DNA from: Haliotis cracherodii
Taxonomy: Eukaryota
Direction: 5' to 3'
Assembly (NCBI RefSeq): GCF_022045235.1
Contig: NW_027266275.1
Location: 74,338,001 to 74,402,000 of the forward strand
DNA length: 64,000 nt
In this document: piece after piece, positions 1-64,000 of the stretch
Layout of the letters: every line of letters starts with the position of its first letter
How positions within the stretch are numbered: the first letter of the stretch is position 1
The notes under the pieces: model-generated
Told to the model about the DNA's origin: nothing
The model's input: only the letters and a program-made list of their open reading frames with translations
Databases searched by the model: none
Position numbers and translations under genes: made by a program

Positions 1-1054
1 TGAGACGAAGATGTGTTGCTTGTATCGCAACCAGAGCTGGACACACACGCTATTGATTTGTAAATTGACATTTTGGCATGTTCATGTTCTTTTTAAGAAA
101 TCACGCATTTTCTGAAATCAGTATGGCAAATTAAACCATTTGAACACTTACAGGAGTCTTTTATCTATTGCAAACCGAAATTGTTTCAGATTTGATAAGT
201 AACATAACTTTGCATTAAATCTTATTCAATGTCACAGGAAGTTCTGTTGTTCAGTATATTTCAATAGTAGATTTTTCTTTGCAAATATATCACGCCTCGG
301 AATTAAGCGACATAACATCACCGTTGATCATGGCTGCAGACATATCGCGACTGTGTAGATACAGGGGGACGTCTCGAGGATAACTCAGGGATAGGTACTG
401 TGGTCAGGTTCCGGGAAGGGGGAGACGTTTTTGACAGGCTGGAGAGTCAGATGGCACATGAATATTGAATCAGACGAGTTCTGAATCATCCTGTTTGTAT
501 TACAGCATGGCGGACGTTATCGTCCACGCGCCTCGTGAACAAATCCCGTATTAGTGCGGGCCGGATGAGAAAGTCAATCAGCCACTTGAGATTTTGATTT
601 TAGAAATATCAGCCCAGTCTCGTTGATCGGTGTTTCTCTGGTCGGACAAATACAGACTGTCAGGTTCTATTACTATTTTGCGCTCAGAACACGTTGTGAT
701 TTATCATCTATTCAAGCCGTTCAGTCACTCGAGGTTGACTTTAGAATCTTCAAAGTGTGAAGTCTGTTCAGCTGTGCCAAAATGACTTCAATATGTGCTT
801 CTTTTGACTTTCGTTTTGCCAAATCGATCAACGTTTGAAATGTCACCTTCCGGATGTCCGATTAGTTTGTTGTCACAATGATCTGCACTGTGATTTATAG
901 AACGGCCTACCCCGTCAAGGATATTTTACACTAATTCTATACCACTGCTCTCAGTAAGAGCAACATGACAGAGTACACAGAACCCCGATACTCTGTACTC
1001 TGATTCAGTGTTGCCCACATATAATGAACAACTCAGTGATTTACGTGAATACCA

Positions 1055-1895
1055 ACACAGCACAGTGATCGATATGAAGATCTACACAACACAGTGGTGT
1101 ATATAAAGATATACACAACACAGTGATCTATATGAAGATCTACACAACACAGTGGTGTATATAAAGATATACACAACACAGTGATCTATATGAAGATCTA
1201 CACAACACAGTGGTGTATGTGAAGATCTACACAACACAGTGGTGTTTGTGAAGATCTACACAACACAGTGATCTATATGAAGATCTACATAATACAGAGG
1301 TGTATATGAAGATCTACACAACACAGTGATTTACGTGATGATCTACACAATACATTGATTTACGTGAAGATATACACAACACAGTGATATATATGAAGTT
1401 CTACACGATGATCTATGTGAAGATCTACAGAGCCCAGTGATCTATATGAAAATCTACACGAAGATCTATATGAAGATCTACCAAATGATCCATATGAAGA
1501 TCTGCACAGTGATCTATATGAAGATCTACACAACACAGTGATCTGTATGAAGATCTACACAACACTGTGATCTACATCTGTATGAAGATCTACACAACAC
1601 TGTGATCTATATGAAGATCTACCCAGCACAGTGATCTATATGAAGATCTATACAGCACAGTGATTTATATAAAGATCTGCACAACACAGTGATCTATATG
1701 AAGATCTACACAACACTGTGATCTATATGAAGATCTACACAGCACAGTGATCTATATGAAGATCTACACAACACAGTGATCTATATAAAGATCTACACAA
1801 CACAGTGATCTATATAAAGATCTGCACAACACAGTGATCTATATGAAAATCTACACAGCACAGTGATCTATATGAAGATCTACACTGCACAGTGG
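1055..1895. repeat. Minisatellite, ~29-bp unit cagtgatctatatgaagatctacacaaca
   Basis: About 28 tandem copies; a detached unit at ~2305-2333. Confidence 0.95.
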
Positions 1896-2335
1896 TCTAT
1901 TTACGAAATAAACGACGAGGTGTTGTGTTGTTTATCGTACAATAAACACTGTAAGGCGCAGAAAAAAATTACATTTTACAGGGTTTAAACATATATACCC
2001 TTACTTGAACAATAAACCCGAGGAATACAATTCCATCTCGGCAATGACGGGCAAGTCCATTTTATGAACAAGGTGGTTGAGTTTGGTATTTTCTGAATAT
2101 TGTCACTATTCCAACGACGATTATCTGCACCTTTACTCCCAAAACTGACTGTCATATCTCTCCCACTGTTGGAAACGATCACCAAGTTGCGATCATCAAG
2201 TTCGAATCTCATGGAATGACATTGAGAGAACAATGTTTATCGTGAAATCGACCACGCCTTGTTTTTCGTTGTTCTTTGCGATTTATCGCGTCGCTATCAC
2301 ATTTGTGAAGATCTACACTGCACAGTAATATATGC

Positions 2336-2598
2336 GAGGTGAGGTGAGGAAATGGGGTTTAACGTCGCAAGATTATTATATAGCGACCTGCATGCACGTG
2401 TGTGTATGTGGCTGCTTGTCCCGACTGATGCCGATTTATAGTGCTAGTCTACTGAGAAACCATGCCACAGATTCCGAGCCGACCAGTCCTTGTTTTAGCC
2501 CCTTAATGACGAGCGCCAGACAGGGTAACAAGTACCATCTTTTAACGTCTTTGGTATGTCGCGGCGGGGCACCGAAACCCGAAACCACGGAGGCGGTC
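2336..2598 (-). mobile_element. SINE family A copy (internally deleted)
   Basis: Reverse-complement match to 40111-40459. Confidence 0.8.
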
Positions 2599-3339
2599 TT
2601 TTCGTAGATAATGAATATATACTAATCTATATAAAACCAAAGCCATTTCCTTCTCAAGACAGAGAACATCAAGAATAAACTGTCATTTTCCATTTTTTCA
2701 TGTTAAGCAATATGTGCTTGGTCATTGCGAATCAGTAGCATTTAGCCCATAATGGGTGGATAGTTTATAAGCCATCATGAATCAGTCGCCATTCTCGACT
2801 CATACTTGACTCATATTCGACTCATATGTCCAAGATTTTAACTGTACATTGCATACATATTCTTAGAATATCCGTGGTTGAAGCTTGTGAAAATTTCAAT
2901 TGGTTCACATGTTCAAATCATTTATTATTAACTGGCAGTGCTGTGCATGCGTGTGTTGTGTGTGTTGTTTAACGCCACTCTCAGCAATATTACAGCTTTA
3001 TGACGACGGCTATCAGTACGTGAAAGAATCAATTGTGTTTTCAAGGTTCTGTTGAATCATCCAAATGATTCAACTGTGTATGCTCATTGTGCTGTGACAT
3101 CTTCAGTGTTAGATCTACGTCGGAAATGATCACTGGCACGAAACGTTAATTGAAAAGGAAACGTGTGTAATAAAACGAGTGAAGGCTGAATGAACATGAA
3201 CACTTAGTGGTGCAACGTTGCTGAGAATAAAACATACAGTTCTGCGCATTATCAGACTTTAACCAGCTTTTATTTTTAAAGTATGTTTTTTCTGTCTGGG
3301 AATATGTGTCGCATAGGTTCTAGAACAGTAGTACAAAAA

Positions 3340-4330
3340 GTCTAGGAATACATGTTCTGCAAGTTTAGGAATAGGTATTCCAGGAGTCCAGGAGCTGGTG
3401 TTCCGGAAGTCTTTGAAAGTGTGTCTCGGGGATCTAGGAGTAAGTGTCCTGGTGATTTAAAAGTAAGTGTCCTGGTGATTTAAGAATAAAAGTCCTCGGG
3501 ATCTAGGAATAGGTATTCTTGGGATCTAGGTGTAAGTGTCCTTGGGATCTAGGAATACGTGTCCTGGGGAACTAGGAGTCAGTGTCTCGGTGATCTAGGT
3601 ATAAGTGCCATGGGGATCTAGGAGTATGTGTTCTGTGGATCTAGGAGTTAGTGTCCTGGGGATCTAGGAGTAAGTGTCCTGAATATCTAGGAGTAAGTGT
3701 CCTGGGGATCTAAGAGTAAGTGACATGGGGATCTAGGAGTAAGTGTTCTGGGGATCTAGGAATAAGTGTCGTGGGATTTAAGAGTAAGTGCCATAGGGAT
3801 CTAGGAGTCAGTGTCCTGGGGATCTGGGAATAAATGTCCTGGGATCTAGGTGTAAGTGCCATAGAGATCTAAAAGTAAGTGTCCTGGGTATCAAGGTTTA
3901 AGTGACATGGGGATCTGGGAATAGGTATCCGGGAGATCTAGGTGTAAGTGTCATAGGAATCTAAAAGTAAGTGTACTGTGAATCCAGAAATGATTGACCC
4001 GAAGATCTAAGAGTGTGCGTCCTGGGGATCTAAGAGTAGGTGTTCTGGAAATAAAGGAGTAAATGTCCGGGGGATCTTGGAGTAAATGTCCCGAAGATTT
4101 AGGAATATGTGTCGTGAAGATCTAGGAATAAGTGTCCTGGAGATCTAGGCGTAAGTGTCCTGGGAATCTAGGGGTTAGTGTCTTGGAGATGTAGGAGTAT
4201 GTGTTCTTGAGATCTAGTAATAACTGTCCTAGTGCTCTAGAAGTAAGTGTTCTGGATATCTAGGAGTTAGTGTAATGGGGACCTAGGAGTATAAAGCGAC
4301 ATGAAGTTTACGAATGAGTGTCCAAGATGT
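3340..4330. repeat. Degenerate minisatellite, 23-bp unit gatctaggagtaagtgtcctggg
   Basis: Period 23 (e.g. 3661, 3684, 3707). Confidence 0.92.
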
Positions 4331-5199
4331 GTAGGAATACACATGCCGAAAATCTGGCACTCAGTGCCCTAGGTGTCTTGCGTCCCGGAACCCTGCTTAA
4401 AGCTGTCATGCAAGCCTTGCAAAACGTGTCTTGTAAACCTAACAGTAGGTGTTCATGATGTCTACGATTGGGTACCCTGGATATCTGGGGAGTGTTCCGA
4501 CCCCTGTTCCATCGCAGGCCCTACGGGTATCGTACATGTACGTGTGTGAATGGGGCTACGGTGCATGGCAGCTTATTAATAGGTACCCAGTGTGTCAAAT
4601 AGGTGCACATTAGGCATTTCAATCACTTTTAACAACGGTTGTGAATATTTCATAGGAACCCTTTACTCCAAACTAAAAAAATGATTAAAACGCTGCTAGT
4701 CTTCGATCAGTTGGTCTTGTGAATTATCTTTAACATGACGAAGTACTAAATGACCCTTAGTATCGATGTGGGAAACAAACTTGGGAAGGGCTGTTTGGTG
4801 TGATCACTGTGATTGCTCCGCCCTGGGCTCATCCACTTAGGTCCAGTGAAGGTTGTGTACAGTCAATGGATATGTGCTCAATCAATGTACCATGAACTCA
4901 TTTGAACAGAACCGCAGATTATTTCAGGAAGATGACACCATGTACTCTTTCATTACCAACCTTGCCGTGTACACGTGTCATAGCCCCGTCTGGAACGCTT
5001 CTGTTCTCACAGTCCGCTCTAATATCGCCCAGGGTTACTTCCTGAACCTTCTCATGTTATGTTCTAAGCTAGCCCAATAGTACGATCTATTTCCACACTA
5101 AGCCTGTTCATTCTGACTTGTTATTCCGCTCAGACATTCTACAAAGACTCCTTACCTCTTGTTTTGCTCTACGATTACAAAATATTAACGTCTGTTTTT

Positions 5200-6090
5200 T
5201 GTTCCATGCTGTTCTAATATCGCCCAGTGTTACTTTCCGTTTCTCTCTCACATTCCACTCTAATGTCGCCCCTTGTTACATTTTGTTTTCTCACACATTC
5301 CGTTCTAATATCGCCCATTATTACTTCTTGTTTCTCTCACACATTCCACTCTTACATCGCTCATTGTTACTTTTTCTTTACTCACACATTCCACTCTAAT
5401 GTCGCCCATTGTTACTTTTTCTTTACTCACACATTCCACTCTTACATCGCCTATTGTTTTTTTTGTTTCTCTCACACATTCCACTCTTACATCGCCTATT
5501 GTTACTTTTTGTTTCTCTCTCACATTCCACTCTTACATCGCCCATTGTTACTTTTTGTTTCTCTCTCACATTCCACTCTTACATCGCCTATTGTTACTTT
5601 TTGTTCCTCTCTCACATTCCGCTCTTACATCGCCCATTGTTACTTTTTGTTTCTCTCTCACATTCCGCTCTTACATCGCCCATTGTTACTTTTTGTTCCT
5701 CTCACACATTCTGCTCTTACATCGCCTATTGTTACTTTTTGTTTCTCTCTCACATTCCGCTCTTACATCGCCCATTGTTACTTTTTGTTCCTCTCACACA
5801 TTCCGCTCTTACATCGCCGATTGTTACTTTTTGTTTCTCTCTCACATTCCGCTCTTACATCGCCCATTGTTACTTTTTGTTTCTCTCTCACATTCCGCTC
5901 TTACATCGCCCATTGTTACTTTTTGTTTCTCTCTCACATTCCGCTCTTACATCGCCCATTGTTACTTTTTGTTTCTCTCTCACATTCCGCTCTTACATCG
6001 CCCATTGTTACTTTTTGTTTCTCTCTCACATTCCGCTCTTACATCGCCTATTGTTACTCTTGTTGTTTCTTTCTAACATTCCGCTTTAAT
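5200..6090. repeat. Minisatellite, 46-bp unit ctcacattccgctcttacatcgcccattgttactttttgtttctct
   Basis: Period 46 (5841 to 5887); homogeneous centre with degenerate edges. Confidence 0.95.
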
Positions 6091-6972
6091 ATTTTGTCCA
6101 TTGTCCATTGTCCCATCGCTTCTTGTCATTTTATTTGCACAAATTATCTTATGATTTAATTGATGACCGTTCTGGTATTCAATGATGACAAAGTTTTGCT
6201 ACGAGCTTTTAATTGATTTATTTCTTTGCAACGAAGACCATCATCATGGTCCCATACTTCTGCTGATGTGATGCGGTTGTGCCTGAATATTAATTGGGTT
6301 CTGTCACCTCAATTATGCCGAACCCATTTTGCAAGTGACAGAGAATCTAAAACTATACCATATTAACGAACCGAACTTAAGTGTACGCAAGGCGCATGTC
6401 TGCAATTTATACCCTACTTCAATCGTAGGCACGCTGTCTCCTCTGTCCGTTACTGTGATGTATGTTCGCGTTTAATCAACGACGGTCAGCTTCACCTTTG
6501 ATGTGACGAGATTGTAATTAGTTTAATTCACTGACAACTATACTTAAGCAGTTATGAAATATGGGATGTGGTCATAAAATCAATATCAGGGTTGGTTCTC
6601 ATACTATGTAACACGTTATTTATTGCCAAGGCATATCTTAAATTTGGATAACTCGTTGGAGAAGTAAACGCAATGCTCATTGACAAGAGTGATGTGGGTT
6701 TAATGGTTACTTGGTACATCTTCCCGAGCATCGTTCAGCATCCTTCCCCTGATGTGATGGTGGCGGATTTTCCTCGGATGCTGTCAAGTATAAAAGTATA
6801 AGTAAATATGAACAAGACAAACACGGAAGCATGATTCCTACCACTAACGCTCGCTTGTTCAAGTAATGATAACACTTAACCCCTAGACACTTTTAATCCA
6901 TAATGTCGATCGTCATAAGACGTGATAAAAGGTGTTTGCATTGATATACCAGGTGTAATGTATTCCGAGCAG

Positions 6973-7172
6973 TTGTGTTTGTTTGTTTGTTTGTTGTTTT
7001 ACCTTGCACTCAGAAATATTCCAGATATATGGCGGCGGTCTGTAAATAATCGAGTCTGGACGATGACATGCATCAACCACGTCAGCGAACCTGACCACCC
7101 GATCCTGTCAGTCGCCCCTTGCGACAAGCATGGACAGCTGAAGACCAATTCTAACTCGGATCTTCACTAGTC
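6973..7172 (-). mobile_element. SINE-like family C copy (internal deletion)
   Basis: Homologous to 58022-58273. Confidence 0.75.
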
Positions 7173-7669
7173 TGTTCCTAGCAGGGGTTTGAGAATGGGT
7201 GTGAGAATGAATGCATGGATGCATGGATGGATGGATGCATGGATGTACCTGTGGCAATAGAATGATGCAGGCGGATATTTTTTGTATAAAATTGTTTACA
7301 TGCGATGTGTGTAAATTTCCAGGTGAACTTTTGAGGTACAATCGATCATAATTTTTCTTCGAAGATTTCAAAGAGCGTCTATGGCTCTTGCTCAAAAGTT
7401 GTTCGATCAAGGGTTGCAAAATTCAAGGCGTTATTAAAGCTTTGCATGTATGTTCATCCTGTACTCTGGTACAGTGTTGGATGTAAATGGATGTGTACAA
7501 CCTAGTGACAATTGTCCTTCAGTTTCAGCGAAGGCAAACTGGAATTTTCGCGAAATGGAATGTAAGCCAACAAATATCACACCGTATACGCATGTACGTG
7601 ATGGTATATGAATATATTGTTGTGTATACGCATGTACGTGATGATATATGTATATACTGTTATGTATAG

Positions 7670-7975
7670 ACATTTATTGTATTCTTCAGTGTGAAAGACA
7701 AAGATTTCTGAAGTTGAGAAAAGTGATTTGCAGTGAACATAACACTTTGATCGAACCATCGTCTCACAAAATTGTCGTCCCTTTATCGAAAGTGTCTTGT
7801 CCGTACACAAACTGTTGTCTTCTTTTTTACGTTAGTTCGTCATTGACAAAGCAAAACAATGACATATGGTCATTAATGGAGTTGATATCGCTTCTCCCCG
7901 TTTGTTATTCTCTTGAAAATGTCCCATTATAAACTGTAAATTTTCCTCGTCAATCGAGACTGTTCGTTTCTCGAT
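7670..7975 (+). repeat. Dispersed ~300-bp repeat, copy 1 (copy 2 at 11650-12010)
   Basis: Collinear shared blocks cttcagtg..gaaagac, ttctgaagttg.gaaaag, gtgaacataacact, cacaaactgttg, attgacaa.gcaaaa, atggtcatt.atggagtt.atatc and cgagactgttcgtttc. Confidence 0.75.
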
Positions 7976-8039
7976 GCGCCATATTTCTTAAGTGAACAGC
8001 GTGGGTCCTTTCTGTTTGATTGGTGTTCTAGAAGTTGGC

Positions 8040-8206
8040 AAATAAGTAAGAAAAACGTACAACTTTATGGATAACAACTTATGGTTTATTGCAAAAAATC
8101 GACGTTTCGATGTTGATTCTTGTAAACACCGTCATCAAGCTGGAGTGCTACACGCAATAAACCAGAAATTGTTATCCATAAAGTTGTACGTTTTTCTTAC
8201 TTATTT
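8040..8206. mobile_element. Palindromic element (perfect 38-bp inverted arms) with a degenerate hammerhead-like core on the - strand; probably PLE-derived
   Basis: 8040-8077 is the exact reverse complement of 8169-8206, and pairing continues imperfectly inward (tggtttattgc/gcaataaacca). The central - strand reads cTTGATGA-c-ggtgtt...aacatc-GAAA-cg-TC. Confidence 0.6.
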
Positions 8207-9069
8207 TCTTCACTTCCAACAGCGGTCTCGTAGATTTAAAGAATTTTTTTTTTAAATTTATGAGCTATATAATAAGGTAATTGTATGATTAAGAATGTTA
8301 TTGACCTCAAATATTTGTTTTTAAGATTATGCAAACGCAGCAATATGGCAATTACAAGGGGTAGTGAAACGTCCCTGCGTGTCGGGTAGTCAACAGTTAG
8401 CTTTCAAGGGTGTCCGTTCGTAATTATATAATTAAATATTCCGGTTGACAACTACACAAAAATATATTTTATGTACAGGATATTTCATATGCGATGAGGG
8501 AAACTGTAACTCGATGAGAGAAACATGATATTTCACTCGACAAAGGGAATACCCTCTAGGTATGACATTGTATGTAAATATAATGTTATGTATACACATG
8601 TACGTCATAGTATGTGTTTGCCATGGTTTATGCATACACAAGTACGTTATGCATTGTGGGAATCATGAAACATCTTTTCGTCATAACAGATGCATGTATA
8701 CATCGAACTGCATTACAATGTGTGCAGCAGCATGTGCATCTGTGCATGCCCTGCATACCAATCTTCAATCGATCCTGGTGAGTCAACGCTCAATACCCAC
8801 CTTAGCGTATCTCCGTTCAAACAACCGCAAGTAAACTCACGTGTTATCAGCTGGTGCAGATGGATAGAGTAGGTTTACATTAAGCCTGGCAAGAAAAACG
8901 TGGTGCCAAGGTTTATATAAATCACATAATATTTACATAAATATCTTCAGGACATCGATCTTGGCCTCTTGAAGCTCTGACAAAAAGCGAGAATCGGCTG
9001 TAGGTATATACATGTCAGAGTATTCTGACCAGTTCTGAGAAGAGGGAAGACCAACCGAGATCTTTCTTT

Positions 9070-10883
9070 TGAAGATGCTGACGAGGTTCCATGTGACTAT
9101 AACTTCAAGGGTAGCGTTTTGACGAGGACATGGAGGCCACCTGCTGATAATGAATGGAAGGTTTTCCATCAAATTATTCTTCCAGATTCATATCGAAAGC
9201 ATGTTTTAAGTTTGGCACATGGAACTTCTATGGCAGGTCATTTGGGTGTGAACAAAACTTCATGTTGCCAAACTTGCGGCATAATGTGGCTGAATTTGTA
9301 AAACATGCCATGTTTGTCAAATTGTTGGCACACCTAATCAGAGAATCCCAGCTGCAACTTGAAAACCATTCCAGCTTTTGAGGAACCTTTCTGCAGGGTC
9401 GCCATTGATTGTGCTGGTCAGAACATACTTACTATCATGTGTGCTTCTACGTGTGGGATTCCAGAGGCTATTCCTTTACGGAACGTTACAGCTCGGGTTA
9501 TATTCAAGGCTTTAGTTTAGTTCTTCACCATGGTTGGTTTGCATGGGACTATTCAGTCAGATCAGGGTTCACGTCAGGTGTTTTCCAACAGGCTATGCAC
9601 CAGTTAGGTATTACTCAGATTAAGTCTTGTGCATATCATCCTGAATCTTTAAGAGCTTTACAGAGGTTTCACCAGATTCATAAGAATATGATAATGTCTT
9701 ACTGTTTTGAGACTGAGAAGGATTGGGATGAAGACATCCTTTTGATGTTCTTTGCTGTGAGGGGGTCAGTTTAGGAGTGCCTGGGTTTTAGTGTTTTTTA
9801 CCTTGTCTTGCCATACAGTTCGTGGATCTTGACTCAATGATAGGTCTGAAATGATGAGTTTTTTGGAGTATGTCTCATCATTTCGGTCTGGGCATTCAAG
9901 TGCCTGTGACGTTGCTAAGGATAACGGGAAGGCATCACAGGACAAAATGTCCTGGCGATAAAGTCTTAGTGTTTTTGCCAGTCCCTGGTCAACCATTACG
10001 TGCTAGGGTCCATATGTTATTGACAGAAAAGTCAATGTTGCTGACTATGTTGTCACAGCTGTTGTCAAAAGACACAGCTTTCTCATGTCAATATAATTAG
10101 AAAGTATCATGAAAGCAATGACAATGAACCTACTCAGTGTGTTGCCACTGTTTCCCCTGTGGATATTGTATCAGTGTGTGACACTGATGAGAATCGTGAG
10201 AATCGTGCCCTAAGTTAAACAATTCTGAACTTTTAGATAACTTGGATACTAAGTTAGGTCATGTCATAGGCAAGGTCAGGTACAGTCCGTTCAAGCAAAG
10301 GTTTAAGCTATTTCAAAATTCCAAGTTCCACAAAACAAAAAGAAACTTTGAAATGGTTTGACTGGTTACTACCATAGATTTTGTCATACATGTTGTAGCT
10401 TTTTCACTTATGTTCTGGACAAATAGGTGAAATTGGTTTGGGACAGCAATTGTCAGACTGCTTTTGAGAAAATGAAAGCCATTCTCATGAATTATCCTAT
10501 TCTCCAAGCACCAAAAACATCTTTCAAATTGGATTCTAGTGACATTGGTGCTGGAGCTATCCTGTTGCAGGTAGATACATCAGGCTTTGGTCATCATGTT
10601 ATTGTTCAAAATAGGACAAACATCAGAGAAATTATTCCACCACTGAAAAAGAAACTCTTCCTCTATTGTTAGCTCTGCAATATTTTGAAGTGTACTTTGG
10701 CACTTCTTTGTTTCCTATTCAAGTGTAAATTGATCACAATCCACTATCTTTTCTTCATAAAATGAAAAACAGAAACCAACACCTGATGCGTTGGAGTTTG
10801 CTTTGCAAGAATTTGATTTAGACATCAAGCATATCAAAGGCAAAGACAGTGTTATTGCTCATGCATTGTCTCGAGATGGTTGA
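9070..10883 (+). mobile_element. Decayed Ty3/Gypsy LTR retrotransposon pol, Gmr1-like domain order (integrase, then RT connection/RNase H)
   Basis: Frameshifted fragments appear in this order: integrase Zn-finger (LSLAHGTSMAGHLGVNKT...CHVCQ), integrase core (PFCRVAIDC, TIMCAST..PEAIPL, IQSDQG, AYHPES...LQRFH), then VWDSNCQTAFEKMK, DSSDIGAGAILLQ, NYSTTEKE, DHNPL and IKHIKGKDSVIAHALSR (RT connection/RNase H). The RT core appears deleted. Confidence 0.88.
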
Positions 10884-10999
10884 ATGTGATCAATTCTGAC
10901 TGCAAATATGATATGCATTTGTGAAAACATATCTCATGATCATAATGTATAATGTTTACTATTATTTACTGTACTTAGCAGTCTCACTGTGATCAAACT

Positions 11000-11648
11000 T
11001 TAAACAATGATTGTAACTGTATTACAGTGTTGCTGTTAAGTTTCAGTACAGTCTCATGCACTGTATTGGGACACTGATTAGCTATCAGGAATATAGTACT
11101 ATCAAATCTAGGCAGTCGTGAGGAAGTTAATATATTTAGATGCTCGAATTATCTATAAACTTCCGGAATAGCATTGATGGATCTCAAGGGTTATAGGATG
11201 TAGTGTGCTTGTGACACTGAGTACTGAGTGGAACGTTCTGGAAGCTAGTTGGACTATATAAGTGGAGAGGGTGCATGCCTGTCATATATCACATTTCATC
11301 AAACATTACATCAAGACCAGCGGGTGTGTTAAAATCACTTATCACCCCCGGATTCCAAGACTAGGCCTATCTCTAAAGCTGTTTAGGCGAGGTGATTATT
11401 ATCCGTGTGATTGTCATTTCCACTGCTCTCACATTTTATACTGTCATTGAGTACTGTGCTCTCACTATATCGCGTGCTACCATTGTAATTGACATCCGGA
11501 CATTTGCATTTACTTTTAAACCTAGTTAATTTTGTAATACAATTGTTGATTGTGTTCCATTTGTTTTTTATTTGTTGGTTCCACACCAAATTCTTTTGCA
11601 TACATATTTCTGGGTTAAAACATTGTTTCAATTTGGGAATCAGTAACA
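11000..11648 (+). mobile_element. Possible 3' LTR of the Gypsy remnant
   Basis: Lies directly downstream of pol, contains TATATAA (~11254) and ends ...gtaACA at 11648, exactly where homology to the 7.7-kb repeat begins. No matching 5' LTR or polypurine tract seen; start coordinate is approximate. Confidence 0.3.
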
Positions 11649-11649
11649 A

Positions 11650-12010
11650 CACCTATCATATACTTCAGTGGGAAAGACTGAGTTTTCTGAAGTTGCGAAA
11701 AGGGATATTTTCATTGCGGTGAACATAACACTAGATGTCTCACTGCAGTGAACTAACACTTTGACAGAACTATTGTCATACAGGAGTTAACTCCCCTTTA
11801 ATTATCTCCCTTTATCGTAAGTGTCCAGCCCCCACACAAACTGTTGACGTCCTTTTTACGGTAGTTCCACATTGACAAGGCAAAATAATGACCGATGGTC
11901 ATTTATGGAGTTAATATCACTTCTTGTCGTTTGGTATTCTATCGAAAATGTTTCGTTATGAACTGGTAATTTCTCATCTAACTCGACAAAACGAGACTGT
12001 TCGTTTCGCA
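11650..12010 (+). repeat. Dispersed ~300-bp repeat, copy 2
   Basis: Same blocks in the same order and orientation as 7670-7975. Confidence 0.75.
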
Positions 12011-14600
12011 AAGCGCAAAAATATATGACCAATGTATCGAATGCACACATAAATAACTAACCATTGCTTCATACACACGGTATGTATCTGTGGTTGTTGC
12101 TTGGTAAAGATAGTATACATGCGGTCGTTGTTTCGCATACATGACATATATGTGATCGTTGCTTGGTTCACATGACATCGTCGTCGTTTTTTCAGGACGA
12201 ATGCTATATACAAATGAATGTATTTGTGACCGATGCTTGGCACGTATGATGCACACAGGGCGTGGATCTATGACAAGTATGACACGCGTCCACATGTAGT
12301 TGCTATGCAATTGATGAATACTGTTTTACAGATCCATCAGAATCCCTGCATGGTGCAATGTAGTGCAGTCGGGTAATTTGCGACCACGATTCTACTTGTG
12401 TTCTTGTGTGTATTAGAGCGTGTGGTAAACTAAACATTGCATGGTGGTGAGCATATAGATTATTGACTATGTATTAATCGTATATTGCCTTAGCTGAACA
12501 GGCACCATCGTAATCCCAAGTATGGGCCGATGGTACGGCTGCCTATTGGTGATAATCGCGAGCTTTAATGGCCTCGTGACGACGATACACCTAGCCCTTG
12601 AAGTATCAGTGTTGAGATCAGTAGTCGACAATCAATGGAAATTGAGAGCAGTGAGGGGTGTTGATCTCACCTTGTGGACGACGGTGCTTGCCATAATCGA
12701 CATATGATAGTCAACAGAAACATACTCCCGGTAAATAGACGAAAAAACAGACATTGATTCCCGTCCACGAGTCTAAGAAAATCTTGTCTTTACAAGCACT
12801 TATTGATTATCTGAGTTCTGGGAGACTGAACGGAGGGCCGATTATTCATTTGCCATGTAAAAACACATCCGTATGACTGAAACTCTTGATGGCTCAACTT
12901 GTGAACCACCACTTAGAGGAGCAGCTTACAAACGAATTCTACTCAACTTTCTTTTCGTCACTTTTAATCGCCAAGATCCTTCATATCAGTGTCACGGGGC
13001 ACAGGTAACGACACTACTGGGATAGTGTAGAGTTAATTTCGTCTTTTCTAGGAAAAACAGTTTCGTGGCGACGTGGCAGTCTGTCAATCATCACTTTAGC
13101 GGTGTTACGGAGGGCGATGCCATCCCTGTCACGGCGGGCGATGTAGGCCGCCCACAGCCCGGACCGTGTTGGGGAAAGAGATTATTAGATAAGAAGTGCA
13201 GCAAGCAGTGTGTCCGTTTGACGTTACTATTCTCTCATTGATTTATAGCAGAATCAATAGCGCTTATTTACAACTAAAACCAAATCTTTCCCCATATCTT
13301 CATATACGTGTGCTTTAGAGATCAGGACACACAGCTTGCTGTGTTTGGTTTTAATAATATGTTTATTTTCTGAAGCTGAAAGATATTCGAAGTCGATTTA
13401 TTTTTAGCTACAATGTTCATATTTGATGTGCGTGATGACTCACCTATAGAAGGGTTGGTGATACACACTGCCTCCAGGGACGAGCTGGTTATGATTGCTG
13501 GAATACTAAGTGCGCATTGGGATTTGTGGGTGACACTTGCCTGTATGGAAGAGGATGATCTCTGACCTGTATTTTGAACACTTGTGTTACCTACTCCACT
13601 GACCTGGGCTCTGTTCCACAAGCGATCTTAGCGCTGGATTCGTCCCACGCAAAGGTTAAAACATGAAACGTATAGTTACGATCGCTTTAACGTTAAGACC
13701 GATTACCCGTCGCCGCTGTCTACGCCCGTGCGTATATCATTGAATGACCTTGATCATGGCCTATTGCGAGTCAAGAATGTTTTGTAATCAGACAAAACTA
13801 GTGGTCGGTCTTGAGAAGGGGTGGCCACATAAGTCATACGTTGGTTCATTTAATGACTTTTCTTAGAGCCATTGCCAGGAGCTATATTAATCGGAAGTTT
13901 TCAAATGGCGGCTTGGGTTATCCGACGTATTGAAACTTTGCTAAACAGGGAATCATTGGACATTTTCCTCAATGTTGGTAGTGCAATATGAGAGGTGAGA
14001 TCGTTGTGTAGTTGTTGTTGGGGGACGGTAGCTTTTAATGAGGGCTTGTGCTCCACAATCCGGCGTCAAATTCTAGATCCCGATGTGTCTGTGTATGTAG
14101 TCATTAAATGCTTGATGGATATATCATCAAATGTAATTGACTGGCAGACAAAGCGATGTTTGAATGCCTAGATTCAAACATACAAGGACTGCCAATTCCC
14201 TACATCCTGACCCCTTGAGTACCAGCTTCGGGGGATCGGATACTGGAGATCCCAACAAGCCTGAGTTCAGGGGCACTGAATTGCTACTAAACATACAGTG
14301 ACCAAAGCCATAGATCTTAATCACTTTACTGCTGACCTTCCTCGAACCAGCTAAGGCTTAGGCAACAATATAAAACATTTTATCAAATGAAAACCAATTG
14401 TTACGATGAACATATCTCTTGGCTTATATTTGAACAAAGAAATCGCTCATACACATGAAATTACCGAGTGTACATTTTAACAATTTGAGGAAAGAAACAT
14501 TATCTGCTTTAATATATCAAATGAATTCATAGCATAACTGCTATACCTACTTCAGTGTTCAGAGTGTAGTCTTAATCAAAGCTTCTTTCTAGCTATAATA

Positions 14601-14753
14601 GGCTGCGGGGTAGCCTAGTTGTTAAAGCTTTCGCTCCTCACGTTGAGTCCCGGGTTCGATTCCCCACATGGGTATGAAGCCAATTTCTGGTGTCCCCCAA
14701 CGTGATATTACTGAAATATTGCGCAAAGCGGCGTAAATCCATAATCACTCACT
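14601..14753 (+). mobile_element. SINE family B copy
   Basis: A/B boxes (gtagcctagttg, gggttcgattccc), same body and tail; possible TSD tctagcta. Confidence 0.8.
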
Positions 14754-15600
14754 CTAGCTACGGAAACAAAATATCTACCTCCACAGTGTTCTATAAACGC
14801 GAATGAACATGTGTCAACTATTTTGACTAAACCACCACTCTCGCATTTTTTTAAATTAAGTATACAAAGATTCTCTAATTATAACGTTCCTTCGTTGAAG
14901 GTGTACATTTATTTACATATCTTCCAGCAGAACGCCCCTTTAAGACACTCCCCCATCTCTTATCTCAGATCTGTTCCAATTCTTCCTCTAGGCCTGTATT
15001 ATCCACGTTCTCATTCAGAAATAATATATCATTAAACACAGGTTTCTTTAATACTGTAACCAAAGCATGCCTCTTGGTTAGATACCTGTTTACAGAGGGA
15101 GCGATAATTTGACAGGAAAATGGTTCAAATAAGCGGTCTTGGCTATAATACTAAGAGATCTTCGAACCCAAGAGTGATGGAACGCATCAGAATTGAAAAT
15201 CTAAACACGATGAATACCGAAACGAAAGTTTTGTAGAAAAATATGTCAATTAGAACAGATATTCTTCTGTTTTACGGAACCACCCACACAGTATGACTAC
15301 AATTCAGGATAGACGAACAAAACGTATTTTGAAATATGTCCCAAGTGTCCATTATCAGTAAAATTACCCGAAAGTATACACCCGTTTTTGATGGTCGCTA
15401 AAATTGAAACGAACAAGAAATGGTTATTCGATGGCGATGTATTTCCTACGGGTATCACATCACAGAGGTATTTGGGGGTAACGTATGAAGTGTTTCGATG
15501 ACTGTTTTCAGCCTAGTAACTTTTGATGTAATGTTTTGGTCAAATCTAATTTGCAGTGTACACTTTATTTTGCCCGACAGTTTACATAACTTTTGTTAAA

Positions 15601-15835
15601 GGGCTGCTCGGGTGGCCCAGTGGTGGACGGTGTAACCCGATGTACCGAGTTCTCTCCTCATAGTCTGCAAGGGTTCGCTTGTTGCCGCTTTTAATACCAG
15701 TATAGGATCCGTGGGCGGGGTTTCAGCAATGTCAACATCCCGTCACGTTTTCATAATACTTCTCCACTGAACCGACACGCCTTGGCAAAACTGAAATAGT
15801 GTTAAAAAGCGATGTTAAATCTGCCACTAAACAAA
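15601..15835 (+). mobile_element. Diverged tRNA-SINE remnant
   Basis: A-box-like ggtggcccagtgg and tail ctgaaatagtgttaaaaagcgatgttaaa; a similar tail occurs at ~41815-41865. Confidence 0.45.
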
Positions 15836-17442
15836 TGTTTGCTTAGCACTGCTGTCAACGCTGGTAACACAATGTTTTCCCTGATCACCCTGCCTTCTTG
15901 TTAAGTGGCTGAACAAATGTCGTGTCACATTATGGTACTCTGATGTGTTTCGCAATTCTATCTAAAGAACGACTTGTGGCTTGGCATACGTGTTTAAATG
16001 GTTATGCGTATCGTCCCTACGACATATTTAAGATAACCTTTTATTTGACATTGCAGTTTGTAGGAAAAAATACACAAAGACGATTTTTTTCAGAACTGAC
16101 ATTTCAACCTAAAACGTTATCCCCGGCTGCTTGGTATGCGTGGGTGGTACTCGTAGTATGAAATGATGTGACAACACAATTTGTAAAAACGGATCAAGCG
16201 ATACTGAACAATTACATATTTGTCACTTAATAAACAGGTTGCATGTAGTATAATAGCCTTGCTCCAAGGCCGTGCTAAATGGTGAGTCCATTGGTTTATA
16301 GTATTCATATCCTTGTAATAAGCAAATCTAGATAAGTGGGCAATTCAATGACTCCGGTCTGTTAAAGGGACAACTTGTTGTTACCATATCCTTATGATAC
16401 CTTTACTATTCGTCAGTTTGGCAAGGACTACAGGACTAGTGCCAATTTCTAACGCTGTATATGGGTTATATCATAACTTGTCCTATTGTAGATGATAACC
16501 AACATATGCTCAGAGGATATTTGTGGAAGTGTGGGCTGAATATTCCATCCTGGACTACTGTTGGGGACGCGTGCTCCCCCGTGCCATGAACTGAAGGTAC
16601 TCTAGTAATCAGACCCACCGGAACGTCTTCAAACCCATCATCGCCGTGTTAGAATTACGGGGTGAACAGCATCTCACGTTGTGGAATGGGTCTGCCGTTT
16701 TTCAATTTAACAGAAGACTGACCTAATGTTAATGTACCTTAACTTCCTTAAAAATGTCTTCACACTGTGTGCCGATATCAGTCATTCTGTTGAAGTGCCA
16801 TTTCGTGATACGTTTGAGGTATCTCTCTTCTCGTATCTTTAGAATCCTGCCAAAACAAGTCCACATTTCTTCACTACTAGTGTAGGTCACACGGCGCCCT
16901 GATTGTCATGGAGTAATGTAACTGATTTTTTAATTCGATTGTCCAACCACCCCAACCAATATCAACAACACTACAACATGTCAGCCATTTGAGGAGGACT
17001 GATAAGTTTCATACCAATATCTCAAATATATCTGTAACTTTACAATTTGACATTTCCCTCTCAATATCAGTATTGGAACTGACTTTAACATGTCAAGAAA
17101 ACAAGGTCAAGTTTTAGTCCCGACCCGTGCTGAGAAAGGAACAAAATCGTTTCCGTGCACCGCTGGCAACTACAAATCATTTGAGATAAAACTGTCAATG
17201 GATAAAATCTCCTCACACGCTAACACAATGACTTAATCTGGTGGAAGTGAACTTACACAGTGTTAGAGGCACACTCTTAAAATATGACACTTCAGAGTTG
17301 TAGGACGGTTAAAGGAATGGACGTGGGAATCCTAACGGACACATAAACGGAACCAACTCTGTTTGTGGAAATGCACTTAACTGAGGAGCGTATTGCTCAC
17401 GTTTTTCGCCACGGGACCACCTCAGCACCTTAGCCGTTCGCA

Positions 17443-17446
17443 CCCC

Positions 17447-17477
<31 letters not shown>

Positions 17478-17484
17478 ACACACA
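17443..17484. repeat. poly(C)-(CA)n microsatellite
   Basis: Seen directly. Confidence 0.9.
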
Positions 17485-17559
17485 TACTGGAGCATTACGC
17501 CTCGACTCTCGGCCATTAAACTCCGTACAAGATGGTGCCTGTACAACAAGCAATTCAGC

Positions 17560-17800
17560 CATATTTGAACATAAATGTAATTTCTTACTTAGTTGTGCTT
17601 TTTATTCTGATTTAAGGTACCACCTATGTTATGGAATCATCCAGCTGTACAGTGCTAAAATACTAATTCGGCTTTACATGCTTTGTTTATTTGTAGTTAT
17701 ATTTTGTCAGTTAATATGTAGTATTATGTTTATGAGATATGATATCAACAAGTGTAGGTTTATATACATTTATACGCTTTGGACTTGGTCTGAATGATTT
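17560..17800 (+). mobile_element. LINE ORF2 C-terminal/3' UTR remnant
   Basis: NFLLSCAFYSDLR resembles the HFLLxCxxYxDLR zinc-knuckle tail of non-LTR retrotransposons. Confidence 0.35.
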
Positions 17801-19694
17801 AAATTTGAATAGAGGAAGATAATTAAGTTTTGAAAGGTCACTACGGATTTGTGTTGAAGACAAATTTATTTTTATGTTTATTTGTCCTGTATATAACACA
17901 ATCAGAAGGGAGTATCTACCCGCCTGGTCATTTTCATATACATCTAGGAATAATGGATGTCTTCTTTCAAACAAAAAGTACAGCGTTCAACTACAAGTAT
18001 CTTTATAAATTCATCATTGCTTTGGCCAATGACTACAATGGAAAATAAAGTTTTCATTAATCCTGAAGAGCCGTTGAACGGCGAAAGATCTTGTATGGAT
18101 AAAGGNNNNNNNNNNNNNNNNNNNNNNNNNNNNNNNNNNNNNNNNNNNNNNNNNNNNNNNNNNNNNNNNNNNNNNNNNNNNNNNNNNNNNNNNNNNNNNN
18201 NNNNNNNNNNNNNNNNNNNNNNNNNNNNNNNNNNNNNNNNNNNNNNNNNNNNNNNNNNNNNNNNNNNNCGCGCTAATCATGCATACGAATCTCACCAAGC
18301 CTTTCACAACCACAGATTCTTCTCTTAGAAGAAAAGATTACGTGCGTATATCTGCCCATTTCCTTTGTGGGGTAGGGAGTCAGGGTGCTTAGATACTTCA
18401 ATCTGGCTGGGAACTTCACATTCCCATTTATATCAATCAATTCATTTTGCAGTTTGACATAAAGTTTACAGCGGTCGTTCTGGGTGTAACTAGAAAGCAC
18501 ACGCTTTTCCTATTTACATAGACAACATGTATAGCGAACAGAAAGAGCGTCATTTATATTAATCTACATATATGGCCGTCTGGTATTTTCGTCTATTGAA
18601 TTAATGGGAGACTTATACCACGCGTATAATGGTGTCCCTCTCCTGTGGTCCGCCAGCCGGCCACCCTTAGGTCAGATAGAGCCAGACTCACTCACGTCAA
18701 AGGTGTCCGACGATACGATTTGATCACAAAGATCCACTAAAATGTGATAAGACCTATCACTCTTTAATGTGTTATTTGCTTAACGAGAAAACTACGAAAG
18801 GCTACAAGCATGTAAAAGGCTTCTAAATCAAGAATTGTCGTACGTTTCTGAATTCGAGTGTGTGAGTATGATTGTACTCTAGCATTGTTCCTGTCGTATG
18901 GTGGCCAAGAATTGGATTAACGCTTAATGTCTATTTGTGAAGAACGAACGTTTTCAACCCCCATGCTCCTCTGTCGCCTCTAAACACACGCTGCAATCAC
19001 GTATATAACCATTGGTCACGGAGCACTGGAAACAAACGACAGTCATTAAATGTTAATGTAAAATACGAGTAATTTTTGGTTCTTGAATAAAAGTCACCGA
19101 GTCACGCAGGGGCGAGTCGATTCTCCTACAGCAGTTTACTGGTATGTGTAAGCTTTCGAAGTTAGGGTGACTTAAAGAACTCTTTGTGGTCTGTAATCTG
19201 TTTACATGCTGTGTGCCCCCCCCCCCCCTCCTCACCCCCACCCCCCACCCCCTCCACCACCATATCCTTTGCATGGTACAATGGTACAATGCTCTTTACC
19301 TGAACGAGTATATTTCGCCTGGGTTTTTAACAATTTTTTCATCGGAGGAATATCTAATTATTTTAATATGATATTATAATAGTTAACATAATATAACACA
19401 ACATTATTTAGATTATTTCTGAACCTTTCAAGGTTACACAAACATTCAGTTCGTAATAGTCAATTCACACAAGTCTGTCTTGTGTCACTGTAGACTAGAT
19501 CTATCATTACACGTTCGCAAACCATACACTGTAAGCGCGAAACGCTGCTTGCGATCTATGTGTGTATTTAAACCAATTCATTCGAGTGTCCAGGCAAACA
19601 CGTACGTCAATTCCAAGTACATGTATACAGTAATTGATACCACACTACTGGACAACCAGCAGTTAATTCCTGACACATAATGAGAATAAAGAAT

Positions 19695-20027
19695 TGAGGT
19701 GAAATGGGGTTTAACGTCGCGTCCAAGATTATTGCACTTATATAGCGACGTGCATGCACATGTGTGAGAGTGTGTGTGCGTTTGACTGTTTGTACTTGTC
19801 CGGACTGATGCCGATTTATAGTGTTAGCCCCCTGAGATACAGTGTCGCAGTTTAACATGAATACCCCACTCAGACACAGTATACTGACTCCAAGCCGACC
19901 AGTCCTTGTTTTACCCCCTTAATGCCCAGCGCCAGACAGGGTAACAACAAGTACCAACCATCTTTTAACGTCTTTGGTATGACGCGGCCGGGGATCAAAT
20001 CCCGGACCTTCCGATCTCCGGGCGGTC
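19695..20027 (-). mobile_element. SINE family A copy
   Basis: Reverse-complement match to 40111-40459. Confidence 0.85.
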
Positions 20028-21692
20028 ACAGACTTCAAGTGATTACCTTCTATGCCAAGTTAACATATGTGTTGGTAAGTGATTACCTTCTATGCCAAGT
20101 TAACATATGTAAAAAAGGGTCGTATTTTCCACTTTGTGCATCCAACGAGTTTTATATGGCGCTGGCTAACCAAGAATCATACTCAGGGCGAATCGAGATT
20201 CGAAACCATGATCATAGAATTCTAGCACATCTAAGGGACGCAACTCCCTTACCCCAACGCAGGTATATGCATAACGATTTTGTATTGCATAACAGCATGG
20301 GACAAATCGACAGAAAATGAATCTGTGATATTCACAGCTTAACGTCAAGCCAACCAGTACATCATCACGGGCAATGCGACACATGATGCATTAACGCTAG
20401 TCAGAAATACAGCATATACGTGAACTACACTCACCATTACCTGCGACAATCATACTTTGAAGTTTGTTCCATTTGCCCGGATTCGCCCGAAGGTTTGGAT
20501 AAAAAAAGGATAGATAACTACTGAAATGATAAAAACTTAATTAGTTTGTCTCAAAAGTGTAATTGATTAGATAAACTTATTTAACCTCTGATACCTGGAA
20601 ATCTAATTATTGTTAACACACATGATAATGTAAATATGATACACATTGTGCACTTTAACAGTGCTCAATAGGTTATTATTCGTGTCTCGCTAAACCGTTT
20701 ACCCAAACAAATGCATTCGGAACAAAATATTTGAGCGCAAATATAATTAATTTGCATGTATATAGACCTACCAAGGCTGATCGGTGAGCAGAATTAGGCA
20801 AACAGTAAAATAATGAATACAGCGTCCTCCCCTTTGTGGCAAATACCGTAAATATTGAAATTAATGCGTCCACAAATGAATGCGACTATTGGTCCCTAGC
20901 CAGTAGATGTGAAGAGTTTCGAGCGGTTCTTGGCTTCATAGCTTCACAATGTTAGCGTAATGTAGGATCCCAACTATTCCAACCCGAAATCCGCCAGCTT
21001 TTATTATTCAACATAGTTATCTCTCTTTATTATATTAACCTATTCATGATGGGCATAGCTGTTTAATATAAGCACCGTCCAAATACGATCCAGTAATGTG
21101 ATAACAGAAGTATAACATCCGCATCCGAAGAGGATACAGCTGGTAGCAAACACATGAGATGCGAGACAAGATCTCTGCTCACCCAATAAGATGACATATT
21201 CTAATAGAATTACAGCAGGTTCCAGCAAAAGTTATCTTATGTCAGACATGAAATTTGAGACAAGAGCTCGGGTATGGTGTCATACAGGGGTTCATGTCTT
21301 GTCACAATAATTTAGGCAGATCAAATATGTGGTATATGGACACACCACCTTTTGTAAAAACAAATAGCGGAAGCTTCAAGGTAGCCTGAAAGGACACGGT
21401 ATGGCAATAGACCCTCTCCGCCAGCAGCATCTGCATAGCTTAAGAACACCAGAACTTTGGGGGATTTTGATTATAAAAATAAAATAATCTGTGAGGAAAG
21501 CTGGAATATGTCAAATTAGACAATTGTCGAGTTCATCTGGAGGCATGTATCTGATACTTGAACACGAGCAAGTGCCTGCTAGGGGCTGATTGTATTACGC
21601 GATGAAGATAACGACAGAACAAATATATGTTAAAAATACATTTCGGTCACATACTGGTTCATAGTTGCGGATTTTTGCTCTTGAAGTTAAAG

Positions 21693-21860
21693 TGAGTGAG
21701 TGAGTGAGTTTGGTTTTACGCCGCTTTTAGCAATATTCCAGCAATATCACGGCGGGGGACACCAGAAATGGGCTTCACACATTGTACCCATGTCGGGATT
21801 AGAACCCGGGTGTTCGGCGTGACGAGCGAACGCTTTAACCACTAGGCTACCCGACCGCCC
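21693..21860 (-). mobile_element. Short tRNA-derived SINE family B with (ACTC)n tail
   Basis: The - strand reads ggggcggtcgggtagcctagtggttaaagcgttcgctcgtcacgcc...gggttc..., with 13-bp TSD cttgaagttaaag at 21680-21692 and 21861-21873. Confidence 0.9.
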
Positions 21861-22892
21861 CTTGAAGTTAAAGACAATTGGCTTTTTCACAATCTGAGTT
21901 ATAAAACTATGTAAGTCTAAACATTGAAAGCAGGAGAAACAAACCTGTCAAGACTCATTCATATTCCTTTTCCTTGAAATGTATTTTGTCACTGTCCAGT
22001 GGACCGAAAAACCTCCCTCGCCCATTCACGATTTTCTATATCTGGCGTCATAAACAATGAATGTGTTTGTTGTAACCCCTGCCGTTACATATGACACTGT
22101 AACGTTACGAAGTGATTGATAAGAGAAATATCAACTTAGTTCTAATAATCTCCCCAAGGAGTCGACACATACAGATTAACATAGATTTGCTTGTCATATG
22201 AAAACAACTTATTCTCTTCAATCATCGCGGTTGCTGGCTGTGCTCTAATCGATAATGTTCCAAATGGTTTATTTTAAAAACACGTTATCACTTATGATCT
22301 AAGGCAAATGTTATTGAAATTATTGTACACATTCTAACGATAACCTCACAATCACTTTTCAATCACATGATTATTTCGATGTTTCTCTTTATAAACTGTG
22401 TCGCCAGTCCAAGCACACCTAACATCAAGTATGATGAAAATATTAGACTGCAAATGTGCGTAATATCCACATACCGTATTTACCCTTAAAACATGTTTTT
22501 GAGAGATAAACATTTTATGTGTTCAGATGTGAGGGCAGTATTGAGTATTCGAAAGCTTAATCTAAGGGTTTCAACGTTAGAAATCCATCGCATTGAATAC
22601 TCAACACAACACGGAAATAAAAGAACACATTTATCGTCATTGTGAATATTAAAAAAGTAAAGGTAATTTCCCGTATCGATTTTACTCGTACTCAAACCGC
22701 GGTTAGATATGTGATGTCATTTACCGTCAGACGTTTTTTTAGCTAGAATATTGCTGAATCAGCATTTGCTGCTATGGCGTCATGCATGATACATTGTTTG
22801 TCGTCATAAGCCTCCATGACAACAGAACCAACCAGTTAAACAGGATACTGCAGAAAACTGAATATCAATAAAACCGTACTTTGATAATTATA

Positions 22893-22956
22893 AGGTGAGG
22901 TGAAATGGGGTTTAACGTCGCGTCCAAGATTATTGCACTTATATAGCGACGTGCAT

Positions 22957-23018
<62 letters not shown>

Positions 23019-23262
23019 CCGCTTGTACTAGTGCGGTCTAATTTTATAGTGCTAGTTCAGTGAGACACCATGCCGCAGCTGAACACGAGTACCCCACTCA
23101 GACACAATATACTGACTCCGAGCCGACCAGTCCTTGTTTTAGCCCCTTAAAGCCAAGCGCCAGACAAGATAACAGCAAGTACCATCTTTTAACGTCTTTT
23201 GTTATGACCTGGACTTTCGGCTCTCCGGCCGGACGCTTTACCACTAGACCACGGAGGCGGTC
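22893..23262 (-). mobile_element. SINE family A copy with an expanded internal (GT)n
   Basis: Reverse-complement match; the short gtgtgt in other copies is expanded to ~57 bp (22961-23017). Confidence 0.85.
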
Positions 23263-24046
23263 TAATGATTATTAACCAAACGCAGTATATGTTGAATAAT
23301 ATTCCTATCCCCATGTTGAATGCAATGCAAACTTGGGACATGATGTTTATCATGAAGGATTTCCGAGCTTCAAATCTCATCAAACAACGTTTGTCAACCA
23401 CCCGCAGTAATATGATTGGTCTACCGTTGAAACACTATGCAACACCCTACCACGAATTGGGAGCCATAAGCACATTAAGAATACACTGAGAGCAAAAAAT
23501 CGAAATGTTATTATATAAATCATGACAAGTACACAAACGAAAATGTAGAAGACACACTTAATTTGGACATAAATTATCAAAAGTACAGATTAGTTTTTTT
23601 CTTGCTGTCAAACAAATTATTTCCAAGGGCGAGAATGAGACCCTTCGTGGCTATAAACTGGTTACGCGATCATTACGCCATTTGTCTTGTGGAAGAGAAA
23701 GGCTCGTCTGGACAATAAGCCTTCTTAAAGATGGGAGATGCTGGTCAACAACGCTAGAGAAAACAGCAGTCTAGATCTTTCACCATCAAGTTGCAGAATC
23801 AGTAAGAAAAAACATGATGAATAATAATAGTTGATATTTGATGACCTAATATGTTTTAAACGATACCAAAATACAGCCAATGAAAACACTTTAATTCCAC
23901 TTAAAAGAACACCGAATTTTTTATCTTGACAAGATCAAGTTTAGCTCAGGTGTTTTTTATCGATCCTAACCAGCTTAAACATATGCAAAAACATGAGACG
24001 AATACAAATGAAATGAACAGGCTAGTGGATGTAACTTCTGTATTAT

Positions 24047-24276
24047 AATGCTTGCCGTAAAAGGTGACTATGCTTGTCGTAAAAGGCGACTAAGGGGATC
24101 GGTTGGTCAGGCTCGCTGATTTGGTTGATGCATGTCATCGATCCCAATTGTGTGGATCGATGCTCATGATATCAATCACTGGATTGTCTGGTCCAGACTC
24201 GATTATTTTACAGACCGCCGTCATATAGCTGGAATATTACTGAGTGCAGCGTTAAACAACAAACCAACCAACTAAC
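24047..24276 (+). mobile_element. 5'-truncated SINE-like family C copy
   Basis: 14-bp TSD aacttctgtattat at 24033-24046 and 24277-24290; duplicated atgcttg.cgtaaaagg.gact hairpin. Confidence 0.85.
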
Positions 24277-24574
24277 AACTTCTGTATTATGTTATATTGA
24301 AACATGTGGTGATAGTCATGGCATATCATGAAAATAAACAATCATACAAGTAAACATTTCGGTAAGATTGAAAGGCCTGTAGCCCACAAGTGAGGTGTTG
24401 CTATCATTATCAGTGAATCTGCAGCAGCAAATACATGTATTTAGGGATTTAGGTTTACCATCATAGTGTATGTATTACCGCCAGTAAAACTGAGATAATA
24501 ATTACCTGGGGTGTTGAACAGATATACACACCGAACAGTCGATGAAGTTGTTAAGTAACAATCAACGGTTGCAA

Positions 24575-24740
24575 ACAAAAGCGACATAAAATTTACCATA
24601 TTTATTAGAAATCTGCTAAAAGCAGAGTTGATTGTACGATTCCGACTACCTCATTAGCATGTGTTAATGAATCACTATCAAATAGTGAAGATACCAGGTG
24701 TTCGCGAATAGGTGAGTGTATCCTGCCCCACCGGTGGCAG
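24575..24740 (-). mobile_element. 3' segment of the same Penelope-like family
   Basis: Reverse-complement homology to 39705-39845 (gaaatctgct.aaagc.gag, gattgta.ga.tccgactac, accaggtgt...gtatcctgcc). A related fragment lies at ~37363-37443 (+). Confidence 0.6.
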
Positions 24741-25237
24741 GACAATTCCATAGAGATGTTCACACGTATTTGGTGGTACTTTTTACTAAGTCACTCATCC
24801 AACCAAGCATACATTGATAAAAGACAGTTGTCATATCAATCTAAATATGACCATTATGTTGTATTGGTTATGATCCGTTTCGATTTCTCGAAGCAATGTT
24901 TTAAGGATTTCTCAAAGACAACAGTTTAGGAATACTCGATACAAGATTCAGCTTCATAAGCCTAGCACTTCGAGCCGAAATGAACAGGCATTGAACGAAC
25001 GCCGGACGGGAGACAGATAAAATTGTTATAACACGTATCGCATACATAATTTATATTTGGATCTGAGTTCTACGGACACATATCAGAGACGCCATTGTTG
25101 AGATTTTGAGCAGGTTATCAGTTTTATAACCTCTGGGATGAAAATGCAATCTGTTCTACTCTAAAAAAAATGTAATATGCGTTTCAACACAATTTACATA
25201 CTAAATATATATATATATATGTCCGTTATTCAGTTAT

Positions 25238-25281
25238 GGCCTGATGAGACTCGTACGTGGTACGAGTTGAAAGCGCTAGCC
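25238..25281 (+). ncRNA. Minimal type I hammerhead ribozyme (Penelope-associated type)
   Basis: Reads ggc-CTGATGA-gactcgtac(gtg)gtacgagtt-GAAA-gcgc-TA-gcc. It has a full catalytic core, a 9-bp stem II, a palindromic GCGC loop 3, a CUA cleavage triplet and stem I ggc/gcc. Confidence 0.8.
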
Positions 25282-26469
25282 TATTAAAACTGTGTTCAAT
25301 CTTACTCCATTTATTTAATTATATATATGTAGTGTTACTATGGAAAGCAATGTTCACGTTGCCATATTAATTCATGTATGTATCAATTAATGTCACAGGT
25401 GGAGATATAATCAGAAAATGTGATTAATTGTTTACAGTGTCTATAGACAGTCGTATAATGCAAACAAATGCCACTGTATTGATTTAAGTCATGTCTACGT
25501 TCATAGGACTTTTACCAATAATACTCGGCGTTTTGGCCTGAAAATAGGCACATGGCATTTATTTCCCATATTGTTTCAGTAAATCTAATTTATATCAGAT
25601 CACACATTAATGGATGAAAATTTTCTAAATATTTTTTTAATCAGATTCTCAATGTCGTATCCGAGCGGCCCAAGTTTAAAATCGCACAGGAAACATGAAC
25701 AACTTGATGTTGTTTGCGAGAGGTTGACCATTTACAAGGGGTTGACGACGGAAGGACGACGGGCGGGCAAAGGGTAATTCTGCATGGTTATAACTCACGT
25801 AGAAGTCATGAATAAACCAGGCCATCATGATTCACCGCGAAACTTTGTCAAAAGAAACCAAATGTCCCTCGTACGATATGAGAACATTGAGATGATATGA
25901 GATGATTGAGATCAATAAAAGCAGGCTTTGAGAAAAACAAATAATGTAAAAGGCGAACCAAAATCTGGTAGGGTGAGCATCTACAGTATCGGTGTGGGTT
26001 GGCTGGGGATGTGCATTATCGTTGGTTTTGAGTTGGTGGGGCTTTGTCTTCTATTCTTTTTAGATCAAATTATAGAATGTATGACATTCAAATTCAATCG
26101 GTCTATCTTAATATCATATGTCGAGCCAGAATATGAGAGGGACAAATATAAATGGTTTAAATTAAGTTTAAACACAATGCCCCGATGAACTATGTAGACA
26201 CAGACAGTTACTAATGATGGATAAGTAGAGTATGAGTTGAACCGTCCACAAGAATCAACGACGTATAGAAAATACAGAAATCACATCATAGAACATAACA
26301 TGGACAATACGAATTCTTCGCCCATTGGGAAAACGCTGTTAAGTGTTTTCTCCTACCCAAATTTACCCACTTGTTTGTAAGCACATCATGCAAACACTTC
26401 AGAAAGAATACTGTCAAATTTTATAGGAAACGATAATAAAGTTAGTACTGTATAGCGGTAGATCAATAG

Positions 26470-26600
26470 ATGCAAGGCTGTTTTGACAGCGAGCTCTGAA
26501 AATGGTCAATAGAGAACACTTAAGGAACGCTACGAAGCTCTTCTGGATTAGCTGGCTATTCACATCAACTCCACTGAAGTGATCTAATTTCGAACAACCG
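26470..26600 (-). mobile_element. Highly decayed PLE-type RT fragment
   Basis: The - strand reads GVDVNSQLIQ, resembling GVYISQLIRY; very degenerate. Confidence 0.3.
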
Positions 26601-27020
26601 TAGGAGTTAAAACTTGTGGTCTTTTCTACCCGAGGGATGATTTTTTTTGTATTACTGTGACTACGCATGGTGGGAAAAATGGCCAGATCTGGTTATTTCA
26701 ATGTGCTTTGTCAGTGACAGAACTGGTATTGACCGACCCGCACGGCATAATCTACTCAAGGGTTTCAGTCACATATATATGATAAATATACATGTCAAAA
26801 TGTTTATAAAACTTAAAGTAGCAATGTGTACGACCAGCTACCGAGATGAGAGAAAATCCTGGAATTCAAGCTGCATAATGTGTAGTGTTATATTTATTTG
26901 ATCTTATGCAAAATGGCTTATCTGAAGTAATTTGATCATTCTATAATCAAATGAGTACATACAATAGAGTTATTTTTACATGTTCTTGGGTCACATTGCA
27001 GAAAGTTGAAAAGCAGAGAT

Positions 27021-27147
27021 GGATGGGTAGCCGAGGTGTGAAAGCGTTCGCTCGTCACGCCTAATGCCCGAGTTTGATTCCGAGTACAATGTGTGAATCC
27101 AATATGGCGTCCCCCATCGTTATATTTCTGACACATTGCTGACAACA
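27021..27147 (+). mobile_element. Diverged SINE family B copy
   Basis: gggtagccgagg..aaagcgttcgctcgtcacgcc...gtacaatgtgtgaa. Confidence 0.7.
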
Positions 27148-27896
27148 GCCCACAAGTACAATTATGGTGTAGACAAACTCAAGACATGATCAGAGTAAAT
27201 ATGGGATTCGAACCCGCGGTCATCGGAATCTAACTAATAGACAGCTATGCATAGCGAACTGCAGCACCTTTGACGAATATGCCATCCTCGTCAGTCAAGG
27301 TAATATATCTATTCTTTTAATTTGACTATACAAGAAGGAGCTAAGCCCCAAAGTAGCCATGTTATATGTTGTAAGCAGCAGTCTGTTTATCCCCATCTCC
27401 CTCACAAAACAATGCAAATTAAATAATTTAAAAAAACATATCCTGATTGAATGTAGATGTAATAATTACCTGTCATTAATATGTATGAACATCAGTACTT
27501 GATGACCTATTTGACAACACTAATTAACCACGTGACATACACAGCTGTTGTGTTCCTTAAAAATAATCTCAAATATGTATATATTATGTTAATGTAAATT
27601 AATATGTTCATGTAAATAATCATTATCCGAAAAAATATTGATAAATTCATGAGGCGAGGCTAATGATGCAACAGGTAGAACATGAATATAAATTGTCTGA
27701 CCGGTACAACGTTGAACGCCTTCGGCACAATCTTTTTAACTGAAGATCGGATTACCATATTTGTTTGTTTTCATTTGCGATATTGGGAGTGAGCTGTTGT
27801 GGGGAAATATTTCAATCGGTCCGAGAATTAGGGATATTCAATGACGTGAATAGAAACAGAGCGGAAACAATATATTGACAGGCCGCTGTACTCGTG

Positions 27897-28745
27897 ATTC
27901 ATCGCAAACGTACAATGATGACACCAGGTGTTGGAGAACTACTATGAGAGTATCCTGCCCAACATGGTTTACAGGTCCGTATGACCAAGTCCTGTTCTAC
28001 CTTGTTCAGTGTCTCTACACATGTAGCTATGTATAGCTAATTCATCGCAAACGTACAATGATGACACCAGGTGTTGGAGAACTACTATGAGAGTATCCTG
28101 CCCAACATGGTTTACAGGTCCGTATGACCAAGTCCTGTTCTACCTTGTTCAGTGTCTCTACACATGTAGCTATGTATAGCTAATTCATCGCAAACGTACA
28201 ATGATGACACCAGGTGTTGGAGAACTACTATGAGAGTATCCTGCCCAACATGGTTTACAGGTCCGTATGACCAAGTCCTGTTCTACCTTGTTCAGTGTCT
28301 CTACACATGTAGCTATGTATAGCTAATTCATCGCAAACGTACAATGATGACACCAGGTGTTGGAGAACTACTATGAGAGTATCCTGCCCAACATGGTTTA
28401 CAGGTCCGTATGACCAAGTCCTGTTCTACCTTGTTCAGTGTCTCTACACATGTAGCTATGTATAGCTAATTCATCGCAAACGTACAATGATGACACCAGG
28501 TGTTGGAGAACTACTATGAGAGTATCCTGCCCAACATGGTATACAGGTCCGTATGACCAAGTCCTGTTCTATCTTGTTCAGTGTCTCTACATATGTAGCT
28601 ATGTATAGCTTATTCATCGCAAACGTACAATGATAAATCAGGTGTTGGAGAACTACTATGAGAGTATCCTGCCCAACATGGTTTACAGGTCCGTATGACC
28701 AAGCCCTGTGCTACCTTGTTCAGTATCTCTCCACAAGTAGCTATA
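27897..28745. repeat. Satellite, 143-bp unit, ~6 near-identical copies
   Basis: Units start at 27897, 28040, 28183 and onward. Confidence 0.95.
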
Positions 28746-30744
28746 CTCATGCGACTGATCCAAACAAGAGTTTAGAATTTTTATAGTATAGATCTTTACA
28801 AGACATTTAAAAGCTATAGTACATGTTTTAATTAGAGTTTTGAATTACAATATTCTTGGATCTGTTGATCCAAAACAACAAGGAGAAACCGACTGCGGTT
28901 AATAATTTGCATTCTAGCGTTCCAGTCACATCACCGCGTAACTAATACTGGTATGTGTCAGTGTATATAAATAAATAATGATTGTTTACAGGCCGCGGTT
29001 GTATGACCACAAACAAACACTTACTTTTTTATGCAAATTTTGAAAGTGGTCGGTGATATTTTAAATAGTTTATGACGAATGTTAAAGACAGTCTGCAGTA
29101 AGTAATGAATTTGCTAAAGATCAGTCGTTTCTAACAATTATCAGAACGTCACAAGGAGTGAGACCATAGTGCATGGTGAAACAACTCAAAGACGCAGGAA
29201 CACACACAATAGAATCGTTCATTGTTAATGTGCATGTGACAACAAGAAGCCATGACAGGCCGCTAGGGAGAGCAGCCGTGGGGTCTCCCTGGCCACTGAG
29301 ACGAAACAGACACACAGGATTGACTCCAACCCATCAGATGCAGGCATTTCCTGACTCAGTAACTTCATCATAGTTACTATGCCTTACATCTCAAACACAC
29401 TCTCATGTGCGGACATGTGTCTAATGTACCTTATCATTTAAACGAGAAACAGTGTTCCCATAGTAACCGATATTGACCCTGTGAGCAGTGCTCCTATTAC
29501 AACAAAGTTGGTAGTTCGATGCCGGGGATTCATGGAATCCTTTTGGGTTTGGTTTTATGCATTTCTTTGTACTGAAAAACTGGTAGGTGGAATTGTTGTT
29601 TTATGGTGATTTCCACATCCTCGATCTTCCATTTCTTTAACACAACCAGCACAGATGCAAATACGTTTGATGAAATATTGGGCATATGGCACTGGCGTTT
29701 TATTGTCCCATAACTATGGTCATGAAAAGTCACAGTCACTGCCATTTCTGGTTATGGAGTTGAACTCATTAATGATAACATTTCGACATTGTTCGGAATG
29801 CAGGAACTTGACCAGGTACCCGACTGACCACAACATGCTGAATTACATGGCGTGAATATACTTACAAACATNNNNNNNNNNNNNNNNNNNNNNNNNNNNN
29901 NNNNNNNNNNNNNNNNNNNNNNNNNNNNNNNNNNNNNNNNNNNNNNNNNNNNNNNNNNNNNNNNNNNNNNNNNNNNNNNNNNNNNNNNNNNNNNNNNNNN
30001 NNNNNNNNNNNNNNNNNNNNNNNNNNNNNNNNNNNNNNNNNNNNNNNNNNNNNNNNNNNCGCTGTCAGTACTTTACAAGTGATCTGCGTATATTTAAATA
30101 TTTACGATAGACTGAATGTTATCCTTTCAACCTCCCTTAAAACCGAATACCTGCCAGAATGAAGACAGGATCAAAGGAAAAGTCCGCATCACCTGAGTAG
30201 GTGGCTATACACATCATTGAGATGCGATTTGAAGTAATAACGATCTCTTTTGTTTACATGGTCTGTCATAACAATCAGCGTAACAATTCCCTCTATTAAT
30301 ATTCATAATGCTTCAATCAGGTCTTTATTATCTTGATTTGTTATCGTGATCGATAAGGTCAGACAAGCAGTCTATCAACGTCTCCTTTGTTGTGGACGCC
30401 TTCTGTTGTTTGGGTTGAGTGAGTGAGTAGCAAAATATTGATCTTGATTAGATTCATGTTTGCTGGATGTCTATAAATCAACATTTTTATAATAGCATTT
30501 CATTTATGTTGGTTAAATCATTTGACTGGGAACGCATGTATTATTCTAATCTTTCAAAGACTTTTTTCTCGAAAAGCCTTAATTAAATACTCTTCGACAA
30601 AATGTGGTGCAAACCTTCTTTGATTTTATTGACAAAGAAGACCATCGAGTGGGTCAATAGATGTTGTCGCTGGCGAAGTGTCCACTTGAACCACCTGAAC
30701 CACAGGATCAATTCGGCTGCTCTACTTTCCCACCTGCTGCTGCG

Positions 30745-31365
30745 AGTGAACTGTCCACTCAAGCAATATGACAATCAGGATGAACCATTCTTGCAGCGAC
30801 TGAACTGTCAACTTAAACAATATGCCAATCAGAATGAACCATTTTTGTAGCGACTGAAGTGTCAGCTCAAACAATATGACAATTAGGATGAACCATTCTT
30901 GCAGCGACTGAACTGTCACCTAAAACAATATGACAATCATGATGAACCATTCTTGTAGCGGCTGAACTGATAACTCAGACCATGTGACACTCAGGATGAA
31001 CCATTCTTGCAGAGACTGAACTGTCAACGTAAACAATAAGGCCATTAAAGATGATCCATTCTTGCAGCGACTGAACTGTCAACTTAAACAATACGGCCAA
31101 TCAAGATGAACCATTCTTGCAGCTGGTGAACTGCCAATGCAAACAATACGGCCAAACAATATGTACCATTCGTACAGGTGGTGTACTGTCAACGGAAATA
31201 ACATTATTAATCAGAATAAACCATCTTGCTTCCGGTGAACTGTCAACGCAAACAATTGACCAATCAAGATGTATTATTCTTGCAGCTGGCTAACTGTCAA
31301 CGCAAATAATATGATCAATCGGGATGAACCATTCTTGTGGCGACGGAACTGTCAACGCAAATAAT
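30745..31365. repeat. Minisatellite, 54-bp unit (gatgaaccattcttgcagcgactgaactgtcaac...)
   Basis: Period 54 (30781 to 30835), ~11 copies, degenerating rightwards. Confidence 0.9.
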
Positions 31366-33283
31366 TAGACTACCCAACTTTTCGCTACAGGTGAAGTAAC
31401 TACTACAGGGGGCAATGCTGATATCACAGGATTTGACTCAACATACTATACAACTCTATGTCACATTCCATCACATCTTCTGGTAAACTATATTTATCTC
31501 ACGATTCACGTTTTCTTGCCCATGTTATGTATACTGTCGCAGAGTATGACCCAAAGCTCAATAACACATCTTGCTGTGCCTTTTCAGTCCCTGCTTTAGA
31601 CCACCTGACCACTCGAGCCATGTGGACATTTTATCACTCCCGATGATAGGCCGTCTTTCTTCCATCTAATGTGACAGGTCCTTCTATGCAATTTGCCACC
31701 TTCCTCTCGCTTCACCAATGGCCACAATACCGCTATAAAAGAGCCCTATTTTTTGGTGCTGACATTGATTCATTTCGACCTGATCATGTCGTGCTCGGCA
31801 GTTACATGTCAGAAATGCAATATTCTAAATCTCTATCCCCCTGGGACTTTGAAGGCATGAACGATTATCTTATAACTCAGAGGTAAAACATGTTTTGTGT
31901 TTTGTTTGAAATTATGTGTCACTTGAATCGTAGTGATGCCATTTTAGATAGAACACTTATTTGTTGAACACGTAAATAATTACAAACCTGACTGCAGATA
32001 GCCACATAACTTTCACCGCGAGTGTCCATTTGTCTCCTGGTGAAAAGAAATAAAATACACAAAACAACGACCGATTGAACGTGCCATGACAAAAAAATTA
32101 TGTTTCCTGAAGTATCTTAGCTTTGGGTGTTTCCTGTTATATTTTGTCATATTTCATTTTTGCTCTTAAAATTGAACCAGTATGTGTGGTGATTCAGAAA
32201 TGAGACTAACCGATTGGGTTATTGGGGTATGACAGACATGCATGCATGCCAAGTTATGCTGACTTGGAATGTCAAGAGCAGTTTTAATTAAAAGCGGCAA
32301 AGCCCTTTCCATTTTTATCAGACATCTCACGTTGTTCTGTCTTATATGAACAATCATATCCTGATCAACAAAAGAGTAATATTAACGAAAAGCAACCAAA
32401 TCACACGTAGTTTAGTTGGCCTTCGGTACGGACTTCGCGGATTCAACTCCCCTGGCGACAAAACTTGTTCCATCGTCAAGGTAAATTAAAAGGAAAAAAA
32501 AGTCTAGTTATTGCAAAGTGGTGTTTTACTAACAATTCAGTTAGCTAATGCTCGGTCAAAGACAAGAGAGCTATGGTTTAAGAAAAGATAAGGAGTAAAG
32601 AATTCAAAGAAAAATAAGTACTTTTTGTGTGTTGTTGCCTGCAGCATGTGTGCACCTTAGGTCAATCTGTATGGCTGACTAGATGTTTTGTTCTCCTCAG
32701 TGTTCCTCCATGGAGGAGTAACCAGTATGACAACGCCCATACGCACTGTCCAACCTTCACAGACAACAGCGTCATTGAGTCGCAAATCACATATATACTT
32801 GTCTTAACTGTCACACTTCTCCTTTAGAAACAGAAGCAATCAGAATCCGAACTCTAGGCTTTCATCCCCTAACCTTATGTACCTGTCGTACCCATTGCCC
32901 TGAACACTCGAGGGACAACGTGTCCGGAGGTTCTGCCCTGGGGCTGCTTCGTCTCTGCAGACACTTTATACTCTCCTTTGTGACTAAATAGCATCAAAGC
33001 GTTCTTTTATGATGTCGTGTGATTACGGTGCAAGATTCTGCTAAATATAAGCATTGCATTGAAAACATGTGTGGTCTATTGTGCATGTGTGTCAAATGAT
33101 GTTGGTGTATATGGAGTGCGTGACTGGCCGTGCGGGTTCATCATCGACTGGACGAAGGTGGCTGGCATGACAGGGCAAGAGGCGTGATGATAATTTCGAC
33201 TTGCACCTTCTCAACGGCCCTAGGTGGCAGTTCCGGTGGACGTCCATATATTAGGAGCTACATATCTCCCGTCAACCACCAGA

Positions 33284-33356
33284 TGAGTGAGTGAGTGAGT
33301 GAGTGAGTGGGTGAGTGGGTGAGTGATTGAATGAGTGGGTGGTTGGATGAGTGAGT
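33284..33356. repeat. (GAGT)n microsatellite abutting an assembly gap
   Basis: Seen directly. Confidence 0.9.
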
Positions 33357-35261
33357 NNNNNNNNNNNNNNNNNNNNNNNNNNNNNNNNNNNNNNNNNNNN
33401 NNNNNNNNNNNNNNNNNNNNNNNNNNNNNNNNNNNNNNNNNNNNNNNNNNNNNNNNNNNNNNNNNNNNNNNNNNNNNNNNNNNNNNNNNNNNNNNNNNNN
33501 NNNNNNNNNNNNCTCCTAGTATTCATACATATGGGCAGCTATAGGCGTACAGCATTAACCACTCAGTAAGTTCATACAGTCTAAATTCTCAAGCATTACT
33601 TACTTCCACTGGTATATTCGGTGTGTTCCTGGTCTGTGGTTAGCTATTGATAATGTGAAACTTTTGCAATGGAGCATGGTATTGATACGTGCAGGTCTTA
33701 CAACACAGGTGGTTGGCGGGGACGCGAAGGTCTTTGTAGCCAAGATAAATGTTGATATGAATTAATGAAGAAAGATGAGTGATACCATTACGCGCGGTAG
33801 ACATACATTTTAATGCTCATAGACAGCAGATCATCCGTGACTTAATGGTGTTCCTATTCTCCTAGACTGACACTTTATCAATATCACAGTCTCCCTGAAA
33901 GAAGCATCGGCATATCTCACGTCACACAGTTAGAACGCGAGCGTTAACGTGCTCGCTCAAACTGTGAACACAAAATAGACTGATTTGTATGAGTAAATTG
34001 ATATGTACACCCCGCGTTCTAAGTCAGTGAATTATCTTATACGCCATCTTCATGTCAATCGCTTTTCTGTCTTCTACAGAAACGGAAATCTTTATGTGCA
34101 TTGAAGGAATAACGGTTCTAAATCTGCAGCTGATGAATGAATAACATCGGGAATACGCGGATCTAGCAAAATCTATTTGACTGAAACAACCAATTAGATT
34201 CTTTGACATTTTATTAGCAGGATCTTCCGAAATGGAAAATACGTGTTTGTTTAAGCTTTTCTCTGAAACAATCAGTTCGTTTGCTGGAAATTGTGGAGAT
34301 AAAAAACAGTGCGACTTCAAACCCTTATGTTCTCTTTTTCTTAGGATGATAAAATAGAAGCTTTTACGGAAACATAACTGCACTGGAAGCCTGTTGCTAG
34401 GATCGATAATGTAATTGTTAGGACGACGGTAGTCAGTATCCGGAGCGGAAAAAACCGGGAATATCCGAACGAGCAGGAGAAGGAGGACAGTGTTCGTGCC
34501 TTTGTCGTAGCAGGCAATGTCCATGCTCACCAACAACGCTGATTGGGGGTGTGATTGACGCATTTCAGGCTATCATATTACCAACCCCAGTGTTTTTAGG
34601 GAGAGAATCCGTCCATCACGCCAAGGAATGTAACAGTGTAACGTTGAATTATAGGCGTGTGCCCGAGACCGTGGATGCCGGTAAATAAGGGTTGGCGACG
34701 TTAAGCAATGATGCACTTGCAGGGGTACTGTAATCCATCCTCATGCAAATGTGCCACATTAACTGGCCTTGTTCGACTTATTTATTATGGGAGACAACGT
34801 AAGGAAGCCATGATATGCCTAAATGCTTGTGTGTCACAAGAATTGTCTTTAGTCGAAATGTATTCATTCTATGAGACACGCCGTAATGAAACTACAGTGT
34901 TTCTCGCATGCTCAGCAGCAACAACAATTGATCTCTGTTGACACGTTTGCATTAACATGACGATGAAACTGCTCCAATGTATGTTTCACATGCTTGTCTG
35001 TCACAATAATTGGTTAGAGTCGACATGCTTGTTGTTAAATGTGGGAGATGAAAGTGTCCTGTTTCTCACATGGTTGTCCGTCTCACTCAGTCGTTTTGCT
35101 TTGGGTTTTGGGTTTCTGTGTCACCCACTATAACGGTAGCTGTCAGGTTCTTCACAACACATCTTCCTTGGATGTATCCGTGTCTTGCAATAAAACGAAA
35201 CTTAATCGTTTCTCCCATGCGTTTCCGTCTTAGTGGACGTGTGTCATGAGCACACGATATA

Positions 35262-37150
35262 ATGACATTGCCATGTTACCTATATACTGTCTGTCAACAT
35301 CTTTGCCGACGTGTTTCTTGGGGAAACAATATACTGACAATGTCATGTTACCTATATACTGTCTGTAGACATCTTTGCCGACGTGTTTCTTGGGAAAACA
35401 ATATACTGACAATGTCATGTTGCATATATACTGTCTGTAGACATCTTTGCCGATGTGTTTCTTGGGGAAACAATATACTGACAATGTCTTGTTGCTTATA
35501 TACTGTCTGAAAACATCTTTGCCGATGTGTTTCTTGGGGAAACAATATACTGACAATGTCATGTTGCATATATACTGTCTGTCAACATCTTTGCCGACGT
35601 GTTTCTTGGGGAAACAATATACTGACAATGTCATGTTGCATATATACTGTCTGTAGACATCTTTGCCGACGTGTTTCTTGGGGAAGCAATATACTGACAA
35701 TGTCTTGTTGCATATATACTGTCTGTAGACATCTTTGCCGACGTGTTTCTTGGGAAAACAATATACTGACAATGTCATGTTGCATATATACTGTCTGTCA
35801 ACATCTTTGCCGACGTGTTTCTTGGGGAAACAATATACTGACAATGTCATGTGGCATACATACTGTCTGTCAACATCTTTGCCGATGTGTTTCTTGGGGA
35901 AACAATATACTGACAATGTCATGTTGCATATATACTGTCTGTAGACATCTTTGCCGATGTATTTCTTGGGGAAACAATATACTGACAATGTCTTGTTGCT
36001 TATATACTATCTGAAAACATCTTTGCCGACGTGTTTCTTGGGGAAACAATATACTGACAATGTCATGTGGCATACATTCTGTCTGTCAACATCATTGCCG
36101 ACGTGTTTCTTGGGGAAACAATATACTGACAATGTCATGTTACCTATATACTGTCTGTAGACATCTTTGCCGACGTGTTTCTTGGGAAAACAATATACTG
36201 ACAATGTCATGTTGCATATATACTGTCTGTAGACATCTTTGCCGATGTGTTTCTTGGGGAAACAATATACTGACAATGTCTTGTTGCTTATATACTGTCT
36301 GAAAACATCTTTGCCGATGTGTTTCTTGGGGAAACAATATACTGACAATGTCATGTTGCATATATACTGTCTGTCAACATCTTTGCCGACGTGTTTCTTG
36401 GGGAAACAATATACTGACAATGTCATGTTGCATATATACTGTCTGTAGACATCTTTGCCGACGTGTTTCTTGGGGAAGCAATATACTGACAATGTCTTGT
36501 TGCATATATACTGTCTGTAGACATCTTTGCCGACGTGTTTCTTGGGAAAACAATATACTGACAATGTCATGTTGCATATATACTGTCTGTCAACATCTTT
36601 GCCGACGTGTTTCTTGGGGAAACAATATACTGACAATGTCATGTGGCATACATACTGTCTGTCAACATCTTTGCCGATGTGTTTCTTGGGGAAACAATAT
36701 ACTGACAATGTCATGTTACCTATATACTGTCTGTAGACATCTTTGCCGATGTATTTCTTGGGGAAACAATATACTGACAATGTCTTGTTGCTTATATACT
36801 GTCTGAAAACATCTTTGCCGACGTGTTTCTTGGGGAAACAATATACTGACAATGTCATGTGGCATACATTCTGTCTGTCAACATCATTGCCGACGTGTTT
36901 CTTGGGGAAGCAATATATTGAAAATGTCATGTTGCATATATACTGTCTGTAAACATCATTGCCGACGTGTTTCTTGGGGAAACAATATACTGACAATGTC
37001 ATGTTGCATATATACTGTCTGTCAACATCATTGCCGACGTGTTTCTTGGGGAAACAATATACTGACAATGTCATGTTGCCTATATACTGTCTGGCAACAT
37101 CGTTGCCGACGTGTTTCTTGGGGAAGCAATATATTGACAGAGTCATGTTT
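35262..37150. repeat. Minisatellite, 72-bp unit, ~26 copies, with a 792-bp higher-order repeat
   Basis: Unit atgtcatgttgcatatatactgtctgtagacatctttgccgacgtgtttcttggggaaacaatatactgaca; variant patterns recur at +792. Confidence 0.95.
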
Positions 37151-39344
37151 CTCACAGGCATTGGTCGACGTGAATCTAGAAATTCATTTTATTACATTGT
37201 TATGTTTCTGACATGTTTTTCAGAAGAAACTTTGGTCGAAGTATTTCAGTTGAACACATTAAAACGAAACTGAGTTTTTAAAAACTGGTTTGTTTGCAGG
37301 CTGACTGCTAGTATGCGGCGTCAGACAATACATTCTTACTCTTTATGCAAATTGTATAAAGTGCGGGTGCTACCGGTGGAGCAAGAGATGCTCATCCATT
37401 TGACGAACACCTGGTGTCATCATGGATTTTCAGTGGTCCATTCATATAATTTCCGCTGCTGTTTTGCTTTTACGGCAAACGGAATCTGTTTCGGCAGAAA
37501 ATCTAGGCTGGTTATTCTCTTGCATTGACAATTTATATTTACAAACACATCTGCGTAAACTCTGGGCATGCCGTTCATAGCATAGATCTGATGTTTTAGT
37601 GCTTGTCTGTCGCTAGGTAGAGAGCCATATTGAGCTCGACGCTGACAGACTTCTATTACCAGATTTGCCGCTCGCCTGTTCACGCCGTATATACCTGTGT
37701 CACTGCAAACCTCGACAGTCTGTTGCCAGGTAAGCTCGACTGGCTGCATATTATTTGCACCTATTGTACCTTCAATTAGAATAACACTTATTCCTATCTC
37801 CCACATCTATGCACCGTGTGACATGTAACATTATATCATGCTTACCGAATTAGAATTTTTATCGTTGATTGTTGTGACAATGATCCAGAATGCATACATT
37901 GCATCACAGCCCAGCCAGAATGCAGACAGACGAATGTCGTGCCTGCTACCAATTATACATTGCATTACTCGACACTGACCCCGTATTACCCGACGCTAGC
38001 ATTACACTACCCACACAACTATCAAAAACATCTACTTGCATTAAAGCCTTGCTTCTGACGTTGCAATATCAGCTTCCATTGATGCCATAGCTGCTAATAA
38101 CATTGCAATGCTCGCTACTAGAACAACATTGCCTATTAAGAACACTGTTGTACCCACAGCTACTATCATTGCTATGCATAGCCCCTACTAACACTACCGT
38201 GCTCGTTACTGGTACTTTGTACCCGCTACTACTTAAACTGCAACACCCGCTACTTATACTGCAACACCCGATACTAATACCGCAACCCCGCTACTAACAC
38301 TGCAACACCCGCTCCTTACCCTGCAATACCCTTCTACAGTGTTACTAACACATTGACCCCCCCCCCCCCCCTCCTACCCCACAATGCAGCCACTGAACCC
38401 CACATCCCGGAGCCACATCTCCATGCCAACCCCCCTACACTTTAGACACGCCAGTTGTTGCCTGCATCTCGTGCTCGAGTGTCGGCCCACACGGTTTTCA
38501 CACACGGTGATTATCTGCACATTCTACACTAAATTTGTTTTAATTAAGTATTCTTTCTGTAGAGCGACATTGTTTCAATCAAGTCGAATCTCTTTAGGGG
38601 ATTTGAGGAAACCGGTGCAAAGAGGATGTGGGCACGCTAGACAAACTGTTAGTTTACATGAACGTGCCAGCGCGCTGATTCCAGACAAGAGCTTCTCATC
38701 CACGGCAGTTAAGTTGTGCCCCAGCTGATGGCTGTGTAAAACGAGAACTACCAGAGCATAGGAATAGGATTACCTCCAACTTAAACTTTTCTTTTCTCAT
38801 TGAAACCATGGTGACTCTGGGAATGTTGATAGATATAGTCTCAGCGTTATTTTACTGGCAGGGTCTGGCAGTGTTTAATTCACGGCTGCATCGCCAAGTC
38901 TGCTTTGATGAAGATCCTCACAGTGAGCAACTAGGAGATTCGAGTGGCGACACTTATTGTACCCCAGTGCACGTTAACGAGGACTTCCAGTAACGTCACA
39001 ATATGACAGTGTCACAGATGGGAACTTGATTTAAGAAAGGCGGAAGTCTCTATGTTACAATAAATATGTGTCTAAGACGATGGACATTCAGCAAGCTTTA
39101 CAAGGCTTTCACAGAGGCAGGTGGTGCTTGCTACAAATCCATTTGGCTAATATATCAGGGCGTTATGCCATCGAGCTCTGTAGCGTGTCCTTTTAAGAGC
39201 AAGATGTAAGAGATGGATGTGTATCTTTGTCGATGATAGATGGCCAGTAAAGTAGATTATCTACGTGATACATACTATACCTATAGTAATAGCAGTGACA
39301 GTATCGGGTATACAAACGCATAGCTACAGGCATTAACGGAGCAT

Positions 39345-39845
39345 TTCATTGTCAACTTTCCCTTTATGTCAAGCAATATTCCAGCAGCTCCCGCCTTTCA
39401 TGTCTACACTACAAACCTTTGTGGTACATTCGAGCATGCTCTTTCTACGAATGTTACAAAGAGCATCATTCGACTCTTGTTCAAAAGTCGTTTAACGGAC
39501 AGCATTCACGGACTTGGTATAACTTTCTAATTTACTAAAAATAAGGTTTATTGTACGCATGTGTAGGACATTTGGAAAATTGACGCATTAGTTGCAAAAA
39601 AAACATATCCTATGCAATACCCTAGCTGATTTGTACAACATATTTCCGTATTTGTTCTTCTAAACACTTGTCTTGCCTTTCTATGTGTTTGTGATGAGTC
39701 GTTTGGCAGGATACGCTCACACCTGGTGTTATCACCATTTATTGGTGATGTATAAGCACATGTTTATGATGTAGTCGGAGTCATACAATCGTACATCTCG
39801 GCTTTGAGCAGATTTCATAGAATTATTAAAATGGTTTTGTCGCTC
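39345..39845 (+). mobile_element. Penelope-like retroelement remnant (RT C-terminal region plus 3' segment)
   Basis: Translates as FIVNFPFMSSNIPAAPAFHVY, then (after a frameshift) WYIRACSFYECY, matching the IVNFPFLxSNIPxxPAYGVYxSQLIRYxRAC motif of mollusc PLE-type RTs. 39705-39845 is homologous to 24575-24735 in inverted orientation. Confidence 0.7.
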
Positions 39846-40110
39846 TGAAAGTGCATAATGTGTTTGTTGGTTCATATCAGTTGCTGTTCCATGTTGTCAG
39901 ACGGGTCAGTATCTCATGAGATGATGTTATTGAAGGGAAATACCTTATATTATGCCGTAACGGATGTGCTATCTGATATAGTGCCACGGTCTTATAGTAG
40001 GGGTAATATCCGATATAACGCAACAATGCTGTTGAGGCACTACCTTCTACAATAGCAGGCTAGACGTGTGCTATAGTACTACTAAGTACGATTATACCTC
40101 TTCTCCTGGA

Positions 40111-40459
40111 GACCGCCTCCATGGTCTTGTGGTAGAGCGTCCGCCCGGAGAGCGTGAGGTCCGGGGTTCGACCCCGGTCGCGTCATACCAAAAGACATTA
40201 AAGATGGTACATGTTGTTACCTTCTCCGGAGCTCGGCATTAAGGGGCTTAAACAAGGACTGGTCGGCTCGGAGTCAGTATACTGTGTCTGAGTGTGGTAT
40301 TCATGTTAAACTGCGGCATGGTATCTCAGGGAGCTAGCACTATAAATCGGCATCAGTCAGGAATAGTACAAGCAGCCACACACACGTGCATGCACGTGGA
40401 TATATAAGTGCAATAACCTTGGACGCGACGTTAAACCAAATTTCACTTCAGCTCACACG
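40111..40459 (+). mobile_element. tRNA-derived SINE family A (Meta/MESC-domain-like), full length
   Basis: A box TGGTCTTGTGG and B box GGTTCGACCCC, central gtcataccaaaagacattaaagatggtac...ctcggcattaaggg, tail gacgttaaacc plus (tcacc)-like repeat. 11-bp TSD ttctcctggag at 40101-40111 and 40460-40470. Confidence 0.85.
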
Positions 40460-41982
40460 TTCTCCTGGAGCGGCTGAGGCAAGGACGTGAGAGTAGCCGT
40501 GTCATGCCAAGTTGACCCTGTAATATTCAGTTGGGAGAGAAGATGGAGCTTCATGGTGCTCCTGCATGAAAATAAAGGCCAAATTGACGTCACATATGCA
40601 CATGTCCGTGTCGGACGCGCTTTGAAAACTGATCACCGAACGCATTATTCATATATATGGGCATAATCAGAAATATTTAAAGATTGTGCCAACAATTCCT
40701 CCACCACTTCCAGGACACTGGACAGGGTTCGAAGAGTCCACGCCAAGCGGACGTCTTCTGTTTATTAAAGGACAATCCAGTTTCTCACTTAAATGTTAGC
40801 ACTATGTCTAAATTAATCAACGATCTGGAGACTTCTCTATGCTTGAGTACAAAGAGAAGATACGTTTAGAGAACGTCCTGTGGAGGTAATCACAAGGCGC
40901 GGATCGAGCTTGTTTCCTCTTAAATGATCTCTTATCTTGTCAACTCTTAATCCAGTAAGGCCGGGGAATAGACTCATCCGTGCAATTTGTCATAATCTAA
41001 TTCCCATCAGTACTGGACAGATATAGCGCTGCTGCGCATCGAGGTGTCTGATAGAGGGCGTCCCTGACAACTATGTCCATTCTGATTACCGACTGTGCTT
41101 GACTCTACTGCCTAAATGCAGATTGGGGCGGCCTTTATAAAAATATAAGTAGAACTCAGTTCATAAAACTGTTTCCAATTAGCCGTTCCCTTCCTATATG
41201 TGTGACAACGTTCTGCGCTGACTCCCCGGCTGCTGACACTGATGGACGACCATGTGCTGGGATGGAATACACGCACACAGTGTTTATCATGCTCATTTGA
41301 CATAATCGTGAAATGTAGAAATTCTGGCACGAAAGCCTTGACTCGTTCGAAGTGTTAAATTTAAAAAATGGTAATAAATCGAACAGATTCAAGATTTCTG
41401 GTGCAGCCATGAGTGTAAGGTTGCTTATCCAGTACCCCTGTACGTATGCAAATCAGTAGATAATATATTGTAAAAAATTTGTACCGATGTCCTACGATAA
41501 GTGAAAATTTGATTTTACTGTGTTTTAAAAGGTGTTTCGTTTATATCATGGCTTGTCAGATGAACTTTGGAAGAATGCCCAAATTGATTCAGACCCTTAG
41601 ATCTCTATTTTAAAGGGCCTTGTCATATAAGGTCCAATTCGCTATGCAGAGTTGCGTCCCTTTGGTGTCGCAAAATCCCTTGCATCTGCGTTCGAATCCA
41701 ATATTTGCTCTTTTTTTATTCTTGGTTTGTTTGCACCTTCCAGTGACCGTGGGTTTCACCTACGTTGTGAACGTGGAAGACCTGCATCACTTCGGGTCTT
41801 CTTGCTACAATAAGCTGACACGCCGTAATATAACTGAAATTCGGTTTTAAAGCGACGCTAATCAAAAGCTGATATATTGAGGCACATCTGTAGATATGTC
41901 GTTATTCAATAACAATGAACGCATCTAAATGCAAATAAACCAAACACAACTGATACGCTGTTTGTTTAGTACTTTTCATCAT

Positions 41983-42260
41983 GACCCGGGAAGATCCTGG
42001 GTGAAATAGGTCTTCAACAACCCATGCTTGCCGTAAAAGGCGTAGAGGTGACTAACGGGATCGACTGGTAAGGCTCGCTGACTTGGTTGATGGATGTCAT
42101 CGTATCCCAATTAAGTGGATCGATGCTCATGATGTCAATCACTGGACTATCTGATCCAGACTCGATTATTTACAAACTGTCGTCATATAGATGGAATATT
42201 GTTGAGTGCGGCCTAAAACAAACAAACAATCAAACAAAAAACAACAACAAACAAACAAAA
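41983..42260 (+). mobile_element. SINE-like family C copy
   Basis: gacccgggaagatcctgggtgaaataggtcttcaacaacccatgcttg... followed by an (aaac)n tail. Confidence 0.8.
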
Positions 42261-45200
42261 CTGATCTACATATTTGGTTATTTAGTGATACTGTCCGTAT
42301 GTAGCGCGTGTAGGTACAGTAGGTATATGTAATGTTTTCATTAGCGATGCACAATTCTAATGATTTAGTTGTGATGTACGCGCAGCGCTGTTTACGTGTA
42401 GACGTAGTTAATGATCCGTTGGGATTCGGTATCGGTGTACAGATCGTTTGACGGACCCTCAAGGCGTAATACTATTGACAATGATTGAGAGATGATGCGT
42501 TTGATGGGCAAGCAACACATCACTTCCCATCCTACGACTGCCACTGTACCATATCTCTTTCAATACAATTCGTCACGGCAAAAACCATTAGTCGTTGACG
42601 AGTTTTGCACAATCAGGAACTTTTTTAATCAAAGACAAACTGAGGAATAACGACAACAAATTGGAGGCACTTTGTCAACGATATTAAAGTGAGGGTTTAA
42701 AGCGCCGGTTTGCTATTCCAATCCCGTATGATAAATATTGAAAGGTCTCAGGGTTTCCTTGGCTCGCACAAGCCAATCATGTGTACTTGTGGTAGCCGAT
42801 CGATGGCCAACTTGGACGATAAACTGAGAGCAAGGGAGGCTTAAGTCTAAGTGAACAAATGACTGGCCAAATGTAATGATGCGTTGGGGGTCACAATTAC
42901 TGATCCCCATACCGTGATTACTTCCACTCCCGAGAATTATGGCACGGCAATTTATTTTCAATGCGAGACTGTTTGTGACAAAGACGGACGTGGTTGGGAT
43001 GCTGCCTGTCGCAAGCAGAAGTAGCTATGATCAAGCCGTGCACTGTATTTACAGGAGGAAATGCATACTGCTGCCCATCATTCATCTCCCCGATGCCTGT
43101 GCAGGTAGACCATCAGACTAGAAGACGCGCAGTGTCAGAGGTGTTCCAGCCAGGCAATAGTTAACTTCAAGTTTAAATCACTGTGTCTCAAACAGCGTAC
43201 TGTACCAACGCATATTGGATGCAGTTGATTAAAACCGTCTCTGCTTCCAGTCAGAATTGCCCACCAAATGAATACAGGGTTTGAACCTGTATATATCACG
43301 TGACTCAGGAACGGCGCTAAACAAAGCGCCTGCTTGACTTGAAGTTGAATATACGTTTCTGGAGGTTATGGTGCTAATTTAAGGAGAAACTGTTTGAAGC
43401 TGTTAATACGGTGTCTTAAGGTGGCGGTGTTGTTGGTTTGAAGTTGTTACCCTTGTTTGAAGCAGCATCATCGCCGGATGAAGATACAGAGAAGGGAAGA
43501 ATTCATTTCTTCCTGCAAGGTAATTCTGCTCTCTGGCTTCACTTGGCTGAGAGAGCAATCATGTATCGTTTTCTTAGTGGGTGATCAAGCTAGAGTTCTC
43601 CAGCAACTTGACGATTGATCGTTCACAATGCATTGAGCCAGTTATCGATCCCCGGTGTAGTTGCGATAAACATGGTTCAACATATATACTATTGGAGATG
43701 TTTTAATTTGATTAAGGTATTGGCTCATGATACCATAACGTGTATATTACCGGATTGTTTGTATCGGAGACAGATGCACCCCATTTTTTAACGTTTTCCT
43801 ACGATTAGAGGTTCTGCACATGTGTTTTTAGGATGTAGATAATTAATTATAGAGTACTGTTGAACCGTGACACTGGTAGTTTATTGTTATGGTTACATTG
43901 TAAATTGATGGCATCTATTGTTTCTGCTACCGCCATCAACCTGCCCTCGCATGTTATTTCTTTCCTTGTTTTTTTCTCCTTGTTTAACGCCACAGGTAGC
44001 CATATTTCAGTAGTTTGGCCACGAATGTATATAATCTAGTCAGACCAAACAGTGGTTTAGCAACGTGGAAGTCGTTTTGATATGACAGCGCTCAGTCAGC
44101 GAAGTCTGAATTTAGTCACCCCTCACAACGAGGCATGGAGTGTTGCGGCAAGTCCGCTTTATGTCCGGAAACAAGAGCAGAACGCATCGGGCATACAGTA
44201 GGATTTCAGTAGGCGATGTTAGTACTTTGGGAAAAATACAGATGGTATTTGATGGACATTGTGACTTATTATGACATCTGGTGTCACGGTTGAAATACTC
44301 GCTAATACAGGATATTATGTTTACTATCGACAGGCTAGTACGCTTGTAAACGACAGGATAGTATGTTTATCAATGACAGGATAGTGTGGCTTTACTAGTA
44401 TCTTCACTAACAATATGATAGTATGTTTACTAAAGACTGGATATTATTTTTACTAAGGATGGGTTAATATGTTTACATGTGCCATGTTTACATTTGTATA
44501 TGTTAAATACGGATATACATGGTATTTAAATAAACTGCTGGGCCACGAAAAGGAATACACTTGAAATTTAGATCTGACCAAGGCATCACAAACGTCATCA
44601 AAACGTTACTAGGCCGAAAACAATCGTCGAAACGTTGTAAACGTGAGGTCCAAAACACTACTCTGATAAAAAATTATAGCCGTATAAAAAAAATCATCAT
44701 CGAGTTACCATCTCTTGTTTTTTGCATGTTTAGCCATTATCATTCATCTGTGGATACTTTCGTTTTGCACTGCTGTTATATGTAGCAAGGATTTATCTGT
44801 ATGTTTACTAAGAACAGACTATTATGTTTACTAAAAACAGGTTTGTATGAGTTGCCAGACAGATTTGTATGTTTTCCGTGAACACGTCAGTATAATTCGC
44901 GACATTGACATTCCACTTTCTTGTTCTTGTGTGATATGTTTTAACTGTGAAACACAGCACAGCCTCATCATCTAGCTCGCCCACCATTTAGCAACGATAC
45001 ACGGTACATAATTGATGCAATGTTGAATAGATGTAGATGTGCCGTCATCAGTGCCGACAGACCTTAGCGCGAGGCGTCCATCTCTTGCCAGTCGAAAGAA
45101 TACCTTGTACGTTGTTGCATTTTAACAGAATCGGTGGAATGGCAAACAGCGTGTAAGTATGTGTTTTTCTTGCAGCTATCTCGGATGAGCTCTATGTGCA

Positions 45201-45529
45201 TCGATCCCTATCGGAAGCTTGTGTAGTCGCCGGCGGGAGATCGAGAAGACTCTGCTATAAACACGCTTCTGTTCGCCAGCCAACTCGCTGTGGTGACAGA
45301 CGAAGGCACTGCAACGTGCTGCAGCAGCAGAGACTGTCGTGTGTCACATCGTCTGTCAGTTCCTGGAGTGTTCAGTGCCGGGTGTGAAAATTAAGGATAC
45401 CGTATCAACCCACACGACTGTGAAACCAGTGCCACCCGCTTGATGCAAGGGGATACGTCTTTGATTGTACATATTGGCTGCCGACACAGTGCATTTGTGT
45501 TCAGGTAGCCCGGTGTGGGTCGTTCTCCT

Positions 45530-45644
45530 ATGCAATGCAGGAAGATGTTCGAAGTTTGGAAAATTCCCCGTTGTTTTGTGTCCCTGCTTCCAACAGCCCA
45601 AGCAGTGCTGCTGTTGCTGTTGCTGTCGTCGCTGTCACAATCAG
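45530..45644 (+). CDS. First coding exon (signal peptide) of a nicotinic acetylcholine receptor-like Cys-loop channel subunit
   Basis: ATG at 45530 (alternative ATG at 45545) encodes MQCRKMFEVWKIPRCFVSLLPTAQAVLLLLLLSSLSQS, a hydrophobic signal-peptide-like stretch. It ends at a strong donor G|GTATGT (45644/45645). The 115 nt leave phase 1, which matches the phase-1 acceptor at 63575 (G+TG=Val). An upstream acceptor (tttttcttgcag, ending 45175) may define the exon start. Confidence 0.7.
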
Positions 45645-46879
45645 GTATGTGTGTCGTTGTGCCCTACTTTGACCTGCTTTTTGTGTTTAAACCTTTTTTA
45701 ACATTACGTACAGTTAAATGTTTATATCATTGATGGAACACAGGGTCTTCCTGGCTGGGTAGAGAAGGCCCGTATCGATGTCTAGGATCGTATGGTCAGG
45801 GGCTTATATTACGCTTCAGTCACTAAGCGCTTCCATTTGCCGTAACAGATATACAGCAATATACCTACTGATGGGTTTACACGTACATACATCTCTAAGA
45901 ACATCTGTTGAAAACTCGAACATGACTGAACTTTGCTTTCCCTCGGTTTGGGCTATCAATATAATATCATTTACCTGAGGACACTAAAGCTTCATCAGTT
46001 TGTCTGTTATACTGTAAGATTCGGCTTGTGGAGATTTGTCATAGTCTGTCTGCCAATATCTGCCCAAATATATGCGTCATAGATTGTCTATCAATGGCGG
46101 CAAGTAGAGCTTTCTCGTAGTTTGTCCACAATTGCGTCAAGTGGTGTCCCCGTCTTTACTGCGTCATCAGTTACTGGTCCAACATATAGCCTTTAAGGAT
46201 TAAACAATTATGTATAAAGTTTCGATGTCGTTCCCATAAATTAAACATAGAAACAGGAGTAGAAAGAATATATAACATGTAATTATGGATATTTTAAAAT
46301 GAGGATCACATTTTGCTTGTTAATGATGCTAAAGGAAGCCCTGCGTCAAATTTATCTTCACAAGAAATACTATGTACATCTCACTTTACAGAAATATACT
46401 AATTTATGTCGATAACATAGACATTGTTAGGCATTTGGCAATGTCTGCATTTTATGCAATGCAATTAAGAAACAATAGCGTTAATGTGTAAATTCAAAGT
46501 CTGCTAGCTGGCTGCATTGTAGTTGAAGCTGTATGGGCTGATGGCCTCCATCCATCCTGAGTGGAGATGATGATATAACATCTTTACAATTGCTAGTCAA
46601 AGTGTCAGCACTACTCCATAAAACATACTATGTTCTCTTTTCAAAAGCACATTTCCACCTACTTTGAAAAGAATCAGATTCTCCTTTTGTAGTGTTAAAC
46701 GAATATGTGCAAGTGTGTTGGTACGTGAACTAGTCACCACGGAGTTCTTGACACATCTTTTAAGGTATAGATGATGTTTCTTGTAGTTCCATTATCTAAC
46801 ATATCCATGTCGTGTTACACTTGTCGGAGCTTTAGGAACCCTACCATCAAACACATCTACCCATTATATTCTATTGACA

Positions 46880-47242
46880 AACATTCACATACATGCTGCA
46901 TACATCAGTACGTAGATCATTCCATTATCAAATATTCACATGCATACGGCTCAAACCAAGGAGTAGATCATTCTTTTATCAAACATTCACATGCATACTG
47001 CCTAAATTAGGATGTAGATCATTCCATTATCAAACATTCACATGCATACAGCTCAAACCAAGAAGTAGATCATTCTTTTATCAAACATTCACATGCATAC
47101 TGCTCAAACCAAGGAGTAGATCATTCGTTTATCGAACAGTTACATGCATACTGCCCAAATTAGGATGTAGATCATTCCATAATCAAACATTCACATACGT
47201 GCTGCTCAAATCAAGGAGTAGATCATTCCATTATCAAACATT
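46880..47242. repeat. Minisatellite, 51-bp unit (gtagatcattccattatcaaacattcacatgcatac...)
   Basis: Period 51 (46912, 46963, 47014). Confidence 0.9.
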
Positions 47243-47734
47243 CTACCTCAGATGGAGCTATTTCATAACGATTCATAAACACCTGCTCTGAAATAGTCGG
47301 AATTACACAATGGCCTCTGCTTTTAGCAGAGATTTCATGCCATTTTAGTCGCTTGCACTCTAACGTCAAGACTTACAACATTTGTGTGTATAGTAGCCAT
47401 GGGAACATGATTACAATATTTAAGGCAGTTTGATAATTTCAGAACCCTTTTAAGGTATACTGTTGACACAGAGATTTAATGTTCAGGGACTAATTAACAT
47501 CAATGTAGGGAGATGGCACTGCATATGCACGCTGCAAATCCCCCCACATAAGTGTATTGTGATGGCGCTGTACCCAATAACACACAAGGAAGATGTTGTC
47601 GCAGGGATGGCAATGCAGTTGAACTCGGACTAAGAAGGGATGTAAGGGCTCCATCATTCCATTTGATAAAGATCATGTAGCCATTGTGTGCTTCTCCCCT
47701 CAGCAAGGGACACTTTCAGATGCACAGTGGGTGA

Positions 47735-47812
47735 GAGATAGGCTCAGACGAACGCGCGCTTTCTGCACATTAACTACTATTATCTGGAAATCAAAAAACA
47801 TCAGTCTTGGAT
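47735..47812 (+). mobile_element. RTE-clade LINE RT fragment
   Basis: RDRLRRTRAFCTLTTIIWKSKNISL resembles the RIxKARxAFxxLxxIWKSKxIS motif of RTE reverse transcriptases. Confidence 0.5.
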
Positions 47813-48299
47813 TGGATATTTTCATGATCAAAGTACATAAATGGTCTCATCTAATACTAAAACTCACGTGGCTTATTCTGCCTTCAATTTGAACGTTAAC
47901 CACGGCGGAAAATAGGCTCCGTAATCAATGGTCTCATGAAATCCGGTACATATTTTCATTTCCGACAGACAAGCTTAAGTAATAACGCCACTTCACGGGA
48001 GAAGATATGTCGGAATGGGCTTTGTCAGCGTGTGTAAAGCAGGCTGGCCATGCTACACGACAGGCCCAGATCGGTGATTCTCATCACACCAACATTCAAT
48101 TCACCGGTCATGTCATAAAGTATTTCTTATCTGTATGGCTAAAGGGAAATTACTTCTAGAAAGACCATTTCCAAGCAGTTAGGGTAGCGGTTTATAACGA
48201 GACTCTCGGTAGTTGGTTTGGGGTTTTGTCGATCCACTTAACCGTCTCGGGACTCCTGAAGATGGGACCAGGCTAAATGGCTTCTTTATATCATCGGTC

Positions 48300-48866
48300 A
48301 TATGCTTTGTATGTGTGTCTGGTGAGTACCGGACAATCATGTATGGTGTATTGATGGTATATGTTCGTCAGCCATGTGTTGTGTATATGTACTTGTCAAT
48401 CATGTATTGTGTATGAATGGGAGGTGTTAGTCAATCATATATGTGTATGTGTGCTAGTCTATCATGTATGCTGTATATATGTGCTTGTCAATCATGTTTG
48501 CTGTATCGGTGGAATATGTCAGGCGATCATGTAAGGTGTATCTGTGCTAGTCAATCATATATGCTGTATGGATGGTATATTTTAGTCAATAATGTATGGT
48601 ATATGTTAGTCAATCATGTATATGTGCAATTCCAGCAAGTATGGTGTGTTGTACTCGTCAAAGATGTATGTGTATGGATGGTATATGATAGCCAAGCAAA
48701 TAATTTGCATATATGTAGTCAAACATGTGAGGTGATGTAAAATATGATACAACGTCGCATTTAAGATAATTGCACTTATAGATATATGTAGTCAAACATG
48801 TCAGGTGATGTAAAATGTGATTCAACGTCGCATTTAAGATAATGGCACCTATAGATGCATATGCAC

Positions 48867-48897
<31 letters not shown>

Positions 48898-49690
48898 CTG
48901 CTTAAACTATTCGGGACCGATACCGTTTTTTTAGCGCTAGCCCAATAATATACCTGTGCAGCAGTTAAACATGAAAACTCAACTCAGCCACAGTATACTG
49001 ACTTCAAGCCAACCAGTCCTGACTGTATCCCATTACACTTAGCGCCAGGCAAAGCAACAGCAAGTACCATTTTTTGTATGGCCAGGGCCTCGAACCAACG
49101 AGCTTCCTCTCTCCGGGCAGAAGTCAATCATGTATCTGTGTGGATGGTATAAACCAGTCGTTCATGTATGTGAATGGATGATATATACTAGTCAAACATC
49201 TATGTGTGGATGATATATACTAGTCAAACATGGATGTGTGGATGGTATATACTAGTCAAACATGTATGTGCATGGATGATGTATACCAGTCAAACATGTA
49301 TGTGTGGATGATATATACTAGTCAAACATGTATGTGTGGATGGTATATACTAGTCAAACATGTATGTGCATGGATGATAAATACTAGTCAAACATGTATG
49401 TGTGGATGATATATACTAGTCAAACATGTATGTGCATGGATGGTATATACTAGTCAAACATGTATGTGCATGGATGATATATACTAGTCAAACATGTATG
49501 AGTGGATGATATATACTAGTCAAACATGTATGTGTGGATGGTATATACTAGTCAATCATGTATGTGTAGGGATGGTATGTGCAAATCAATCATTTATTAT
49601 GTACAGAGTCTAGTCAATCGTGTATGTGTTTGAATGGTTCATGTCAGTCGTAGATATTCTGGTATATTGTAGTCAATCATGTATGCTAAA
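48300..49690. repeat. 32-34-bp minisatellite (tagtcaaacatgtatgtgtggatgatatatac), degenerate left half, interrupted by a SINE
   Basis: Homogeneous at 49180-49560 and degenerate at 48300-48720. Confidence 0.85.
48731..49120 (-). mobile_element. Diverged SINE family A copy inserted in a minisatellite; tail duplicated
   Basis: aacgtcgcatttaagataat occurs twice, followed by cagtatactgact...ccagtcct...gcgccagg...aagtaccat. Confidence 0.7.
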
Positions 49691-50449
49691 TTGCAGGAAC
49701 ATGCACTTTTTGTGCCATGGTAAAATGGGGATAAACCAACTTTATGTTGAGTATTGAGGTTTCGAAATTCGATTCCTTATCTGTCAACTTTTCAAACTCG
49801 AAACCTCAAGAAATCGCGTTCGGTTTCGAATGAAATTTACAAATATCGAATCTACGTTTGCAACCTCTACATTGAAAACACAGCAGGTTTATCCACGAAT
49901 TAAAAGCCAGGATAGCTCCTGGACTATTCACTACGCATGAATACGTTTTTTGATAATTATCGTTTTTTCTCAATCCCAAATTTGAAAAACGTGCCATGCG
50001 AATTGGCGAAATTGATACCACGTTAATTAAATTTTACGTATCATCAAAATTTATCAGAATAACTTCGATTTAATTTTTTTTTGTCCTACAATCCGCTAAC
50101 GGTCGGCTTCAATTGTCTTAAGCTCGGACCCGTCGACGTCACAACAGAGACGGAATCCAGCTTACTTGAACCGGATGCGACGTGAAACAAACGAGTCGAG
50201 CCTTTATAATACCGGCCTGTTCTAGCTTGCGCAAGTTGCCGACGCGCATAGAGAGCTGAGAACCAGCATACATGTTGTATAACATTTCTGAACATAGTTG
50301 GATGCCATTCGTTTACTGCGTAGATAGGGTTGTCTGTATTCATTTGACCAATGTGTCTGGGTCATTTGTTTGATATTATATGAGTGTAGTGTATGCTTGC
50401 AATCATATCGCGCAACATGTGTGAGATAGCCTGTTTTTATTAGAGTGTC

Positions 50450-51767
50450 AGAGACATGGCGAAAACATCTGAGCCTAACTACGAAGGATGTAAAGTGCCC
50501 CCTAACGGTTTGCATGTATCAAATACAATATTTGCCATGCTTACAGGCTGCATTGGGACCAAATACACAACCAGGCAGCATATTTCTGGAGGCATCAAAG
50601 TGACAAGGTAATCTCTCATGATACAAATTGACAAGATTGACTACCGCGCTGTCACCAAGTGTCTCCAACAGCTATGCATGCGAGCACGGTGTCACTTTAG
50701 CGGATGATGCCCCTACTTTGCCACTGTTAAGATGTAGGCAGCGGATGTCAAGTGGGGAAGAGAGAGCCTCGAAGATGACCCAAAGTCAGGAAGATCATTA
50801 ACTGCTACCACTAAGGAAAATGTTAATAAGGTACAGGGTTTGATTGTGGATGATAAACGAATCACCTCGCGTCACATAGCCGATGCAGTAGGCATCTCGC
50901 ATGAGAACGATGAGTGGGTATGGTTTTACGCCGCTTGTAGCAATATTCCAGCAATACCACGGCCGAGAACACCAGAAATGGACACATTGTACCCATGTCG
51001 GGAATCGAACCCGGGTCTTCGGCGTGACGAGCGAACGCTTAAACACTAGGCAACCCGACCGTCCCCATGAGAACGATGAGAGTATTCTTTGGAATGAACT
51101 GGGAATGACAAAGATTCTAGCACGCTGGGTTCCAAGGATTTTGACTCTAGGATCTGCATCTCTTGTGAACTTTAAGTTAAATTGAAGCAGAACCAGCTGC
51201 TTTTGTTGAGCGATATGTAAAAATGGTTCATCGTTATCAGCCAGAGACGAAACAACTGTCAAAGTTCGCAAGGTGATGGCTTTTCTGGGATCCCTAAGGA
51301 ATCTTTCTGGTGGACTTCCTCCCGAATGACCATTAATGGACAATATTATGCTTATCTGCTCAGGAAACTGCGTGAGAATATCAAGGCTTAACTCAGTAAG
51401 GCATGTTGTTCCACCGGACAATGCACTTGTACACATGTCGGTTATGGCCGTGGCTTAGTCCATGACTGTTGCTTTGAACTCATTAAACATCTTCAGTATT
51501 CACCAGATTGGCACCGTCAGATTTCCACTTCATCCCAGAATCGAAGAAAGAATTTTTATTATGCAAATGATGATGGCGTCACTACAGCTGTGGGGGACTT
51601 TTAACACCATCAGAAGAATTCCTTCTACACAAGTGGGATCCAGATACTCCAGCATCGTTGTAAGTGTGTGGATCTCGGAAGGTTTTTTATTAAAAAATAA
51701 TGAGCAACCAACTTCATCAACGCAGTTCTTCATAGTTAGACTCAGAACTTTTCAGACACTCCTGGTA
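50450..51767 (+). mobile_element. Decayed mariner (Tc1/mariner) DNA transposon
   Basis: Fragments DKIDYRAV, GRESLEDDPKSGR, DDKRITSRHIADAVGISHE, ELGMTKILARWVPRILT, DNALVH and KHLQYSPD(L)APSDFH match the mariner WVPxxL and YSPDLAP motifs. The 3' TIR tagttagactcagaacttttcagacactcctgg-TA matches a decayed 5' TIR gaaaacatctgagcctaactacgaag (~50461-50487). Confidence 0.88.
50915..51065 (-). mobile_element. SINE family B copy nested inside the mariner transposase
   Basis: 15-bp TSD catgagaacgatgag at 50900-50914 and 51066-51080; removing the insertion restores GISHE...SILWNELG collinearity. Confidence 0.9.
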
Positions 51768-52862
51768 CATATAGAGGTTATCAGGCGAGTCTGTTTGGGG
51801 ATGGCAAACAACCCGTATTAGGAATAAACATTGTATTTAGCCAGCCCCCAACACAAACGCGTGATAACCTCTTTATCATATAATGTCATTCTACGATGCT
51901 GTGCTCGAAAATCTCTTTCCATCTCTTACAAACATTACCTTAACATTGCAATCTTTCCTGAACGTGCGTTTTAATATAAATAATCGTCAGAGGGTAAATA
52001 ATGTGTCAGTCGGACAGTGACAGAAGCCAATATAGTTCCAACAGAAACCTGTTTCTTATACAGTGGCGTAACTACATATATGCAAAACAACAATTGCCTA
52101 AACAAATAGTTTGTTCTTGCCTTCCGCGGCAATCCATCGGTCTGCCTGATAGAGTAACTGCCCTTTATCAAATGGAAGCTACACTAACCCTAGTCTACGT
52201 TAGGGCGTTGTTGAGAGTCCTGTCTTGTTATAACGTCACGGAGTGCAGTCGGGTGTACACACAGCGACAAAACGAAACAAAGTAACAATTCGAACATATT
52301 TTGGCCAAATACAACTGTTTTGAATTGTGGGAAAGGTTCCAATCCGCAGAGGTCCACAAGCACAGATATGGAAAGTGATTCCGGTTGGCTGGTGCCCTCG
52401 CTAAATTGTTTCCCAATTTATATCTCCATGATTGCCTAACTTGTAAAATGCATCAGCTACGTCACAGTTAGACACTGATTTTCTGTATATTAGACTGTTC
52501 TTTAAATAATGATAGCAATTATCCCAGTAGTTTCTCCAGATTCCCGATGGTTAATTCTGACTCGATCGCCGAATGACAGGGGCGACGCCATTTGTTTATA
52601 AACAGCGAAAGTAGTCCCTACTTGATCTTTGATATTTGCATCACTATCCGCATATGACGCCAACGGATATTGTATTTATCCGTTGGCTTTATCCTGCCGA
52701 GAAACCCACCCGTTATATGACAAACTTATGCATTTGTTTGTATATCAGTCGTTTGTTTACTGATGTGTCATTCCGATGCTGGTGTGACAGGGTGTCACAT
52801 CCTTACTGGTGTCACATATTTACGAGTGTCATGTGTGAGAGAGAGAATTTATTGATGTCAAT

Positions 52863-52990
52863 TTCCTTATACGAGGAACACAACGTTTCGAATATTAAGC
52901 TTAATCCTTCATCAGGTGGTGATAGTAAGTGTATCAGGCGATGAAGTGGTACGGATATACTCCGAAACGTTGTGTTCCTCATATTAAGAA
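52863..52990. mobile_element. Palindromic PLE-like remnant with divergent hammerhead-like motifs
   Basis: gaggaacacaacgtttcg (52873-52890) and cgaaacgttgtgttcctc (52963-52980) are exact inverted repeats. The - strand reads CTGATGA-aggattaagcttaatattc-GAAAC and the + strand has a degenerate cgatgaag...ccGAAAC. Confidence 0.55.
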
Positions 52991-53406
52991 GCTGAAAACA
53001 GTTTTACGCCATGTCTGGGTGTTCCTACAATCAGACCAAAGTCGTATGAATACACACAAAGAGTGACACCATTGCCGGCATGCGCACGATAACATCCCTG
53101 CAGACTGAAAATAGAGACCGCTGAATTATTTAGGACATCAAAGCTTGCGTCAGACATTTCTCACAATGTAGTTGCTTTAATTCCCGCTTTAGATAAATAC
53201 TTATCTTACTTCCACGAAACAACACGTTGAAATGACTGAAATATTTTGATTTGCCGTCGCAACGCGCGACAAGCGACTTGTAGGCACTGGTTGTGGAGTC
53301 AGGACGTCAGGGGTGTGCGTTGAACTACAATGCAGACATGTTATTGTTAAAAGTAAACTCAGGAGAGGTTTAATAGTAAATGATATGTGTCGTATGTTTA
53401 CTAGTA

Positions 53407-53966
53407 CAGTAGAACATGGATATAACGAACTACAAGTGACCGGAGAAATCAGTTCGTTATATTCGTTGTTCGTTATATACGTTTTCGCTCAGAAACGTCC
53501 ACCATCTTGGCTAAACCAAAATACAAAACACATTTATACACGTTTCCTCCTGCATCTACCGGTGATTCAGTTAAAAAGTACCAACATTTTAATGCAATGG
53601 TCGGACGAAATTGTATCTGAAGTTATTATTTGATGAGAATTAAGATTAACATTATGCATGTTTAACTAGGTTTAATCGTCACCAGCAATTGTGTTGATTC
53701 GCGTCTGATTGCGTACAGCCAATTGTCAGTGACACTTGACACTGAGTGAGATTTCTCAGTTCGCTATACATGTCACTAATTAGTGGTATTTGGGCTTGTC
53801 GGTGATCAGATATCAGTTCGCTATATCCGTTAGTTCGCTGTAGAGAGTTCGTTATGTACGTACATTTTTATATGATAATTTTTAGGAGATAAATCGGGGA
53901 CGTTTTAACACTTCGTTGTATCCGTTTGTTCGCTCTATCCGTGTTCGCTCTATCCGTGTTCTACTG
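53407..53966. mobile_element. Tigger/pogo-like MITE (non-autonomous, 560 bp)
   Basis: TA|CAGTAGAACATGGATATAACGAAC ... GTTCGCTCTATCCGTGTTCTACTG|TA gives ~24-bp TIRs starting CAGT and a TA TSD, with internal repeats of the TIR motif (gttcgctata/gttcgttata). Confidence 0.85.
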
Positions 53967-54247
53967 TATATCAGGGTCTCATATATTAACTAGTCTCCTA
54001 CGTTTAGTTTGAACTAGACGTGCAGTTATATGTTCATGAACGGGTGGATACAAGTGAATAAATGCCGTAGGTGTCGATACGATCTTACTGAACATATTTC
54101 TTAATAATATGTACGCGTTAACAGTTTGTTAAATCGCTGTATGTAGTCAACAAGAACTGCACACAGGTTTACATTACGTAACCTTGGAATACCACTAAAT
54201 TATATATCTAACGTTGTCATGACGTATCTACTAACTATTGTTAAAAC

Positions 54248-54500
54248 TGTTGTTTGTTTGTTTGATGTTTAACGTCGCACTCAGCAATATTCCCACTATA
54301 TGAAAGCGGTCTGTATATAATCGAGTCTTGACCAGACAATTCAGTGGTTGAGCATCGATTCACGCAGTTTGGATACGATCAACCAAGTCAGCGAGCATGA
54401 CCACTCGATCCCGTTAATCGCCTCTTACGACAAGCATAATCGCCTTTTACGACAAGCATGGATTGCTGAAGACCTATTCTAGCCCGTATCTTCACGGGTC
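54248..54500 (-). mobile_element. SINE-like family C copy with a duplicated hairpin module
   Basis: The - strand reads gacccgtgaagatacgggctagaataggtcttcagcaatccatgcttgtcgtaaaaggcgattatgcttgtcgtaagaggcgattaacgggatc. Confidence 0.8.
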
Positions 54501-54519
54501 TTAAACACATGTGGGTTGG

Positions 54520-54635
54520 AAGGTGGTCCAGTGGTCTGAGGCGCCCAAATTCGCCGTGCAGTGTTTCGTCCGCTAGGTGTGCAAGAAACCTATCATTGCT
54601 GGTTCGAATCCTAAATTCGTTCCGATTATGATACC
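54520..54635 (+). mobile_element. Old tRNA-derived SINE family D head (long A-B box spacing)
   Basis: ggtggtccagtggtctgaggcgcc...ggttcgaatcc. Related copies lie at ~20175-20255(-), 27185-27290(-), 41640-41700(+) and 61710-61825(-), several sharing agttgcgtcc. Confidence 0.5.
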
Positions 54636-55755
54636 CGTAATACACGTCAGTTTGTAAGTGAATGAGTTTGGTTGAACGTATTCCTGAACGGTATTTCAGT
54701 GATATCATGTTAGCTTGGGCTGGGAGGAAAGCATGAAGTGATGCGAGTCTTAGACGGTTACCACCTTGGTGAAACCCACAGGCACTGGGTGATGTAAATC
54801 TGTGATTAGAACAAACAGTTTCTGGCGCGCCTAAGGGGCGGAACTCTGCACGGCTAATTGCGGCGCCTTAGAAGACTAGGCACCAATATGCCTTAGGATA
54901 CATCGCAATGCAATCTTAACTGACAATACTAATTCCTACATGCAATGAATCTTGTTTACGACTCTGACACATGGATAATGTTTACCATTCTGTCAGATTT
55001 AGAACGTTGTTATCCAGGTACTGTAACTAATCCCACTTCAGCCGTGGTGCCGACTATAACTATATTAGTCTTGTTATACAGTCGTTCCTTTATAGCGTTT
55101 AAATGATAATCAATATAGCTCACCAAGCGTGCATCGCCTTTCCCCTCCACATGGCGGCCCCGCAATCAGATTAATTCGAAACACGTTTCTGTGAGAAAAT
55201 AGACTGCGGAGAAAGGGTTGAAGAATATCCCAAAAGCCTAAATCTTGTATTTTAGTGCCACAGTAATTGCGCCCATTATTTTGTGGAGAACATCCAAAGC
55301 AGTGCATTCGTAACTTGTTCACGTGTTTTTTTGGATTTTGTATTTCATTGGCACTTGGTTATTTTCCAAGTAGAATACATTTTCTAGCATTCATTGTGCA
55401 GCATATATAATCCGCTGAGGAAACATACGAGTGACTATTGTAGAGGCGAGGCGATTCATTTGCGCTGAAGTTACCAGTCTGTTCTTAACACGCATCTCTA
55501 CTTTTAGACTTTGACAAAACATTTATGGAAAATATTAAAAAAATAAAAGAGAACTCTTTGTAGTTTGATTTTATACTGTGTGAGTCGCCCTTGCGTGATG
55601 TTCATGTAATGTGTTCTCTGTTGGTGATGACGTGCGTCGTCCTACGCAGAGAGTTGATCTTTACAATGAATGGTACAATGCTCTTAACATTCTCTTGGGG
55701 TCCTAGAAGAACATTTTAGCTTCGTAATTACTTTGACATGAAAACCGTAATAGGT

Positions 55756-55985
55756 GTGTTTGTTGTGCAACGCCATACTCAGCAGTGTTCAAGCTTTATG
55801 ACGGCGACCTGTAATTAATCGAGTCAGGATCCTGTGATTGACATCATGAGCATCGACCCACGCTAATAGGACACGATGACATGCATCAACCAAGTCAGCA
55901 AGCCTGACCACCCGATCCCGTTAGTCGCCTCCAACGACAAGCATGGGTTAATGAAGATTAGTCCTCACTCGGATCTCCATGAGTG
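55756..55985 (-). mobile_element. SINE-like family C copy (diverged)
   Basis: Homologous body and head. Confidence 0.75.
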
Positions 55986-58021
55986 TCGTAGCAGGTTACA
56001 ATGTGGCACAACATTAAACATCATTCAAATATTTACTAATTGCATGTCCTCAAGTCAAACTATGCGAAATCAAGTTCCACCGGTGACACCCGTTCTCGAC
56101 AAAATTTGAAATCAATTACTTAGGTCAAAGAAAATATTTCCCTCAATTCCGTCATTTCCAAAGCATGCATCAGTTGAAATGTGGATTCAACATAATGTAC
56201 AATTATGTACGTTTGAATACATAACAACCCCCTGTCCATCACTGAAAACAGAAAGGATCCTGTAGGTAATATTGTGGTGTCATAGATGTGTTTTAACTAC
56301 ATTTCGGAGGTAATATGCACCCTGTACATATAGTTGTATTTCACAATGTTGACGAGTCCTTGCTTTCCTAGTCATCTATCTCCACCAGAATCCTAGTTAA
56401 CACATACTGGTCCCTGCGCATGGCTCCTCTCTGTATTGAACCACCATGTTCGATTCACTGTTGGAAGAGCAGGCGTAGATCGACAGCGTTGCAGGCAAAG
56501 TGTCATGATACTTATTAGTGAAGTCTAAATGTTTGCCCACCGTTGGAGTCCAATCACAGTGGCAGGCAGCCTTAACTATATTGCATGGAGACTTGCTGGC
56601 TGGGACCCATGCTATCTCCTGGTGTGGCACTATAAAGGTCGACCTGGACTGGTTTGTAAGGTGGGGTCCGTCCATTTTCCTGGAGTAATACACATGCTAG
56701 TTGTTTCTGTCCCGTGTGGTAGACCTCTACTGTCACACGGTAGGACTATGCCATCTTCCCGAGGCAAGGGAGTTAACTGACTATAAACATCCACCCTTGC
56801 CGAAGTAGGCTGGAATTTCGTTGCTCGATCATAGCACCACCAGTGACAAATACGAGTTATGCCCCTTCTATGTCCCTCCTTTCAGATTCAACCTCTCCTT
56901 GCACTTGCATTTTCTTCAAACAAAATAGCGGCACCCGGTCAAGGCGATCTGATCGATGATCAAGATCTTTATTGTAATAAAATGGGCCTTACCTCGCGAA
57001 GAGAATCAAATCACTTGAGCACCTTGATTAAAAACATGAAGACATTTGGAAAACATCTGTCGGCGCTCAGTTGACAGTACAATGCTCTGCAAAATGCAAA
57101 AACTGCAATCGACCGTAATCGGCACGTCAGTCGCCATATTGTTTATGAACCGGATGTCTATTTCGTTTGAAGACTCGTTAGTCCAGCCAAAATATAACTC
57201 CATAATTCCCGCCTAGTTCGTTTACAGTCAGTTAACTCCCTTGCCTCATGAAGATGGGGCTACACAAGCCTGCTCCTTTTGTCTGTGGGGTGGGACTCTT
57301 ATCACTGGTCGACATGTGTGGTGGCGCCTCTACTGTGTCTTTGCAGTCATTACTTTTTTTGCTACGGGTAGGGCAATACAGGCCATCTAGTACTGTGAGG
57401 TGGTCTGAGGGTGGGCCTATACATGCCGGCGTCTACTGGTACGGTATAACCCCTAGTCGTTTTTACCTTTGAGATCAGACCAATTCGGCCTCGGTTGGGC
57501 CTATACATACCGGCACCTGACTCGTATAATAGGGCGTCTAGCCTACTCAACTTTTGTTGTTAGACCTCTGCTTACTGAGGGTAGGGCAATACAGGCTAGC
57601 GTTTAACTGTCTGTTGAGTGTCTTGTAGGTGTCTACAAGCTTTATGCCTCGGGGTGTCCTTCCACATATAAAGACCAAACTCTATCACCATGTGGCCCAA
57701 GCTTTGCTGTCTCGTTGACGTTAGGCCTTGTGGGAAGGTCGCTGCTGCCTCTCGGGAGTTAAATTAAAACCTAATATCCACTGTCTGATGAATCTCGGCT
57801 TTTCAAGACTTACATACATCGGAGCACGAGGCTACCATTCAAATGTACTTTAGTATAAAAAAACATTGGGGCTTCCAAAATCAAAATTGGATTTGTCCGA
57901 GACAAGACCTGCTCACAACATTTGAAATTCAATGATGTCTCAGAGTCCTTGAGTGTTGATATTGTAAGATGATAGTCTATGCTAATACAGCAAGATCACA
58001 ATCTATGCTTAGACAACATGT

Positions 58022-58273
58022 TTTGTTTGTTGTTTAACGCCGCACTCAGCAATATTCCAGCTATATGACGGCGGTCTGTAAATAATCGAGTCTGTTCCAC
58101 ACAATCAAGTGATTGATATCAAGAACATTGATCTACGCAATTGGGATATGATGACATGCATCAACCAAGACAGTGAGCGAGCCTGGCCACCCGATCCCGT
58201 TAGTCGCACCTCTCGTATTTCCGGCAAGCATGGGTTGCTGAAGATCTATTCTAACCCGGATTTTCACGGGTCC
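58022..58273 (-). mobile_element. SINE-like family C (non-tRNA structured head), full length
   Basis: The - strand reads gacccgtgaaaatccgggttagaatagatcttcagcaacccatgcttg...gcgactaacgggatcgggtgg...ctggaatattgctgagtgcggcgttaaacaacaaac. Imperfect TSD agacaa(c/t)atgt. Confidence 0.8.
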
Positions 58274-58310
58274 TAAGACAATATGTCAAGATGTAGTCTA
58301 TACTAATGTA

Positions 58311-58384
58311 CATTTCTGGTGTCCCCCGCCGTGATATTGCTAGAATATTGCTAAAAGCGGCGTTAAACCATACTCACTCACTCA
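58311..58384 (+). mobile_element. 5'-truncated SINE family B copy
   Basis: 3' body plus (actc)n tail; 13-bp TSD ctatactaatgta at 58298-58310 and 58385-58397. Confidence 0.85.
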
Positions 58385-59730
58385 CTATACTAATGTAACA
58401 TAGTATCACACACTAATAGAATACAGTCGTCGTTTATGATAATACTGTAGCATAGCATCACACGCTAATACAATACGATCGCCGTCTATGATAATACCGT
58501 ATGACATTATATGTGCTCACGCTAACAGATAAAAAAAAGAATTGTTAATGCTAATGATACAATGTCGGAGTCTATGCTAATATTGTACGATCAGATTCTA
58601 TTCTGATACTGTAATACCATAGTCTCTGCTTATACAACATGAACAGAGTCTATGTTAATGCTGTAATAGCCTATCCTATCCTGTTTGTACCATTCCGACT
58701 AACATTAATACATCTTCGAATGTGCATTACAGCATAGCCTATCCTATTTCTATCATTCCGACTAACATTAATACATCTTCGAATGTGCTTCTGGTGTGCC
58801 GGCGTATCGTATCGTTATACAACAGTTTGGATTGGATTGATTCCGTCATTAATGTCCTACCCGATCGGAAGTTCCAAGGACTATTTGAGACGCACATAAT
58901 CTGGGATAATAGCATTGGTTTATACATGCCAGCCATGCTTATGTACTTATGTACTTTCACATGCCACGACAATAAAGGAGAAATGCATGTATGATTTATA
59001 CGCTCCTTAACATTATCTACTGACGGCTGGTGGTGGGTTTGACGCTGACAAGTGGCATTTGCAACCAAATGAGGGCTAATATCTGTATAGGTTATTACGC
59101 AAGTGTGTATAAATGCAAAAATTAAGTCCCCATGCTCCATCTTGTAGTCATATAACCGTCTCTACCTATGGTTGTGTAAAACACACAATACAAACACAAT
59201 ATATACGAACGACACTCTACGTGAGTGTGCTGGGGGTTATTACCGCGGCTTAAGAGCATCTCCAGCTGCAACGTCAAGCAGCGAGCTCGTCGCTGAATTG
59301 CTGGAGGGAGGCGATAGGGTGAATGTTTGATGGTGGAGGCTGAGAGAGAGAGGAAGTTCTCAACCCGAGGTGAAATGTGGGGAGCGGAGGTAGAACTGGG
59401 CACATTTCACAAGAATACCTCGTCTATTGACTTTATCTAGCTAGGATCAACATTCACGAGGTGTACTGAACGGCAGACATCTTAATGGAAAAAAGGTCCG
59501 TTTGGGTCAGATCGATAAGAAAAAAATGAGCTTTCTTGTCTAAAGAAATCAACGGGACGATGACGGATGTTTCCGATGTAAACACACTCCGAAAGGACGA
59601 ATATCAAAAGAAGGAATAATAGATATATATATAGTCGCCCGTGTCCGCGGTACTTGCTGATAGTTTGTTTTGTAAATAGGAATATGTGCACGTGAAGTTC
59701 TGCCAGGGCATTTGATATCAGGTTATTTAA

Positions 59731-61207
59731 TAGCATGACTGAAATGTGGGTCTTCAATACTAGCAAGACTGAAATGTGGGTCTTCAATACTAGCAAGACT
59801 GAAATGTGGGTCTTCAATACTAGCATGACTGAAATGTGGGTCTTCAATACTAGCATGACTGAAATGTGGGTCTTCAATACTAGCAAGACTGAAATGTGGG
59901 TCTTCAATACTAGCAAGACTGAAATGTGGGTCTTCAATACTAGCAAGACTGAAATGTGGGTCTTCAATACTAGCAAGACTGAAATGTGGGTCTTCAATAC
60001 TAGCAAGACTGAATATGGGTCTTCAATACTAGCATGACTGAAATGTGGGTCTTCAATACTAGCAAGACTGAAATGTGGGTCTTCAATACTAGCAAGACTG
60101 AAATGTGGGTCTTCAATACTAGCAAGACTGAAATGTGGGTCTTCAATACTAGCATGACTGAAATGTGGGTCTTCAATACTAGCATGACTGAAATGTGGGT
60201 CTTCAATACTAGCATGACTGAAATGTGGGTCTTCAATACTAGCATGACTGAAATGTGGGTCTTCAATACTAGCATGACTGAATATGGGTCTTCAATACTA
60301 GCATGACTGAATATGGGTCTTCAATACTAGCATGACTGAAATGTGGGTCTTCAATACTAGCATGACTGAAATGTGGGTCTTCAATACTAGCATGATTGAA
60401 TATGGGTCTTCAATACTAGCAAGACTGAAATGTGGGTCTTCAATACTAGCATGACTGAAATGTGGGTCTTCAATGCTAGCATGACTGAAATGTGGGTCTT
60501 CAATACTAGCATGACTGAATATGGGTCTTCAATACTAGCAAGACTGAAATGTGGGTCTTCAATACTAGTAGGACTGAATGTGGGTTTTCAATACTAGCAT
60601 GACTGAAATGTGGGTCTTCAATACCAACATCACTTAAATGTAGGTCTTCAATACTAGCATGACTGAAATGTGGGTCTTCAATACTAGCAAGACTGAAATG
60701 TGGGTCTTCAATACTAGCAAGACTGAAATGTGGGTCTTCAATACTAGCAAGACTGAAATGTGGGTCTTCAATACTAGCATGACTGAATGTGAGTCTTCAA
60801 AACTCCATGACTGAAATGTTGGTCTTCCATACCAGGATGACTTAAATGGGTCTTCAAAATTGGCATGTGGTATTTATAAGCCACTCTTATATTAACAAAG
60901 TCTTTTTTAAACGTTAAATTTAGATAATGTGCGAAGTTTTCAGTTGCTAAAGAGTAGCTTTATTATATAGAACTTAATGTTATTTCTGGATGAATAATAT
61001 TATTTCTATTAGGTTTCCAACACTTATCAGCAAGACTGAAATGTGGGTCTTCAATACTAGCAAGACTGAAATGTGGGTCTTCAATACTAGCAAGACTGAA
61101 TGTGAGTCTTCAAAACTCCATGACTGAAATGTGGGTCTTCCATACCAGGATGACTTAAATGGGTCTTCAAAACTGGCATGTGGTATTTATAAGCCACTCT
61201 TATATTA
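59731..61207. repeat. Minisatellite, 30-bp unit tagcaagactgaaatgtgggtcttcaatac, with a duplicated terminal block
   Basis: About 36 copies up to ~60860, then a second block at 61030-61207. Confidence 0.95.
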
Positions 61208-61267
61208 CTACTTATCATTATTCCTGCACTGGAATGCATGATTTTTACAATGTTCTCCATAAACAGG

Positions 61268-61434
61268 AGTGAGTGAGTGAGTTTGATTTTATACCGCTTT
61301 TAGTAGTATTCTAGCAATATCACGGCGGGGGACACCAGAAATGGGCTTCATACATTGTACCCATGTCGGGAATCGAACCCGGGTCTTCGGCGTGACGAGC
61401 GAACGCTTTAATCACTAGACTACCCGACCGCCCC
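61268..61434 (-). mobile_element. SINE family B copy (a tail fragment also lies at ~61576-61628)
   Basis: Near-identical to 21693-21860. Confidence 0.88.
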
Positions 61435-62189
61435 TCATAAATGGGACTATTGATCAGAACATAATCAATGCAAGTATGGCTGCCATAGTTTTGTTTGGAT
61501 TGACGCGTGGTTGAATGGAGATAAGGCATTGTAATAATGTTGAGGGTCGTCTGTCATACTAAATGACAGATTTTGTGAGTGAGTGAGTTTACCGACGCTT
61601 TTAACAGTATTTCAGTAATATCCCCGCGCGTCCGATTAATGTGGGAGCAAAGTCCGAAGTGATGCAGGTCTAACAAGTTTACCACTTTGGTATGTTGCTG
61701 CCACACTCAAATACATAACCGGGGCGAACCGGGATTTGAACCCACGATCTTAGGTTTCTGGCGTGCCCAATGGACGCAACTCTGAACAGCGAATTGCGGT
61801 GCATTTGACGCCTGGGCCAGTGGTGCTCCCAAAGATTTGGTGGGCGCACATCGATGTTAAACATGTTTGTGACGTGCATAACAGACAATGCTCTGATTGT
61901 GCCACGTTTGATGTAAATAATAGCTTTATTCGACAGCTTCTGTAACGACATGCCGATGGTGGTCAGATAATATTGGCTCTGTAGATTAACGAGATATGAC
62001 ACTCTGAACCAGGCTCTAGTAATTGATCATGAGGTTTGGTGGATAACATGATTTGTGGGACATGTTTCTGAAAGCTATTAAGACATATATGATGTGAGTG
62101 AAACAAACAAGTAGGATTTACGTGTCTACGAGCCATGGATCTGCACAACTGTCGTGATTAAGAGCCATCAAGGTACTGTAAGACCAACG

Positions 62190-62870
62190 TGTCTACAAGT
62201 CAGGGTTCTGAAAGACTAACGAGACTAGAAGCCATGATTCTGAAGGACTAACGTGACTACAAGCCATGATACTGAAAGACTAACGTGACTACAAGCCATG
62301 GTTCTGAAAGACTAACGTGACTACAAGCCATGATACTGAAAGACTAACGTGACTACAAGCCATGATACTGAAAGACTAACGTGACTACAAGCCATGGTTC
62401 TGAAAGACTAACGTGACTAGAAGCCATGGTTCTGAAAGACTAACGTGACTAGAAGTCATGGTTCTGAAAGACTAACGTGACTACAAGCCATGATACTGAA
62501 AGACTAACGTGACTACAAGTGATAACCCTGAAATACTAACGTGACTACAAGCGATAACTCTAAAAGACTAACGTGACTGCAAGTGATAACTATAAAAGAC
62601 TAACGTGACTACTAGCAATAACTCTAAAAGACTAACGTGACTACTACAAGTGATAGCTCTAAAAGACTAACGTGACTTCTACAAGTGATAACTCTGAAAG
62701 ACTAACGTGACTACAAGTGATACCTATTAAAGACTGACGTGACTACAAGCGATAACTCCAAAAGACTAACGTGGCTACAAGCCATGGTTCTGAAAATCTG
62801 ATGTGACTACAAGCAATTGTTCCGAACCACTAACGTGACTACGAAAATGGTCCTGTACGACTAATGTGAC
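62190..62870. repeat. Minisatellite, 32-bp unit aagactaacgtgactacaagccatgatactga
   Basis: Period 32 (62276 to 62308). Confidence 0.92.
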
Positions 62871-63192
62871 ATCAAAATAAAAGCGACAAACTCCTTCCTA
62901 TGTTCATAAGAAATGTCTGCCAAACACATAATCGATTGTGCTGGCATTTTATCGCAGAAACATCTTGAAAAAAAATACATTGTCTGCCCAAGAAATTCCA
63001 TTGTTCCACTCCCATACCCCCGAAAATCAAACTTCGGGTTTAATATGGTGTGTTAGTGTGTTNNNNNNNNNNNNNNNNNNNNNNNNNNNNNNNNNNNNNN
63101 NNNNNNNNNNNNNNNNNNNNNNNNNNNNNNNNNNNNNNNNNNNNNNNNNNNNNNNNNNNNNNNNNNNNNNNNNNNNNNNNNNNNNNNNNNNN

Positions 63193-63460
63193 GTATGTGT
63201 ATGTGTTGGTGCGTGTGTGTGTGCGTGCATATGTTTGTCTGTGTGTCTGTATGCATGTTTGTTTGTATGCTTGTCTGTGTTTGTGTATGTGCCTCCGGTA
63301 TGTGTGTGTCTGTAGTTTGTGTGTGTGTTGTGTTTGTGTGTGTGCGATAGTGTGTACATGTGCCTGTATGTGATGGTGCGCGTGCGCGTGCGTGCATATG
63401 TTTGTCTGTTTGTCTGTGTGTCTATATGCATGTGTGTTTGGATGTGTGTCTGTGTATGTA
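63193..63460. repeat. Degenerate (GT)n-rich tract abutting an assembly gap
   Basis: Seen directly. Confidence 0.9.
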
Positions 63461-63574
63461 CAACCTGTGTCAAACAACGTTTTCCAATATGTAATCAAGA
63501 CAGTCAAAACTCTTAATCCTGTTCCTCATCTATCTTCGAGTCATGTAGACAGATGTATTATTCTCGTGTTTCAG

Positions 63575-63918
63575 TGAGGCCCACAGAAGGACAGGGCGGC
63601 ATAGACGACCCGGCATCTCAATCCAGGGAGAGTGTAGAGGACCAACTACAGAACAGCAGTGGGGTGCCAGTGAAGAACAGCGTACACGAACGCAGCGTGG
63701 AGCGGTTTCCCCTGCACCTTCCACCTAAGCAGGCAATATCGACTGAGAAAATCCTCATTAAAAAGTTATTGGAGCGTTACGAACGCCAGGGACGAGTGGG
63801 TCGACCGGTGATACACACTAACGACAACCTCACCGTTTACTTTGGCCTTTCACTCATACAGATTCTAGACGTAGACGAAACAAACCAAGTACTGAAAACA
63901 AATATATGGTATCACTAT
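63575..63918 (+). CDS. Exon encoding the N-terminal extracellular ligand-binding domain of a nicotinic acetylcholine receptor-type subunit (gene runs off the window)
   Basis: Acceptor tgtttcag|TG and donor TAT|GTAAGT. The translation includes TEKILIKKLLERYERQGRVGRPVIHTNDNLTVYFGLSLIQILDVDETNQVLKTNIWYHY, i.e. helix 1, the RPV motif and the beta1-beta2 region (LxLxQIxDVDExNQxLxTNxW) of Cys-loop receptors. Confidence 0.93.
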
Positions 63919-64000
63919 GTAAGTAATAGTTTCTATGTGCTTTATTATTGTTTTGTGTTTCTGTAGAGTGATAATACAATATTCTTCCATATGACAATGT

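Follow-up and report, generated by a model that had tools for sequence, protein, structure and literature searches.

The type I hammerhead motif found in the 64-kb window (the whole stretch of DNA that was analysed) belongs to a 104-nt piece that is very probably the 5'-truncated 3' end of a Penelope-like retrotransposon (PLE), inserted into a TA run and left there as an inert remnant. The reverse transcriptase (RT) would have stopped early, so that this copy is likely an inert carry-over of the hammerhead of its parent. The relevant features of the window, including two exons of a neighboring receptor gene, are the following (pLTR, pseudo-LTR):

25219..25322, + strand: putative 5'-truncated 3' end (104 nt) of a Penelope-like pLTR (BLAST versus full-length copies)
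25205..25220, no strand: left (AT)8 run, target site (sequence; empty site in organism C)
25320..25328, no strand: right TA run, 9 nt (sequence; joint 25211->25320)
25238..25281, + strand: type I hammerhead motif (sequence; descriptor scan with shuffles; 82 exact copies of the 38-nt core)
25238-40 and 25279-81, + strand: stem I, ggc and gcc (sequence)
25241..25247, + strand: core CUGAUGA (sequence)
25248..25268, + strand: helix II of 9 bp with a closing G.U pair and a loop of 3 nt (pair probabilities; copies)
25269..25278, + strand: GAAA (25269-72), palindrome AGCGCU (25272-25277) and A25278 (sequence; self-duplex energy; palindromes of relatives)
45530..45643, + strand: first coding exon of a nicotinic acetylcholine receptor-like gene (86.8% to P0001 residues 1-38)
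63571..63918, + strand: second coding exon of the same receptor gene (86.2% to P0001 38-153; Neur_chan_LBD, E=1.6e-8)

The letters and coordinates that the initial annotation had quoted for the hammerhead were correct on re-reading the window sequence. The core and helices I and II of a type I minimal hammerhead (CUGANGA, GAAA, UH) are present in the window copy. The bare core pattern is found at chance level (five matches in the window versus 6.0 expected). The full descriptor, which demands the core, a stem II of at least 4, a stem I of at least 3 and a palindromic helix III, has two matches in the real window and none in 300 dinucleotide shuffles, which bears out the claim of a minimal hammerhead; when the palindrome is dropped, 10 of the 300 shuffles contain a match. 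The motif at 25238-25281 is thus real and beyond chance. Cleavage is predicted 3' of A25278 (after CUA), and the AGCGCU at 25272-25277, whose self-duplex has a computed energy of -8.3 kcal/mol, is the predicted helix III of a dimer. In the monomer, the predicted pair probabilities are 0.96-1.0 for stem II and 0.17 for stem I, and the fold stability of the 99-nt piece is the same as that of its shuffles (z 0.02).

Stem II had been described as perfect with one G-U pair. The 9 bp are confirmed, but the G.U occupies the closing position 10.1-11.1, where G-C is the norm. A G.U at this position lowers the hammerhead rate. The G10.1-C11.1 pair, highly conserved although not absolute in type I hammerheads, is therefore lacking in the window motif; among the distinct family copies, the closing pair is G.U in 43 of 46 and G-C in one. 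The search with the Rfam hammerhead models gave no match, either across the window at the gathering score or across positions 24500-26000 at E<=10. Since these models miss this variant, the Rfam result was not counted against the motif.

The motif proved to be repeated across the genome: the 38-nt core has 82 exact copies and a relaxed core pattern has 120 matches, the reversed-pattern controls giving 0 in both cases. A similarity search against the own genome, in which 40 of 511 candidates were scored, returned at least 46 matches; identity was 97-100% for the best 40. In 61 matches of another relaxed pattern there is an A instead of the T at 25282, giving a 4-bp stem I; the window copy belongs to the T type (stem I of 3 bp). 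The ends of the copies were surveyed at 30 loci chosen by their order along the genome, two of which are the arms of one inverted locus. Upstream of the core, similarity to the full-length copy extends from 4 to more than 1,500 nt (median 168), it reaches the ORF in 18 of the 30 loci and exceeds 500 nt in 9, and it amounts to 22 nt in the window copy. The 3' ends coincide at one common place in 20 loci, include an added tail of about 40 nt in 8 and fall earlier in the remaining 2. Besides, (TA)3 is present within 20 nt past the element end in 15 of the 30 loci versus 92 of 3,199 window tiles (2.9%). The copies, with a shared 3' end, form a continuum of 5'-truncated lengths in which the window copy lies at the short extreme.

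This continuum bears on the suggestion that the piece is a small non-autonomous element (a non-LTR retrozyme) amplifying as its own unit. In eight of the 30 loci the element begins less than about 30 nt from the core, two same-strand copies lie 171 nt apart at a duplicated place (L021), and retrozymes have been reported to derive from pLTRs (bioRxiv 10.64898/2026.07.22.740005). However, there is no common 5' end, since the 5' ends run on continuously into the ORF; a same-strand hammerhead pair appears in only one of 90 locus records (L021), and the window copy is single, with no tandem array in the window. The tiny non-autonomous element proposed in the initial annotation did not find support in these data, and we regard this origin as very unlikely. 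Same-strand pLTR ends 171 nt apart were observed at two duplicated places of contig C25 (L038:4190-4457 and L039:3381-3648), this duplicated pair being the only retrozyme-like pair seen.

The expected covariation in the stems was not found within the family: a double change was present in one of 12 pairs, a value reached by 231 of 500 shuffles. The set was made up of 46 of 47 distinct sequences of about 95% identity, one with a 2-nt deletion having been left out. The selection of its rows relied on patterns in which the core and a part of stem I are constant. Such a lack of covariation is expected of copies decaying after insertion.

The parent of these copies could be recognized in longer members of the family. 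Copy L033 is full length (about 4.2 kb) and contains direct pLTRs of 430 nt that are 97.9% identical, with the motif in each and TA runs outside; in L031 the pLTRs are inverted. The parent ORF scores above the Pfam cut-off for GIY-YIG (27.7 bits versus 22.6) and below it for RVT_1 (E=1.5e-4), and it carries the motifs GLKF and DKG and the linker CGDKRCLTC. RT with a C-terminal GIY-YIG, direct or inverted pLTRs, an optional tail and variable 5' truncation are features of EN+ Penelope-like elements (PMC8557442). The pLTRs of L033 and L031, the GIY-YIG ORF and the TA bias agree with the proposal that a type I hammerhead with a palindromic helix III marks the pLTR of a microsatellite-targeting PLE. 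Every long family copy translated carried stops or frameshifts, so that no active parent was found.

Over its 104 nt, the window piece is 98.1% identical to the 3' pLTR of L033, and it shows one difference in 99 nt with respect to the commonest copy sequence. It had been interpreted as a solo pLTR, which is right only in a loose sense, since just a quarter of the pLTR is present, at the end of the truncation series. A true solo pLTR would come from recombination between the repeats of a once full-length insertion, and full-length copies do possess direct repeats. However, the window holds 104 of the approximately 430 nt and no tail, neither an RT nor a nuclease remnant was found in its 64 kb, and the size of 104 nt fits the truncation series. 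Although a solo pLTR could conceivably come from a parent whose 5' repeat was very short, such an origin is scarcely credible, and truncation during reverse transcription is the preferred reading.

Protein relatives of the parent ORF are numerous (617 at E<=1e-20), and the named ones are mostly from bivalves or their symbiont assemblies. The family protein is about 45-50% identical to the bivalve-labelled relatives and up to 73% to others. A CX2-5CxxC linker (CGDKRCLTC in the parent) precedes GIY-YIG in 119 of 120 relatives; such a linker is described for Neptune and Nematis elements (PMC8557442). The spacing from this linker to the next Cys is 24 residues in the parent, 25 and 27 in two Neptune rows and 7 in two Nematis rows of the PMC8557442 supplement. 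A Neptune-type (TA)n insertion bias is also apparent, both in the surveyed loci (half of them, against the 2.9% background) and in the TA nature of the empty site. The parent family likely belongs to the Neptune clade, an assignment based on motif and linker spacing and not on a tree.

In L033, an ORF1 of about 425 codons (L033:2857-4132) overlaps the RT-nuclease frame (L033:4020-6379), which lies in the -1 frame of ORF1 and has no ATG before GLKF. The heptamer U_UUU_UUA is found near L033:4063-4069; nine of 15 family copies have it in register, and an extra U is present in 2 more. Among relatives, a slippery heptamer occurs at the -1 register in 25 of 34 (21 of them U_UUU_UUR) versus 3 and 4 in the other phases, 4 further loci with too short upstream DNA having been skipped. 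The junction between ORF1 and the RT-nuclease frame is likely a programmed -1 frameshift. The idea that ORF1 is joined by a frameshift in PLEs is contained in the legend of Fig. 1 of PMC8557442; literature searches combining Penelope-like with ribosomal or slippery frameshift returned no match, and figures or supplements may name the family or the frameshift of the clade.

The insertion site itself is informative. The initial annotation had placed the element at 25221-25319: the location is right, and BLAST to full-length copies widens it to 25219-25322, although the ends blur into the TA runs because the first two and the last three bases also fit TA. The (TA)n reported on both sides is confirmed on the left as (AT)8, but the right run consists of only nine alternating bases. 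In the related organism C, one contig in each of two runs (X15 and X17) joins 25211 to 25320 and skips 108 nt, the joint having 11 ambiguous TA letters; the X15 contig covers both flanks, which differ by about 4% from those of the window. The empty site is an uninterrupted TA run. The filled site has 4-9 extra TA bases with respect to it, depending on where the ends of the element are drawn, and a target duplication of 4-9 nt likely includes the right TA run.

Contigs that pass from flanking DNA into the element were obtained on both sides in the three runs of organism A and on the left side in two of the three runs of organism B (X7 and X11); in the third (X8), the left contig ends at 25220 and positions 25342-25379 are uncovered. 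The junction contigs of X2, X3, X6, X7 and X11 include 25-27 element letters, below the 31-letter bridging criterion. No empty-site joint was listed among the six runs of organisms A and B. The summed contig depth over the element is about 1,000-5,000 times that of the flanks, a figure that is no copy number. Since some related organisms have the insertion and another lacks it, it constitutes a presence/absence marker.

Other repeats were observed in the window. One short interspersed repeat occurs at 24050-24260, 42081-42206, 58045-58169, 54280-54340 and 7009-7060, and also near many of the copy loci. Minisatellite arrays with periods of 29-143 nt are situated at 1028-1900, 5219-6085, 27897-28744, 35236-37149 and 59731-60857, and they account for the long window ORFs that overlap them.

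Published work on PLEs suggests how the window copy could have been generated. The GIY-YIG nuclease would cut an AT-rich site, the RT would copy the element RNA from near the 3' end of the pLTR, and reverse transcription would halt after about 100 nt, leaving a 5'-truncated end in the TA run. Purified Poseidon protein cuts AT-rich DNA and begins reverse transcription internally, and such an internal start would explain the tail (PMC11167929). The linker has been hypothesised to steer Neptune to microsatellites (PMC8557442). In the parent RNA, two hammerheads would pair via AGCGCU and cut after CUA, trimming tandem precursor transcripts. PLE hammerheads have been proposed to process precursor RNA, and most genomic motifs are single and have been ascribed to truncated PLEs; single minimal PLE hammerheads showed no cleavage in vitro and dimers showed low cleavage (PMC4209133). 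Folding gave -32.7 kcal/mol for the double hammerhead, -32.4 for two monomers (2 x -16.2) and -39.1 for an inactive dimer. As the double hammerhead is no stabler than the monomers and weaker than the inactive dimer, activity is predicted to be marginal. Because these energies give the dimer no advantage, cleavage as a dimer in the parent RNA is put forward by analogy and from the conservation of the palindrome. The window copy, devoid of an upstream pLTR or a cis partner, would undergo little or no cleavage even if transcribed.

As the initial annotation had pointed out, the first coding exon of the receptor-like gene is on the strand of the motif, 20.2 kb downstream. The best relative of this receptor-like subunit is labelled Haliotis rubra, and no further exons were found in the 64-kb window. 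Nicotinic receptor-like genes form a cluster with at least seven members at G000:C12:74.09-74.82 Mb. On the other side of the motif, the closest paralog exon among the matches listed is located about 204 kb upstream and belongs to the opposite strand; since the window gene on the + strand faces away from this - strand paralog, the motif would lie between head-to-head genes of the cluster.

Such a position raises the question of co-option: the motif, either by itself or paired in trans with RNA of the transposon, might now cleave the pre-mRNA of the receptor or some upstream transcript. Besides its strand and its location 20 kb upstream, the intact core, the recurrence of the left junction in all three runs of organism A and two of three of organism B, and the 81 identical partner cores elsewhere in the genome would be in accordance with such a role. 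However, the site is empty in organism C, a single difference over 99 nt is usual within the family, so that intactness needs no selection, and strand agreement with the receptor is a coin toss. In addition, no cleavage in vitro was seen with single minimal motifs (PMC4209133), and stem I of the window motif is predicted to be weak (probability 0.17). Co-option is extremely unlikely, and absence in organism C together with ordinary divergence gives no sign of it at the sequence level. The more specific scenario, in which a 5'-UTR intron spans the motif and pairing in trans via AGCGCU with transposon RNA cuts the receptor pre-mRNA when the family is expressed, strains belief further still; if true, such trans-cleavage would be of wide interest.

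Hammerheads were also found in other families. A sister PLE family of the same genome, with 48% protein identity, is represented by L222 (G000:C14:4174393-4179657, - strand), which has an open RT-nuclease frame of 785 codons. Its hammerhead is built differently, with stem I aca/ugu, a G-C-closed stem II and the palindrome AGUACU. L222 also has a U_UUU_UUA site. Among metagenome or MAG relatives, a core with palindrome and stem I (stem II not being demanded) was found within 500 nt 3' of the nuclease in 14 of the 33 that could be evaluated, compared with 1 of 33 on the antisense strand and 2 of 6,600 shuffles; 3 more relatives had less than 200 nt downstream. Five different palindromes are represented among these 14, of which 2 are identical, and no match to the descriptor was found in the other 19. 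A stricter descriptor was matched in 14 of 50 relatives. The hammerhead structure appears to be kept between families with different stems and palindromes, without a signal within the family, the paired-stem differences between families having been read family by family and not scored on an alignment.

Penelope-like contigs with RT, some of them with hammerheads, were observed inside bacterial MAG records (L211-L220); they are likely host DNA binned into bacterial MAGs. In the window, another minimal hammerhead, unrelated to the one described above, is present on the - strand at 52918-52879 (stem I cac/gug, palindrome ACGU), inside a degenerate inverted-repeat element. In relatives of this element at 70-79% (40 of 519 candidates scored), the motif occurs on both strands, and the element is likely a pair of inverted pLTRs from another PLE family.

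Hammerheads in pLTRs, scattered truncated copies and TA targeting are already in print (PMC4209133, PMC8557442), and the window piece, one more truncated Penelope end among more than 100 genome copies, matters little by itself. No report of an abalone hammerhead appeared among the matches listed in a literature search for hammerhead plus Haliotis (titles and abstract starts). As judged from its sequence, the parent shows the features examined for an EN+ PLE whose pLTR bears a hammerhead, except for the G-C closing pair. Like the PLE hammerheads described in PMC4209133, those of this family are located in the pLTRs of RT plus GIY-YIG elements, combine a long helix II, a short helix I and a palindromic helix III region, and appear mostly as single motifs from truncated copies, but also as inverted pairs. 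The family copies are homogeneous, as in D. virilis (PMC4209133). They differ from the PLE hammerheads of that report in having G.U at 10.1-11.1, where G-C is usual, and no extra base between 9 and 10.1. With the Neptune-clade EN+ PLEs the parent shares the C-terminal GIY-YIG and the CX2-5CxxC linker, direct or inverted pLTRs, a 30-40-nt tail and a microsatellite bias (PMC8557442, PMC3846280), as well as an ORF1 joined by frameshift (PMC8557442). Non-LTR retrozymes similarly contain a type I hammerhead, are non-coding and are related to pLTRs (PMC7229834; bioRxiv 10.64898/2026.07.22.740005). However, they are tandem repeats of 150-450 bp that give circular RNAs (PMC7229834), whereas the window piece is a single truncated end. 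With regard to PLE hammerheads, the seven natural helix III palindromes and the G.U variant form a series with which the unproven in-vivo dimer model could be tested.
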